A DNA stretch of 64,000 bases, from assembly GCA_963718615.1 (NCBI GenBank), contig OY970368.1, forward strand, positions 4,576,001 to 4,640,000. Reading direction: 5' to 3'. Source of the stretch: an uncultured cyanobacterium (GTDB taxonomy: Bacteria > Cyanobacteriota > Cyanobacteriia > PCC-9006 > JAAUQQ01). Positions 1-64,000 of the stretch are shown piece after piece (the stretch's first letter is position 1; every line of letters starts with the position of its first letter). The notes under the pieces were generated by a model, which ran no database searches, was not told the DNA's origin, and worked only from the letters and a program-made list of their open reading frames with translations. The position numbers were made by a program, and so were the translations under genes.

Positions 1-1
1 T

Positions 2-469
2 GTGGTGGAAGCACTGCAACGGCTGCCGGGGGTTACGCCGGAAACGATTAACCCAGCCCTGGGCAATCCCTATCCCGATGTGGCCAGCAATCGCTGGAGT
101 GCGGCTAAGATTGCCTTTGCGCGCGATCGCAACATCGTCGCCGGTTATAAAGAAGATGGCACGTTCCGCCCTACCCAAACCGTTACCCGTGCCGAATTGA
201 TTGCTGTGGTTCGCCGCGCGGCGGAATATGGCCGGACCCGCCGAGGTCTTCCGGCTCAGCTCCAGGGTACCCAGACGCCGCGCCAATTTGCGGATCTGAC
301 GGGCCATTGGGCCGAGCAAACCGTGACCCAAATGTCCGGCTATTGCGGCGTATCTTCTCCCCTAAACGAAACCGGCAACTCGTTCTTCCCCAATACCCCT
401 GCCCTGCGCAACTACGCCACCGCAGCCACTCTGCGGATGTTTAACTGCGTGCGGACTGCCGGATCCTAG
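2..469 (+). CDS. S-layer homology (SLH) domain protein, 5'-partial
   Basis: YPDV..RWSAAKI..GY.EDGTFRP..VTRAE and FADLTGHWA..F.PN SLH-type repeats; runs off window start. Confidence 0.85.
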   Translation: MVEALQRLPGVTPETINPALGNPYPDVASNRWSAAKIAFARDRNIVAGYKEDGTFRPTQTVTRAELIAVVRRAAEYGRTRRGLPAQLQGTQTPRQFADLTGHWAEQTVTQMSGYCGVSSPLNETGNSFFPNTPALRNYATAATLRMFNCVRTAGS

Positions 470-512
470 CCCCCGGTTTTTCAACCAACCCCTCCGCCTA
501 GATCCTCACCCC

Positions 513-1394
513 ATGAGCCCTTCGAGCCAGCTCCCCGATCCATCGGCCTCTCCTCTGGTCAACCGAGAAGTGATCCTGCAAGATTGCTTCCAGGGTGCCC
601 TAATGGGCAGTTTGGCGGGGGCCGTGGCGGGAGGGCTCCCTCCGGAGCAGCTAGATTCGCTCTGGGCCAGTTTGCAGCAAGGGGCGATCGCCCTACGCTC
701 CCATCCTCCTGCCATTCCGCCGGTCCCCTCCGCTGTCCCGGTTGAAATCCTCTTGAGCCGGTTACCCGCACTCTTATTGGTCCATGACGATGAGAACTCC
801 CGCCGGTTACTCGGGCAAACTTGGTTTATTCCCCAAGCTGAACCCGACGCTGCTCCCGACGCTGAACCCGAAATCGCTCACCTCGCTGCCGCTGGAGAAT
901 GGCTCGCCGAGGCGATCGCCGCTCTCCTCTGCAATACCCCCTTCCCGAGCCCTCCCCCAGCTTTAGCCCTAGACCCAGCCCTAAATCCAGCCCTGAATCT
1001 AGCCCTAAACCCAGACGCAGTCGACCTTCCGAGCCCTTGCCAATCCCTTGGGGTAGAGCTTTGTCAAGCGCGCGATCGCTTCTGCACCTACCCCGAACAG
1101 TGGGATCTGTGCCTCCAGCATCCAACTGCCGACTTCCAACCCCCACCCTCCAGCCTCACCCCCACTCTCCTCGGCCTCTGGTTCGGTGCTGCCCAAGGCA
1201 TTCGCAGCCTGCCCTTCCAGGCTCAACAGCCCCTCCTGGCTCTCCAGCAACCGATTCAGCACTTAGCGATCGAACTTTTTTCCCGCTGGGCAGGCTGCAA
1301 CGAATTCCAGGAAGTCGGTGTAAGCTGGGGAGGAGTCCCCTCATCAACGTCAGCATCTCCATCTGTTCTAGGGTGCGCTCCTCGGGGCCGCTGA
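513..1394 (+). CDS. hypothetical protein, distant ADP-ribosylglycohydrolase-like
   Basis: N-terminal DCFQGALMGSLAG and C-terminal GLWFGAAQGIRSLP resemble ARH fold ends; catalytic Asp motifs not evident. Confidence 0.5.
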   Translation: MSPSSQLPDPSASPLVNREVILQDCFQGALMGSLAGAVAGGLPPEQLDSLWASLQQGAIALRSHPPAIPPVPSAVPVEILLSRLPALLLVHDDENSRRLLGQTWFIPQAEPDAAPDAEPEIAHLAAAGEWLAEAIAALLCNTPFPSPPPALALDPALNPALNLALNPDAVDLPSPCQSLGVELCQARDRFCTYPEQWDLCLQHPTADFQPPPSSLTPTLLGLWFGAAQGIRSLPFQAQQPLLALQQPIQHLAIELFSRWAGCNEFQEVGVSWGGVPSSTSASPSVLGCAPRGR

Positions 1395-1416
1395 AGTTGC
1401 GTCACGCTGAGTTGCC

Positions 1417-3930
1417 ATGAAAATGCTTCAGTCCCTAGTCCGGCCCTTAGTACGGCAGATCGAAAAGCAATTTCAGCGCCAGTCAGTTCCCTCCTCTTCC
1501 GGGAAGCAGGCTGCACCTTGGGTACTTCCCCCCGCCCCGCCTCTCGACTATGCCGTTCCGCGTTCTGGCTCGCGTAGGTTTAGATTATTGCCCTTGCTTA
1601 CCTCCCGACGACCGGGCCAAACCCGTTCCGCAGTCCTGTTTATTGTCGCCGTCACGTCCTTAACCGGTGTTACGGGTCAGCGCTTTTACAATCAACCGGC
1701 GTTGGATGTGGGCCGAATGTCGCCTTGGACGGTCTATGCCCCGGAGGATGCGACAGTACCGAATGCAAAAAAAACCGAAGAGTTGCGTCGTGCCGCCAAG
1801 ACTGCTTCGGTACCGGTGCTCAGTATCAGCACCGCCACGAATCGTGAGATTCGCACCAATCTCGATCGCTACCTCACCCATGGGGATGTGCTGCGCAGTC
1901 AACTCGGCTCCTTTCCGGCGATCGCCACCGACCGGCTCTCCACAGCAGTCCAAGCCTATCTGCGCCAAATTCCCAATGAGCAATGGACGCTACTCCTCAA
2001 GACAGCCTTACAACAGGCCGAGGCCAGTCCAGGTAAGGTTTCCCTGCGCGGGTCCGAGGATTTGGCCCAGCGGGCGATCGCCGAGCTTCTCAGCTACCGT
2101 CAGCGCACCTCTCCCAATTCCTTCGAGGCCCTGGTTCAAGAAGTCTGGGCCATGCGGCTCAACTATCGGGATGCCCAAGATCAGCTCAAGGACCCGGCGC
2201 TTTCGGAACTGAATGCTGCTTATAGTCCGGATTTGTTTTTGTTGAGCGATCGCCAATGGGAAAAACTCCAGACCAGCATCCAAACGGTGTTGGCCAATAT
2301 TTTGATCCAGGGGATTGCCCCCGGTGTGCCCCAGGAAGGCATTGATCGGGCCGTGGCGTTGCATGTGCGCTTGGCCATCTCATCGCCGGAGCACACCGAT
2401 GTTGAGCGTCATTTGGCCGCCCAGGTTCTTTCCAAGGTCGTTAAAGCAAACCTGGAGCAGGATCTCGAACAAACTCAACTCAAGGCCGAACGGGCGGCTC
2501 AGGCGATCGATCCCGTAATGATTAGTATTCGCAAGGGCGAAGTCATTGTCAGTGAAGGGGATGAAATTAAGCCCGACCAATTGGTGTTACTCGATCGGTT
2601 CAACAAAAGCGAGCGGCGACAAAACTGGCTGGGTCTGGCCGGATTGGGGAGCGTCATCTGCCTCGAAGTCGTGGTTTTCTGTGTCTTCAAGCAAAAGTTC
2701 TCTCCCCGAATGCGGCGGCGGGACTCCATTGTGATTTTAATTTTGGCGCTGAGTACGCCACTGATGTTTTTGCTCAGGCTGCCGACGAGCAGTCTCCCCG
2801 CCATGGGATTACTGATCGGCAGTTTTTATGGGTCTCCCCTAGGCGTCACGGCGGTCGTCCTCATGACAGCGGCGCTACCTATTGGGCTGGAAATCGATAC
2901 GCAAGTTCTTTTGGCCAGTGCTGCCAGCGGTATGGTTGCGGCGTTTGTGGCGGGGCGGCTGCGGGCGCGGGAAGAGCTGGCACTGCTGGGGCTTGGGGTC
3001 GCGTTGACCCAGGGGTTGGTGCATCTGATCGTGGCGTTGATTGTGAGCGGAGCCGCAGGGCCGGTCTGGTATGTTTTTCTACGCAATGCGGGAGGCTATG
3101 CCCTCGAAGGATTGGCCTGGTGCATTGTGGCTTTGGGGGTGAGTCCCTATCTGGAGCGGTTGTTTGACCTGGTTACGCCGATTCGCTTGGCTGAGCTCTC
3201 TAACCCCAATCGACCCATGCTGCAACGGCTCGCCGCCGAAACCCCTGGCACCTTCCAGCACACGCTATTTGTGGCGACGCTGGCGGAGGCGGCGGCTCGC
3301 ACCCTTGGCTGCAATGTTGAACTGGTCCGGGCTGGAACGCTTTATCACGACATCGGCAAGATGCATGACCCTCAGTCCTTTATCGAGAATCAAATGGGGG
3401 GACCGAATAAGCACGACCTGATCGATGACCCCTGGGAAAGCGCGGCTATTATTCGCAAACATGTCACCGCTGGCCTTGTCATGGCCCGTCGTTGCCGCTT
3501 GCCGCGCGCGCTACAGGCCTTTATTCCCGAACATCAGGGGACAATGCTGATTACCTATTTTTATCATGAGGCCAAACGGCGGGCAGCGGAAAATCCGGAT
3601 AAGTACACGGTTAACGAGGCAGATTTTCGCTATGACGGCCCGATTCCTCAGTCGCGGGAGACAGGCATTGTGATGTTGGCGGATTCCTGTGAGGCGGCTT
3701 TGCGATCGCTCAAGGATGCCTCCACCGAAGAAGCGCTTAACATGGTCAAGAAAATCATGCGGGCGCGTTGGCAGGATGAACAGCTTGTGGATTCCGGACT
3801 CAGTCGTGAAGATCTCAACGTCATTGCCGATGTTTTTGTGCAAATTTGGCAGCAGTTTCACCATAAACGCATTCCCTACCCCGGCAGCCCCCGACCGCCG
3901 GTATCCTTTTCTCCAGGACCGATCGCGTGA
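1417..3930 (+). CDS. 7TM-HD (HDIG) family phosphohydrolase, PgpH-like
   Basis: extracellular domain, multiple TM helices, PGTFQH, YHDIGK, EHQGT, LADS.EAA motifs. Confidence 0.9.
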   Translation: MKMLQSLVRPLVRQIEKQFQRQSVPSSSGKQAAPWVLPPAPPLDYAVPRSGSRRFRLLPLLTSRRPGQTRSAVLFIVAVTSLTGVTGQRFYNQPALDVGRMSPWTVYAPEDATVPNAKKTEELRRAAKTASVPVLSISTATNREIRTNLDRYLTHGDVLRSQLGSFPAIATDRLSTAVQAYLRQIPNEQWTLLLKTALQQAEASPGKVSLRGSEDLAQRAIAELLSYRQRTSPNSFEALVQEVWAMRLNYRDAQDQLKDPALSELNAAYSPDLFLLSDRQWEKLQTSIQTVLANILIQGIAPGVPQEGIDRAVALHVRLAISSPEHTDVERHLAAQVLSKVVKANLEQDLEQTQLKAERAAQAIDPVMISIRKGEVIVSEGDEIKPDQLVLLDRFNKSERRQNWLGLAGLGSVICLEVVVFCVFKQKFSPRMRRRDSIVILILALSTPLMFLLRLPTSSLPAMGLLIGSFYGSPLGVTAVVLMTAALPIGLEIDTQVLLASAASGMVAAFVAGRLRAREELALLGLGVALTQGLVHLIVALIVSGAAGPVWYVFLRNAGGYALEGLAWCIVALGVSPYLERLFDLVTPIRLAELSNPNRPMLQRLAAETPGTFQHTLFVATLAEAAARTLGCNVELVRAGTLYHDIGKMHDPQSFIENQMGGPNKHDLIDDPWESAAIIRKHVTAGLVMARRCRLPRALQAFIPEHQGTMLITYFYHEAKRRAAENPDKYTVNEADFRYDGPIPQSRETGIVMLADSCEAALRSLKDASTEEALNMVKKIMRARWQDEQLVDSGLSREDLNVIADVFVQIWQQFHHKRIPYPGSPRPPVSFSPGPIA

Positions 3931-3960
3931 GGGAAAAGACCTATAGCGATAAAACCCCTA

Positions 3961-4446
3961 ATGATTATGAAAGTCCCTGCCATTGCCCTGGGTTTGCTGC
4001 TGGGGGGAAGTTTTGCGGCCTTGGGCGCAGAACCTAGCCCCTCCTCTGCACCCCTAACGGATCAACCCCTGGAGCCCCGTTCCGAGATCTGCCAAATTCT
4101 CGACAATCAACGGCTGGGTATGCGCCAAGCCGCCGCTGCTGCGCGGATTCGCCAAGACCCTGAGTCAGAATTGCTGTTGGCCGATCAGAAAGTGGATGAA
4201 GTGATCGTTCTGGGCTGGTTTCCCGATGAACCCTATGTGGTGGTGGTACCGGGGCGCGATCGCGATCGCCTCTCCCAGGTGCGTCGCTGTATGCCCGACG
4301 CCATGATTTTGCCTTCGCGGCGTGGATCCTATATTCATGCGGCGAGTTTTCGAGATCGCGCCTCCGCCGAAAAACTTTCGGATTATCTTCGCGAGGAAGG
4401 TTTTGATGCCCGTGTCGCCTATTTTCAGCCTTCCCGAAGACGTTGA
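3961..4446 (+). CDS. secreted hypothetical protein with SPOR-like C-terminus
   Basis: signal-peptide-like N-terminus; YIHAASFRDRASAEKL..LREEGFDARV. Confidence 0.6.
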   Translation: MIMKVPAIALGLLLGGSFAALGAEPSPSSAPLTDQPLEPRSEICQILDNQRLGMRQAAAAARIRQDPESELLLADQKVDEVIVLGWFPDEPYVVVVPGRDRDRLSQVRRCMPDAMILPSRRGSYIHAASFRDRASAEKLSDYLREEGFDARVAYFQPSRRR

Positions 4447-4552
4447 TAGAGACAGAGCAGGGACAGAGCAATGCCCTGTCCCCGATGCAATTCTTTGATG
4501 CTAGTCTGTCCCTGAGTTGACCCTGGTTTGCGCGTAAAGGCTATTCCAAGAG

Positions 4553-5260
4553 TTAGCGCTGAAGATTGATCTGCGCATTTGGCGGCAGACAGATCAGGTT
4601 GTCACCATAGATGCGAATCAAGCCCCGCTGACGCAAGCGACCCATCAATCGGGTTACGGTCACACGGGTTGAGCCAATGGCACTACCAATCTGGGCATGG
4701 GTCAACGACCAAGGGAGGCAGTAGCCCGCTTCGCAGGGTTCGCCATACTCTTCAATCAGCAGCGTCAAAAAGCCCAGGAGGCGATCGATCGTGCGACGCT
4801 GGCCCAGGGTGCTCAACCAGAGCAACTTACGCTGGTGCTGATAGCGGAAAGCATCTAGTACTTCACGCCGGAAGTGGGGCCAATTATCCAAATCATTCCA
4901 GTACATCCACAGAACCGAGGTTTGGTCGGTGTGGGCATAGGCCTGAAGCGTAAAGGGCGATTGGGCCACAATCTCAAAGGGATGGCCTGCGCCAACAAAC
5001 CCCAAAAAGGCTTCTTCTAAGGCGATTTGCGAAAGGGCAACGCTATTGGGTTTGGCCGAAGCCGTCAACTGGGTATTGCCCACAAGACGAACGGAACCCC
5101 GCTGTACCAGATACAAGAGACCGGGACGAACCGGAATCTTCTCATCTTTGCTGAACGTCCGGCACCGATAGTGCTCTTGCGCCCAGTCAATGATGCGCTG
5201 CCATGTTAGGAATGGCCGAGATGACTCTGATGATTGGGGAGACACGACTGATGAATACAT
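4553..5260 (-). CDS. devH: Crp/Fnr family transcriptional regulator DevH
   Basis: RPFLTWQRIIDWAQEHYRCRTFSKDE N-terminus and LTHAQIGSAIGSTRVTVTRL HTH match remembered DevH sequence. Confidence 0.85.
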   Translation of the reverse strand: MYSSVVSPQSSESSRPFLTWQRIIDWAQEHYRCRTFSKDEKIPVRPGLLYLVQRGSVRLVGNTQLTASAKPNSVALSQIALEEAFLGFVGAGHPFEIVAQSPFTLQAYAHTDQTSVLWMYWNDLDNWPHFRREVLDAFRYQHQRKLLWLSTLGQRRTIDRLLGFLTLLIEEYGEPCEAGYCLPWSLTHAQIGSAIGSTRVTVTRLMGRLRQRGLIRIYGDNLICLPPNAQINLQR

Positions 5261-5703
5261 GGGTAAATTCGAGGTGGATCTTGTAACGTCGATGGACCTG
5301 GGGGCTCAGTCCAGCTATTTTGCGAAGTTCGCCCCACACAGCTAATGGCAGATAGCAAGCCCTGCAACGATGCTCTCCTACTAGGTCCCTGAGTCAAACG
5401 AGTAGGTCCACACCACCCGAAAATCCCCGAGAGTTCACGGATGAACAAAAGCCGGGAATGTTGTATTCGAGGTTGCGCGATCGCAAATTTTCAAAGCCTC
5501 ACAGCAGCGAAGAGTCGTGAACGATCCCTATAGAGCTGGTCTGAGCGAAGTTTGCGACGGACGTCATCGCTTGAAAACCTTGGTTTGAGCAGGGATTTCA
5601 AGATTAAGTAGATACACGCAAGCTAATCATACCACAATTAACTGAGGTAGAAAGGGGCAAGGGTAAACACTTACGTGTTTTCTATATTTTGTACACATAG
5701 AGA

Positions 5704-6606
5704 ATGGCCGTATCCGTGATGACTTTGATTTCTTTGTCGCAACTGATCACCGGACTTCTACGGTTCACATTGGCTCAATCCCAAGCTGGACAAGGCTTTC
5801 TCGCTACGCGCCCGGTCTTGCCGCTGCGCCGCCTGCCGGTAGATTCCGGACTGTATTACCGATCGGGGGTGGCTCTCCCCTTCGGCGCTTTTTTGGGGAA
5901 ATTGCCGCAGGCGATCGCCTCCGACCTCACCGCCCAAGTGCTCAAAGCCCTGAGTGGTCCTGACAACTCGTATTTTTACGACTCGTTGACATTATTAACA
6001 AAGGTAAAAGGTTCAGCGCCGCAGGCTGGGACGATGCAGAGCCAGGATTGCCGGGACTGGGCTTTAGCGCTCCGTCCTCAGTTTTGCCCCCCCCATTGGC
6101 TCGACTGGGTGTTGCCCGAGGCGTTTGTGGAAACTTGGCTGATGACCCAGGCCGTTGACCGCTCAGAATCTGCTGTCCCCGTCCTTTCTCTCGCCCCAGA
6201 CACCCTCTTTCGCTGGCATCATGCCCATGCCCGCTGCACTGCGCTGCTGGCGGCGATCGCAGCCTCAGACGAACCCCAACCCGCACTCCATCGGCAAAAT
6301 GGCCTACCGTTTTGGCAGTGGCCTGGCATTCTAGATTGGGTGGGAGCGCTGGCGGATGCCACGGATGCAGCAAATGCGGCAAATGCGGCGATTTCTGCAC
6401 AGTCTGGCAAATCCTGGAGCCGAGCAACGACCGAGCTGACCCAGGCGATCGACCAGATCCACCGAACTTATCCCCTGCAAAATAAAAGACATCTCAGCAT
6501 AATGGCGGAGAAGGAAAACGTTCGGTTACTTGGGGGGCGATCGCAAGCCGCACTTCACCAGGCGCTTCTCGATCTCGCCGGACAAAGGCCAGTGGCCGAA
6601 TTGTAA
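5704..6606 (+). CDS. DALR anticodon-binding-domain-like protein
   Basis: HHAHARC motif resembles DALR YAHARC; divergent from devH. Confidence 0.55.
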   Translation: MAVSVMTLISLSQLITGLLRFTLAQSQAGQGFLATRPVLPLRRLPVDSGLYYRSGVALPFGAFLGKLPQAIASDLTAQVLKALSGPDNSYFYDSLTLLTKVKGSAPQAGTMQSQDCRDWALALRPQFCPPHWLDWVLPEAFVETWLMTQAVDRSESAVPVLSLAPDTLFRWHHAHARCTALLAAIAASDEPQPALHRQNGLPFWQWPGILDWVGALADATDAANAANAAISAQSGKSWSRATTELTQAIDQIHRTYPLQNKRHLSIMAEKENVRLLGGRSQAALHQALLDLAGQRPVAEL

Positions 6607-6717
6607 TTACCGTAGCTTCATCCTGAACCCTTCACAGCGCCGAGCTCAATGCAGCCCTCTCCGCAAAATGACTGAGGGCAACTTCGCAATTTAGATGACA
6701 ACTCCCGTAACATTCGG

Positions 6718-6723
6718 TAATAT
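6718..6723 (+). promoter_or_regulatory. -10 element for Yfr2-like sRNA
   Basis: TAATAT 7 nt upstream of the GTGTGAGGAG 5' motif. Confidence 0.55.
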
Positions 6724-6730
6724 CAAAGGC

Positions 6731-6798
6731 GTGTGAGGAGCGAACCAGAATGAAGGGTGCTGAGACGAAACACGGCCAGTCGTCAGCACCCTCTTCTG
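6731..6798 (+). ncRNA. yfr2: Yfr2-family small RNA
   Basis: 5' GTGTGAGGAG motif, stem AGGGTGCTGA/TCAGCACCCT with GAAACA in the loop. Confidence 0.75.
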
Positions 6799-6945
6799 AT
6801 CTTTAGGTCTCTTGCCTCATCAGATTTCAGCATTCAGCTCCTATTCACCTGAAGCTAGCGTGAAGTTTTAGCTTACGGTTTTATTTGTCGGCAATTCCAC
6901 TGAAGCTAGGAATAGCCTCGCTTCTCTCTGCCCAAATCTGACCCG

Positions 6946-7932
6946 ATGCTGTTATCGAGCGACCCTGTCCCTATGATCGAGTTTCCTGCAAGGCGGCGAG
7001 CACGGCATTTAACCTTTGCCACCTTAGTATTGATACTTTGGGCCGTTTTGGTGATGCTGGCGCTTAAGCTATTGGTGGGTTGGGCAACGGGCTCCCTGGC
7101 GATTTTAGCCACAGCGATGCACACGCTGCTGACGAGCTTTAGTACGCTTATGGGTCTACAAAGCAGTCGTTTTTTTGTCCAGCGGCCTCGGGAATGGCCG
7201 AGCTGTCAGGGCTCCTTGGCAACGGGCACGCTGTTCTTGATGTGGAGCTTGCTGGGGTTTGGTGGCCTGAGTTTGTTGGTGCTGGTGGTCCAGCGTTGGC
7301 AAGGCATCGCAGGCGCAGCCCCTCTTCAGGTGTCCATTGCCCTGATTCAGCTCATGGGGCTCCTGGGTTTAGTAAGTTTTTGCTTTGCGCTGGTGGAGCG
7401 ATATATGGCCGGTGTCACCGAGAGCCTGTTGCTCAGCGGCAATGCACGGCTGCTCTTGCAGGAAGCCTGGCTGAATCTGCTGGTGCTCTGCGGTTTGCTG
7501 GTGATTCGCTACGGCTATAAAGGGGTGGATCTACTGCTGGTTCCCTTAATTTTGCTATTGGTCATCTTAAATGCTTGGCGCAATCTCCAACGCCATTGGC
7601 CCCAGTTGTTTCGTCCCCAGGCCATTGCCCCGGAGGCGATCGCCCACCTGGCCCAACGTATAGACGGCGTGCTCCGCTGTATCTCTGCCCAAAGCCATGG
7701 CCTCGTGGGGCGTCAGGTGCAGATCCATCTGCAACTGCTGATCCATCCGGAATTTGAGAGTCTTGCCACCAGTATTGGCCAACGGATTGAAGCAACCCTG
7801 CGTCACCACTATGGTTCGGTGGACGTCACCATCGAATTGGTCAACGAAAATGGTTCCCGGCGACAGCGTCTAGACCTGAATGCGCCCCCAACCGCCGATT
7901 TGATTTCCCTCGATTATTTGGACTGGAACTAG
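6946..7932 (+). CDS. cation diffusion facilitator family transporter (divergent)
   Basis: LKLLVGWATGSLAILA.AMHT, about 6 TM helices, C-terminal dimerisation-like domain. Confidence 0.75.
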   Translation: MLLSSDPVPMIEFPARRRARHLTFATLVLILWAVLVMLALKLLVGWATGSLAILATAMHTLLTSFSTLMGLQSSRFFVQRPREWPSCQGSLATGTLFLMWSLLGFGGLSLLVLVVQRWQGIAGAAPLQVSIALIQLMGLLGLVSFCFALVERYMAGVTESLLLSGNARLLLQEAWLNLLVLCGLLVIRYGYKGVDLLLVPLILLLVILNAWRNLQRHWPQLFRPQAIAPEAIAHLAQRIDGVLRCISAQSHGLVGRQVQIHLQLLIHPEFESLATSIGQRIEATLRHHYGSVDVTIELVNENGSRRQRLDLNAPPTADLISLDYLDWN

Positions 7933-7941
7933 CGGAGAGCC

Positions 7942-7980
7942 CGTGCCCTAGACTCGTACCCTAGACTCGTGCCCTAGAAA
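7942..7980. repeat. 13-bp tandem repeat x3
   Basis: cgtgccctagact/cgtaccctagact/cgtgccctagaaa between convergent genes. Confidence 0.8.
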
Positions 7981-7987
7981 AAGCGCC

Positions 7988-9484
7988 CTAGAAAAAACGC
8001 TGGAGGACTCGATAGAGCAGCTGGAAGAGCGTCACAATCGCAACGCTGACCAATCCCCCTGCAATCACAAAAACCAACAGCACTAGGAGATTACCGCCAG
8101 GGACCCACATTGCAATGATGCGATGGAGCGGTCCAATCAGCCCAACCACCAGCAGAGAGAGACCTGCAATGATGGCTAGGTCTACGCCTTCCAGCACGCG
8201 AAAGTATTGCAGTGCCACTAGCCCTACCAGCAGCATCAGCCAGAGCCCGGTTCCCCAGAGGACGGTACCTAGAAAACTGGCGATCGCAATTCCCAGCAAA
8301 CTCCCCTGAACCCCCGTAAAGGCCGCATGGCCCAGGAGTTCCAGCAGGGAAAAGGGCCTCCTGCGCGCAGCCACAACGGGCGGTGGTTGGGGGGATGGGG
8401 GTGAGGCAGCCGGAGGCCCGGAGGGGGGAGAAGAGGGGGCTGGCGGCACAGGAGGGGCGACCCCAGGCTGAACCCTAGGCTGGACTGTCGGCTGGGCAAT
8501 AGACTGCATCGCTGTCGACGACGAGGCACTAGAGCGACTGGCCAACGCCGTCTGCACCTCGGCAGCCGAAGCAAACCGCTGGCTGGGGGAAACTTGCAGC
8601 ATTTTGTCGAGCACCGCCGCAAAGGCATCGCTCACCGTCCCATGGTTGCGATAATTCCAGGTACTGCGGTAGCTGTCGTAGAGTACACCGGGTTCTTGGC
8701 CGGTGAGCAGTTCCAAAGCCGTGACCGCAAGGGCATAGAGATCCGTCGAAGGATAAACTGCGCCCCCTTGCATTTGCTCCGGCGGCGCATAACCCGGTGA
8801 GTAAATGCCTGTGGAGCTGTTGGTGGGTTTGCCTGCGGATTGGGTGACTTGCTTGACTGCGCCAAAATCTAACAGAAAAATCCGGCCCTGGCGATCGCGC
8901 ATAATATTCGACGGCTTAATATCCCGATGGATCGTGTCGCGATCGTGGACAAACTTAAGAATTTTTAAGACCGTTTGGACAACTCCTAAGACTTCGGTCT
9001 CAGGAAAAGGACCGTTCTGGGCGAGCTCTTGTTCTAGGGATTGCCCATCAATGTATTCCTGGACCAAATAAAATAGCTCCTGCACCTTTCCCGGCACCAA
9101 GCTCGGCACCTGTAGCGGGAAAAAGGCGAGCAAATCGGGAATCTGGGGGTGGGCATTGCCAAGCTGCTCCAGGGCCTCAGCCTCCCGTTCAAACAAGCCT
9201 TGGGCCACATCGAGCTGGGTGGCACTGAGATTGCCATCGGGCTGAAAAATCTTGACCACACAGGGTTTGAGCGCTGGAGAAAAGCGATCGACCGCATAAT
9301 AAGCCGCCCCAAATCCCCCCTTGCCCAAGAGCCGCTGGGGCAAATAGCGTCCCGCCAAAATTAACGGCATGCCACAGGCGGTACAAAACTTTTGCGTAAC
9401 AGTCTTAATCTGCTTCGGGTCATCCAAATCCATAAAGAGATTTTGGGGACGCGGGCAGCCGGGACGGGTGCAAATGAGCTCCAT
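7988..9484 (-). CDS. membrane Ser/Thr protein kinase with N-terminal 4-Cys motif
   Basis: GKGGFG, HRDIKPSN, DFG, PPEQ motifs; Pro-rich linker; C-terminal TM helices. Confidence 0.92.
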   Translation of the reverse strand: MELICTRPGCPRPQNLFMDLDDPKQIKTVTQKFCTACGMPLILAGRYLPQRLLGKGGFGAAYYAVDRFSPALKPCVVKIFQPDGNLSATQLDVAQGLFEREAEALEQLGNAHPQIPDLLAFFPLQVPSLVPGKVQELFYLVQEYIDGQSLEQELAQNGPFPETEVLGVVQTVLKILKFVHDRDTIHRDIKPSNIMRDRQGRIFLLDFGAVKQVTQSAGKPTNSSTGIYSPGYAPPEQMQGGAVYPSTDLYALAVTALELLTGQEPGVLYDSYRSTWNYRNHGTVSDAFAAVLDKMLQVSPSQRFASAAEVQTALASRSSASSSTAMQSIAQPTVQPRVQPGVAPPVPPAPSSPPSGPPAASPPSPQPPPVVAARRRPFSLLELLGHAAFTGVQGSLLGIAIASFLGTVLWGTGLWLMLLVGLVALQYFRVLEGVDLAIIAGLSLLVVGLIGPLHRIIAMWVPGGNLLVLLVFVIAGGLVSVAIVTLFQLLYRVLQRFF

Positions 9485-9490
9485 GGAATT

Positions 9491-10540
9491 TTAAAGAGTA
9501 GGCTCCAAAGCTTCTGGCTCTTCCGCAACCTTATCCTCTGGCGTGGGAGTTTTGCCATTCTTCGCCGCTGGCGGACTAACCGCAACCGTGCCATAGAGGT
9601 CAAACCCCTCCCGATAGGCCGCACTGGCAAATCGCGGCAAAATCTCTTGGCTAAAGGCTTCCGCTGCTTTTGAACGATAGCGGTTGGGGTTGTAAATCAC
9701 CGAGAGCGTCCGCCGTACCGTTAGTCCATCCACAAAGGCCCGATGGAGCAACTCAATTTCCAGCTCCTTCTCGATCGCCGAAATCGACACAAACGCCGCC
9801 CCCAATCCGGACTGCACGGCATTTTTAATCGCCTCGATGGAATTTAGCTCCATCTCAATCCGCAGTCGCCGGGTTTCAATGCCACAGCGGGTCAGCACCT
9901 GGTCAATGACTTTACGAATGGTGGACTGAGAATCCAGGGCAATAAAGTCCAGCTTATACAAATCCTCAATTTGAATGCGCTCCCGCTGGGCCAGGGGGTG
10001 AAAGCTCGGCAAGATCAGCGCCAGCTCATCTTCCGCATAGGGCACCGTCACCAGCGCATCCTGTAACTCAATGGGGACCTCTCCCCCAATAATCGCCAGG
10101 TCGATCTGCCCATTGGCCACACTCCAGGAAGTCCGCCGGGTGGAATGGACATGGAGCTGAACGGCCACATCCGGGTAGCGTTTGCGAAACAGCCCAATCA
10201 TCCGAGGCAGGAGATACGTGCCCGTGGTCTGGCTAGCGCCCACGATCAAGGTGCCCCCCTGGAGGCTTTGCAGGTCTTCGATCGCTCGACAAGTCTCCTG
10301 ACAAAGGCTAAGGATTTTCTCTCCGTAGCTCAGTAGCAGATGGCCCGCTTCCGTGAGCTGAGCCCGTCGCCCCCCTCGGTCAAACAGGGGAACATCCAAC
10401 TGTCGCTCTAAGTTTTGTACCTGAAGACTTACCGCAGGCTGAGAAACATATAAACTATCGGCAGCCCGCTTAAAGCTTCCTTCAGCGGCGATCGCCTTCA
10501 AGATCCGTAACTGATCCAAAGTAAAGGGAAGATCAGACAT
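9491..10540 (-). CDS. rbcR: LysR family regulator RbcR/Ycf30
   Basis: [38 protein letters not shown]; start set at ATG 10540. Confidence 0.85.
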
Positions 10541-10681
10541 ATCAGCTCTCAATCGCTTAATAGAAGCTGGGCAGAAACTCTTATGCTTAAATCGGGAACG
10601 CTGAAGGCAGACGCTCACCCGACAATCCGACTATTGAATACTATGCCTTTAGGGGCAGCCCACGTTGCAAATCTAGAATAA

Positions 10682-11995
10682 ATGTTAAGTACAGATATGA
10701 GCTGGGAGGTTGTCCAAGATTTTCTGAATGTTTCAGGGATCAAAGGAGTGGCTTTGATCGATGGACAATCACGCCCCTACTTTCGCGATATCGAAAAGAT
10801 CCTTAATGCCCAACAACGGGAGGCCCTCGCCCAGGGGGTCTGGCAGGTCTTAGAAACGATTCCCGAAAGCTTTGAATCCTTTGAATTTCAGTTTTCTGGG
10901 ACTCAGGTTTATATCCACAAGATGGCCCAGGGGTTAATTCTCCTCATCCTCACCCACGATACGCTGATCTATCCAGATTATTGCGAAGCCTTTACTCGAT
11001 TGAAGGCATCCTTTGAAGCCGATAGCAGTGCCACCCTCGAAGCCTTTCGACGGTTGTTGGGAGCACGCAACACGACGGCAGCGCCTTTAGACACTAGCGC
11101 TTTTGCGCCCATGGCGGAGGTCAAGGCTGCACCGCCCTCTCCCCGAGATCCGGCCCGACCGGTTCCGGCAGAGCGTCAGGTGGCCCAGGCCATGGTCCAG
11201 AGCATCGCTGAGCAAAATGGCAATGGTGGGGCGGCCTTTGCGACGGTGGCAGCCATTCCCGCAGAATCTCCGCCAACGCTAACGCCCCCTAATCCGGACC
11301 CTAAACCCACGGCGCGGCGGCGCAATCCGGAAGATACCCTACCGGATCTGTTTCCTGATGATGATACTGCTTCAGCGACAGCGCCCTCGGCGGCTAAGAG
11401 ATCAACCGCAGCCCCCCAGGCCATAGCCCAGTCAAAGACCCAGCCAAGTCCCCAGCTAAGTCCCCAGCCAAGTCTCCAGGTAAAGCCCCAATCCGTTCCG
11501 CCATCGGTTCAGCCCCTCAGCCCCTCACCTCCGGCTGTCGTCCCGCCACCGGTCCCGCCGGAGCCTGTCTTGCCATCGATTGGGGAGTTAACCCCAAGTC
11601 CAGCCCCAAGTCCAGCCCCAGGTATAGCCCCAGATATAGCCCCAGGTCCAACCTCATCTTTGGGCACAATCTCCTTAGAAACCTGGCTCAACACCCTCAA
11701 TACCTTGGGCCAAGCCGCTGTCCATTACCTCGGTCGTGCTGTCGTGGCCAACTACTGGCGCACCACCCGTCCCCCTGCGGATTGGCTGGCTAGCTTTGAA
11801 ATCGAGCGATCGGGTAACATCCAGTCTGACCCCCAGATCTCCCTCAGTCAGAGCATTTCAGCTACGCAACAGGCGGACCTACAAACCTGGGCTCAGCAAT
11901 TTATCCAGCGCTGTGGCCGAGTGATTCGAGACTTTCCCCAACTGGCTCAAACCCAGGGTCTTACGCCAGAACAATTGGAGCTTTTAGACCTCTAA
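10682..11995 (+). CDS. hypothetical protein, roadblock-like N-terminus, Pro-rich linker (first gene of Pap-like operon)
   Basis: FLNVSGIKGVALIDG N-terminus; co-oriented with ferredoxin/V4R genes. Confidence 0.6.
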   Translation: MLSTDMSWEVVQDFLNVSGIKGVALIDGQSRPYFRDIEKILNAQQREALAQGVWQVLETIPESFESFEFQFSGTQVYIHKMAQGLILLILTHDTLIYPDYCEAFTRLKASFEADSSATLEAFRRLLGARNTTAAPLDTSAFAPMAEVKAAPPSPRDPARPVPAERQVAQAMVQSIAEQNGNGGAAFATVAAIPAESPPTLTPPNPDPKPTARRRNPEDTLPDLFPDDDTASATAPSAAKRSTAAPQAIAQSKTQPSPQLSPQPSLQVKPQSVPPSVQPLSPSPPAVVPPPVPPEPVLPSIGELTPSPAPSPAPGIAPDIAPGPTSSLGTISLETWLNTLNTLGQAAVHYLGRAVVANYWRTTRPPADWLASFEIERSGNIQSDPQISLSQSISATQQADLQTWAQQFIQRCGRVIRDFPQLAQTQGLTPEQLELLDL

Positions 11996-12011
11996 ACGGC
12001 TTAGACTCATT

Positions 12012-12494
12012 ATGCTCAAACAGGTGCGACTCGAACCCCTGGGTCAGACGGTCCATGTCGAAGCCCAGTCCACCCTGTTGTCTGTGCTGCTGCATAAGGA
12101 TCTAGAAGTCCTGAAGGAATGTGGGGGGCGGGGAATGTGCGCCACCTGCCATATTTATATTCGAGAAGGGATGCCTGCCCTTTCTCGCATGTCGCGACGG
12201 GAACAGCGCACCCTGGAGGTGATTACCTCCTGTCGTTCCAACTCCCGCTTGGCCTGTCAGACTCGGGTGCAAGGGGATGGCATTGTGGTCGAGCTGCCTC
12301 CCGGTATGTATGTGCAGTCGATTCAGGATATCGAGGTTTTGATTGGCCGTCGGGCTGAGCAACCGCTTTTGCATCCCATCACTGGGAAAATCCTCGTTGA
12401 AGAGGGAAAACTAGTAACACGTTCCATGCTGAAGCAGCTCAAGAGTGTTACTTTCGAGGTGGCACAGTACTTTAACCAAACTCGCGGCGTTTGA
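12012..12494 (+). CDS. 2Fe-2S ferredoxin (Fd5/Slr0148-like)
   Basis: CGGRGMCATCH and SRLACQ; C-terminal extension. Confidence 0.88.
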   Translation: MLKQVRLEPLGQTVHVEAQSTLLSVLLHKDLEVLKECGGRGMCATCHIYIREGMPALSRMSRREQRTLEVITSCRSNSRLACQTRVQGDGIVVELPPGMYVQSIQDIEVLIGRRAEQPLLHPITGKILVEEGKLVTRSMLKQLKSVTFEVAQYFNQTRGV

Positions 12495-12526
12495 TCGCAG
12501 GGTTCTCATTGCAGGGTTTTACAGGC

Positions 12527-13201
12527 ATGATGACTGCATCACTGACTCCTCCTTCGACCAAGCTGAAGTTCCCCCAAAAACACAACCACTTTGGCTACCG
12601 TGACTTTTTTCGGCTGGATGCCGAGCGAGGCACGCTGGTGGACTGGAATGGCAGTCAAAACTTTCTCACCAGTGAAGATTTTATTATTGGGCTCATCGAA
12701 GGACTTGAAGAGGAAGTCGGGGACGCCTCGGCAGCGGTGATGTACACCGTGGGTTGTGAGTGGGGCAAACGGGATTCCTTTGTCTTTGAAAAATGGTTTG
12801 AGCAGGAATTTGGCCGCAGCATCCGTCAGGTCAATCTGATGTTTTTGCTGGAAACCTGGTGGTGGCCCTATATCAGCCAAGGCTGGGGCCGCTGGGAGGT
12901 GGATCTGGGCGATCGCCAACAGGGTTTCATGTTCATCAATCTCTTCGATTCTGCCCTAGCCCGTACCCTTGGCGATGTGGGTAAGCCGGTCTGTCATCTC
13001 TATGCGGGTCTGTTTGCGGGGTTTTTTACGGAGCTGGTCAAAAAGCAACTGAGCTGTATTGAAATTCAGTGCTATTCCATGGGAGAAAACTACTGTAAAT
13101 TCCTTCTCGGTGGCCAAGACCGGATTAACGCTGCTGCCTTTTGGCTCAACGAAGGGGCAACCGCCAAAGACATTACCCAGCGGCTGCGGGAAGGAGCATA
13201 A
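12527..13201 (+). CDS. V4R (4-vinyl reductase) domain protein
   Basis: GWG, KPVCHLYAG, EIQC..MG..YCKF motifs. Confidence 0.88.
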   Translation: MMTASLTPPSTKLKFPQKHNHFGYRDFFRLDAERGTLVDWNGSQNFLTSEDFIIGLIEGLEEEVGDASAAVMYTVGCEWGKRDSFVFEKWFEQEFGRSIRQVNLMFLLETWWWPYISQGWGRWEVDLGDRQQGFMFINLFDSALARTLGDVGKPVCHLYAGLFAGFFTELVKKQLSCIEIQCYSMGENYCKFLLGGQDRINAAAFWLNEGATAKDITQRLREGA

Positions 13202-13207
13202 TCGCGG

Positions 13208-13618
13208 ATGGCAACCCAGACCTCTGAATCAACTGGCTCAATTGGCTCAACGGCGATCGCCGCTCATTCCTGGAAACAGCTCACCGTTGCTGAATTTCTG
13301 CAAACCATTGCCTGGACCGGTCAACCTCCGGAGACCGTCTTATCGAGCGGACGGGGCACAGCAGCGGCGGATACGCCCCGGATCTCGCCTGCAGTGTTGA
13401 GCTATCGTCTAACGGTGGGGCAATTTTTTGGGGCGATTCCCTGGCAAGGCGGTTCGGTTGAAGCGGCTGCTCTCCCGCTTTCCTTAGCCGTGGCCACTGC
13501 TGATGGCGAACCGCTCCCCGCAGAGCTGCCGCTGCTAGAGGATGTGGTCAGTGGATCCCCAAATGGAGATGCGGATTTGACGCTAGATGATTTTCTGGAT
13601 GCCTTTTCGGGCTTTTGA
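13208..13618 (+). CDS. hypothetical protein of Pap-like operon
   Basis: repeated LTV.(E/Q)F...I.W motif; acidic C-terminus; in operon. Confidence 0.65.
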   Translation: MATQTSESTGSIGSTAIAAHSWKQLTVAEFLQTIAWTGQPPETVLSSGRGTAAADTPRISPAVLSYRLTVGQFFGAIPWQGGSVEAAALPLSLAVATADGEPLPAELPLLEDVVSGSPNGDADLTLDDFLDAFSGF

Positions 13619-13827
13619 AATGGCCTTGGGGCTTGTATTTGGTGTTCACGATTCAGGGTTAACGATTTAGGGTTAATGATTCAGGATTAACAGCGTTGAC
13701 AGATATTACTTTTTCAAGCATTTATTGCAGTTTAGCGATCGCATTTTTAGAAATTGCAGATAGATATCGCAGGTCCAGTGGGATTGATCAGCAAATAACA
13801 GTGGTTCAAGCAATCCGGTAAGGCTCT

Positions 13828-14274
13828 ATGGTTCTGGCGTTAGAAACCTTCTTTAGCGATTCGGATAAGCGCTACCTCAGCGGGGACGAGCTCAAAACCC
13901 TGGGGCGCTATAGTTTGTCGTTGCCCCAGCGGCTGACGCTGTATCGATTTTTGCGAGATCAGGAGTTGGCGATGTTCCAAGCGGTGGCAGACCAGATGGA
14001 GGCCAAGCTGCCGGAGGAAGCCCCGGCGAACCTAGAGCGCTGTCTGAAGGAAGGCATTGTGGCACTGCGGCAGGGGGCGATCGCCATGCTGGTCAACGAT
14101 GCGGAGGTGTTATCCGATCAGCTGCGCTGGCTGCGAGCCAGTCAACAAAACTATGACTCCCAAGCGCTGGATACTCTCATGTTTGGATTACTTCAGCGGG
14201 AACTCGAACAGCGGCTTTCTCCGCCCCAGGCAAAGCTGTTGCTGCCGTTTCTTCAACCGTTTCAATCTCTTTAA
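13828..14274 (+). CDS. phycobiliprotein/globin-like protein
   Basis: SDKRYLSGDELKTL resembles phycobiliprotein helix X/Y; ERC motif. Confidence 0.75.
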   Translation: MVLALETFFSDSDKRYLSGDELKTLGRYSLSLPQRLTLYRFLRDQELAMFQAVADQMEAKLPEEAPANLERCLKEGIVALRQGAIAMLVNDAEVLSDQLRWLRASQQNYDSQALDTLMFGLLQRELEQRLSPPQAKLLLPFLQPFQSL

Positions 14275-14356
14275 ATGGGCCGTAAATTGACCGCCTGTTC
14301 AAATTGACCACCTGTTCAGACCCTATCTGTTCCAGCCCTTTTAGATCTGAAGCCCC

Positions 14357-15016
14357 ATGATTTCTGTCGCTGACCTGATTGACGCCGCCTCCCATGGCCC
14401 CAGCAATTATTTTGCGGCCAACACCTATGTCCGCAGCGACCTGGAACTGGGGTTGCTGGAAAACCGCAGCGGCAGCCGACTGCTGGCGATTCCCGATACG
14501 CTGATCAAGGCACTCTATGCGGGTCTAGAGCAGGAAACGGGCTTGGCCGCACGATTGGTCCTGGCGAACTGTGGTCGCTGGTGGGGCAAAAACTTTTATC
14601 GACGCTTTAGCGAAGAGCTGAGCCAACACTACGAGTTACCGCTCAGTCAATTGCCCATGGCGGAATTTGTTCAATCCCTTCAGGAATGCTGGATCAGCCA
14701 CGGCTGGGGCACGATGGACTTGGACCCGGCGATCGCACCCCAAGGCTTCCTCCTGGTCAAAACCTGGAATTCTCCCTTCGCCACCCAGGCCCCCCAGATG
14801 AACCGCCCTGTTTGTTTCATGGATGCGGGCATTTTGGCCTCGTTCTTTAGTCAACTCACCGGCCAAACCCTAGACTGCGTGCAGATTAGCTGCGAGTCCT
14901 TGGGGGCCGATTGCAATCGTTTTGTCCTGGGTACCCCCGACCGATTGGCACGAGCTGAGGCCCTTGTGGAAGAGCAAGCCGACTTCGAGACCATTCTCCA
15001 AGCCCTGATGCAATAA
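14357..15016 (+). CDS. V4R domain protein (Slr0144-like)
   Basis: HGWG, PVCF, CVQISCESLGADCNRF. Confidence 0.88.
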   Translation: MISVADLIDAASHGPSNYFAANTYVRSDLELGLLENRSGSRLLAIPDTLIKALYAGLEQETGLAARLVLANCGRWWGKNFYRRFSEELSQHYELPLSQLPMAEFVQSLQECWISHGWGTMDLDPAIAPQGFLLVKTWNSPFATQAPQMNRPVCFMDAGILASFFSQLTGQTLDCVQISCESLGADCNRFVLGTPDRLARAEALVEEQADFETILQALMQ

Positions 15017-15137
15017 TCTGATGCAATCAATCTGATCTACTCCAGCGCCTCAGCCTCAACGCTTCTTTTCTAAATTTCCTTTTCTCTTCCTGCTCTGTTC
15101 TTCCCTCTGTTCTCTGCCCTCTTTTTTCTCTCTTCCC

Positions 15138-16898
15138 TTGTCCCCTGCGGTTCCTTCCCATTTATCTGCCTTTGGGCGATCGCAATACTATCGCCTCGGT
15201 CTCGTGGCGCAGGGGCAGTTTGGCAAAGTCTATTGTGCGATTCATCGACAGAGTGGTCAGTTGGTGGCGCTGAAAATCCTGGACATGGCGCGATCGCCCA
15301 CCCAGGATTTTTTGCGAGAACTGAGCTCGATTTTGGCGCTCCAGCACCCCAATCTCATCCAGGTCTACGGCGTCGAGCATCAACCCCAACAACGGCAGCT
15401 CATTTTGGACTACGGCGAAGGCGGGACTCTACGGCACCTGATCGAAGGTATCGCCCCCCTGAGTTTGCCTCAACAGCTTCAAATTCTGATTGAGCTGCTC
15501 GCAGGACTTGACCACGCCCATCGGCGCAATATTATCCACTGCGATGTCAAACCCGAAAATATTTTAGTCAGTCTGACGCCGACGGGTTGGAGCCCCAGAC
15601 TGACCGACTTTGGCATTGCTTACAACCAGGCGTTGCCCGCCGCCCAGCAAATCGCTTCCCGCCAGGGAGCCCCGGCCTACATGGCCCCTGAGCAATTTTG
15701 TGGCCGGATTTTGCCCGCAGTAGATTTGTACGCGGTGGGCATTATTTTGTACGAAATGCTGCTAGGCCACCGTCCCTTTCGCGGATCGCCGACGGAGCTT
15801 CAGCAAGCCCACCAGAAGGCTCCCGTCGAGCTTCCCCCTAAAGTACCGCTCCCGCTCCAGCGAATTTTGCGGCGATCGCTCGAAAAAGTTCCCAGCCGCC
15901 GCTATCCCAGCGCCCAGCTCATGGCTAAAGCCCTCAGCCAAGCCTTACAGAAACTGCACCCCCAGTCTGATGCGCCGCTGTTTTTAACCCCTGGGATAAT
16001 CCCGATCACCGTTCCCCCGAGCCAACTACAGCGCCTGGAGACCAGTGAGCTTGTCCCTCCCCTTGCCTTGCCTGCCTCCCTGGCGGTTTGGCTTCAGCCT
16101 CAGGCCCAGGCTCAAGGGCCAAAAGACTCTTCTAGAGAAGGATCTGGCGATCGCCTAGCTCTGGCTCCCGACTATAGCTGGGCGGCTCTTTTACAGCATC
16201 AGCCTCGGGATCTTTCTGCCAATGGGGCTGCTGAGGCTGAATTTCGACCTGCATTGCATTCTGAATTACGCTGCTGTCGGTCCACCGGCTGTACCCCCGC
16301 GATCGCCCTTCCCCTTCCCGGTCCTCCCCAGGAAATTCTGATCCTCGATCGCCGCTATGGCATTCTCCACTGCCCCCCACTAGCCAGTCCCCCACTAGCC
16401 AGTCCCCCACCGGGCAATTCTCCCCGCCAGGAGCCCCAGAACAGCCATCTCGTCCTGTTCAATCGCCGTGGCACAGTCTTTCCTCCACTCCCGCTTCCCA
16501 TCGCCCTGCGCCGCTGTACCCAGGGCACCCATGCCAACCAACTCCTCGCCCTTGAGCAGCAGCAGCCCCAGGTGTTGCTGCAAATTTCATTGCGTCCCTT
16601 CCGCCTCCAGCGGATTCCCCTCAGTCTTGTTCCTGTGGCGATCGCCCCTTGCCCTTGGGGGATTGCTCTGATCGACGCCCAGCGGCAGCTACTCCTGCTG
16701 GATCTCAGCGGTCATCCCCTAGGAACCTTGACCTTACCCTTGGCGAGCGGGGTGCCCCGCCAGTTGAGCGCCTTGGGCACCCAGGCCATTGCCCTCACCC
16801 TTGATCCCGGCCCCCCAGCGCCCCGCTCAGGGGACCTGACCTCGCCTCAACACTATCGAGTTGATCTCCAGGGGATCGATCTGGGCTTGATTTTCTAG
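15138..16898 (+). CDS. Ser/Thr protein kinase (SpkG/Slr0152-like)
   Basis: QGQFGKVY, HCDVKPEN, DFG, APE; ends the V4R operon. Confidence 0.85.
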   Translation: MSPAVPSHLSAFGRSQYYRLGLVAQGQFGKVYCAIHRQSGQLVALKILDMARSPTQDFLRELSSILALQHPNLIQVYGVEHQPQQRQLILDYGEGGTLRHLIEGIAPLSLPQQLQILIELLAGLDHAHRRNIIHCDVKPENILVSLTPTGWSPRLTDFGIAYNQALPAAQQIASRQGAPAYMAPEQFCGRILPAVDLYAVGIILYEMLLGHRPFRGSPTELQQAHQKAPVELPPKVPLPLQRILRRSLEKVPSRRYPSAQLMAKALSQALQKLHPQSDAPLFLTPGIIPITVPPSQLQRLETSELVPPLALPASLAVWLQPQAQAQGPKDSSREGSGDRLALAPDYSWAALLQHQPRDLSANGAAEAEFRPALHSELRCCRSTGCTPAIALPLPGPPQEILILDRRYGILHCPPLASPPLASPPPGNSPRQEPQNSHLVLFNRRGTVFPPLPLPIALRRCTQGTHANQLLALEQQQPQVLLQISLRPFRLQRIPLSLVPVAIAPCPWGIALIDAQRQLLLLDLSGHPLGTLTLPLASGVPRQLSALGTQAIALTLDPGPPAPRSGDLTSPQHYRVDLQGIDLGLIF

Positions 16899-17386
16899 CG
16901 AATTTTTAGTGAAACTGTTCCCCCTTCCACAGCAAAATTCCAAAATCTTTATTAAGATTGACCGAAATCATTAAATCGAAACAAACGCCTTTCCCATCAG
17001 ACATCCAGGTTTCATCACAAACGTAATCCGTCCTTGGATAGGCTGGTAGCATGATCCCTATAGATTAATCGCGCACTTCAGAGTGCAGACCAGCATTAAG
17101 AATCTTTAGTCTTAAAACTTTGGTCCGCATGTCCATGATTTTGCGTTATGTCGATTTGCGTCACACTAGCGTTTTCTTTGGCAGCTTTTTCTCTTGTTCT
17201 GGCTAGATCTTTGAAATTGTTTTATCACTGAAGATGGAGGCCATTCATCTTTGCCATTTGCTGAGTTTCATTGATCCCGAACAATGAGCTCTAGTAATCG
17301 CTGCTTTACAAATCTGTTGCTTCATCGGGGATCGTTGGGCATCCTTGGTAATTCTTTTAAATAAAAAATTAGCTTAGGCAATCACT

Positions 17387-17722
17387 GTGATATCCGTTAA
17401 CGAAAAGACCTTTGAACAAGAAGTTCTCGAATCTCCTGTTCCAGTGTTAATTAATTTCTGGGCACCTTGGTGCGGGGTCTGTCGCCTGATCAATCCGTTG
17501 CTTAACCAGTTGACCCAGCGAGCCCAGGCCAAGGTCAAGGTGGTCAGCATCAACGCTGACGAGAATTTCAAGCTGGCCAAGGCCTATCGGCTCACCACGT
17601 TGCCGACGCTGGTTTTGCTGAAGGGGGGATCGGTTTGCGATCGCCTAGAGGGCTGTAGCGATCGCGAGCAAATCCAGCTCATTCTCGAACAATTTTCACA
17701 GTGCCATACGTACTCCGCCTAA
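17387..17722 (+). CDS. trxC: thioredoxin C (atypical active site)
   Basis: WAPWCGVC active site; upstream of ndhF1. Confidence 0.75.
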   Translation: MISVNEKTFEQEVLESPVPVLINFWAPWCGVCRLINPLLNQLTQRAQAKVKVVSINADENFKLAKAYRLTTLPTLVLLKGGSVCDRLEGCSDREQIQLILEQFSQCHTYSA

Positions 17723-17807
17723 AGGTTCCCCAAGGCCGTATTTCTTCTGTGTCAAAATAATAAGAGGTTGGTCGAAGCCCTAGGGCACCTGCCAACCCAT
17801 CCGTAGG

Positions 17808-17852
17808 GAATCCAGTTCGACTGAATCCAGTTTGACTGAATCCAGTTTGACT
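17808..17852. repeat. 15-bp tandem repeat x3
   Basis: gaatccagtt(c/t)gact x3 upstream of ndhF1. Confidence 0.85.
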
Positions 17853-17903
17853 GATAGCCCCACTGAATACTTGACGGATCTCGCAACGAACCCGAGGCCA
17901 CTG

Positions 17904-20006
17904 ATGGAAGCAATTTATGAATACGCCTGGTTAATCCCAGTGCTACCGCTGCTTGGAGCCATGCTGGTAGGCGTTGGGCTTATCTCGTTTAACCAGGCTA
18001 CCAATCGACTGCGGCAGGCTAATGCCGTCTTGATTTTGATCCTCATGGGGGCAGCGGCGACGCTGTCCTTTGCCCTTTTATGGAGTCAGATTCAAGGCCA
18101 CGAACCCTATGTCCGCATGTTTGAATGGGCGGCAGCGGGCGACTTTCGGCTCACCATGGGCTATACGGTCGATCACCTCACGACGATGATGTTGGGGGTG
18201 GTGACAACGGTGGCCATTCTGGTGATGATCTACACCGATGGTTACATGGCCCATGATCCGAGCTATGTCCGGTTCTACGCCTACCTGAGTTTGTTTAGTT
18301 CATCGATGTTGGGCCTGGTGCTCAGTCCGAACCTGGTCCAGATTTATATTTTTTGGGAGCTGGTGGGCATGTGTTCCTACCTGCTCATCGGTTTTTGGTA
18401 CGACCGCAAGGGAGCGGCGGATGCCTGCCAGAAGGCTTTCGTAACGAACCGGGTCGGTGACTTTGGTCTTTTGCTGGGGATGCTGGGGCTTTACTGGGCG
18501 ACGGGAAGCTTTGAGTTTGATGTGATGGGCGATCGCCTCACCGAACTCGTGTCCAGCGGTGCCCTCAGCGTGGGTCTCGCGGCTTTGTTTGCAATTCTGG
18601 TATTTCTCGGTCCCGTGGCCAAGTCAGCCCAGTTCCCGCTCCATGTCTGGCTACCCGACGCCATGGAAGGCCCGACCCCCATCTCAGCGCTGATCCATGC
18701 GGCGACGATGGTGGCAGCGGGTATTTTTCTGGTGGCCCGGATGTTCCCGGTCTTTGACCAAATTCCGGCGGTGATGAATGTGATTGCCTGGACCGGCGGC
18801 TTTACTGCCTTTCTAGGGGCAACGATCGCCATTACCCAAAACGACATCAAAAAAGGCTTAGCCTATTCCACCATGTCCCAGTTGGGCTACATGATGATGG
18901 CCATGGGCGTGGGAGCCTATAGCGCGGGACTGTTTCACCTCACGACCCATGCCTATTTCAAGGCCATGCTCTTTTTGGGCTCGGGGTCGGTGATCCACGG
19001 TATGGAAGCGGTGGTGGGCCATGATCCGGTATTAGCCCAAGACATGCGGCTGATGGGCAATCTGCGCAAGTTTATGCCGATTACGGCGATTACGTTTTTG
19101 ATTGGCACCCTCGCCATCTGCGGGATTCCGCCCTTTGCGGGGTTTTGGTCCAAGGACGAAATTCTCAGCTCAACCTTTGCGGTCAATCCGGCGCTCTGGG
19201 TCGTTGGCTATCTCACCGCAGGCATTACGGCCTTTTACATGTTCCGCATGTATTTCATGACCTTTGAAGGGGCGTTTCGCGGCAAGGATACCGGTATCAA
19301 GGGACAGCTCAAGGCCGAAGCGGCTGGGGTTTATGCCTTTGGGCCGGGAGCCATGCACAAGGAGGAGCTAGCAGCCTCCTACGCGGAGTCTAGCCACAGC
19401 GACGAGGGGCATGACGATCACGGGCATGACGATCACGGCCACCATAGTGATACGCCCCATGAGTCGCCTTTTACCATGACGTTCCCGCTGATGGCCTTGG
19501 CAGTGCCTTCGATGCTGATCGGTCTCTTGGGCATGCCCTTTGCCAATCGGTTTGAAGCCTTTATCTATCCTCCAGGCGAAAGCCTAGAAGCCGCAGGCCA
19601 TGCCGCAGAAGCGGGGTTTGATTGGACTGAGTTTCTGCTAATGGGCGGGAGTTCGGTCGGAATTGCCTTGGTGGGGATCACGTTGGCCTCGCTGATGTAT
19701 TCCAGGAAGGTGATTGATCCGGCGGCGATCGCCCGCAAAATCGCGCCCCTCTACTGGCTCTCCCGCCGCAAATGGTACCTCGACGACATCAACGAGATTC
19801 TCTTTGTCCAAGGCAGCCGTCGCCTAGCGCGACAGGTCCTGGAGGTCGATTCCAAGGTTGTCGATGGCGTCGTTAACCTAACGGGCTTCATTACCCTGGT
19901 GACCGGCGAAGGTCTGAAATACTTCGAGAATGGCCGGGCTCAGTTCTATGCCCTGATCGTTTTTGGGGCAGTGCTTGGCCTTGTCGTGATCTTTGGGATT
20001 ACCTGA
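17904..20006 (+). CDS. ndhF1: NDH-1 subunit 5 (NdhF1)
   Basis: MEAIYEYAWLIP, WLPDAMEGPTPISALIHAATMV; His-rich loop. Confidence 0.95.
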   Translation: MEAIYEYAWLIPVLPLLGAMLVGVGLISFNQATNRLRQANAVLILILMGAAATLSFALLWSQIQGHEPYVRMFEWAAAGDFRLTMGYTVDHLTTMMLGVVTTVAILVMIYTDGYMAHDPSYVRFYAYLSLFSSSMLGLVLSPNLVQIYIFWELVGMCSYLLIGFWYDRKGAADACQKAFVTNRVGDFGLLLGMLGLYWATGSFEFDVMGDRLTELVSSGALSVGLAALFAILVFLGPVAKSAQFPLHVWLPDAMEGPTPISALIHAATMVAAGIFLVARMFPVFDQIPAVMNVIAWTGGFTAFLGATIAITQNDIKKGLAYSTMSQLGYMMMAMGVGAYSAGLFHLTTHAYFKAMLFLGSGSVIHGMEAVVGHDPVLAQDMRLMGNLRKFMPITAITFLIGTLAICGIPPFAGFWSKDEILSSTFAVNPALWVVGYLTAGITAFYMFRMYFMTFEGAFRGKDTGIKGQLKAEAAGVYAFGPGAMHKEELAASYAESSHSDEGHDDHGHDDHGHHSDTPHESPFTMTFPLMALAVPSMLIGLLGMPFANRFEAFIYPPGESLEAAGHAAEAGFDWTEFLLMGGSSVGIALVGITLASLMYSRKVIDPAAIARKIAPLYWLSRRKWYLDDINEILFVQGSRRLARQVLEVDSKVVDGVVNLTGFITLVTGEGLKYFENGRAQFYALIVFGAVLGLVVIFGIT

Positions 20007-20024
20007 TGTATCTGGTCCGTTAAC

Positions 20025-20056
20025 AAAAGCCCTGCATCGGTGATGCAGGGCTTTTT
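20025..20056 (+). terminator. rho-independent terminator after ndhF1
   Basis: aaaagccctgcatc-ggt-gatgcagggcttttt perfect hairpin with U tract. Confidence 0.9.
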
Positions 20057-20878
20057 GCTAGGACACAAAAGGGGCACTTAACCAAATCTTTATGGGGATG
20101 AGCCGAATTTTTGAACCCTAGCCCATGCCCTCAGTGCTAGCACCGAAAAAAAATTTTCACTTCGCCAGAAAGTTTTTATTTTCGCCAGAGAGATTGGGTA
20201 ATTTCGTAGATGGATCAACCCTTGCAAGCCCACTAAGCTGGAGACACAATCACCCAACGTGAAGTTGCAGCAGGTTACCCATGGACACCACCGAAAAGCT
20301 GACCCAAGCGTTTTCTCTGAGCTTTTCTCTTCAGCCCCAAGCTGCGATCACGGATGAGACCTCAGATCCCTCTGAAAGTACCTCTGAACCTAACCCTGCA
20401 AATTCTTTGTCCCAAGCCACCGCAGAATATCTGTTACGGGCTGGAGTCGTCAATTCTGGCGATCGCCCTCACCACCATAGGGTCTCTCAGCCCTGGCGGT
20501 CCTGTCCCCCGACGACCGATTCCCCCCCAATTAACGCGGCCCAAATTACTCCTTCTATCGCTATAGCCAACGCCTCTACCCCGATTGCCCAGCCAGGAAT
20601 GGATAACCGTCCGCTGTTTCGCATGGAATTGACTTCTCGCTTTGGCTCCGCGCTGATTTAGTCCATCAAAGCCTATGGAGCTCCTTGAGTCTTTATGAAG
20701 GGTAAAGCCCAGATTTGTCTTTCCTTTACCCTTTCCCTTGCCGTCTTATTGAAAGCTTTATTCTTTTAGTTAGTTATTTTCGCTACCATCGCCCTTAGGA
20801 TTCAGAAGTCGGGTCGCGATCGCCTTATCTATATTTTCTTTTCTATAACTTCTAAAGATTTCCTCAGAGGCAAAGACT

Positions 20879-23659
20879 ATGGCCGAGATCGTCCTCGCCC
20901 AAGGCCCGCTGACCTATACGGAAAATTCAGCGGCGATCGCCCTTGGTTCCGTGACGCTGAGCGGGTTTGAGAGCATTAGTAACTTTGACGGGTTCACGCT
21001 GACGGCCAGTCTAAGTAACGGTATCTCCTCTGATCGTCTAGGCATTATTCCCGGCAGTGGAAATCTAGGGCTGGATGGTCGCCAGATTTTGTTGGGCAGT
21101 ACTATCATTGGAACGTTTACGGGCGGGATTGGGTCAACGACCCCTTTAGTGATTAGTCTAAATAGCTCGGCAACCTTGCCTGCGGTGCAGTTGCTGGTGA
21201 GCAGTTTGGGCTATTCGAATGTGTCGGATGCTTTGCCCGATGGTAATCGTACCCTTAATCTTTTTCTCTTCAAGGGGGGTACCAGTGCGAGTGCCTCTCG
21301 CGCCATTGCCGTTAGCGCGGCGGATGATGCCCCATTTGTCCTAGAACAGCTCCCCCTTTATGACGGGGACAGCAACCAGTTGCCCACGGTAGCCGGTGCT
21401 GCGCCCGGTGGCCCTTGGTTCTATTCCCTCGATCTCACCAAGGTTCCTGATGATTTTCCAATTATCACCATTCCGTTTCCATCCCTCACACTAGATTTTA
21501 GAGGCAAGGCCATTCAAGGCAATGCCTCATTAACCGCAGAGAGTGGAGGAACAATTCTCACAACGGATAATGCTGCCTACGCGGGACTGAGCAACTATCG
21601 CTTCAATTACGATGGCGTCAATTTAGCGACGCTGTCATCTGGAACGGTGCCCATTGGTCTAGAACCTGTCAGCGAAGATTTTCCCGTTCTCGATCGCAAT
21701 GCTGGCTACAGTCTTTCGTTTACAGCGGATTTATTGTCCGAATCCCGAACCACGGGAGCAGATAAAAACGGCGATGGCACCGACGATCGGGCTGGGTTTA
21801 GCGTCATTGTGATTGGCGATGATCTCAGAGGCATTGAGCTCGGGTTCTGGCCAGACCGCATTTGGGCTCAAAACGATGGCACCACCCAAGTTAATCCCGC
21901 CTTAGAACCAGACAACGCTCCGGCCAACCCCTTTCGCACCTTTTTTACCCAGGGCGAGTCTACGGCGTTTGATACTTCTGGCACAGCCGTTGCCTACGAA
22001 ATTGTCGTCAAGGGCGATCTCTACACACTCTATGCCAATGGCGCTCCAATTCTCAGCGGACCGCTGCGGACCTATAAAGACTTCAAGCCCAGCAACCAGG
22101 TGATAGAGGATACCCCCTTAGGCTCACCCATCATCGTTGTTCCGCCAAATCCCTACGAACAAAGCAATTTTATTTTCCTGGGGGACAGTACGCCAACCGC
22201 TCAGGCTAGCGTTAAGCTCGGAGATATTTCGGTCAATACGGCCAATGGTTCACCTGCGATCGCCTTCCCAACCGGCTCTCCTCCCCAACCCCCCGTCTTT
22301 CAAATCCAAGATCCCGATGCTGGGGATGGCTTAGTCCTAGTGACGCTGACGGTCGCCGAAGGCACCCTAAATCTGGCTGGTGATGTCAGCGGCGGGGTCA
22401 GCAGCAACGATATTTCGGATAACGGCACAGGGACGGTTCAGCTTCTGGGGACGCTGGAGCAGATTAATCAGACCCTGGCGGCGAGCAATGGTTTGAGCTA
22501 TCAGGTGAGTAGCGGGGCTGTGACCGCCGATGCGATCGCCGTCACTGTCAGTGCCCCGCCTGATCCCAATCTGCCCACCCTGAGTTTTACTAACTCGGTC
22601 ACGGCGATCGCCGAAAATCTCAACACGACCAGTGGCGTGAAGTTGGCGGAGATTGCGATCGCCGACGCCGACGGGGGAAACAACGAAATCGCGCTCACAG
22701 GAGCTGACCAAGCCAGTTTTCAGCTGGTTGATGGCAGTTCTGGCAAAGAACTATGGCTAGCAGAGGGGGTCGCGCTAGATTTTGAAAACCGTAGTTCATA
22801 CAGTGTGACGGTCACAGTCGACGACGCCAACCTCGGCTCCGGCCCAGAAGACAGCAAAGTCTTCACGCTCAGCGTCACCGATATTGACGAAAGCCTCTGG
22901 CTCAAGCCCAGTCGTGCCGGTGGCGTGGTCAAAATCACCGATGAGCAGCAGTTACAACTTGCCTCAGTCCGGCCCTTTATCACAGATGCCAACTGGCAAA
23001 TTCAGGCCATGGGGTCTATTAGTGCTGTGAACCAGACGGATTATGTTTGGCGCAATCAGGCCACGGGCCAAGTGGTGCTTTGGGAAAATGTCACGTTACA
23101 GCCGGGGGGTAATCCAGCGGAGCTGAGCTTGCTGGCGCAGCATGCGATGCCGGTCAAGGCCAGTGCTCTGCCGTCCGTCACGGATCGCAACTGGACCATA
23201 GCCGGTGCGGGTAATTTTAATGGGGACTCCCGCGACGATTTGGTTTGGTACAACGCATCCGCCCAAGAACTGGTGGTTTGGTATCTGGACGGTGCAACCA
23301 AGAGCGGTAGCGTTGCAGTCAATCTGAACGATCTAGAAGCCGGTTATCAGCTCGAAGGCGTCGGTGACTTTAACGGCGATGACCTGGGCGATTTCTTCTG
23401 GCGCAATGCCAACGGTGAGACGCTGATTTGGTTTATGGCGGAAGGGGCCGTGCGCGACAGCACTGCTACCCTAGAAACCTTGGCGGTGGCGGACTGGTCG
23501 GTGACGGGAATTGGGGATTACAACCAGGATGGTAAAGCCGATATTGCTTGGGGGCAGGGCAGCGTCTTTGAGGCAGGGCGGTTGTGGCTGATTGATGGCT
23601 CCGTTGATGGAAATGTCTTGCTGAAGGACCTTGCCATTTCCCCCCAACCCCTGAGCTAG
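20879..23659 (+). CDS. large surface/secreted protein with cadherin-like and FG-GAP-like repeats
   Basis: LTYTEN, LDFE..SY.VTVTV.D cadherin-like motif, GDFNGD..D..WRN repeats. Confidence 0.8.
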   Translation: MAEIVLAQGPLTYTENSAAIALGSVTLSGFESISNFDGFTLTASLSNGISSDRLGIIPGSGNLGLDGRQILLGSTIIGTFTGGIGSTTPLVISLNSSATLPAVQLLVSSLGYSNVSDALPDGNRTLNLFLFKGGTSASASRAIAVSAADDAPFVLEQLPLYDGDSNQLPTVAGAAPGGPWFYSLDLTKVPDDFPIITIPFPSLTLDFRGKAIQGNASLTAESGGTILTTDNAAYAGLSNYRFNYDGVNLATLSSGTVPIGLEPVSEDFPVLDRNAGYSLSFTADLLSESRTTGADKNGDGTDDRAGFSVIVIGDDLRGIELGFWPDRIWAQNDGTTQVNPALEPDNAPANPFRTFFTQGESTAFDTSGTAVAYEIVVKGDLYTLYANGAPILSGPLRTYKDFKPSNQVIEDTPLGSPIIVVPPNPYEQSNFIFLGDSTPTAQASVKLGDISVNTANGSPAIAFPTGSPPQPPVFQIQDPDAGDGLVLVTLTVAEGTLNLAGDVSGGVSSNDISDNGTGTVQLLGTLEQINQTLAASNGLSYQVSSGAVTADAIAVTVSAPPDPNLPTLSFTNSVTAIAENLNTTSGVKLAEIAIADADGGNNEIALTGADQASFQLVDGSSGKELWLAEGVALDFENRSSYSVTVTVDDANLGSGPEDSKVFTLSVTDIDESLWLKPSRAGGVVKITDEQQLQLASVRPFITDANWQIQAMGSISAVNQTDYVWRNQATGQVVLWENVTLQPGGNPAELSLLAQHAMPVKASALPSVTDRNWTIAGAGNFNGDSRDDLVWYNASAQELVVWYLDGATKSGSVAVNLNDLEAGYQLEGVGDFNGDDLGDFFWRNANGETLIWFMAEGAVRDSTATLETLAVADWSVTGIGDYNQDGKADIAWGQGSVFEAGRLWLIDGSVDGNVLLKDLAISPQPLS

Positions 23660-23839
23660 CCTGGAAAATTGGCTGGAAAACTCCCGTAGAGGGGTGACTT
23701 CCACGCCTCTGCGCAACAATCCGTTACTGATCCCCCCGCCAAAACTCGCCCCATCATTAAATTTCCGTAATACCTCAGCCCGAGGCCAAAAATCCCCGAT
23801 AGGTTGTGATGTAAGACATTTAACTTCGCGAGTACTCCG

Positions 23840-25474
23840 ATGGATCCAGCAACCTTCCCTTGGCTGACGACCATCATTCTCTTTCCCATCGCAGCGGCCC
23901 TCTTACTCCCGCTGATTCCAGACAAGGACGGCAAAACCGTGCGGTGGTATTCCCTGGTGGTGGGGCTGATTGATTTTGTTCTGATTATTTACGCGTTTTA
24001 CAGCCAGTATGACCTCAGCCTTCCGGGGCTGCAGCTCGCTGAAAGCTATGCCTGGGCTCCTCAGATTGGCCTGAATTGGTCCGTTGGGGCCGATGGCCTC
24101 TCCATGCCGCTGATTATTCTCACGGGCTTTATTACGACCCTTGCCATGCTGGCGGCTTGGCCGGTCACGCTCAAACCCAAGCTGTTTTACTTCCTGCTCC
24201 TGTCGATGTACGGTGCGCAAATCGCGGTGTTTGCCGTGCAGGATATGCTGCTGTTCTTCCTGGCTTGGGAGCTAGAGCTGATTCCGGTGTATTTGCTCCT
24301 GTCCATTTGGGGCGGTAAAAAGCGGTTTTATGCAGCCACTAAATTTATTCTCTACACCGCAGGTAGCTCGCTGTTTATTCTGGTTGCCGGGTTGGCCATG
24401 GCCTTCTACGGCGATACGGTGTCCTTCGACTTCCAGACCTTGGCGGCCAAGAATTACACCCTTGGCTTTGAGCTGTTGGTCTATGGCGGCTTCTTGATTG
24501 CCTATGGCGTCAAGCTGCCCATGGTACCGCTGCATACTTGGCTCCCCGATGCCCATGGCGAAGCGACGGCTCCCGTTCACATGCTCCTGGCTGGGATTTT
24601 GCTCAAAATGGGAGGCTATGCGCTCCTGCGGATGAATGCGGGGATGCTCCCGGAGGCCCACGCCAAGTTTGCACCGATCCTGATCATTCTGGGCATCGTC
24701 AATATTATCTACGCAGCGCTGACCTCCTTTGCCCAGCGCAACCTCAAACGCAAAATTGCCTATTCATCGATTTCCCACATGGGATTTGTGCTGATTGGTC
24801 TGGCCTCGTTCACCAATCTGGGCATTAGCGGCATGATGCTGCAAATGATTTCCCATGGCTTGATCGGGGCAAGCCTGTTCTTCCTGGTGGGCGCGACCTA
24901 TGACCGCACTCACACGCTCATGCTGGATGAAATGGGTGGTGTGGGGCAGAAGATGAACAAGATGTTTGCCATGTGGACTGTTTGTTCTCTGGCTTCGTTA
25001 GCGCTGCCGGGGATGAGTGGTTTTGTCGCCGAGCTGATGGTGTTTGTTGGGTTTGCCACGAGCGATGCCTATTCCCTAACCTTCCGGGTTGTGGGGGTTT
25101 CGTTGGCGGCGATCGGCGTCATTCTCACGCCGGTCTACTTGCTGTCCATGCTGCGGGAAATCTTCTACGGACCTGAAAACGAAGAACTGACTAGCCATGA
25201 AGCTTTGATCGATGCCGAGCCTCGGGAGATTTACATCATCACCTGTCTGCTTGTACCGATTATCGGCATTGGGCTCTATCCAAAGCTGGTCACCCAAATA
25301 TATGCCTCTAGCATTGATGTGCTGACCGTGCGATTGCGGGCAGCGGTGCCGGGATTGGTGCAACCGGCGGTGGCGACGGAAAATCGGACGTTGGTCCCCT
25401 CTTTTAGGGGCGATCGCGAAAAAACCATCGTGGCTCTGACAGCTCCGGCGATCGCTCCAAGCATCACCCCCTAA
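23840..25474 (+). CDS. ndhD1: NDH-1 subunit 4 (NdhD1)
   Basis: [33 protein letters not shown]. Confidence 0.92.
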
Positions 25475-25766
25475 ACTCACCTCAAAAAAACTTGATTCTT
25501 CAAGGGTCAGCTCTAACGGCTGGCCCTTTTGATTGGGCTTCCTAACCTGGCCTTCCCTCGACGGGTAAAACGGGGGGCAAAACCGACTGGCAAAACCGAC
25601 TAGCAAAACTTGTAGAAAACTTTTTGAAGAAAATCATCAAAATATGGGTATCCTAGTCCCCAATTTTTACCAAGACCGATTAACATAAGGCAGAACAAAG
25701 ATTCTAGTTCTCAAAAAAGCAACACTCTAGTTCGCACTCGCCGCGACCCTCTCAAACCTCGTCCCC

Positions 25767-26615
25767 ATGGTTTCTCCCGCCCAACGTGCGATTTCACTCC
25801 TCATCGATATGGCAGAACAAGGGGAAATTGACCCCTGGAACGTCAATGTCATTGATGTGATCGATCGCTTTTTGGAAGAACTACAGCTCAAGGATCTCTC
25901 CGGCTACTTCACCCGCTCTCAGGGGAGCTTTGGTCGTAATCGCTACGAGGCCGACCTGTCTGAGTCGGGTCAAGCCTTTCTCTATGCTTCGATGTTGGTG
26001 CTTCTCAAGGCAGACACGCTGGTTCAGCAAGAGGAACAGCAGCCAGAAGAAGAGCTAGTCGAAGATTTGAGCTTGGCAGATGCAGACACGAATGTGATTC
26101 CATTGCCCAACCATCTCGAACGGCAACTACGACGTCGGGCCGTCGCCCGTCCGCCCCAAAGTCGTCGGGTCACTTTAGCCGAACTCATTGAGCAGTTAGA
26201 GCTGATGGCTGCGGCCATGGAACTTCCCACGGTTCCTCGCCCCAAATCCCGCGTGCGTCCCCAGTCCAAACGCCAAGCCATTCGTGCTATTTCCCAGTTG
26301 GCCCACCAGGAAAACCTGGCGGAAATGGCTGCAAGCCTGGGCGAATTTATTGAAGAGGGCTGGACAGAACTGCCCGTTTGCGCCAATGGCTGGTTTGATT
26401 TTGATGACCTGGTAGCGGTGTGGCACAAAAGCCCACATAACACGTTTAGTAAAACTCTCGATCGTGTTGGGGTATTTTGGGCACTCTTATTCCTATCAGC
26501 CCAGGGCAAAGTTGAGCTGATGCAGCGGGAGTTTTACCAACGCTTAGAGCTGAGGCGAGCCGTGTTGGAAACCACAGCCCCGGTGTTAGAAGCCATGGCT
26601 GTCTCTGCCTCCTAA
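25767..26615 (+). CDS. scpA: segregation/condensation protein A
   Basis: GEIDPWNVNVIDVIDRFL; VFWALLFLSAQGKVELMQ. Confidence 0.9.
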   Translation: MVSPAQRAISLLIDMAEQGEIDPWNVNVIDVIDRFLEELQLKDLSGYFTRSQGSFGRNRYEADLSESGQAFLYASMLVLLKADTLVQQEEQQPEEELVEDLSLADADTNVIPLPNHLERQLRRRAVARPPQSRRVTLAELIEQLELMAAAMELPTVPRPKSRVRPQSKRQAIRAISQLAHQENLAEMAASLGEFIEEGWTELPVCANGWFDFDDLVAVWHKSPHNTFSKTLDRVGVFWALLFLSAQGKVELMQREFYQRLELRRAVLETTAPVLEAMAVSAS

Positions 26616-26725
26616 TTGATTGTGAATGCAGGAAAATGGGTATGCTGGAGGCGTCCACCCACAGCCTTCAGCATCTGTTATCCGTGGAAGTCGTCGTGTA
26701 CCGCTGAGGAGACCTCAAGAATCCT

Positions 26726-27889
26726 ATGAAAGCCATGATTCTGGCCGCTGGCAAGGGAACCAGGGTTCGTCCCATTACCTACACCATTCCCAAGCCAATG
26801 ATCCCCATCTTGGAGAAACCTGTGATGGAGTTTCTGCTGGAGCTGCTGCGCCAGCATGGGTTCACGGAGGTCATGGTCAATGTCAGCCATTTAGCCAATG
26901 AGATCGAAAACTATTTTCGGGATGGCCAGCGGTTTGGGGTTCAGATTGCCTATTCCTTTGAGGGGCGGATTACCAACGGGGAATTAATTGGAGAGGCCAT
27001 TGGCTCCGCTGGGGGCATGCGCAAAATTCAAGATTTTCAGCCCTTTTTTGACGATACGTTTATTGTGCTCTGTGGCGATGCGCTGATCGATTTAGACCTC
27101 ACCGAGGCGATTCGCTGGCACCGAGAAAAGGGGTCGATCGCGACAATCATCATGAAATCTGTGCCGAAGCAAGAGGTTTCAAGCTATGGCGTGGTGGTCA
27201 CAGACGAAACAGGTCGGATCAACACCTTCCAGGAAAAGCCCAGTGTCGAAGAGGCCCTCAGTACTGATATCAATACGGGTATTTATATTTTTGAGCCTGA
27301 AATCTTTAATTACATTCCTTCAGGGCAAGAATTTGATATTGGCGGCGATCTGTTCCCGCTCTTGGTCGAGAAAGGGGCTCCCTTCTATGGGGTCTCTATG
27401 GACTTTGAGTGGGTGGATATTGGCAAGGTGCCGGATTATTGGCACGCCATTCGCAGCGTTTTGAGAGGGGACGTAAAAAATGTCTCGATTCCCGGCAAGC
27501 AGGTGGCTCCCGGCATTTACACCGGTCTCAATGTTGCGGTGAATTGGGACAAGGTGGATATCCAAGGACCGGTTTACATTGGCGGCATGACCCGCATTGA
27601 AGACGGCGCGAAGATCATTGGTCCGACGATGATTGGGGCGAACTGCTGGGTTTGCAGCGATGCCGTGGTGGATAACAGCGTGATTTTTGAGTATTCGCGC
27701 TTGGGGCCGGGAGTGCGTCTGGTGGATAAGTTGGTGTTTGGTCGCTATTGTGTAGATAAAACCGGGGCATCGATTGATGTTCAGGCGGCGGCCCTGGACT
27801 GGCTGATCACCGATGCGCGACAAACGTTCCCCAATCAGCCCTCGATCGAGCGGCAGGCGATCGCCGAACTCCTCGGGGCTGAATCCTAA
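26726..27889 (+). CDS. cugP: NDP-sugar pyrophosphorylase, cyanobacterial UDP-glucose pyrophosphorylase type
   Basis: MKAMILAAGKGTRVRPIT..PKPMIP, FQEKP, hexapeptide-like C-terminus. Confidence 0.8.
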   Translation: MKAMILAAGKGTRVRPITYTIPKPMIPILEKPVMEFLLELLRQHGFTEVMVNVSHLANEIENYFRDGQRFGVQIAYSFEGRITNGELIGEAIGSAGGMRKIQDFQPFFDDTFIVLCGDALIDLDLTEAIRWHREKGSIATIIMKSVPKQEVSSYGVVVTDETGRINTFQEKPSVEEALSTDINTGIYIFEPEIFNYIPSGQEFDIGGDLFPLLVEKGAPFYGVSMDFEWVDIGKVPDYWHAIRSVLRGDVKNVSIPGKQVAPGIYTGLNVAVNWDKVDIQGPVYIGGMTRIEDGAKIIGPTMIGANCWVCSDAVVDNSVIFEYSRLGPGVRLVDKLVFGRYCVDKTGASIDVQAAALDWLITDARQTFPNQPSIERQAIAELLGAES

Positions 27890-27936
27890 CCCCCCCGTCC
27901 TAGGCAACAGCAACAGGCAACAGGAATGGATGCCCC

Positions 27937-28914
27937 ATGGACTCCCCCATAGATGCCCTGGCGATCGCCTACACCGACATCGAACAGGCAGCGGCAAGAC
28001 TCGCCGGTATAGCCCACCGCACATCGGTTTTAACGTCGCGTACCTTTAATCACCTAACCGGTGCCGAGGTCTTCTTCAAAGCCGAAAACTTCCAGCGCAC
28101 GGGCTCATTCAAGTTTCGGGGAGCCTACAATTGCCTGTCGCAACTGTCCCCGGAGGAGCGCGATCGCGGAGTTTTGGCCTTCTCGTCGGGGAACCATGCC
28201 CAAGGGGTGGCGCTGGCGGGAAAACTACTGGGGATTCAGACGGCGATCGTCATGCCCGAGGATGCCCCCCAGGCCAAGCTAGCGGCGACGCGGGGATATG
28301 GGGCAGAAGTTTTGTTGCGCGATCGCGCCGAGCTCCAGCGTCCCACCCTCCAAACCGAGCTCCTGCAATCCCGAGGAAATGTGCTCGTTCCGCCCTTTGA
28401 TCATCCGCAGATCATCGCAGGACAAGGGACCGCTGGGAAAGAATTAATCGAAGAAACGGGTGCGTTGGATGCCCTCTTGGTTTGCTGTGGTGGCGGGGGA
28501 TTGCTGTCCGGTTGTGCACTGGCCACTAAAGCCCTAGCACCCCAATGCCAAGTCATCGGTGTTGAGCCGGAAGCGGGGGATGATATGACGCGATCGTTCC
28601 ACACTAAAACTATCCAACGCAATGCAACCGCCCCACAAACCCTCTGCGACGGTGCCCGTACACTCCAGCCCGGTCAACTGACATTGCCGATTATCCTGTC
28701 AAAGGTCGATGACCTGGTGACGGTTTCTGATGTGGAAATCATTGCCACGCTGCGATTGCTTTATGAGCGCATGAAGATCGTTGTCGAACCCACCGGCGCT
28801 TTGGCGGCAGCGGCTTTACTCCATCGGCATCTCGGCCTTGCGGGCAAACGGGTAGGCGTGATTCTCAGTGGTGGCAATGTGGATTTGCCTCGGCTAGCCG
28901 ATTGGCTGGACTAA
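27937..28914 (+). CDS. PLP-dependent threonine/serine dehydratase family (hydroxyaspartate ammonia-lyase-like)
   Basis: FQRTGSFKFRGA, SSGNHAQG, GGGGL, SGGNVD. Confidence 0.88.
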   Translation: MDSPIDALAIAYTDIEQAAARLAGIAHRTSVLTSRTFNHLTGAEVFFKAENFQRTGSFKFRGAYNCLSQLSPEERDRGVLAFSSGNHAQGVALAGKLLGIQTAIVMPEDAPQAKLAATRGYGAEVLLRDRAELQRPTLQTELLQSRGNVLVPPFDHPQIIAGQGTAGKELIEETGALDALLVCCGGGGLLSGCALATKALAPQCQVIGVEPEAGDDMTRSFHTKTIQRNATAPQTLCDGARTLQPGQLTLPIILSKVDDLVTVSDVEIIATLRLLYERMKIVVEPTGALAAAALLHRHLGLAGKRVGVILSGGNVDLPRLADWLD

Positions 28915-29095
28915 AGAGTTTCTTGACTCTCATCCCAATAAAAGCGATAAAACAGTTCAGCAGCCTCAAAATCGTGCTCGTCCGCCACATGATGGATCAG
29001 CTTTTCTGCATCGGTTTTGCGGGGCCTTGAAGTCCTGTCCGAAGAATCACGGAAACCCTCTCCCTATTGGAAACCTCGCCACGGAAACCCTGTAA

Positions 29096-30340
<1,245 letters not shown>

Positions 30341-30535
30341 GTCGGCGAGTCATGCCTATCATCAAGAATCAATAGGGATGGGTTTGGCGCAAATGCAGGG
30401 TGAAAAGCCAAAACTTGCCGAGCTAGACCCGCCCTACTTGGGTTATGGCGATCGCCATTGATTTTGTTAACGCGTTCTTAAATTTCGGTGCTCCGAATTC
30501 TGATTGAATATTGCTGATCGAATAACAGCTTACCT

Positions 30536-31669
30536 ATGAGAATTGCCCTTTTCACCGAAACCTTTCTGCCTAAGATCGACGGCATCGTCACCCGCCTCAA
30601 GTACACCGTCGAACACCTTCAGCGTCAGGGAAATCAGGTGCTGGTATTTTCGCCGGAGGGAGGACTGAAGGAATATTGTGGAGCACAGATCTATGGCGTG
30701 AAAGGTTCGCCGTTGCCCTGGTACCCGGAACTGAAAATGGCCTTTCCTCGACCTTCGGTGGGCAAGGCGCTGGAGCTATTCAAGCCAGATTTAATTCATG
30801 TGGTGAATCCGGCGATTCTGGGTCTCGGCGGCATTTACTATGCCAAAAAGCTAGAAATTCCCCTGGTGGCGTCCTACCACACCCATTTGCCTAAGTATCT
30901 GGAGCACTATGGCCTCGGCATGCTGGAGCCCCTGCTCTGGGAACTGCTGAAGATGGCCCACAACAATGCGCTGCTGAATCTTTGTACCTCCACAGCGATG
31001 GTGGAAGAACTGGATGCCCATGGAATTGAGCGGACGGATCTATGGCAGCGGGGGGTGGATACGGAGCTGTTTCGGCCTGAGTTGGCCAATGGGGACATGC
31101 GCGATCGCCTCTCCCAGGGGCACCCGGAAGCGCCGCTGCTGCTCTATATTGGGCGGCTATCAGCGGAAAAAGAAATCGATCGCATCAAACCCGTCCTCGA
31201 ATCCATCCCCCATGCCCGCCTTGCTCTCGTTGGCAATGGTCCCTACCGCGAGGAACTGGAAGAACATTTCGCTGGAACCCATACAAATTTCGTCGGCTAT
31301 CTCCAGGGCGAAGGCCTCGCTGCGGCCTACGCTTCTGCGGATGCGTTTATTTTTCCCTCGCGTACCGAAACCCTAGGTTTGGTACTGCTAGAAGCGATGG
31401 CAGCGGGTTGTCCCGTGATCGCAGCGAATGCGGGCGGCATTCCGGATATCGTCACCGATGGCGAGAATGGTTTCCTCTTTAGTCCTGCTGAGGATAATGC
31501 CATGATCGAGGCAACCCAGCGGCTCCTGGCCAATCAAATTGAGCGGGAAACCCTACGGAAAGCGGCTCGGGCAGAAGCGGAGCGCTGGAGCTGGGCGTCG
31601 GCAACGCGACAGTTGCAGCATTATTATGAGCAGGTCCTAACGGCAGAAGCCTTGCCCAAAGTAGCCTAG
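30536..31669 (+). CDS. sqdX: sulfoquinovosyldiacylglycerol synthase (GT4)
   Basis: MRIALFTETFLPKIDGIVTRL, ETLGLVLLEAMA; follows sqdB. Confidence 0.92.
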   Translation: MRIALFTETFLPKIDGIVTRLKYTVEHLQRQGNQVLVFSPEGGLKEYCGAQIYGVKGSPLPWYPELKMAFPRPSVGKALELFKPDLIHVVNPAILGLGGIYYAKKLEIPLVASYHTHLPKYLEHYGLGMLEPLLWELLKMAHNNALLNLCTSTAMVEELDAHGIERTDLWQRGVDTELFRPELANGDMRDRLSQGHPEAPLLLYIGRLSAEKEIDRIKPVLESIPHARLALVGNGPYREELEEHFAGTHTNFVGYLQGEGLAAAYASADAFIFPSRTETLGLVLLEAMAAGCPVIAANAGGIPDIVTDGENGFLFSPAEDNAMIEATQRLLANQIERETLRKAARAEAERWSWASATRQLQHYYEQVLTAEALPKVA

Positions 31670-31680
31670 AAGCCCTGTTT

Positions 31681-31825
31681 CTGAACTGCTGGATTGGGTG
31701 AGGGATATTTGGAGGCGGTGCAGATGCCGCTGGAGCAGTTGGAGGCGCTGCCGCATTTGGGGGCGTTTTAAAGCAGGAGGGCGATCGCAAGCGGGCGGTG
31801 GAGGCGATGAGGAGGAGTTGAGAAT
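31681..31825 (+). pseudogene. degenerate 3' fragment of MoxR-family AAA ATPase gene (copy 1)
   Basis: near-copy of 32706-32850 with indels. Confidence 0.7.
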
Positions 31826-31842
31826 GTAGAGCTGAGAATTCT

Positions 31843-32208
31843 TCAGCGAATTTGGACTGTTTCTACGTTAATCTCACCGACTCTTTGCAACTGAGCGTCA
31901 TTACTGAGTAATGTAGCGTCTACCAGGGAGGCTGTGGCACAGATAATTGCATCTGGCAGTTTTAGGCGATATTGCTTGCGAAGGGCGATCGCCATATTCT
32001 TAACGCTCTCGCTCAATCCGACCACCGTGACCTGAGCAAGAAACTGCCGAACTCTTGATGCTTCTTCGTCTGTAAGCGATGGATAGGAGAGCATTTCCAT
32101 TTCGCTAATGACGGATAGGTAAAACTCACCTGTGGGTAAAGGTTGCAGCAAACATCCACCCAGCAAATACAGTGCGACGTTCGTATCCAAAACGTACCGT
32201 TCTGCCAT
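31843..32208 (-). CDS. PIN domain (VapC) toxin
   Basis: YVLDTN, SVISEME, LKLPDAIICATA, LLSND. Confidence 0.9.
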   Translation of the reverse strand: MAERYVLDTNVALYLLGGCLLQPLPTGEFYLSVISEMEMLSYPSLTDEEASRVRQFLAQVTVVGLSESVKNMAIALRKQYRLKLPDAIICATASLVDATLLSNDAQLQRVGEINVETVQIR

Positions 32209-32411
32209 TACGCCCACTCATCTCGCATCTGCCGTTGGTACTCCAGAGGATCTTGCTGGAGGCCAATAACGCCGCTGAACTGATTCAGATCGGTGCTGGC
32301 AGGAGTGCGGGGTTCTTCGGCTTTGAGGAATTGCGATCGCAGAAAGCCACGCTCCTCTTGAGAGAGAGCCTGAATCATTGACCAGATGGACTGTACAAGC
32401 TGAACGTTCAT
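32208..32411 (-). CDS. putative antitoxin
   Basis: 67 aa ORF ending DPLEYQRQMRDEWA; stop overlaps the PIN start codon. Confidence 0.75.
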   Translation of the reverse strand: MNVQLVQSIWSMIQALSQEERGFLRSQFLKAEEPRTPASTDLNQFSGVIGLQQDPLEYQRQMRDEWA

Positions 32412-32474
32412 TGTTCTTATAGCTTTTTCGCATCCGCCACACCATGTTATCCCATCGCAAAATGTCCGCGATCG

Positions 32475-32585
32475 CGGCGGCGAGGTTTTGTGCTGGGGCC
32501 GGAGGATTGCAGCGTCGCAAGATTCGTTGCGATTAGGGTTGGGCGGGTCTTCGCAAGAGCCAGTGCGGAAGTTGTGTACGATTTT
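32475..32585 (+). pseudogene. degenerate 5' fragment of vWA/CoxE-like gene (copy 1)
   Basis: cggcggcgaggttttgtgctggggccggaggatt... matches 33736-33850 with a frameshift. Confidence 0.7.
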
Positions 32586-32605
32586 GCATCCGTCTCGATC
32601 GTCAA

Positions 32606-32845
32606 TTGACAATTCCAATGAAAGAGGCGATCGCTCTTGGACAGAAGGCGATCGCGGTGTTGCTGGAGCTGCGCAAGTTGGATTTGAGCAAGCGGCCTGG
32701 GTTGAGTGAGCTGCTGGATTGGGTAGGGTATTTGGAGGCGGTGCGGATACCGGTGGAGCGGTTGGAAGAGCTGCCGCATTTGGGGGCGTTGTTGAAGCAG
32801 GAGGGCGATCGCAAGCGGGCGGTGGAGGCGATGGGGAGGAGTTGA
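32606..32845 (+). pseudogene. 3' fragment of MoxR-family AAA ATPase gene (copy 2)
   Basis: ELRKLDLSKRPGLSELLDWV..L..LPHLGALLK..GD resembles the MoxR lid domain; Walker motifs absent. Confidence 0.75.
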
Positions 32846-32922
32846 GAATTGATAGAACGGACAAAATTTTGGATGGGTTAAGCTGTAGCTATAGTTCGGG
32901 ACAATTTGGTCTCTAGGTCATC

Positions 32923-33174
32923 ATGCATACTCTTTCTCTGCCGTACCCAGACGATCTACTCATAACCTCTGGTCAGTCCCCCCAGGCCCTGGAAGCTGAG
33001 CTTGCGTTCCTTCTTGCTGTCAAGCTATTTGAATTGCGTCGTTTATCTCTAGGTAAGGCAGCGGCTTTCTGCAAAATGAAGAAGCTTCAGTTTATGTATG
33101 AGCTTGGGCGGCTCCAGGTTCCTGTGATTAACCTAGATGACGACCAGATTGCGGATGAGCTAAGCGATGACTAA
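32923..33174 (+). CDS. UPF0175 family antitoxin
   Basis: LAVKLFELRRLSLGKAAAF....F...LG. Confidence 0.85.
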   Translation: MHTLSLPYPDDLLITSGQSPQALEAELAFLLAVKLFELRRLSLGKAAAFCKMKKLQFMYELGRLQVPVINLDDDQIADELSDD

Positions 33175-33661
33175 AGCCGCAATCGTTGCGGACAGCAGCC
33201 CGCTCATTTCCCTAGCGATTCTTGAACAGCTTGACCTGTTGCCCCAACTCTATCAGCGGGTTCTGGTTCCGCCAGCCGTTTGGGATGAAGTGACGGTGCA
33301 GGGAGTAGGCTTGCCGGGGTCTTTGGCTGTTAGCCAGACAACATAGTTTGAGATCCAAGCACCCGAGCCTGCAATTCTTCAGCCTTTGTCGATTTTGGTT
33401 GATCGTGGCGAGGCAGAGGCGATCGCCCTGGCCCAATCCATTCCGGACAGTACAGTGATGCTGGACGATGCCCGAGCAAGACGGGTGGCAGAACGCTTTG
33501 GAATTCGGCGAATTGGAACGTTGGGAATCTTGCGTCGCGCAAAGAAGATGGGCTTGATTGCTAAAATCAAACCTTGCATTGAGCAATTGCAGGAGAATGG
33601 AATTTACATTAGTCCCAAGCTGAGCGAGGCGATTTTGCGTGATGTGGGCGAAATTGAATGA
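33167..33661 (+). pseudogene. DUF3368 PIN-like toxin with in-frame TAG at 33344
   Basis: IVADSSPLI..., GEAEAIALA, LDD..ARR..GTLGIL in one frame, broken by one stop (likely TGG>TAG). Confidence 0.8.
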
Positions 33662-34083
33662 ATGACGCCGAAAATATCAACCGGCTACACCTGAAGCTAT
33701 TACCAGACTTTCTCTGGCTGCTGTACCAGCGTCTACGGCGGCGGGGTTTTGTGTTGGGTCCGGAGGATTATTCGGCATTGCAGCAGTCGTTGCGGTTGGG
33801 ATTTGGTTGGTCGTCCCAGGGGGCGTTGCGGGAGTTGTGTGGGTCGCTGTGGGCGAAGTCGGTGCGGGAGCGGGAGGCGTTGTTTGCGCTGTTTGATCAG
33901 CTTGTTCCGCAGGAGGAGGGTTGGGAATTTGAGGGGGACGAGGCAATAGGAGATGAGGTAATAGGAGAGTTAGGGGAGGTTAGGACTGAGAGGATTGATG
34001 AGCCAGCGAAATCTGAGGCAGAGACGTTCGGTGTTTTGCTCAACATTCATGCGTCGTTCAAACACGCTACTACGTTCAGATAA
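33658..34083 (+). pseudogene. N-terminal fragment of vWA/CoxE-like MoxR partner, truncated at island border (~34030)
   Basis: LYQRLRRRGFVLGPEDY...LWAKS N-terminal domain; vWA domain absent; base composition shifts near 34030. Confidence 0.65.
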
Positions 34084-34158
34084 CCAAGATCGTGCGGCTA
34101 TTGTATCAGTGCTTACTTATGTACTCTTGTGGAAGTCGCCCGAGAGTAAACATCGCAC

Positions 34159-35196
34159 ATGAAACGATATGCAAATCTACCACTCAGTTTGCCTCGAGTA
34201 GACTTAGGGCTTATTCCTAAGGGATATCAAGGTACCCAAGCAACACTAGCACATATCAAATCATTAATTCGAAAAGGTGCGAAGGACTTCTATGTTCGCC
34301 AGAAGTCGATTGATATTTTGCTAGAAAAATCAGTCAAAGCCAAAGACTACCTTGGAGAAATTAGAGCAATCTTTGAGTGGGTACAAAAAACAATTCGATA
34401 CACGAAAGATCCCTTTCGTGTAGAGATGCTCCACTCTGCTCGGCGTCTATTAGAATTGCGCGCGGGTGATTGCGATGATATGACAATTCTACTCGGTTCT
34501 ATGCTGGAATCCATCGGGCATCCCGTACGCCTAGTCGTAACTGGCCCTGATCCGCTACGGCCTAAACTCTTTAGCCATATTTATCTGGAAGTCTTTCACC
34601 AAGGGCATTGGATTCCACTCGACGCCACGATGCCACATCCTATGGGGTGGGAGCCCAAAACCTTTATTAAACAAGTTATTCATATCGAGAGGAGCTTACA
34701 CATGTTGAATCAACATCAAGAACTGCATAGGTCTACAGATCTATCGTCGCTACCTGATTGGCTAACAAACTTGATTGTCAACATTCACAAGGGAAGTATT
34801 AAGCCCAAAGATCAACGAATTAAACGTTTGTTGGGCTTGCTACATCAACGACAGTTACAGCATCAGAACCGCTGGCTGATAAGAACCTTAGAGTTTATAC
34901 ATCAGCGAGGACTGTCTCACCACCCTCGCCCTGAGCTAGCCAAACGAGTTGAAAATTTGATGCATCACTGGAAAATACTATCAGCAGCATTGGATTCATC
35001 AACATCGCAACAAAATTCCACCTATCCTACCATCACTATTCCAGTTAAATCGGCATCGAAAGCTTCTATAAAAAAGGACAAAATCTTACAGGCAAGACCT
35101 GTCCGCCCTGTAAAAGTTAGCCCTGTTCCAGGGGTGACGGTAAGGCGTGTTGCAACAATCAATCAACACTCGGTTCCATCTCAAAAGCCATTATGA
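34159..35196 (+). CDS. transglutaminase-like (Cys-His-Asp) protein
   Basis: IRY..DP, GDCDD, SHIY, WIPLDAT; basic C-terminal extension. Confidence 0.85.
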   Translation: MKRYANLPLSLPRVDLGLIPKGYQGTQATLAHIKSLIRKGAKDFYVRQKSIDILLEKSVKAKDYLGEIRAIFEWVQKTIRYTKDPFRVEMLHSARRLLELRAGDCDDMTILLGSMLESIGHPVRLVVTGPDPLRPKLFSHIYLEVFHQGHWIPLDATMPHPMGWEPKTFIKQVIHIERSLHMLNQHQELHRSTDLSSLPDWLTNLIVNIHKGSIKPKDQRIKRLLGLLHQRQLQHQNRWLIRTLEFIHQRGLSHHPRPELAKRVENLMHHWKILSAALDSSTSQQNSTYPTITIPVKSASKASIKKDKILQARPVRPVKVSPVPGVTVRRVATINQHSVPSQKPL

Positions 35197-35549
35197 GACC
35201 TATTCAGAATTCAGGTAACTACGATCGCCTGCTTCCAGCCCAATCAGCCACTCCCAGTAAACTCAATCAGGAAGCCAAGCAAGGAAAAGAACTCTATCGA
35301 AAGTTTAATCACTTCGAGGCATCTCAAACGTTCACAATCCAACATTCTCGGCTGATACCTCCCGTTGTTGTTAGCCTTGGTGAGCTTGTCGGAATTATCT
35401 ACCGATCTGATAAAGATCAACTCGGAAAACCGCAAGTCTATATCCATTTTATGCAAGATCCGCCTCAGTTAGTCAGTAACGTCGAAGGGAGTCAGCTTTA
35501 TATCGTAGGTGGTAGTTATCACATCACTTGTAGAGGCATTGAGGGCTGA
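35193..35549 (+). CDS. hypothetical protein
   Basis: ATGA overlap with upstream gene; LGELVGIIYRSDK..YIH..PQL..G.QLYIVGG.Y. Confidence 0.75.
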   Translation: MRPIQNSGNYDRLLPAQSATPSKLNQEAKQGKELYRKFNHFEASQTFTIQHSRLIPPVVVSLGELVGIIYRSDKDQLGKPQVYIHFMQDPPQLVSNVEGSQLYIVGGSYHITCRGIEG

Positions 35550-35586
35550 TCTAATCGTTAACTTATAAACCTTGGAGGGAAATTAT

Positions 35587-35868
35587 ATGACATGGGGTAA
35601 GCCATTAGGACTAGATGAGTTGATGATTATCAATCCAGGGCCATCCAATGGGGATGCCTACTTATTGGGCGAAGATGGAACGCTTTACCAGGTTCAGGGA
35701 TTGGGTGAGATAGGCGAATTACCCCAGGATCAACAGTACTTATTGGGTGAGGATGGCACGCTGTATCAAGTTCAGGGGATTGGTCTTGGAGGACGGCCTT
35801 ATCCCCTGTCTGGAAGGCATAGCTGTCAATGTAGAAATCGATCAGCTAGCACTGAAGGTTCCTACTGA
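35587..35868 (+). CDS. small repeat protein with two YLLGEDGTLYQVQG motifs
   Basis: GGAGG RBS before ATG 35587; exact 14-aa internal repeat. Confidence 0.75.
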   Translation: MTWGKPLGLDELMIINPGPSNGDAYLLGEDGTLYQVQGLGEIGELPQDQQYLLGEDGTLYQVQGIGLGGRPYPLSGRHSCQCRNRSASTEGSY

Positions 35869-35944
35869 AAGCTAGCGTTAAGCAGACTGATGATCAATGC
35901 TCACTGACCAACTATAAAGACATTATTGAACAAGGAGTTCGATC

Positions 35945-36694
35945 GTGGGAAAAGTACAAGGTGTTAAGGAAAAGCTTCACTATCCGATTTACGACGCTTT
36001 TTTTGTAAAGGGTCGCCCCTCACCTGATCAGCTTAAAACTGATACCAATAAACCTCAAACCTTCATGGAGGTGATGACTGATCCGAGAATGATCCGTTTC
36101 TTTGTGGATGTTCAGAACAAAACTCGACTGGAAACAAACTTGCAGGCATCGGGTGTTTTGCCTAGTCTCAATACATTTGAGGCTAGGGCTTTACGAGTTG
36201 TCGTTAGTCCACCCTGTTTAGCAGCTCCGCCTACATCAATCGAAAAAGTTCTAGCTATCACTGAATCGTATTGTAAAAACAGTTCTCCAACAGCAGGGAA
36301 GCTTGAAAATGACTCGACAAAAAGAGAACTGTTCGAGAAGCTAAAAAGCGAATATAGTCAATGCAATGGAGACGCTAATCTTGTTCTTTCTGAGTTGATT
36401 TACAACTCCGTGACAACCTTGCTGGTGGGCGAGAAAACTATGATTGAAATGCCGACATACTTCTTTCCGGGTGGTGCCGGTGTTTATCCAGGAAATGGCA
36501 GTATTTCTAATCATGGTGAACCAGATCCTATGGCAACGTTTCGATTCGCTGAACCTGTCATTATCGAGCCTCAGCAAAATTTTCGAGTCGAAATGCTATT
36601 CCCTCAGGGTGTTCCAAAAATTCTGTCTCAAGTCGAAGGTGTATTTAGAATTTGGGTTGTGCTAGATGGTTACTTAACAAGAGATGTACAGTAG
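35945..36694 (+). CDS. hypothetical beta-rich protein, putative single jelly-roll capsid-like 1
   Basis: AAGGAG RBS + GTG; YD..FF..KT..ETN..G.LP..F pattern; C-terminal FAEPVIIEPQQNFRVEM..IWVVLDGY; fold is inference. Confidence 0.55.
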   Translation: MGKVQGVKEKLHYPIYDAFFVKGRPSPDQLKTDTNKPQTFMEVMTDPRMIRFFVDVQNKTRLETNLQASGVLPSLNTFEARALRVVVSPPCLAAPPTSIEKVLAITESYCKNSSPTAGKLENDSTKRELFEKLKSEYSQCNGDANLVLSELIYNSVTTLLVGEKTMIEMPTYFFPGGAGVYPGNGSISNHGEPDPMATFRFAEPVIIEPQQNFRVEMLFPQGVPKILSQVEGVFRIWVVLDGYLTRDVQ

Positions 36695-36733
36695 GGCTCT
36701 CAATTAGGTCGAAATTATTTAGGAGAGAATACA

Positions 36734-37660
36734 ATGAATCACATGATGGGTACAGGCTATCTCGGCGAAACGAAAATGGGGCCTGATGGCAATCTGTACG
36801 AATGGGTGGAGGGCATTGATGGACTGGGAAATTCGATTGGTTTCTGGAGTAAGTTCAAAAAAATTGGCAAAAGAGCCCTAAGAACGGCTGCTCGCTATCA
36901 TCCTGCTGTTCAAGCATTGAAGCTCGTAAGACGTGGTATTTCTGGCACCGATGGACTAGGGGCTTTGTACCAATCTCCTGATGGTAGCCTCTACCAAATG
37001 CAGGGGCTCGGTGTCGATGAAGAGGGTATGGGTGAAGTCGGTCTGGAAGCAGATGACTTAACTCAAATGATGGGTTTTGGCAGCTATGTGGGTGAAACGC
37101 GCGTAGGGCCTGATGGCAATACTTATCAATGGGTTCAGGGCGTGGATGGTTTAGGCAATCCGATTGGCTTTTGGAAACGCTTTAAACGGTTTGCGCGTAA
37201 GGCAAGACGCTTTGTCCGTAAGGCGTTGCCAGTTGTGCAACAGTTTGCCCCCCTTATTCCTGGCGGAGCGGTGGTGTCATCAGCACTGAGAACTGCTACG
37301 CCGTTTCTTAGACGGGCAGGAGTGGCGGGCGATGGCTTGGGTGCCCTATACGAGGCTCCAGACGGAACCTTGTACCAAATGCAGGGACCAGCAGATGAGG
37401 AAGCCATGCAAGGATTTGCCGAAGATGAGGACATGGCGGGTTTTGCTGATGAAGAGTTACAGGGGTTTGCCGAGGATGAAGAGATGGCGGGCTTTGCCGA
37501 AGATGAAATGGGCGAGTTTGCAGATGATGAGGTCTTGCAGGGCTATGTTCGGCAGGATGGCATGGATGGATTAGCAGCCTATGTACCACAACAGCCACAG
37601 AGCACACCTTGGTATCAACAACCCAGTCAAACTCCCAAAATTTGGGAAGCCCCCTGGTAG
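36734..37660 (+). CDS. repetitive polyprotein: two cationic amphipathic segments, DGLG motifs, acidic GFAEDE repeats
   Basis: two ~110-aa units plus an acidic tandem tail; AGGAGAG RBS. Confidence 0.8.
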   Translation: MNHMMGTGYLGETKMGPDGNLYEWVEGIDGLGNSIGFWSKFKKIGKRALRTAARYHPAVQALKLVRRGISGTDGLGALYQSPDGSLYQMQGLGVDEEGMGEVGLEADDLTQMMGFGSYVGETRVGPDGNTYQWVQGVDGLGNPIGFWKRFKRFARKARRFVRKALPVVQQFAPLIPGGAVVSSALRTATPFLRRAGVAGDGLGALYEAPDGTLYQMQGPADEEAMQGFAEDEDMAGFADEELQGFAEDEEMAGFAEDEMGEFADDEVLQGYVRQDGMDGLAAYVPQQPQSTPWYQQPSQTPKIWEAPW

Positions 37661-37734
37661 AAGAACGATAGAAGAGTTTGTGAGCGACTTATTTCTATCC
37701 AGAAAGCACTGAGAAATGTAACGAGGTCAGTTCC

Positions 37735-38484
37735 ATGCAATTTCAGCCAGCTCCAACCCAGATGAGGCGGGCATCCCCTTCTATGACAGGGGGAATAGCA
37801 ATGCCTGTTGATGGCCCAACAACGAAGGAAATTCCCTATGATTATGTAGCAAAGTTTGCGCTTCAAGGGAAGGCTGCCAATCGAATTCAGGATGTTATCA
37901 ACATTAGTGTTGAGGGCTCTTTTGTAGCGACGGCGATCGCCTACAGTTTCATTCCTGCATCGCTACCGATCAGAAATCGTATACTGGAGCCAACTCCCTC
38001 ACCAGAGCCAACTCCCTCACCAGAGCCTATTGTAAGAGAAGTTCCTCCTGAGAGGAGGAGGGATTCAAATCCTCTGCTCGCGTTACTCGAACCTTTCGTA
38101 ACATCCTCCCTGATTCCGCAGAATACTCCGACGGAAAGCCAGAGGAAGCAACTCGAACTTCGGCAGAATCAGCAGCTTGAATTGCTGCAAATGGTTGCTG
38201 AATGTTCGCTGATTAAATTATGCGGCATTCACTTTAAATACAGCATTGTAGATAGTGGCAGCGGTCGAGAGTTGCAAAATCAACCGATTCACAATATTGC
38301 AGGATTAGGAGAGTCGGGGGGCGACAGGCCCTTCCGCCCCTTGGCTAAGCCGATGATGTTTATGCCGCGCTCAACTATCCGCATTGAAGTTGAGGAGATT
38401 TCCGAAGGGCCACTCTATGCTGGGGCGGAACTCTATGTCGTCTTGCATGGTTATAAGATGCTGGGTTATGGCACGGGGGTGTGA
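37735..38484 (+). CDS. hypothetical beta-rich protein, putative single jelly-roll capsid-like 2
   Basis: PYDY...F....I; C-terminal LAKPMMFMPRSTIRIEVEE..LYVVLHGY parallels 35945; fold is inference. Confidence 0.55.
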   Translation: MQFQPAPTQMRRASPSMTGGIAMPVDGPTTKEIPYDYVAKFALQGKAANRIQDVINISVEGSFVATAIAYSFIPASLPIRNRILEPTPSPEPTPSPEPIVREVPPERRRDSNPLLALLEPFVTSSLIPQNTPTESQRKQLELRQNQQLELLQMVAECSLIKLCGIHFKYSIVDSGSGRELQNQPIHNIAGLGESGGDRPFRPLAKPMMFMPRSTIRIEVEEISEGPLYAGAELYVVLHGYKMLGYGTGV

Positions 38485-38942
38485 TGAGTCTTTGTCAGGT
38501 TTGTGGTGTTCCTCTAGATGCGGACTATTTCGATAGTGCGAGTATCAAGCCTGCTCCTCAAAATGTGGGTGAAGAGGTGGAGTTGGCTCAATATCATCTA
38601 CATCCTCAATATTGTGGGGCTTTGCTCTGCTTTGCTCAGTATGTCAAACCTGAGGATGAGGCTTTGGCAAATAGCAATATTTTGGAAACGCCTGGGTATG
38701 AATGGGCTGTGCTTTGCAATAACCAAGCCCGTGATCCCTATCTGCCAACGAATCTCATCTTAAATCCTTGGGGACAAAACAATTTGCCTGTTCACTTGCG
38801 ATTGGAGGAGGGCTGTGTGGTGAGGTTGGTGGTACGTAGGGTGTCAGCTTCACCGGAACCGATGCTGCAAAAGGTGGGGGGGCGGTTGCAAGGTCGCTAT
38901 TGGTACAACACCAATTATGGTGGTTTGCCGAATCGCTTATAG
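38481..38942 (+). CDS. hypothetical beta-rich protein with N-terminal CxxC, putative jelly-roll 3
   Basis: overlaps upstream stop; PVHLRLEEGCVVRLVVRR..VGGRLQGRY. Confidence 0.5.
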   Translation: MMSLCQVCGVPLDADYFDSASIKPAPQNVGEEVELAQYHLHPQYCGALLCFAQYVKPEDEALANSNILETPGYEWAVLCNNQARDPYLPTNLILNPWGQNNLPVHLRLEEGCVVRLVVRRVSASPEPMLQKVGGRLQGRYWYNTNYGGLPNRL

Positions 38943-38969
38943 ACACTGAATCACAAGAGAGAAAGAGAG

Positions 38970-40544
38970 ATGTATATCTATACTGACAAGCCTTTATCGG
39001 GAATTGAGGAGCCGTCAGTAGGGCTAGCGGGAGATCTCACAGAAAATTTCAACTTAAGTGAGTTTGCCTCTCGGGGAACGCCTGTACCTGCACAGTATCT
39101 CAGTAATGTGAATCGCTTGGCTAAAAATCTACAAGCTCTCAGAAATTATTTGGGAAAGTCAATTCATATTAATTCTGGATATCGTACACTAGCTCACAAC
39201 AGTAGTGTGAATGGGGCGACAACGAGTCAGCATTTACTAGCCAAGGCAGCTGATATTACCGTCAAAGGCATGATTCCAAGTGAGGTATATTGTGCCATTG
39301 AAACATTAATTGCCAATGGCCAAATGCAGCAAGGTGGATTAGGGCTTTATGCCACGTTCGTACATTACGACGTGCGAGATGCCAGAGCTCGTTGGAAAGG
39401 TAAAGGGTCTCTGGTGCCGAGTTGTGGACTCACACCTACAAAAACAATAAATACATTAGATCTGGAAAAAGCCGTTATAAAAAACAGCGAGTGGAGCCAA
39501 AAGCTGGGTTGGTCAGCCTATCTCGGCGCAATTATGGCCTTGGTAGGATATGTGCCATTGCCTTTTCCTAGTCTGAAAAACTTTGCAGAGGCGATCGCCC
39601 GTTGGCAAAGTCATCAAGGATTACTGCCCGCAGATGGCATAATTGGACCTAAAACTTGGGAGAGAATAAAAAAGAATACTCAAATACAACAACCTTTACC
39701 AATCAATCAAAAGCCAGCTAGATTAAGTATAGATCCTGAGACCCTTGAAAAGATTGGTCAATACGCCTCAATTATTGAACGAATTGCTCGCGATAAAGAC
39801 GTTGATCCAAGCATCATAAAAGGCATTATTGCAGCAGAATCAGGAGGTGACCGCTATAAAGAAGCGCCTAGTGGATATAAAGGCTTAATGCAAGCAAAAA
39901 AAACAACAGATCAATTTGAACCTGAAATTAGTATTCACGATGGAGTTGAAAAATTCAAGAAATTTAGAGAAAACTGGCTAGGCCCTCGACTTAAAAAGCT
40001 TGGGATTGATTTGAACGTTCTGGACAAGAAAACCATGGTTGCTTGGGTCACTACAGCTTACAATGCTGGTCATGTGACTGTTCTAAAAGCCGTGGAATAT
40101 GCTACGGCTTCAGGCGATCCTAAAAATTGGATGGCTCCAGAACATTATCAGCGAGCATTAATTTTTTCTGGAGGATACAGTATAAGCACTGCTAAGAAAT
40201 CTTTCTTTAAAAAATTGAGTGAAATTGAGTTAGTGGAAGAGGTAGCAAGGATAAAGCATACGAACATAAACGATCTTCAGAAAGGATATTCTTTTTCAAA
40301 CAAATGGGACATTGAGAAACTCAAGCAAGTCCTCATTAAAGAGGCCGCTAAGGAACAGAAACATTGGAAATTTAGCGGGAAAAAATGTCAATGGTGGCAA
40401 TGCCCTGATCCACCTTTGCTACAAGATATTCGCAGGCATTCATCTCGTTTATTGCTATATGCGGTTGAATTTAAGCGCGAAAATACTCCCAAGTACACTG
40501 GCAAAATCATCAAATATATGAATTATTACGATAAAGCAGATTGA
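38970..40544 (+). CDS. multidomain peptidoglycan hydrolase: peptidase M15A + PG-binding + lytic transglycosylase (SLT)
   Basis: SGYRT..SQH..AADI..FVHYDVR; DGIIGPKTW; IAAESGG..GLMQ..AYNAG. Confidence 0.88.
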   Translation: MYIYTDKPLSGIEEPSVGLAGDLTENFNLSEFASRGTPVPAQYLSNVNRLAKNLQALRNYLGKSIHINSGYRTLAHNSSVNGATTSQHLLAKAADITVKGMIPSEVYCAIETLIANGQMQQGGLGLYATFVHYDVRDARARWKGKGSLVPSCGLTPTKTINTLDLEKAVIKNSEWSQKLGWSAYLGAIMALVGYVPLPFPSLKNFAEAIARWQSHQGLLPADGIIGPKTWERIKKNTQIQQPLPINQKPARLSIDPETLEKIGQYASIIERIARDKDVDPSIIKGIIAAESGGDRYKEAPSGYKGLMQAKKTTDQFEPEISIHDGVEKFKKFRENWLGPRLKKLGIDLNVLDKKTMVAWVTTAYNAGHVTVLKAVEYATASGDPKNWMAPEHYQRALIFSGGYSISTAKKSFFKKLSEIELVEEVARIKHTNINDLQKGYSFSNKWDIEKLKQVLIKEAAKEQKHWKFSGKKCQWWQCPDPPLLQDIRRHSSRLLLYAVEFKRENTPKYTGKIIKYMNYYDKAD

Positions 40545-40723
40545 AGAAGGAAAATACGTACTAGAACAGACACAAAGTAGTAAGCAGGCTAAATATCATC
40601 AGGAACTCGAAAAAACAGCATCTTGATGTCAAAATTAGTGCTCTGAGAACCGAGCGTCGTCGAAGTCTATGCTTGCAGGCATGCTATTAAATTGAAAATT
40701 AGTAAGAGGTTGTAAACCTTGGC

Positions 40724-41653
40724 ATGTACATACTATTGGGACACAAATCAGCGGGAAATCAGTTAGCAGGACTTGGGCAAACGAAAGTAGTAGAAACTCA
40801 TTCACAAAGCTCAACCTCAGCTTTGACTTTAGCTGTCCCTAAAATGGTTAAAGTTGCCGAAACCTCTCCTTCGTTCAGTACTCTATACGTTGGGATTGAT
40901 CTGAATCCCGTTTGGGAAAACCGGAAAATTGATGGCAAATGGAAGCAGACTCGTGCCTATGCCTCACCCATGACGGGCATCTTCATTCCTAAAACCTATA
41001 TCCCTCGATCAACCGTCAACTTGATCTTGTATCTACATGGGTTTAAAGCGCCTTGTGGACTCGATGAAAAAGCGACGATTAACCAATACTGGAGCCAGGG
41101 TTACTTTAAATGGCTAAGAGAAGCCGTTAATGATAGTGGCCAAAATGTGATTCTTGTTGCACCAACATTGGGGCCTAGATCAGGTGCAGGCAAATTGATT
41201 CAATCGGGAGGATTCAATGCGTTTATCGATCAAGTTTTAGCGGCTCTCAACGCCTACAACCCGCTCAACAAAATTCCTTTTATTAATCGATTTACTCGCA
41301 ACCAATCGATAGGCAATATCATATTAGCTTGTCATTCTGGCGGTGGGAAACCAATGCGGGCGATCGCATCTCTAAATCCTAGTACCGACAGCTATGCCGC
41401 CCAGATCAAAGAATGCTGGGGCTTTGACTGCTTGTATAGCGGAGATGACGCCAACGCATGGCGCACATGGGCAAGCGCCCATCCCCAATCCAAACTTTTT
41501 GTCTATTACAAAAATTCTACCCATCGACAATCGGAACAGCTTCGAGACCAACGCCCTCACCTTAGTAACGTCTTTGTTCAAAAGTCCAACGCAAAGAATC
41601 ACTGCTCTGTTCCCAGTCACCATTGGAAAGAACGTCTTGTAAACATATCGTAG
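40724..41653 (+). CDS. alpha/beta-hydrolase-like protein
   Basis: LILYLHG, LACHSGGG nucleophile elbow, FDCLY, C-terminal His. Confidence 0.7.
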   Translation: MYILLGHKSAGNQLAGLGQTKVVETHSQSSTSALTLAVPKMVKVAETSPSFSTLYVGIDLNPVWENRKIDGKWKQTRAYASPMTGIFIPKTYIPRSTVNLILYLHGFKAPCGLDEKATINQYWSQGYFKWLREAVNDSGQNVILVAPTLGPRSGAGKLIQSGGFNAFIDQVLAALNAYNPLNKIPFINRFTRNQSIGNIILACHSGGGKPMRAIASLNPSTDSYAAQIKECWGFDCLYSGDDANAWRTWASAHPQSKLFVYYKNSTHRQSEQLRDQRPHLSNVFVQKSNAKNHCSVPSHHWKERLVNIS

Positions 41654-41665
41654 GAGAGCATAAAT

Positions 41666-51150: not shown

Positions 51151-51525
51151 TCAGCTAGCAGTGACGTAGGCGTTAGTCGTGGCGCGGATTTCTTCTATGG
51201 AGATTTCTTGCTTGTCTCCGGCGAAGTCGTTATCCGGCGTCAGAAAGAGCATGCAGTGGCATTCGTGGCGCTCTCGCATGGGGACGCAGGGGCAATTCCA
51301 ATAGGCCGCTGCGGCTTCTGCTTCTTTATCTTCGTAGTGGCGGCAGGGACAGAGCGGGGCACCCAGCTCATCTTTATGCTTGGCCAACCCCTCAATGACC
51401 ACCGCCGTCACACCGAGATCGACGCAGAAGTAGGTGCTGCTGCGCTGGGCATAGGTCTGCGAGAACTTTCTCATCGCCTCTAGGCTCTTTTCAGAGGCCT
51501 GGGAGGGGCCGGTAGAGGTAGACAT
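51151..51525 (-). CDS. ftrC: ferredoxin-thioredoxin reductase catalytic subunit
   Basis: LCPCRHY, WNCPC, ECHCMLF. Confidence 0.93.
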
Positions 51526-51571
51526 AGGGAAGTGGTTGTGAAACAAACAGGTGGACTATAATCTAGTAAAA

Positions 51572-51626
51572 CAACATCATCGTTGCTTTACTCGATCATA
51601 ACGCTACTTTAGCAACAGGTCTGTTG
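51572..51626. promoter_or_regulatory. two SufR operator boxes CAAC-N6-GTTG
   Basis: CAACatcatcGTTG 51572-51585 and CAACaggtctGTTG 51613-51626 between divergent ftrC-sufB and sufR. Confidence 0.9.
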
Positions 51627-51697
51627 TCAAAGTCCCGTTAATAATTATTTAAGGTTAATGTTTACGTCTCGTTGGCCTGTTAAGAGAACCGTAAGGC

Positions 51698-52396
51698 ATG
51701 TCTGCAACCCAGAACCAAACAACGAAGGAGGATATTCTGCAATATCTGCTCAAGCATGGGCAGGCACGGGCGCAGGTCCTTGCAGAAACCTTAGGCGTGA
51801 GTCCCCAGGCAATTCGGCGGCATCTGAAGGAGTTAGAGGCGGAGAACTTGATTTTACATCAGGCGGTCCCTGCGAAGATGGGTCGCCCCCAGCATGTCTA
51901 TGCCCTCAGTCGCGAGGGCAGAGCCCGCTTGCCGGATAACTACAATCAATTCGCGGTGTCCCTGCTGACGACCCTGGCGGAGACGGTGCCGCCGGACCAG
52001 TTCCGGGATATTCTCAAGAGCCAGTGGCAAAAAAAAGTTGAAGAATATCGCGATCGCATCGGTGAGGGCTCCTTGGGCGATCGCCTGACCAAGCTCACAG
52101 AACTTCGTCAGGCAGAGGGCTTTATGGCCGAGGTTCACCCCCTTGACTCTGAGGCGTTGCAGTTGATTACGGCCAATGGCCACGCGGATCCGAATGGGAC
52201 ACTCGGTCAGGGGCCAGGATTTGTCGTAACAGAATATAACTGTGCGATCGCGGAAGTCGCGGAATCTTTCCCCACGGTCTGTGGCCATGAGCTAGAACTA
52301 TTCACCGCGCTCTTTCCCGATTGCCAAGTGAAGCGAACCCATTGGATGATTCGCGGTCAACATTCCTGTGGTTATTTGATTCAGCAATATGATTAA
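51698..52396 (+). CDS. sufR: Fe-S cluster biosynthesis regulator SufR
   Basis: N-terminal HTH, GRPQHVY, EYNCAI..VA..FP.VCGHEL, C-terminal CGY. Confidence 0.93.
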   Translation: MSATQNQTTKEDILQYLLKHGQARAQVLAETLGVSPQAIRRHLKELEAENLILHQAVPAKMGRPQHVYALSREGRARLPDNYNQFAVSLLTTLAETVPPDQFRDILKSQWQKKVEEYRDRIGEGSLGDRLTKLTELRQAEGFMAEVHPLDSEALQLITANGHADPNGTLGQGPGFVVTEYNCAIAEVAESFPTVCGHELELFTALFPDCQVKRTHWMIRGQHSCGYLIQQYD

Positions 52397-52793
52397 TCCC
52401 GAACAGCTCTTGACACCGGAAGAATCGTCCCTCGTGGAGGGTGCTTTGATGACGACGAAGGAAAAGTTTTCAACGCGGGTGGCGATCTATGGGCTGCGGG
52501 TGCTGAAGCAAATTGGGGCGGAGCGGGGAATGGCTTTGGACGCGATCGGGGCTGCGGAGTTGAATCAGTTTTTGACAGAAGACGAGCAGGCCCAGCAGGC
52601 GGTAGCGCAAAACGGATTTGCGATCGATGAGTCGTTTAAGGGCTTTTGGGCTCAGATCATTCTTTCGTCGATTAAGCCGCTGCACCAGGTTGCAGCGGCC
52701 CAGGGTATAGGTCTGGGGGATCTAACGGTGGGACAGATTATTGCTGGGTTTGAGGCAAAGAGTAAGGCGTTGCATAACCCGGATGTGGGCTAA
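52389..52793 (+). CDS. hypothetical protein
   Basis: overlaps sufR stop; host-like codon usage. Confidence 0.7.
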   Translation: MINPEQLLTPEESSLVEGALMTTKEKFSTRVAIYGLRVLKQIGAERGMALDAIGAAELNQFLTEDEQAQQAVAQNGFAIDESFKGFWAQIILSSIKPLHQVAAAQGIGLGDLTVGQIIAGFEAKSKALHNPDVG

Positions 52794-52925
52794 TCGCCGC
52801 GAAGCTTGCGATCCTTGCGATCAAAGAAGCTTGCGATAAAATTTGTCACCGATTAATTTGTTACCGCTCCGTCACCGTACATACTGGTCAAGAAGCCATG
52901 GCGCAGAAGTGCGCGGGAGAAGGAG

Positions 52926-54449
52926 ATGACAGCAGCGGCCACGAGTCAATCGGCAAGCTACATCATGGCACTCGACCTCGGCACCACCGGCAACCGTGCC
53001 ATTCTCTTCGATCGCCAAGGTCAAGTTGTCGGCCAAGCCTACCGGGAACTAACGCAACATTATCCTGAACCGGGCTGGTTAGAGCATGATGCTATGCAAA
53101 TTTGGCGGGATACGCGCTGGGCGATGGAAACGGTGGTCAAAACGGCCCAGATCAACCCGGCGGAGATTGCGGCCCTAGGGCTGACGGTCCAGCGGGAAAC
53201 CTGTTTGCTTTGGGATAAAACGACGGGGGAGCCCCTCCATCGGGCGATCGTCTGGCAGGATCGGCGGACGGCAGGATTTTGCGATCGCCTCCGCGCCGAG
53301 GGCCAAGCGAAGAAAATCTATGACAAAACGGGACTGATTCTCGATGCCTACTTCTCCGCCACGAAGCTGCACTGGTTGCTGGAGGAACTGGAGCGATCGG
53401 GGCCGGTGAATCTCACCCAGACCTTGGCCGGAACCATTGATGCCTGGGCTCTCTGGAACCTCACCGGAGGAAAAGTCCACGCCACGGACCACAGCAACGC
53501 GAGCCGTACGATGCTGATGAATTTGTCCACGCAAGCTTGGGATAGCGAACTTTTGGATTTGTTCGGCATTCCTGATGTGCTGATGCCGGAGGTCAAGCCC
53601 AGTTTGGGTTTGTTTGGCTATACGGATCCGAGCCTCTTAGGGGTGGAGATTCCGATTATGGCGGTGTTGGGAGATCAGCAGGCGGCGCTGTTTGCCCATG
53701 GGTGCGATCGCCCCGGTCTGCTCAAATGCACCTACGGCACGGGCAGCTTTCTGGTCGCCCACACGGGGCAGGAGATTGTGCGCAACAATCACGGCTTGCT
53801 CTCGACGATCGCCTGGACCGAAGCCCATACCTCTGAACCACCCACCGTTGGCTATGCACTAGAGGGTGCGATTTTTACGAGTGGGGCTTGTATCCAGTGG
53901 CTGCGGGATGGACTCAAGATCATTGATGCGGCAGGGGAAACAGAGGCGTTGGCACTACAGGTGCCGGATAGTAATGGCGTTTACTTTGTGCCGGCCTTGA
54001 GCGGTCTGGGTGCGCCCCACTGGGATATGACCGCGCGGGGCGCATTTCTGGGGCTGACGGCGGGGGTGCAGCGGCAGCATTTGGTGCGATCGGTATTGGA
54101 GGCGATCGCCTTTCAGGTTAAGGAAGGGGTAAATGCGGTGAATGCAGGCTGTGGAACACCTATCCATTGTCTTAAGGTAGACGGCGGCGGTTGTAGTAAC
54201 AATTTTCTCATGCAGTTCCAGGCAGATGCCCTAGGAATTCCGGTGGAGCGTCCCCAGGTTTTGGATGCAACAGCCCAGGGTGCAGCCTTTGGGGCGGGTT
54301 TAGCGATCGGATTTTGGCAGGATTATGGAGCGTTGATTAGCACCCGCCAAGTCGATCGGGTGTTTGAGCCCCAGGGAAAAAGCGATGAGATGAGTGCTAG
54401 ATTTGAGCAGTGGCAGAGCGCCGTGGAGCGGGTGAAGGATTGGGGGTAG
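52926..54449 (+). CDS. glpK: glycerol kinase
   Basis: DLGTTG, QRET, IVWQDRR, YFSATK, GDQQAALF, KCTYGTG. Confidence 0.95.
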   Translation: MTAAATSQSASYIMALDLGTTGNRAILFDRQGQVVGQAYRELTQHYPEPGWLEHDAMQIWRDTRWAMETVVKTAQINPAEIAALGLTVQRETCLLWDKTTGEPLHRAIVWQDRRTAGFCDRLRAEGQAKKIYDKTGLILDAYFSATKLHWLLEELERSGPVNLTQTLAGTIDAWALWNLTGGKVHATDHSNASRTMLMNLSTQAWDSELLDLFGIPDVLMPEVKPSLGLFGYTDPSLLGVEIPIMAVLGDQQAALFAHGCDRPGLLKCTYGTGSFLVAHTGQEIVRNNHGLLSTIAWTEAHTSEPPTVGYALEGAIFTSGACIQWLRDGLKIIDAAGETEALALQVPDSNGVYFVPALSGLGAPHWDMTARGAFLGLTAGVQRQHLVRSVLEAIAFQVKEGVNAVNAGCGTPIHCLKVDGGGCSNNFLMQFQADALGIPVERPQVLDATAQGAAFGAGLAIGFWQDYGALISTRQVDRVFEPQGKSDEMSARFEQWQSAVERVKDWG

Positions 54450-54561
54450 AAGGCGTAAAAATTTCGAAGGGGTACAAAAGCAGAAAAGCAGACAAAAACA
54501 AGGGACATGGCATTGCCATGTCCCTACGTTTAATCCGTAACAGATTATTACTTGAGAATGA

Positions 54562-54945
54562 TTACTTGAGGGCGACCTTACCGCCAGCTTCCTCAAGCTG
54601 CTTCTTCATCTCTTCGGCAGCATCCTTGGCAGCGGCTTCCTTGATTGCAATTGGTGTGCCTTCAACCATGGCCTTCGCTTCCTTCAGACCCAGGCCCGTG
54701 ATGGTGCGAACTACCTTGAGGACAGCGATCTTCTTGTCGGCGGGAACGTCTTCGAGAACAACGTCAAATTCAGTCTTCTCTTCAACTTCTTCCGCAGCAG
54801 CCGCAGCCGGAGCCATCATCATCATGCCGCCGCCCGTTGCAGCTGCACTAACACCGAAGGTTTCTTCGATTTCTTTAACCAATTCAGACGCTTCGAGAAG
54901 CGTTAGACCTTTGAGCTTTTCTACGATTTCAGAAACTGCAGACAT
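54562..54945 (-). CDS. rplL: 50S ribosomal protein L7/L12
   Basis: [16 protein letters not shown]. Confidence 0.97.
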
Positions 54946-54999
54946 GGGGAGTTCTCCTAATTAAATACAAATCCAACTTGCACGGAACTTACAGCCGCT

Positions 55000-55530
55000 T
55001 TAGGCCGCATCTTCCTTCTCGGACATCGCCTTGATAGCGCGGGCCAAACCAGTGGGCACTTCGTTGATGCCAACCGCCAGTTTGGTGGCCACACCATTGA
55101 TTGCGCCTGCAATTTGTGCCATGAGTTCTTCCTTAGAAGGTAGGTCACCAATCGCCTTGATTTGATCAAGGTTCATGACTCTCCCTTCAAAAACACCCCC
55201 GCGAAGTTCGGTTTTTTTGGTGTCCTTTTGGAACTTTTGGTAAGCCTTAATGGCACCACCTAAGTCTTCCTTGAGCAGCAGGAATGCATTGCTTCCCTTG
55301 AGCAGATCGCTCATGCCTGACCAGTTGTCATCACCGGTAATGGCCTTCTCCATGAAGGTGTTTTTGGTGACTTTGCAAACCGCGCCGGATTCTCGCAGGC
55401 GGTTCCGTAGGTCAGTAATCTCAGCAACGGTCAGCCCTTGGTAATCCATGACGATCGCCATTTGGGCTTCTGCTAGCTGAGACTTCAGGAGAGCAACCAC
55501 GTCCTCTTTATTGGCACGTGTTCTTCCCAT
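55000..55530 (-). CDS. rplJ: 50S ribosomal protein L10
   Basis: [20 protein letters not shown]; GGAGGTGA RBS. Confidence 0.95.
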
Positions 55531-55615
55531 ATTTTGTCTCACCTCCTTACAGCGGGTTTGAAACGTGAACGGGGATGAATAACTCGACGAAACCTGTGGT
55601 CAAACCAATCAATAC

Positions 55616-55750
55616 AAAACCCCAGCCACAGCAGCCGGGGTTGAAGACCAAACGAAACGCAGTGCGTCAGCTCGGAAACTCTTCCTCGGCAGGATTTATG
55701 CTGAGACGATGGCTTAGGAAAGCGATCGCCCTGCCCCTGCTGTCTTGGGT
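55616..55750 (-). promoter_or_regulatory. L10 leader (rplJ autoregulatory RNA)
   Basis: minus strand AAGACAGCAGG...AAATCCTGCCGAGG core followed by GC hairpin with U tract. Confidence 0.75.
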
Positions 55751-55896
55751 TGAGGCTATGGAGTTGTAGCGTTTGGCTGATGCGTTAGGCGTTCCTCGGT
55801 GTTAATCAAAACCTGAGCCGGATACCTGAAAATGAATCCATGGATGAATCCATCTCATTATCCAACGGTTTCCCATCATACCGGAAAAAGCACCGG

Positions 55897-56613
55897 TTAG
55901 GCTGCTTCTTCGAGTTTCAGGTCACGCAACGTGCTGATATCCACTTCGATGGAGGGTCCCATGGTTGCGGAGACGTACATGCTGCGCCAGTAGCGGCCCT
56001 TCGCGCCAGAAGGACGGTTGCGATCGACACATTCCTGAAAGGCTTTCAGGTTAGCGAGCAAATCCTCAGGGCTAAAACCCGCTTTCCCAAAGGAAATATG
56101 GACGATCCCGGTTCGATCTGCCCGGAATTCGAGCTTACCCGCCTTGAATTCGCTAATGGCTTGAGCAAGGTCCGTGGTGACGCTGCCGCCCTTGGGCGAA
56201 GGCATCAACCCCCGAGGACCCAGGACACGGCCTAACCGTGCCACCTTGGGCATCATGTCCGGGGTGGCAATCAGGATGTCAAAATCCATCATGCCCTTGG
56301 CAATTTCGTCAATCAGTTCTTCGGAGCCGGCAATGTCAGCCCCAGCGTTGGTCGCTTCTGCAACCTTCTCACCCCGAGCAATGACGGCCACGCGAACGGT
56401 CTGGCCGGTGCCCTTGGGCAGTGCTACGGTGGTGCGGAGCTGTTGGTCGGTGTATTTGGGATCGATGCCGAGGCGAACATGGACCTCAGCGGATTCATTA
56501 AACTTGGCGGTAGCGGTCTCCTTAAGCAACCCCATGGCCTCTAGGGGCTCATAGGCCTTGGGCTCTACCTTGGCTTGCAGTTCGCGAACGCGACGGGAAG
56601 TTTTTCTAGTCAT
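55897..56613 (-). CDS. rplA: 50S ribosomal protein L1
   Basis: [24 protein letters not shown]. Confidence 0.97.
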
Positions 56614-56620
56614 AAGGCGT

Positions 56621-56651
56621 TGGGGTAATAACGAGGAGTTTCTCTCCCCCG
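56621..56651 (-). promoter_or_regulatory. putative L1-binding leader upstream of rplA
   Basis: GGGGGAGAG..CTCGTTATTACCCCA stem with internal loop resembling L1 operators. Confidence 0.55.
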
Positions 56652-56697
56652 AATAACGACAGCTTGAACAAACGTGTGAACAAATGCAATCTGAGAA

Positions 56698-56742
56698 ACT
56701 GTAATCCCAGAGACTGTAATCCCAGAGACTGTAATCTCAGAG
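56698..56742. repeat. 15-bp tandem repeat x3
   Basis: actgtaatc(c/t)cagag x3 between rplK and rplA. Confidence 0.85.
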
Positions 56743-56767
56743 AAATCTCAAAAAAACCAGCTAAACC

Positions 56768-57193
56768 TTAGCCGGAGACGGTGACGCCCATATTCCGAGC
56801 CGTCCCTTCGACGATTTTCATCGCCGCTTCAATGTCGTTGGCATTGAGGTCGGGCATTTTGGTCTTAGCGATGTCCTCTAGCTGCGCACGGGTAATGGAG
56901 GCAACTTTATCCTTGGCGGGATGGGCGGACCCTTTTTCGATCCCAGCGGCTTTTTTAATCAAAACGGACGCGGGCGGGGTTTTTAGGATGAACGTAAAGC
57001 TGCGATCTTCAAAGACGGAGATCTCAACCGGAATGACCATACCCGCTTGGTCTGCGGTTCTGGCGTTATATTCCTTACAGAACATCATGATATTGACGCC
57101 GTGCTGACCCAAGGCGGGACCGACCGGCGGTGCTGGGTTCGCTTTCCCTGCGGGAAGCGCCAGCTTGATCATTGCAACTACCTTTTTAGCCAT
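56768..57193 (-). CDS. rplK: 50S ribosomal protein L11
   Basis: [22 protein letters not shown]. Confidence 0.97.
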
Positions 57194-57284
57194 CTGACTT
57201 GTTACTCAGTAGATCAAGTAAAAGTGCCAGGAAACCTTCGTTCCCCAGCGTTTTGAAGTAGACAAATGCTACCCCAAACCTGTA

Positions 57285-57938
57285 TTAGCCCTGCTTTTCG
57301 ACTTGGTTGAATTCCAGCTCCACTGGAGTACCCCGACCAAAAATCGAGAGGAGGGCACGAAGCTTGCTGCGCTCAGGGCTGACTTCAACGACTTCGCCTT
57401 CGAAATCCTTGAAGGGACCGCTGAGGACTAGGATGCGATCGCCTTCCGCTAGATCCACCTTGACGACGGGCTTCTGCTCTTCGGCGCGCTTAAAGATCCG
57501 CTGAACCTCACCGGGGCTGAGGGGCATGGGCTTGACGTGACCGCGACCACGACCATAGCGTCGTTTTTGCTCAGCACCCACAAAGTTGATGACGTTGGGG
57601 GTGTTTTTCACCACCTGCCAGGTGTCATCGTCCATGACCATGCGGATGAGCACATAGCCGGGAAAGATTTTCTCTTCCGCTGTGGTGCGGGAGCCGTCTT
57701 TTTTCAGCTTGACCATGGGCGTTTCGGGAATCTCAACCTGAACGATGCGGGAGGCCACGTCCAAGGTTTGTAGCCGTTGCTCTAGGTTGATTTTGACCCG
57801 TTTCTCACAGCCCGAGGCCACTTGGACCGCGTACCAACGGGCTTTTTTGGCGATCGCCTCAGGAGAAGGTTCGCCTTCACCCTCCGCATCTATCGCCTCT
57901 AGCGCTTCATTCTGGTCTTCGTCGTACAGTTCACTCAC
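57285..57938 (-). CDS. nusG: transcription termination/antitermination factor NusG
   Basis: WYAVQVASGCEK, FPGYVL, KOW GPFKDFEG, IFGR.TPVEL. Confidence 0.96.
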   Translation of the reverse strand: MSELYDEDQNEALEAIDAEGEGEPSPEAIAKKARWYAVQVASGCEKRVKINLEQRLQTLDVASRIVQVEIPETPMVKLKKDGSRTTAEEKIFPGYVLIRMVMDDDTWQVVKNTPNVINFVGAEQKRRYGRGRGHVKPMPLSPGEVQRIFKRAEEQKPVVKVDLAEGDRILVLSGPFKDFEGEVVEVSPERSKLRALLSIFGRGTPVELEFNQVEKQG

Positions 57939-57943
57939 GGCGC

Positions 57944-58249
57944 TTATCCAAATACCTGTTTCGAGACCCAGCTCAGAAGGTTATCCACGAGATAGATGAC
58001 CGTTGCGGATAGGCTAACCATCAGAATTACGGCTGCGGACTCACTAATGAGCTGCTGACGACTGGGCCAGACGACTTTGCCTAGCTCTTCTTTGGTGCCC
58101 TGGAGAAAATTCACCAAGTTAAAGCTTTCGCTTTCCTGGCCTTTGGCAGCCGCTTTGGGAGCCTTGTTGGCTTTGCCAGTATCGGCGGCGGGCTGGTTTG
58201 CGTTTGCTCCTTTTTTGTCCTTTGGCGCTGCTGCCTCTTTTTTGGCCAC
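57944..58249 (-). CDS. secE: preprotein translocase SecE
   Basis: EELGKVVWPSRQQL plus TM helix; GTG start after GGGGAGG. Confidence 0.92.
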   Translation of the reverse strand: MAKKEAAAPKDKKGANANQPAADTGKANKAPKAAAKGQESESFNLVNFLQGTKEELGKVVWPSRQQLISESAAVILMVSLSATVIYLVDNLLSWVSKQVFG

Positions 58250-58439
58250 GGCCTCCCCCTTGGTTTCAAAGCGGCGGTTCGTAACCGCTGGTCTCTGTTT
58301 ATATAGTGTGGGTTTTGACGAGGCTGCGCAAGCACAGTGCGTCACAATCCACGAGGATCTAGCATAGCGGACTTTGGTTGGTTTGCGTAGTCCTTGCAAC
58401 GAAAGTTCTGGGGGCGGTGGTGGTTATGTCAAAATAGAG

Positions 58440-58646
58440 AAGCATCCATATCGGCGAATCGAGACGCTGGAAGAATATGTTTTGATTGATCCCGATCGAA
58501 TTTCAGTGGAGCACTATCGGCGCAATGAGCGGGGAAACTGGGAATTGGTGGGAGAATTGGCAGATCAGGAGGCCGTTATGCAGTTGGAGTTGGTGGGATT
58601 GGCGGTGCCGGTAGAGCTGTTGTATGACGAGATTGAATTTCCGTAA
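58440..58646 (+). pseudogene. C-terminal fragment of Uma2 (DUF820) endonuclease
   Basis: YRRIETLEEYVLID..SVEHYRR..W..LY.EI; N-terminal half missing. Confidence 0.75.
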
Positions 58647-58708
58647 GATAATTCCGCAGCGTTAAAGCTTTATCATTATCCGAAGAGGCCACCGGATTTA
58701 GAACCTGG

Positions 58709-59146
58709 GTGAATGCCCAAAAGGGCGAAGCGGCGGTGACGAATCCCTTGGATGGTGAATTACCTGAGGCGTTTTCAGTCATGGGCGATCGCCTCAATAC
58801 CCTTCACATCCAATCTCGTTCCAATCTAGGTTCCGTCTCTTTGGAGGACAGTAAGGATCAAATTCGCAGTGAATTGTCTTCACAACTTCAGCAATTGACG
58901 CGGGTGACTCAGCAATTACATCAGCATTTTGTGGCGAGACAACGTGCGATGGGCGATCAACGGCGCTATGGCATTGATCTCGAATACAAGCTAATGCAAG
59001 CAGGCGGAAATGCGATCGCGCTCTATGTGAAGCAAAGTAGATTATTGAATCTCGATCTTAAGCTCAATGTTGTTGTTGCTTCCCGCTCTTGTCCTGGATT
59101 TACAGGGATGGTGTATGTGTTTGGTAAACATTTCAATGTTTTCTAG
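58709..59146 (+). pseudogene. probable C-terminal fragment of PEP/pyruvate-binding (PPDK_N-like) domain
   Basis: NAQKGE..VTNP, IDLEYK..LYVKQSR resemble the end of that domain. Confidence 0.45.
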
Positions 59147-60591
59147 GTTTGGTATCAGAGCTAATTTACAAATAAAACCGTAAGAAGCCAAGATCCCTTG
59201 CTGTATAATGACTTAATCCTCTTAATAATTCAAGGCAACGGCACTGTTCGGTTAAGGAGTGAAGGTCAATTGTAGCGCTCATCTTCTAGATGGACAGTGT
59301 CGAGTGCGATAGCTCCTCGCCAAAGTGAGTGCTTTAATCCTTTAGAGAGCCTCAGCTAGGCCATAGGCTAAAATTCCTAACCCACCGGTAATAGTAGCTG
59401 CGATCGCATACTCTTTGTAGGATGCAGGATTCGTTGTGCGGCGTTCCTTAAAAAATAACCGCTCCCACGTAACCGCTAGCTTAGGATAAAGCAGCAAGAC
59501 TAACCCATTTCCTAACAAAAACGGTGCAAGCGCACGTAGCCCTGTTGCATTAGCCTGAAGCAGAGTTTGTAACATTTCATTAGGGCTAAAGAAAATTGCC
59601 ATAGCTGCGATCGTACGAACATTTAAGAACATCAGCTTCGCAATATAAGTCAGAGGAAATAACAGTAGCAATACCAACAGCGGCTTTGGAGTCCTTCCGC
59701 GCCGAGCCATCCATTGGCGCAGCTTGGTCGGTGGATGCGATAGCCGAGAGGTTAACCAGGTCCAGCGGGAGATAGATGGCGAAACCAGGGCGAGACCCCG
59801 TAACAAGGGTTCAGATGACTGTTGTTCGGCAACCACAAATTGGTCAGCATTAAACTCAGCACACCAGGTTGCCATCAACGGTGTCGCAATCACAACTGGT
59901 GTTAAGATCAGCAACGCAATAATAATAGAAATGCTACCAGGCAGCTCCACAGTAAAGAAGTTTTTCATCTGAAGAAAAAGCCAACCTAGAAACCAATTTG
60001 ATTGACTAGTAAAATCAACAGAATCAATGCCTAACTCTCTCAGTTGTGCGTTAATATCCTCGGCTTGGCGATTTACCTCATTCCACTGCTGTGCTATCTG
60101 CCAATGCTCCTGAAAAGAGTCAATTGACATTCCCACATAGACCACAACTGAAGGAACAATAAAAAACAGTACCAAAAACGGTAGCCAGGAATTTAATAGA
60201 GTCTCAAAGAAACTCCCAGCCCCAACCATCAAAACATCGCCATGGCGGCAATGCCCCAACTCATGGAGTAAGACAGCTCTTCCAGCTTCTCGATCTGAGC
60301 GCCATAGCTTAACCAGGCCCCCAAAAATAGCGATTGCTGATTGTCGATAACCCGTTGCATAGGTAAATGCAACCTGATCTGCGCGCTTTAAATTCACTTT
60401 GACTTCAACACCTGGTGCATATTCCTTCACGGTCTCTATTATTTCTTTTAGAGCCGGTGTAGCAGTCGAAGGCAGAGCAAGATTATACCGATGCTCGACA
60501 TGACGCTTGCGAAGGTGTGAGGTGGACCCAATCGACTGAACAGATTTAACAGGAGACTAAGCTCTGAATTCTCCCCGGATTGGACCTCTAT

Positions 60592-61455
60592 TCAGCGACT
60601 GCTCTCAGCTGCACCGTCAAAGTAAATCTCATCCGGTGTTTTGTAATCCAACGACTGATGCAATCTCAACTGATTATACCAGCTAAACCATTTCTTCACC
60701 TCCTGATTTAAGTGATTCCCATCCTCAAAACTCTTCAGATAAATCAGCTCGTACTTCAGCGATCGCCACAGCCTTTCAATGAAGATGTTGTCATGACACC
60801 TTCCCCGTCCATCCATGCTCACCTGGGCTCCGGCTGTTCTCAACCTCTCGGTAAACACCTTCGCCGTGAACTGAGACCCCTGATCTGAATTGAAGATATC
60901 AGGACATCCATATTCCTCCAACGCTTCCTCCAATGCATCCAAACAGAACTGCACATCCATCGTGTTCGAGATTCGCCAGCTCAGCACCTTACGGCTGTAC
61001 CAGTCCATAATCGCCACCAGATAGAAATGCCCCTTCAGCACCGGCAGATAGGTGATGTCCGTGCTCCAGACCTGGTTTACCTTATCAATCGCCACACCCC
61101 TCAGCAGATAGGGATATATCTTGTGCTCCGGGTTTGCCACAGTCAGCTTCGGCTTCGGATACAGCGTTTGTAGACCCAGCTTTCGCATCAACCGCTGCAC
61201 TCGCTTGCGATTCACATCATGACCCTCTCTCTTCAACTGAGCCGTCATCCGACGAGAGCCATAGAACGGCATCTCCAGATACAGCTCATCCAAGCGACGC
61301 AGCAGTTCTAGCTCAGAGTCACTCACTGCTTTGGCACGGTAGTACAAGCTCGAACGGCTGATGCCCAGTAGCTGACATTGACGCACCAGGCTCAACTCCT
61401 CGTGCTCTCGCTCTACCAGGGCTTTTCGCTGCTCAACCCCAGTTTGGCTGAGCAC
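60592..61455 (-). CDS. IS3 transposase OrfB (DDE integrase core)
   Basis: WSTDITY, NSDQGSQF, DNIFIERLWRSLKYE. Confidence 0.93.
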   Translation of the reverse strand: MLSQTGVEQRKALVEREHEELSLVRQCQLLGISRSSLYYRAKAVSDSELELLRRLDELYLEMPFYGSRRMTAQLKREGHDVNRKRVQRLMRKLGLQTLYPKPKLTVANPEHKIYPYLLRGVAIDKVNQVWSTDITYLPVLKGHFYLVAIMDWYSRKVLSWRISNTMDVQFCLDALEEALEEYGCPDIFNSDQGSQFTAKVFTERLRTAGAQVSMDGRGRCHDNIFIERLWRSLKYELIYLKSFEDGNHLNQEVKKWFSWYNQLRLHQSLDYKTPDEIYFDGAAESSR

Positions 61456-61736
61456 TCCGCTAAAAAATCCCGTTCCACCTTCAGCTTGCCGATTTGCCGA
61501 TACAGCTCGTTGATTTCTGCCTGTTTATTCGCTTCCTCCTTTCCTCTATCAGATGTCTGGCCTGAATCAAAGACGCTGCTTGCCCCTTCCAAGAGCTGCC
61601 TCTTCCACTGATGGATCAGCGTTGGATGCACATTGTGTTGGCTCGCCAGTTCCGGCACCGTCTTTGCCCCTTGCAAGGCTTCCAAGGCGATTCTCGATTT
61701 GAACTGGGCGCTGTACTGTCGGCGTTTCTTGCTCAT
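61413..61736 (-). CDS. IS3 transposase OrfA (HTH); slippery TTTTTTA at 61461-61467
   Basis: RRQYSAQFKSRIALEAL..ELAS..VHP..I.QWK; overlaps OrfB in the -1 frame. Confidence 0.92.
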   Translation of the reverse strand: MSKKRRQYSAQFKSRIALEALQGAKTVPELASQHNVHPTLIHQWKRQLLEGASSVFDSGQTSDRGKEEANKQAEINELYRQIGKLKVERDFLAECSAKLGLSSEKPW

Positions 61737-62114
61737 CTTCTACTCCTATCATTTTTCGTGGAGTTTCAGAGCTTAACCCCCTGTCCAGTTTTTGGGGTCC
61801 ACTATAGTGAGGCATAAAGACATACACGACACCGATCAGCAACATAGCAATAGGCAAAAGCTCAGTAAACCCCGGCAACACTAACATAATGGCCGTATGC
61901 GGCCCCCCAATGCCTGCTGGTAAGGGTTGGGGCGACAGCATCGGTTGTATAGTCTCTTGCCAGTGATAGATCAAGACACTCGGCAGTATTAGCAAGTAGG
62001 TAACGAGCCAAAACCATAGCCAAGGAGGCAAGACGCCCGCTTGGTGTAGTTCTTTTAGCTGAGAGTCCTCATTTTTTGGAGCTGTATAATCTGAGGCGGC
62101 ATGATCTAATGTCA

Positions 62115-62636
62115 TTATTTACCTCCTTCCAGAGTTTTAATAAAAACAGTAGAGTTTTTAGGATTTTCCAGCAAAGCTCGAATCACTCGATAGGTAATCA
62201 AATCGCACTGATCTTCGGGCAAACCAGAAACCTGAAGCTCAGCTGAGACAGTTTGCATCACAATCTTGAGAGGCTGATATGGATTGTCAGGCAACGACTT
62301 TATTTTCTGAGATGCGCTAATCTTATTCCTCAAATCTAGAGTGCTATTAAGCAGCGAAACTAGGTCTGACACGTCGGTAGTCAGCAACTCATATAGAAAC
62401 GGTCCATTTTGAGCAATAGCCTTTAGAATCCACGGAAAAAGAGCAATCAACCCGCCAGACCCAAACCCGCCGACTACACTGCCTTGTTCTCGCTTAAAAA
62501 GCTCTTCCCGCTCCTTGCCGCCTTCCACAAATGCCTGCACCATAATTGGTGCCAGATCAACTTCATCAGGAACAGCATCTTCAGCCAGTTTTAAGGCAAT
62601 AGCCATCATTATCTCATCATTTTCTGTAGCACCCAT
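62115..62636 (-). CDS. hypothetical protein coupled to the M48 peptidase gene
   Basis: stop overlaps the M48 ATG; GGFGSGG followed by a hydrophobic helix. Confidence 0.7.
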   Translation of the reverse strand: MGATENDEIMMAIALKLAEDAVPDEVDLAPIMVQAFVEGGKEREELFKREQGSVVGGFGSGGLIALFPWILKAIAQNGPFLYELLTTDVSDLVSLLNSTLDLRNKISASQKIKSLPDNPYQPLKIVMQTVSAELQVSGLPEDQCDLITYRVIRALLENPKNSTVFIKTLEGGK

Positions 62637-62983
62637 AATTTCTATACCCTTAAAGAAAATGCTTGGAGATCTCATCAAGCGAGGAAATACTTAATAGGAC
62701 CTCTAAGAACCCTAAAAACATTGATGCAGGCATCCAAGCAAAGAACATGAAACCCAACTCTATGTAAACAGGAGAATTGCTTGAGTAAATTCATGGAAAA
62801 CTACTCGCAGCCTAATGAGTAGTTTTTAAAGTGGCAAGTCTTTATAGCTATCACTGCTTTAGAGCATAGATCCTAAGGTCAGGCTAATCAAAATGAATTT
62901 AATGCTTTGACGTAAAATAGAACGTATCTTAACAAGTCTGCTCTAGTGGAGGAAGTGATAATTCATCAACTGATCTCCCGACT

Positions 62984-63730
62984 TCATCCCTTGCGCTGAC
63001 GGCTTCGAGCCGCATTGTATTCCTGATACCGAGCCTGTTTCCGCATCGATTTCAAATTGCCAACAGCAAGCTGACGCTGGAGATCGTCTAGCTGCGCTAA
63101 CTCTGCCTGAAGCGCAGGGGTTGCGGGAGCCGTTTTGAGTGCTTCACACACCTGAGTGAGGGTTTGCGACGCTGCGGCCACATTGCCTTGGTCTAGGGCG
63201 GCGATCGCCACCACTCTCGCCCTTGCCGCCTGTAAAATCCTCACCTGCTCCTCAACCGCTTTGTGCAATGGCAACTCATCTAGAGCCAAACCTAACATCA
63301 CTGGCAGTTGTATAGTGCGATAGAACGATTGCCGCCGGGCTGAATCTGGCGAATCCCAAGCCAGACGTACCGAACAGAGCACATCGCTAAGGGAAGATTG
63401 AGTCGCTTGGGGAGGAACCTGGAGTTGAAACACGACCTCAATTGGAGAACCACTCATCAGATTGGGCAACATCCAATTGCCCGCTGGAGTTTGGGACAGA
63501 TCGTTTAAGAGCTGATCGAGCTGACAATCGTTTTTAGGACGAATGCCTAAGCTAACTTGGCGACCGAGGGTGGCCATCAAACCCTGCAATTCAGAAGCAA
63601 AGAAATCCGGCAATTGCTGAGGTGATTCAATATGAAAAAAGTTGCCATCTCCCCGATTTGCCATCATCGCGAGCAAATCTTCATTGTAATCATCACCTAA
63701 CCCCATGGTGGTCGTACTCACTCCCCGCTG
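62984..63730 (-). pseudogene. 5'-truncated vWA (YfbK-like) domain protein
   Basis: begins mid-domain at GVSTTTMGLGDDYNEDLL..MA..GDGNFF immediately after the clp stop. Confidence 0.7.
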
Positions 63731-63732
63731 AT

Positions 63733-64000
63733 TTACCCCCGCGACTTTGCTGTAAAGACCAATTTGCCTTCTTTCTCATCCACCACTATACAATCTCCTT
63801 CTACAAAGGCGTTTTCTAGGAGCTTCGTGGCGATCGGGTTTTCCAATTCTCGTTGAATGGCCCGCTTCAAAGGCCGTGCCCCATAGACCGGATCGTAGCC
63901 CGCTTCGGCGATGTGCATTTCGGCGGCGGGGGTCATCTCTAGGGTCATGTTTTGGGCGGCGAGGAGCTTATGGAGGCGCTGGATTTGGATGGAGGCGATC
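63733..64000 (-). CDS. clpB: ClpB-type chaperone C-terminal part (runs off window)
   Basis: GYDPVYGARPLKRAIQRELENP. Confidence 0.8.
   Translation of the reverse strand, partial: IASIQIQRLHKLLAAQNMTLEMTPAAEMHIAEAGYDPVYGARPLKRAIQRELENPIATKLLENAFVEGDCIVVDEKEGKLVFTAKSRG

Follow-up and report, generated by a model that had tools for sequence, protein, structure and literature searches.

What does a pair of predicted jelly-roll proteins do in a cyanobacterial chromosome? The window, i.e., the whole 64,000-nucleotide stretch of DNA analysed here, encodes three proteins, A, B, and C, in which an earlier note saw a shared C-terminal strand signature and, possibly, two major capsid proteins and a minor protein of a single-jelly-roll virus. 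The three ORFs are present as described, and the strings quoted from them (C-terminal strings, YD motifs, and EPTPSP) are all found in the translations. A and B belong to a seven-gene bacterial operon that has no name and occurs in many phyla. The presence of predicted jelly rolls and tagged wall-degrading enzymes in one conserved operon suggests that it makes a protein particle or delivery device not recognised before, and not a virus.

A conserved seven-gene operon

The core genes lie in the order TG-o118-o98-A-o308-B-C (Table 1). The core was seen by tblastn at 50 loci in about 10 bacterial phyla, diderm and monoderm, with an identical gene set, and homologue identity holds at 50–60% over this range. 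Six of the seven core proteins have no Pfam, NCBIfam, PADLOC, or PHROG family. In the window, the operon sits in an island of about 10 kb with low GC (0.43–0.47 vs. 0.53–0.56), the flanks of which have no tRNA and no att-like repeats. Across 33 loci, operon GC follows host GC, from 0.49 to 0.71. Among 401 sampled cyanobacterial genomes, the system was found in one, the window's own, where the jelly-roll operon gene is single-copy.

Table 1. Features of the island. Loci, number of 50 loci at which the gene was found by tblastn.
Feature	Coordinates	Strand	Loci	Description
TG	34159..35196	+	47	transglutaminase-like cysteine enzyme, first core gene; Pfam Transglut_core E 1.7e-12
o118	35193..35549	+	46	partner or C-terminal domain of TG
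o98	35587..35868	+	38	small acidic protein; LGLDELMI(I/V)NP head, repeated DGxLYQxQG motifs
A	35945..36694	+	50	jelly-roll protein 1; predicted eight-stranded jelly roll, AF2 pLDDT 68.7
o308	36734..37660	+	45	repeat protein; repeats D1 and D2
B	37735..38484	+	46	jelly-roll protein 2; predicted eight-stranded jelly roll, AF2 pLDDT 72.2
C	38481..38942	+	42	152/153 aa; N-terminal CxxCGxPxD motif, conserved YCG
Tagged enzyme 1	38970..40544	+		starts MYIYTDKPLSGIEEP; Pfam M15 peptidase, PG-binding, and SLT lytic transglycosylase; strict tag
Tagged protein 2	40724..41653	+		starts MYILLGHKSAGNQLAGLGQ; relaxed tag, counted by the MY[ILMVF] rule
Tagged enzyme 3	41666..42493	+		starts MYLLTDKQMDGLGKS; PG-binding and VanY D-Ala-D-Ala carboxypeptidase, Pfam VanY E 1.9e-22; strict tag
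o313	42570..43511	+		untagged accessory protein; one hydrophobic segment (KD19 2.03 at residue 249)
LuxR-type HTH regulator	43613..44074	+		PHROG sigma-factor and HTH matches, residues 92-143; end of low-GC island

TG scores 48 bits on Transglut_core, where the cut-off is 23, and is thereby a member of the superfamily. The Cys of GDCDD, the His of FsHiY, and the Asp of LDAT are conserved in at least 60–90% of 48 sequences, and the nearest solved chain, 3isr (E 0.015), aligns on the Transglut_core region. The link between TG and o118 is close: the two genes overlap by 4 nt in the window, overlap at 16 of 45 loci, and are fused as one ORF at 10 of 47. o118 has no match in Pfam, PHROG, NCBIfam, or PADLOC.

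The proteins o98 and o308 align with each other (hhalign probability 94%, E 2.7e-8). The o98 ORF opens at a TTG (35572), and the ATG at 35587 is backed by the N-termini of homologues; within it, D3, a 48-nt direct repeat, codes for two DGxLYQxQG copies. In o308, two copies of GPDGxLYxWVxG(I/V)DGLGNxIGFW are followed by a basic helix; DGLGALYxxPDGxLYQMQG likewise occurs twice, the EDExMAGFA repeats are acidic, and the C-terminus is conserved. o308 has no transmembrane segment (maximum KD19 1.29). The DGxLYQ density is 2.48 per 100 aa in o98 vs. 0.06 in all ORFs of the loci, and that of xGLG is 0.84 in o308 vs. a background of 0.08. Enrichment of the two motifs in o98 and o308 is about 10- to 40-fold.

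C is translationally coupled to B, overlapping its end in the window and at 20 of 41 loci. The database form of C starts at the ATG at 38484 (P0241, 152 aa). C has 282 homologues and no PDB or Pfam match.

The regulator found beside the operon is lineage-specific. Homologues of the LuxR-type regulator adjoin it at 4 of 50 loci, 3 of them cyanobacterial, while other lineages have a sigma-54 activator (bEBP) or a BTAD regulator; the sigma-54 activator occurs with -24/-12 motifs upstream of TG at 6 of 47 loci. A homologue of o313, which has no Pfam match, adjoins the operon at a single locus of the 50 (L024).

Predicted folds of A and B

The AF2 models of A and B, of moderate pLDDT, each have eight strands in a predicted jelly-roll arrangement, as the earlier note expected, and capsid proteins are among their matches. 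The mid-protein insertion that the note saw in both is variable and predicted to be exposed; it is helical in both models and occupies the same loop, between strands D and E (i.e., strands 3 and 4). The insertion of A covers about residues 89–150 and ranges from 16 to 62 aa among homologues. That of B covers about residues 75–162, ranges from 11 to 101 aa, and includes the EPTPSP repeats, encoded by an exact 18-nt tandem (37987–38022). Both insertions are hypervariable: the majority fraction is 0.67–0.82 in the cores vs. 0.18–0.21 in the inserts, and the 83 invariant columns of A (33 sequences) all fall within residues 1–84 or 151–249. The N-terminal YD motif also holds across both families (33 sequences each). 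In the PIYDAFF motif of A, Y16 and D17 are invariant; in the IPYDYVAKF motif of B, P34 and D36 are invariant, and Y35 is present in at least 90% of sequences. The homologues of A number 2308, all of them unnamed and outside Pfam families; those of B number 1226, with 442 representatives at 50% identity.

The sequence similarity of A and B is real but marginal. BLASTP aligns 59 residues at 29% identity (E 0.11), and hhalign gives E 0.11 (probability 0.5%) with 33-row alignments, E 0.0021 (13.5%) with 51 and 47 rows, and E 0.0027 (11.3%) for A against 83 B-type domains. Every comparison aligns the same C-terminal stretch. The extension of the C-terminal signature to C, which was aligned by eye, lacks statistical support: BLASTP finds nothing between C and A or B, and hhalign gives E 0.19–0.22. 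The best explanation is that A and B are distant paralogues with a predicted eight-stranded jelly-roll fold.

Mutual structural similarity is also indicated by the models, both of which align to one jelly roll of Orf virus D13 (9ikc_A; A to residues 23–219, Z 8.5, 151 aligned; B to residues 29–219, Z 8.2), with scores in the Z 7–10 range that the structure-search tool itself rates as common among unrelated models. A also matches PRD1 P3, at Z 6.6–6.8. In a second structure search with A, the ten best rows are all of the double-jelly-roll (DJR) capsid family (Z 6.3–8.4, 135–179 residues aligned) and comprise Orf virus and vaccinia D13, SGIV MCP, PRD1 P3, and EhV MCP. The matches of B are PHM (Z 9.8), SPMV coat protein (8.8), SPV1 (6oj0_T, 8.7), P23-77 VP17 (7.9) and VP16 (7.2), and HCIV-1 (7.9), so that the two capsids named for comparison in the note, P23-77 and SPV1, are indeed among them. 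Non-capsid jelly rolls rank on par with capsids for B: besides PHM, they include PNGase F (7.8), the furin P domain (6.7), the Ena1B and Ena2A pilins (7a02, 6.8; 9i0y, 7.2), nucleoplasmin, GOLD domains, and phage fibre domains. Foldseek against the PDB finds nothing at E <= 0.001 for either model. In PDB profile searches, the sole match of A is a WD40-like artefact, and B has none. More generally, PHROGs, PDB profiles, and Pfam connect none of A, B, and C with a viral capsid family; the PHROG search returned no family and one trivial 22-residue match (E 0.013). A capsid-like assembly of A and B is possible.

The window A and B have one domain each, not two jelly rolls per chain. Tandem fusions of B-type domains were found at 68 metagenome loci. 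TG, o118, A, and C are kept around the fusion in 14 of the 22 longest listed, the rest ending at a contig edge, and tagged ORFs lie downstream of C at four of five fully read fusion loci (L058, L059, L097, and L107). Among the best 150 of the 442 B representatives, 94 have two B-type stretches and 7 have three, although some two-stretch proteins of 250–340 aa may be a single domain with a long insert; the two-domain proteins have about 420–550 aa. Operons have from two to five jelly-roll domains.

Tagged enzymes downstream of the core

The core is followed by one to six mutually unrelated enzymes per locus that have in common an N-terminal tag, MY[ILV]xTxEGLGQ(xP). A tagged ORF is present at 37 of the 39 loci with at least 1.5 kb of downstream sequence. 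The strict tag occurs in 46 ORFs on the + strand vs. 2 on the - strand, and among the 199 ORFs in the 6 kb that follow C, 92 start with MY[ILMVF], vs. 5 of 391 others (odds ratio 66, p 1e-44). The whole 6.1-Mb genome has three strict matches in 7497 ORFs, two of them in the island; the third lies inside petH and is a chance match.

An alignment of 49 tagged proteins shows conservation at M1, Y2, and G11 only. The domains found in them are PG_binding_1 (5), OmpA (4), Aspzincin_M35 (3), and one each of Patatin, Amidase_2, VanY, M15_3, SLT, GH75, and Trypsin_2. In the window, tagged enzyme 1 has no signal-peptide-like or transmembrane segment (maximum KD19 1.49). Tagged protein 2 has no Pfam match at E <= 1; judged only by eye, LYLHGF and CHSGGG give it a hydrolase-like look. 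The stretches between the local tagged enzymes contain no immunity-like genes, and no transmembrane or signal-like segment is found in the seven core proteins and three local tagged proteins.

Readings of the module and its likeness to known systems

Our preferred reading, to which we give a probability of roughly 0.45, is a jelly-roll particle or lattice that is encoded by the cell itself and carries the tagged lytic enzymes, which TG would process or crosslink. A and B would be the structural subunits of a conserved chromosomal module that assembles into a proteinaceous particle or lattice, their hypervariable DE-loop insertions pointing outward. The assembly would carry the enzymes encoded directly downstream, and the tag MY[ILV]xTxEGLGQxP would be the loading signal on peptidoglycan hydrolases, a phospholipase, and proteases without secretion signals. 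A Gly/Gln-rich motif is common to the tags, o98, and o308; TG, through its Cys-His-Asp, may cleave at this motif or crosslink its Gln, and o98 and o308 may be scaffolds or adaptors. Expression would be controlled by a dedicated activator, LuxR in the window and, in other lineages, a BTAD regulator or a sigma-54 bEBP. Judging by the enzyme repertoire, the envelopes of other cells are the probable target. The analysis shows the predicted folds, the synteny, the tag, the enzyme domains, the fused and coupled genes, and the absence from collections of viruses; assembly, loading, processing, release, and target are what we infer; the role of TG, as protease or crosslinker, and the receptor for the tag are guesses. 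At the 50 loci, conservation with the core does not extend to any ATPase, membrane protein, holin, or secretion component, and we therefore propose no release route from the data.

A bolder form of this reading, which we consider somewhat unlikely, is that of a widespread, unrecognised class of cell-encoded jelly-roll particles. Two vertical single-jelly-roll proteins would build their shell, and the variants with fused domains in soil bacteria would resemble double jelly rolls. The shell would be matured by the transglutaminase-like enzyme, loaded with envelope-degrading enzymes by way of the N-terminal tag of 12–15 residues, and released as a tailless “capsid bacteriocin” against competitors. 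If true, the module would be either a domesticated capsid module of the PRD1/P23-77 lineages or a relative, within cells, of the ancestor from which those capsids arose.

There may be no shell. A, B, and C could be soluble jelly-roll adaptor or carbohydrate-binding subunits that, with TG and o118, recognise the tag and mature, activate, or escort the polymorphic lytic enzymes, by leader-dependent processing or by export through a transporter encoded elsewhere. Jelly rolls are common as binding modules, which accords with the matches of B to PHM, PNGase F, and the furin P domain, and a papain-like TG whose putative substrates bear leaders and are encoded nearby is reminiscent of leader peptidases, among them C39 and the lasso-peptide B protein. 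We nevertheless think this unlikely. A simple adaptor accounts poorly for operons that combine two to five jelly-roll domains with tandem fusions, cores that are invariant across phyla, and hypervariable inserts in one and the same loop; two repeat-rich, scaffold-like proteins are left to explain; and no transporter is conserved nearby.

The assembly might instead be a fibre, sheet, or surface layer, i.e., an Ena-like jelly-roll pilus or a coat made of polymerized A and B, crosslinked by TG via Gln/Lys-rich o98 and o308 and displaying the tagged enzymes. Tgl crosslinks the spore coat, and o308, encoded close to the transglutaminase-like enzyme, has Q-rich repeats (LYQxQG) and K/R-rich helices. 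Hypervariable exposed loops would suit a surface structure, and Ena pilins are among the matches of B, but they rank below capsids, and the best rows of A are of the capsid family. The lack of signal peptides, sortase-like signals, or transmembrane segments for surface transport, and the occurrence of one gene set in diderm and monoderm phyla alike, make this reading distinctly improbable.

A still poorer prospect is a module acting on the cell's own envelope, in regulated autolysis or wall remodelling, with tagged hydrolases held inactive on a jelly-roll scaffold until a trigger arrives. Most of the identified domains target peptidoglycan, the dedicated activators imply costly, conditional expression, and the local enzymes have no immunity genes in between. 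However, because the enzymes have no export signals, the cell's own wall is out of reach without lysis. Patatin, GH75 chitosanase, M35, and trypsin-like domains are ill-suited to self-wall remodelling, and the polymorphism and one to six tagged genes per locus look like effector arsenals.

Under the virus reading of the earlier note, A, B, and C would make up the capsid module of a single-jelly-roll virus (P23-77 or SPV1 type), here integrated or defective. The predicted jelly rolls with capsid proteins among their best matches, the low-GC island housing the genes, and the downstream peptidoglycan hydrolases, reminiscent of lysis modules, speak for it. According to published abstracts, viruses of this kind measure about 30 kb and have packaging ATPases (FtsK/HerA) and an internal membrane. 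This reading fails and is close to refuted: A, B, and C have no relative among 2.9 million IMG/VR contigs, and A has none in INPHARED (50,697 phage records) or PLSDB; no packaging ATPase, integrase, replication, or membrane-protein gene is conserved within 10 kb at the 50 loci (counting families common to at least 5 loci, the sole ATPases being sigma-54 activators); and the island edges without tRNA or att-like repeats, the host-like GC of the operon, the sigma-54 promoters and activators of host type, and the single-copy gene all tell against it.

The particle or lattice that we prefer can be set beside several known systems. Two-MCP vertical single-jelly-roll capsids (Sphaerolipoviridae, with P23-77 VP16/VP17, HCIV-1, and HHIV-2; SPV1) likewise have two paralogous eight-stranded jelly rolls of about 170–290 aa, a third small protein, and surface insertions at the top loops. 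The models score Z 7.2–8.7 (B) and Z 4.9–5.6 (A) against them, but A and B have no sequence or profile similarity to these capsids, and the operon, without packaging ATPase, membrane or terminal proteins, or viral context, is chromosomal, host-regulated, and followed by tagged enzymes. The DJR capsid family (poxvirus D13, PRD1 P3, and iridovirus and PBCV-1 MCP) is the one that A matches best in structure (Z 8.5 and 6.6). Tandem fusion is the proposed step from the single to the double jelly roll, and the B family has such two-domain fusions; the window A and B, in contrast, are single-domain and match just one D13 jelly roll.

T6SS, extracellular contractile injection systems (eCIS), and tailocins resemble the module in layout: a conserved structural block comes first, then an arsenal of peptidoglycan hydrolases, phospholipases, and proteases that varies, and a dedicated regulator is present. 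Their distribution is also patchy, with horizontal spread, and eCIS cargo has N-terminal loading signals. However, the island proteins scanned against Pfam, PHROG, NCBIfam, and PADLOC include no sheath, tube, baseplate, spike, or AAA+ recycling families, the core folds differ, and local immunity genes were not found. The lasso-peptide B protease and Bacillus Tgl, transglutaminase-like enzymes acting on leaders or coats, offer an analogy to TG, which has Transglut_core with a conserved Cys-His-Asp and is encoded near proteins that have Gln-rich motifs and share a leader-like N-terminal tag. In place of peptides, however, TG would act on whole enzymes of 100–640 aa, and RRE/PqqD, cyclase, and ABC transporter genes are absent.

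Encapsulins have a similar logic, in that a shell gene lies beside cargo genes with a common short terminal targeting peptide, the cargo-loading peptide (CLP) described in PMC11866011. The likeness is one of logic only, and any binding of the tag to a shell would be hypothetical. Encapsulins are also cell-encoded and package no genome. They differ in their HK97-fold shell, and none of the ten island proteins scanned matches an encapsulin Pfam family (Linocin_M18 and related). Their cargo consists of redox and storage enzymes, whereas the module here has an N-terminal tag, putative lytic cargo, and five further core proteins. Finally, encapsulins are intracellular, whereas the hypervariable outer loops of A and B suggest an exposed particle.

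The seven-gene core across bacteria

A scan of one genome per prokaryotic species returned 50 loci that span about 10 phyla, with 46–74% identity to A. By record title, they belong to cyanobacteria, Alpha-, Beta- and Gammaproteobacteria (including Methylomonas methanica NCIMB 11130), Nitrospira, Chloroflexi, Acidobacteria, Gemmatimonadetes, Rokubacteria, Actinobacteria (including Mycolicibacterium vaccae), Armatimonadota and Verrucomicrobia. When searched by tblastn with the island proteins, the loci display a syntenic core, TG-o118-o98-A-o308-B-C, where TG is a transglutaminase-like enzyme, A and B are the proteins modelled as jelly rolls, C is coupled to B, and o118, o98 and o308 are further core proteins. 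TG is present in 47 of the 50 loci, o118 in 46, o98 in 38, A in 50, o308 in 45, B in 46 and C in 42, the absences falling mostly at contig ends. The counts were taken from tblastn because all-against-all clustering merged core families via overlapping or antisense ORFs. The peptidoglycan enzymes and the regulator found locally are common to at most 4 loci. Six of the seven core proteins are unnamed by any of four curated family libraries.

TG carries a Transglut_core domain and a conserved Cys-His-Asp. Its gene shares 4 nt with that of o118 in 16 of 45 loci, and in 10 of 47 the two are fused into a single ORF; an apparent hhalign hit between TG and o118 was traced to real TG-o118 fusions within the TG alignment. 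The B and C genes overlap in 20 of 41 loci. o98 and o308 have common repeats (hhalign E 2.7e-8, from a run with '-glob 0', which gave odd end-to-end alignments). That is, DGxLYQ occurs 2.48 times per 100 aa in o98 and 0.90 in o308 against a background of 0.06, and xGLG 0.65 and 0.84 times against 0.08; o308 also has basic helices and acidic repeats. No signal-peptide-like or anchor-like hydrophobic segment is found in the core proteins and the local tagged enzymes (maximum KD19 below 1.5).

The GC content of the operon tracks that of the host (0.49–0.71 in 33 loci; median difference +0.02). Thus, the strong conservation of the core proteins is the mark of purifying selection, not of recent spread. 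The window is G000:C1:4576001-4640000, in a closed cyanobacterial chromosome of 6.10 Mb. Its operon has the look of a later acquisition, the island being GC-poor here: the ~10-kb island has a GC content of 0.43–0.47 (four 2-kb bins, 34001-42000) vs. 0.53–0.56 in the flanks, where ndhD-like, sufBCDS-like and sulfolipid housekeeping genes were recognised by eye from translations. All twelve island ORFs are on the + strand. Among 401 sampled cyanobacterial genomes, A occurs in the window's own genome only.

Coordinates of features in the window
Feature	Position	Strand	Length	Remark
TG	34159-35196	+		transglutaminase-like enzyme
A	35945-36694	+	249 aa	
B	37735-38484	+	249 aa	
C	38481-38942	+	153 aa	database form P0241 begins one codon later
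Tandem duplication in B	37987-38022		18 nt, x2	encodes EPTPSP repeat
Small ORF 5' of island	31843-32217	-		PIN-type toxin-antitoxin look, by eye
Small ORF 5' of island	32923-33174	+		as above
Small ORF 5' of island	33386-33661	+		as above
Proline-rich ORF	44384-44902	+	172 aa	probably spurious
Antisense ORF	44430-44840	-	136 aa	toxin-antitoxin nucleotidyltransferase look, by eye
AGAGGCGATCGC-type sequence	32623; 33415; 39587			three copies, one inside the low-GC island

A Verrucomicrobiae MAG (L047) has an A homologue in a 328-aa ORF at 10001-10987 (best segment 57% identity), with TG, o118, o308, B and C undetected within 10 kb of it; A may be present outside the operon too. Directly 5' of TG in 7 of the 50 loci, of the Nitrospira type and in soil variant loci, lies the gene of a small conserved protein of ~74–97 aa (…FVRFKVSDVTIP…LYGGDIVQGKVVD…; e.g., L015 7801-8070 and L058 4305-4529), which the window lacks and which Pfam assigns to no family.

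Sequence relations and predicted fold of A, B and C

The earlier note read A, B and C as three putative single jelly-roll proteins that share a C-terminal signature and would fit a virus architecture. The three ORFs, with every string quoted from them, are present where it placed them, and the N-terminal YD motif that it saw in A and B is conserved in each family. The shared signature holds, marginally, for A and B only. BLASTP of A against B gives one C-terminal match (59 residues, 29% identity, E 0.11), and every profile-profile run aligns HGEPDPMATFRFAEPV...RIWVVLDGY with LGESGGDRPFRPLAKPM...LYVVLHGY. The hhalign E values are 0.11 with 33-row alignments, 0.0021 with 51 and 47 rows, and 0.0027 for 51 A sequences against 83 B-type domains. 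The accompanying probabilities are 0.5–13.5%, and the signal is therefore reproducible but marginal. The A-family HMM finds nothing significant among 150 B-family representatives (best E 0.011). C has no pairwise BLASTP match to A or B, and its hhalign E values against them are 0.19–0.22.

No family in Pfam, PHROG, NCBIfam or PADLOC covers A, B or C. Homologues number 2308 at E <= 1e-3 among 2583 candidates for A, 1226 among 2733 for B and 282 among 303 for C, and their source-given name is 'hypothetical protein' throughout. A full HMMER pass of the B profile over 1.84 billion representatives gave 442 clusters at E <= 1e-3, 186 of them at E <= 1e-30. The searches with A (P0001) and C each gave a 100%-identical self entry and that with B gave none; the B gene may be uncalled or differently called in the source annotation, or lost by the word index. 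Against PDB profiles, A matches the designed propellers Ika8 and Ika4 (E 4.8e-5) over the RIWVVLDG-type stretch only, which was read as a WD40-like motif artefact. Of the unnamed protein-atlas clusters of C and its homologue P0314, one bears the label 'Viruses 67%', based on 3 taxonomically assigned members; IMG/VR scans gave that label no support.

A and B are laid out alike, with conserved N- and C-terminal parts on either side of a hypervariable middle. The 83 invariant columns of A (33 sequences) all lie in residues 1–84 or 151–249. In 35-row cross-phylum alignments, the majority residue accounts for a fraction of 0.67 and 0.81 in the cores of A and of 0.18 in its insert; the corresponding values for B are 0.80, 0.82 and 0.21. 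The insert is 16–62 aa long in A and 11–101 aa in B. The EPTPSP repeat in the variable insert of B is an exact tandem duplication (GAGCCAACTCCCTCACCA twice), which suggests a recent slippage-type expansion of B's exposed loop.

AlphaFold2 models built on the 33-row alignments (A, pLDDT 68.7, pTM 0.60; B, pLDDT 72.2, pTM 0.61) have eight strands each. The insertion is helical in both models and sits between strands three and four, i.e., in the jelly-roll D-E loop. Foldseek returns nothing from the PDB at E <= 0.001 for A or B; the lists are nonetheless rich in jelly rolls, the best for B being peptidylglycine monooxygenase (3e-3). A BFVD match of B to a nanovirus 'nuclear shuttle protein' (E 8.2e-4, TM 0.28–0.41) was not relied on. 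For A, the top row of a search independent of Foldseek is Orf virus D13 (Z 8.5, 151 residues aligned at rmsd 4.4); PRD1 P3 scores Z 6.6, and most other rows match the helical hairpin alone. In a second-look search, the ten leading rows for A are double-jelly-roll capsid-family proteins without exception (Z 6.3–8.4). For B, the Z scores are as follows: PHM 9.8, SPMV coat protein 8.8, SPV1 8.7, a phage fibre domain 8.5, D13 8.2, P23-77 VP17 and HCIV-1 7.9 each, and P23-77 VP16 7.2. Non-capsid jelly rolls match B as well, namely nucleoplasmin, GOLD, PNGase F, the furin P domain and Ena pilins (Z 6.6–8.1).

On these models there is a good probability that A and B are jelly rolls. They probably share ancestry, as they have the same fold, the same insertion site, a match to the same D13 domain and a marginal sequence signal. 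The capsid part of the earlier claim fares less well: B does match the SPV1 and P23-77 proteins, but structural scores alone do not separate 'capsid' from 'some jelly roll', and by the tool's own note a Z under 8 is common between unrelated models. Complex prediction of A and of C with B as partner gave ipSAE values of 0.00 and 0.00 in a run without controls, values that weigh neither way.

Tagged enzymes and a proposed exposed assembly

The three window genes that follow C start MYIYTDKPLSGIEEP, MYILLGHKSAGNQLAGLGQ and MYLLTDKQMDGLGKS. Across loci, the starts of genes 3' of C give the consensus M-Y-[ILV]-R-T-x-E-G-L-G-Q-A-P, here called the tag. The strict pattern is found in 46 + strand ORFs and 2 - strand ORFs, the latter both just 3' of the operon in L035. 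Starts of the form MY[ILMVF] occur in 92 of 199 ORFs within 6 kb 3' of C, a set that includes spurious ORFs from GC-rich DNA, vs. 5 among the 391 other ORFs (odds ratio 66, p 1e-44). The sequence reaches at least 1.5 kb downstream in 39 loci, and 37 of these have 1–6 tagged ORFs. The 7497 ORFs of the window's genome hold three strict matches, two of them within the island. The third is a chance match (G000:C1:2023105-2024277; L120 4106-5278) inside petH, 3' of its likely start, and was used as a control at the scale of the genome; this petH encodes FNR, the ferredoxin-NADP reductase, with CpcD and NAD_binding domains.

Beyond the tag, in which only M1, Y2 and G11 are conserved, 49 tagged proteins have nothing in common. 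Their Pfam domains are PG_binding_1 (5), OmpA (4), Aspzincin_M35 (3), DUF3238 (2) and, once each, Patatin, Amidase_2, VanY, M15_3, SLT, GH75, Amidase_6, PG_binding_3, Golvesin_C, DUF5995 and Trypsin_2. The tag is also on beta-lactamase-fold and trypsin-like families. A separate, untagged pair lies several kb 3' of the operon in nine loci, Nitrospira and proteobacterial, among them L015 (17027-20292), L009, L011, L016, L017, L026, L027 and L040. One member (~180–200 aa) has TSNEG/TSNDG-type repeats and a weak BACON match, and the other is an M23 peptidase of ~527 aa. The pair may be one more accessory or belong to a module unrelated to the operon.

We propose, with a probability of about 0.45, that the tagged enzymes would ride on a multi-subunit, exposed assembly. 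Such an assembly fits because the predicted jelly-roll subunits number two or more and combine invariant cores with hypervariable top loops, because repeat-rich scaffold-like proteins are present, because the papain-like enzyme has a fused or coupled partner, because signal-less lytic enzymes bear a portable N-terminal tag, and because regulation is tight and dedicated. The Gly-Leu-Gly/Gln motifs common to the tag, o98 and o308 are candidate sites for docking or for cleavage or crosslinking by TG. The specifically icosahedral form, a 'capsid bacteriocin', is rather doubtful. The nearest known logic is that of encapsulins, a capsid-like shell with cargo-loading peptides, and that of T6SS, eCIS and tailocins, a structural block followed by a polymorphic effector arsenal; the likeness to encapsulins is one of logic, and binding here would be by analogy.

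The same genes could instead specify a soluble adaptor or processing complex, which we consider unlikely. A crosslinked fibre or layer is distinctly unlikely, and a self-directed autolysis programme more so. That A, B and C are genes of a provirus is scarcely credible, and the single-jelly-roll virus reading of the earlier note falls with it: IMG/VR holds no relative of A, B or C, and INPHARED and PLSDB none of A; the surroundings of the loci show no recurrent family of packaging ATPases, integrases, replication proteins or membrane proteins; the window has neither tRNA genes nor flanking direct repeats; and the locus shows nothing of the hallmarks described for sphaerolipoviruses (genomes of ~30 kb, an internal membrane and two MCP types) or, in common, for the PRD1-adenovirus lineage (FtsK/HerA packaging ATPases).

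Should the exposed assembly exist, bacteria would have a second type of protein compartment or delivery particle, independent in structure of HK97-fold encapsulins and of tail-derived injection systems. Engineering could then draw on its short, portable tag for loading and on its outer loops, which vary in nature. The assembly would also bear on the origin of vertical jelly-roll capsids, an open question of virus evolution, and on the single-to-double jelly-roll transition; one operon family includes single, multiple and tandem-fused B-type domains. Even without a shell, a conserved seven-gene system with a polymorphic enzyme arsenal is defined in about 10 phyla. We found no description of the operon, its proteins or the tag in the literature consulted; papers elsewhere or supplements could hold one.

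Tandem-B variants, regulators and neighbouring features

A metagenome scan with a 430-aa tandem B-B protein gave 68 loci. Of the 22 longest loci listed, 14 extend far enough to show context, the others of the 22 being cut by contig ends; in these 14, tblastn places TG, o118 and C together with one or two copies of A, a B-B fusion and a third B. In the five variant loci examined in full, between one and four small MLYQDxLTG...YDGLGNP proteins come after a short TG, and A is preceded by an o98-like protein. Tagged ORFs lie 3' of C in four of the five, with none seen in L091. L058, L059 and L097 have two additional common ORFs between C and the tagged genes, and in L058 Pfam recognises two tagged proteins, one with Trypsin_2 and one with PG_binding_1, and an M35-like protein that lacks the tag. 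Of the 150 best B representatives, 101 are matched in two or three stretches. The 'three-stretch' proteins were rejected as triple jelly rolls; they have two domains, the second one split by its insert.

The activators that adjoin the operon vary by lineage: LuxR-type in cyanobacteria, sigma-54 enhancer-binding proteins in Nitrospira, methanotroph and soil loci, and BTAD/SARP-type activators in Chloroflexi and Acidimicrobiia. A -24/-12 motif lies within 700 nt 5' of TG in 6 of 47 loci, with 15 + strand matches in all 786,517 nt. The promoter and terminator scan was uninformative, sigma-70-like sites being fewer than in shuffled controls.

Some features of the window lie around the island. Three small ORFs 5' of it resemble PIN-type toxin-antitoxin genes, and farther 3' a proline-rich frame lies antisense to the nucleotidyltransferase-like ORF. 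The AGAGGCGATCGC-type copies have a GCGATCGC core, which we take to be the HIP1 palindrome typical of cyanobacteria.
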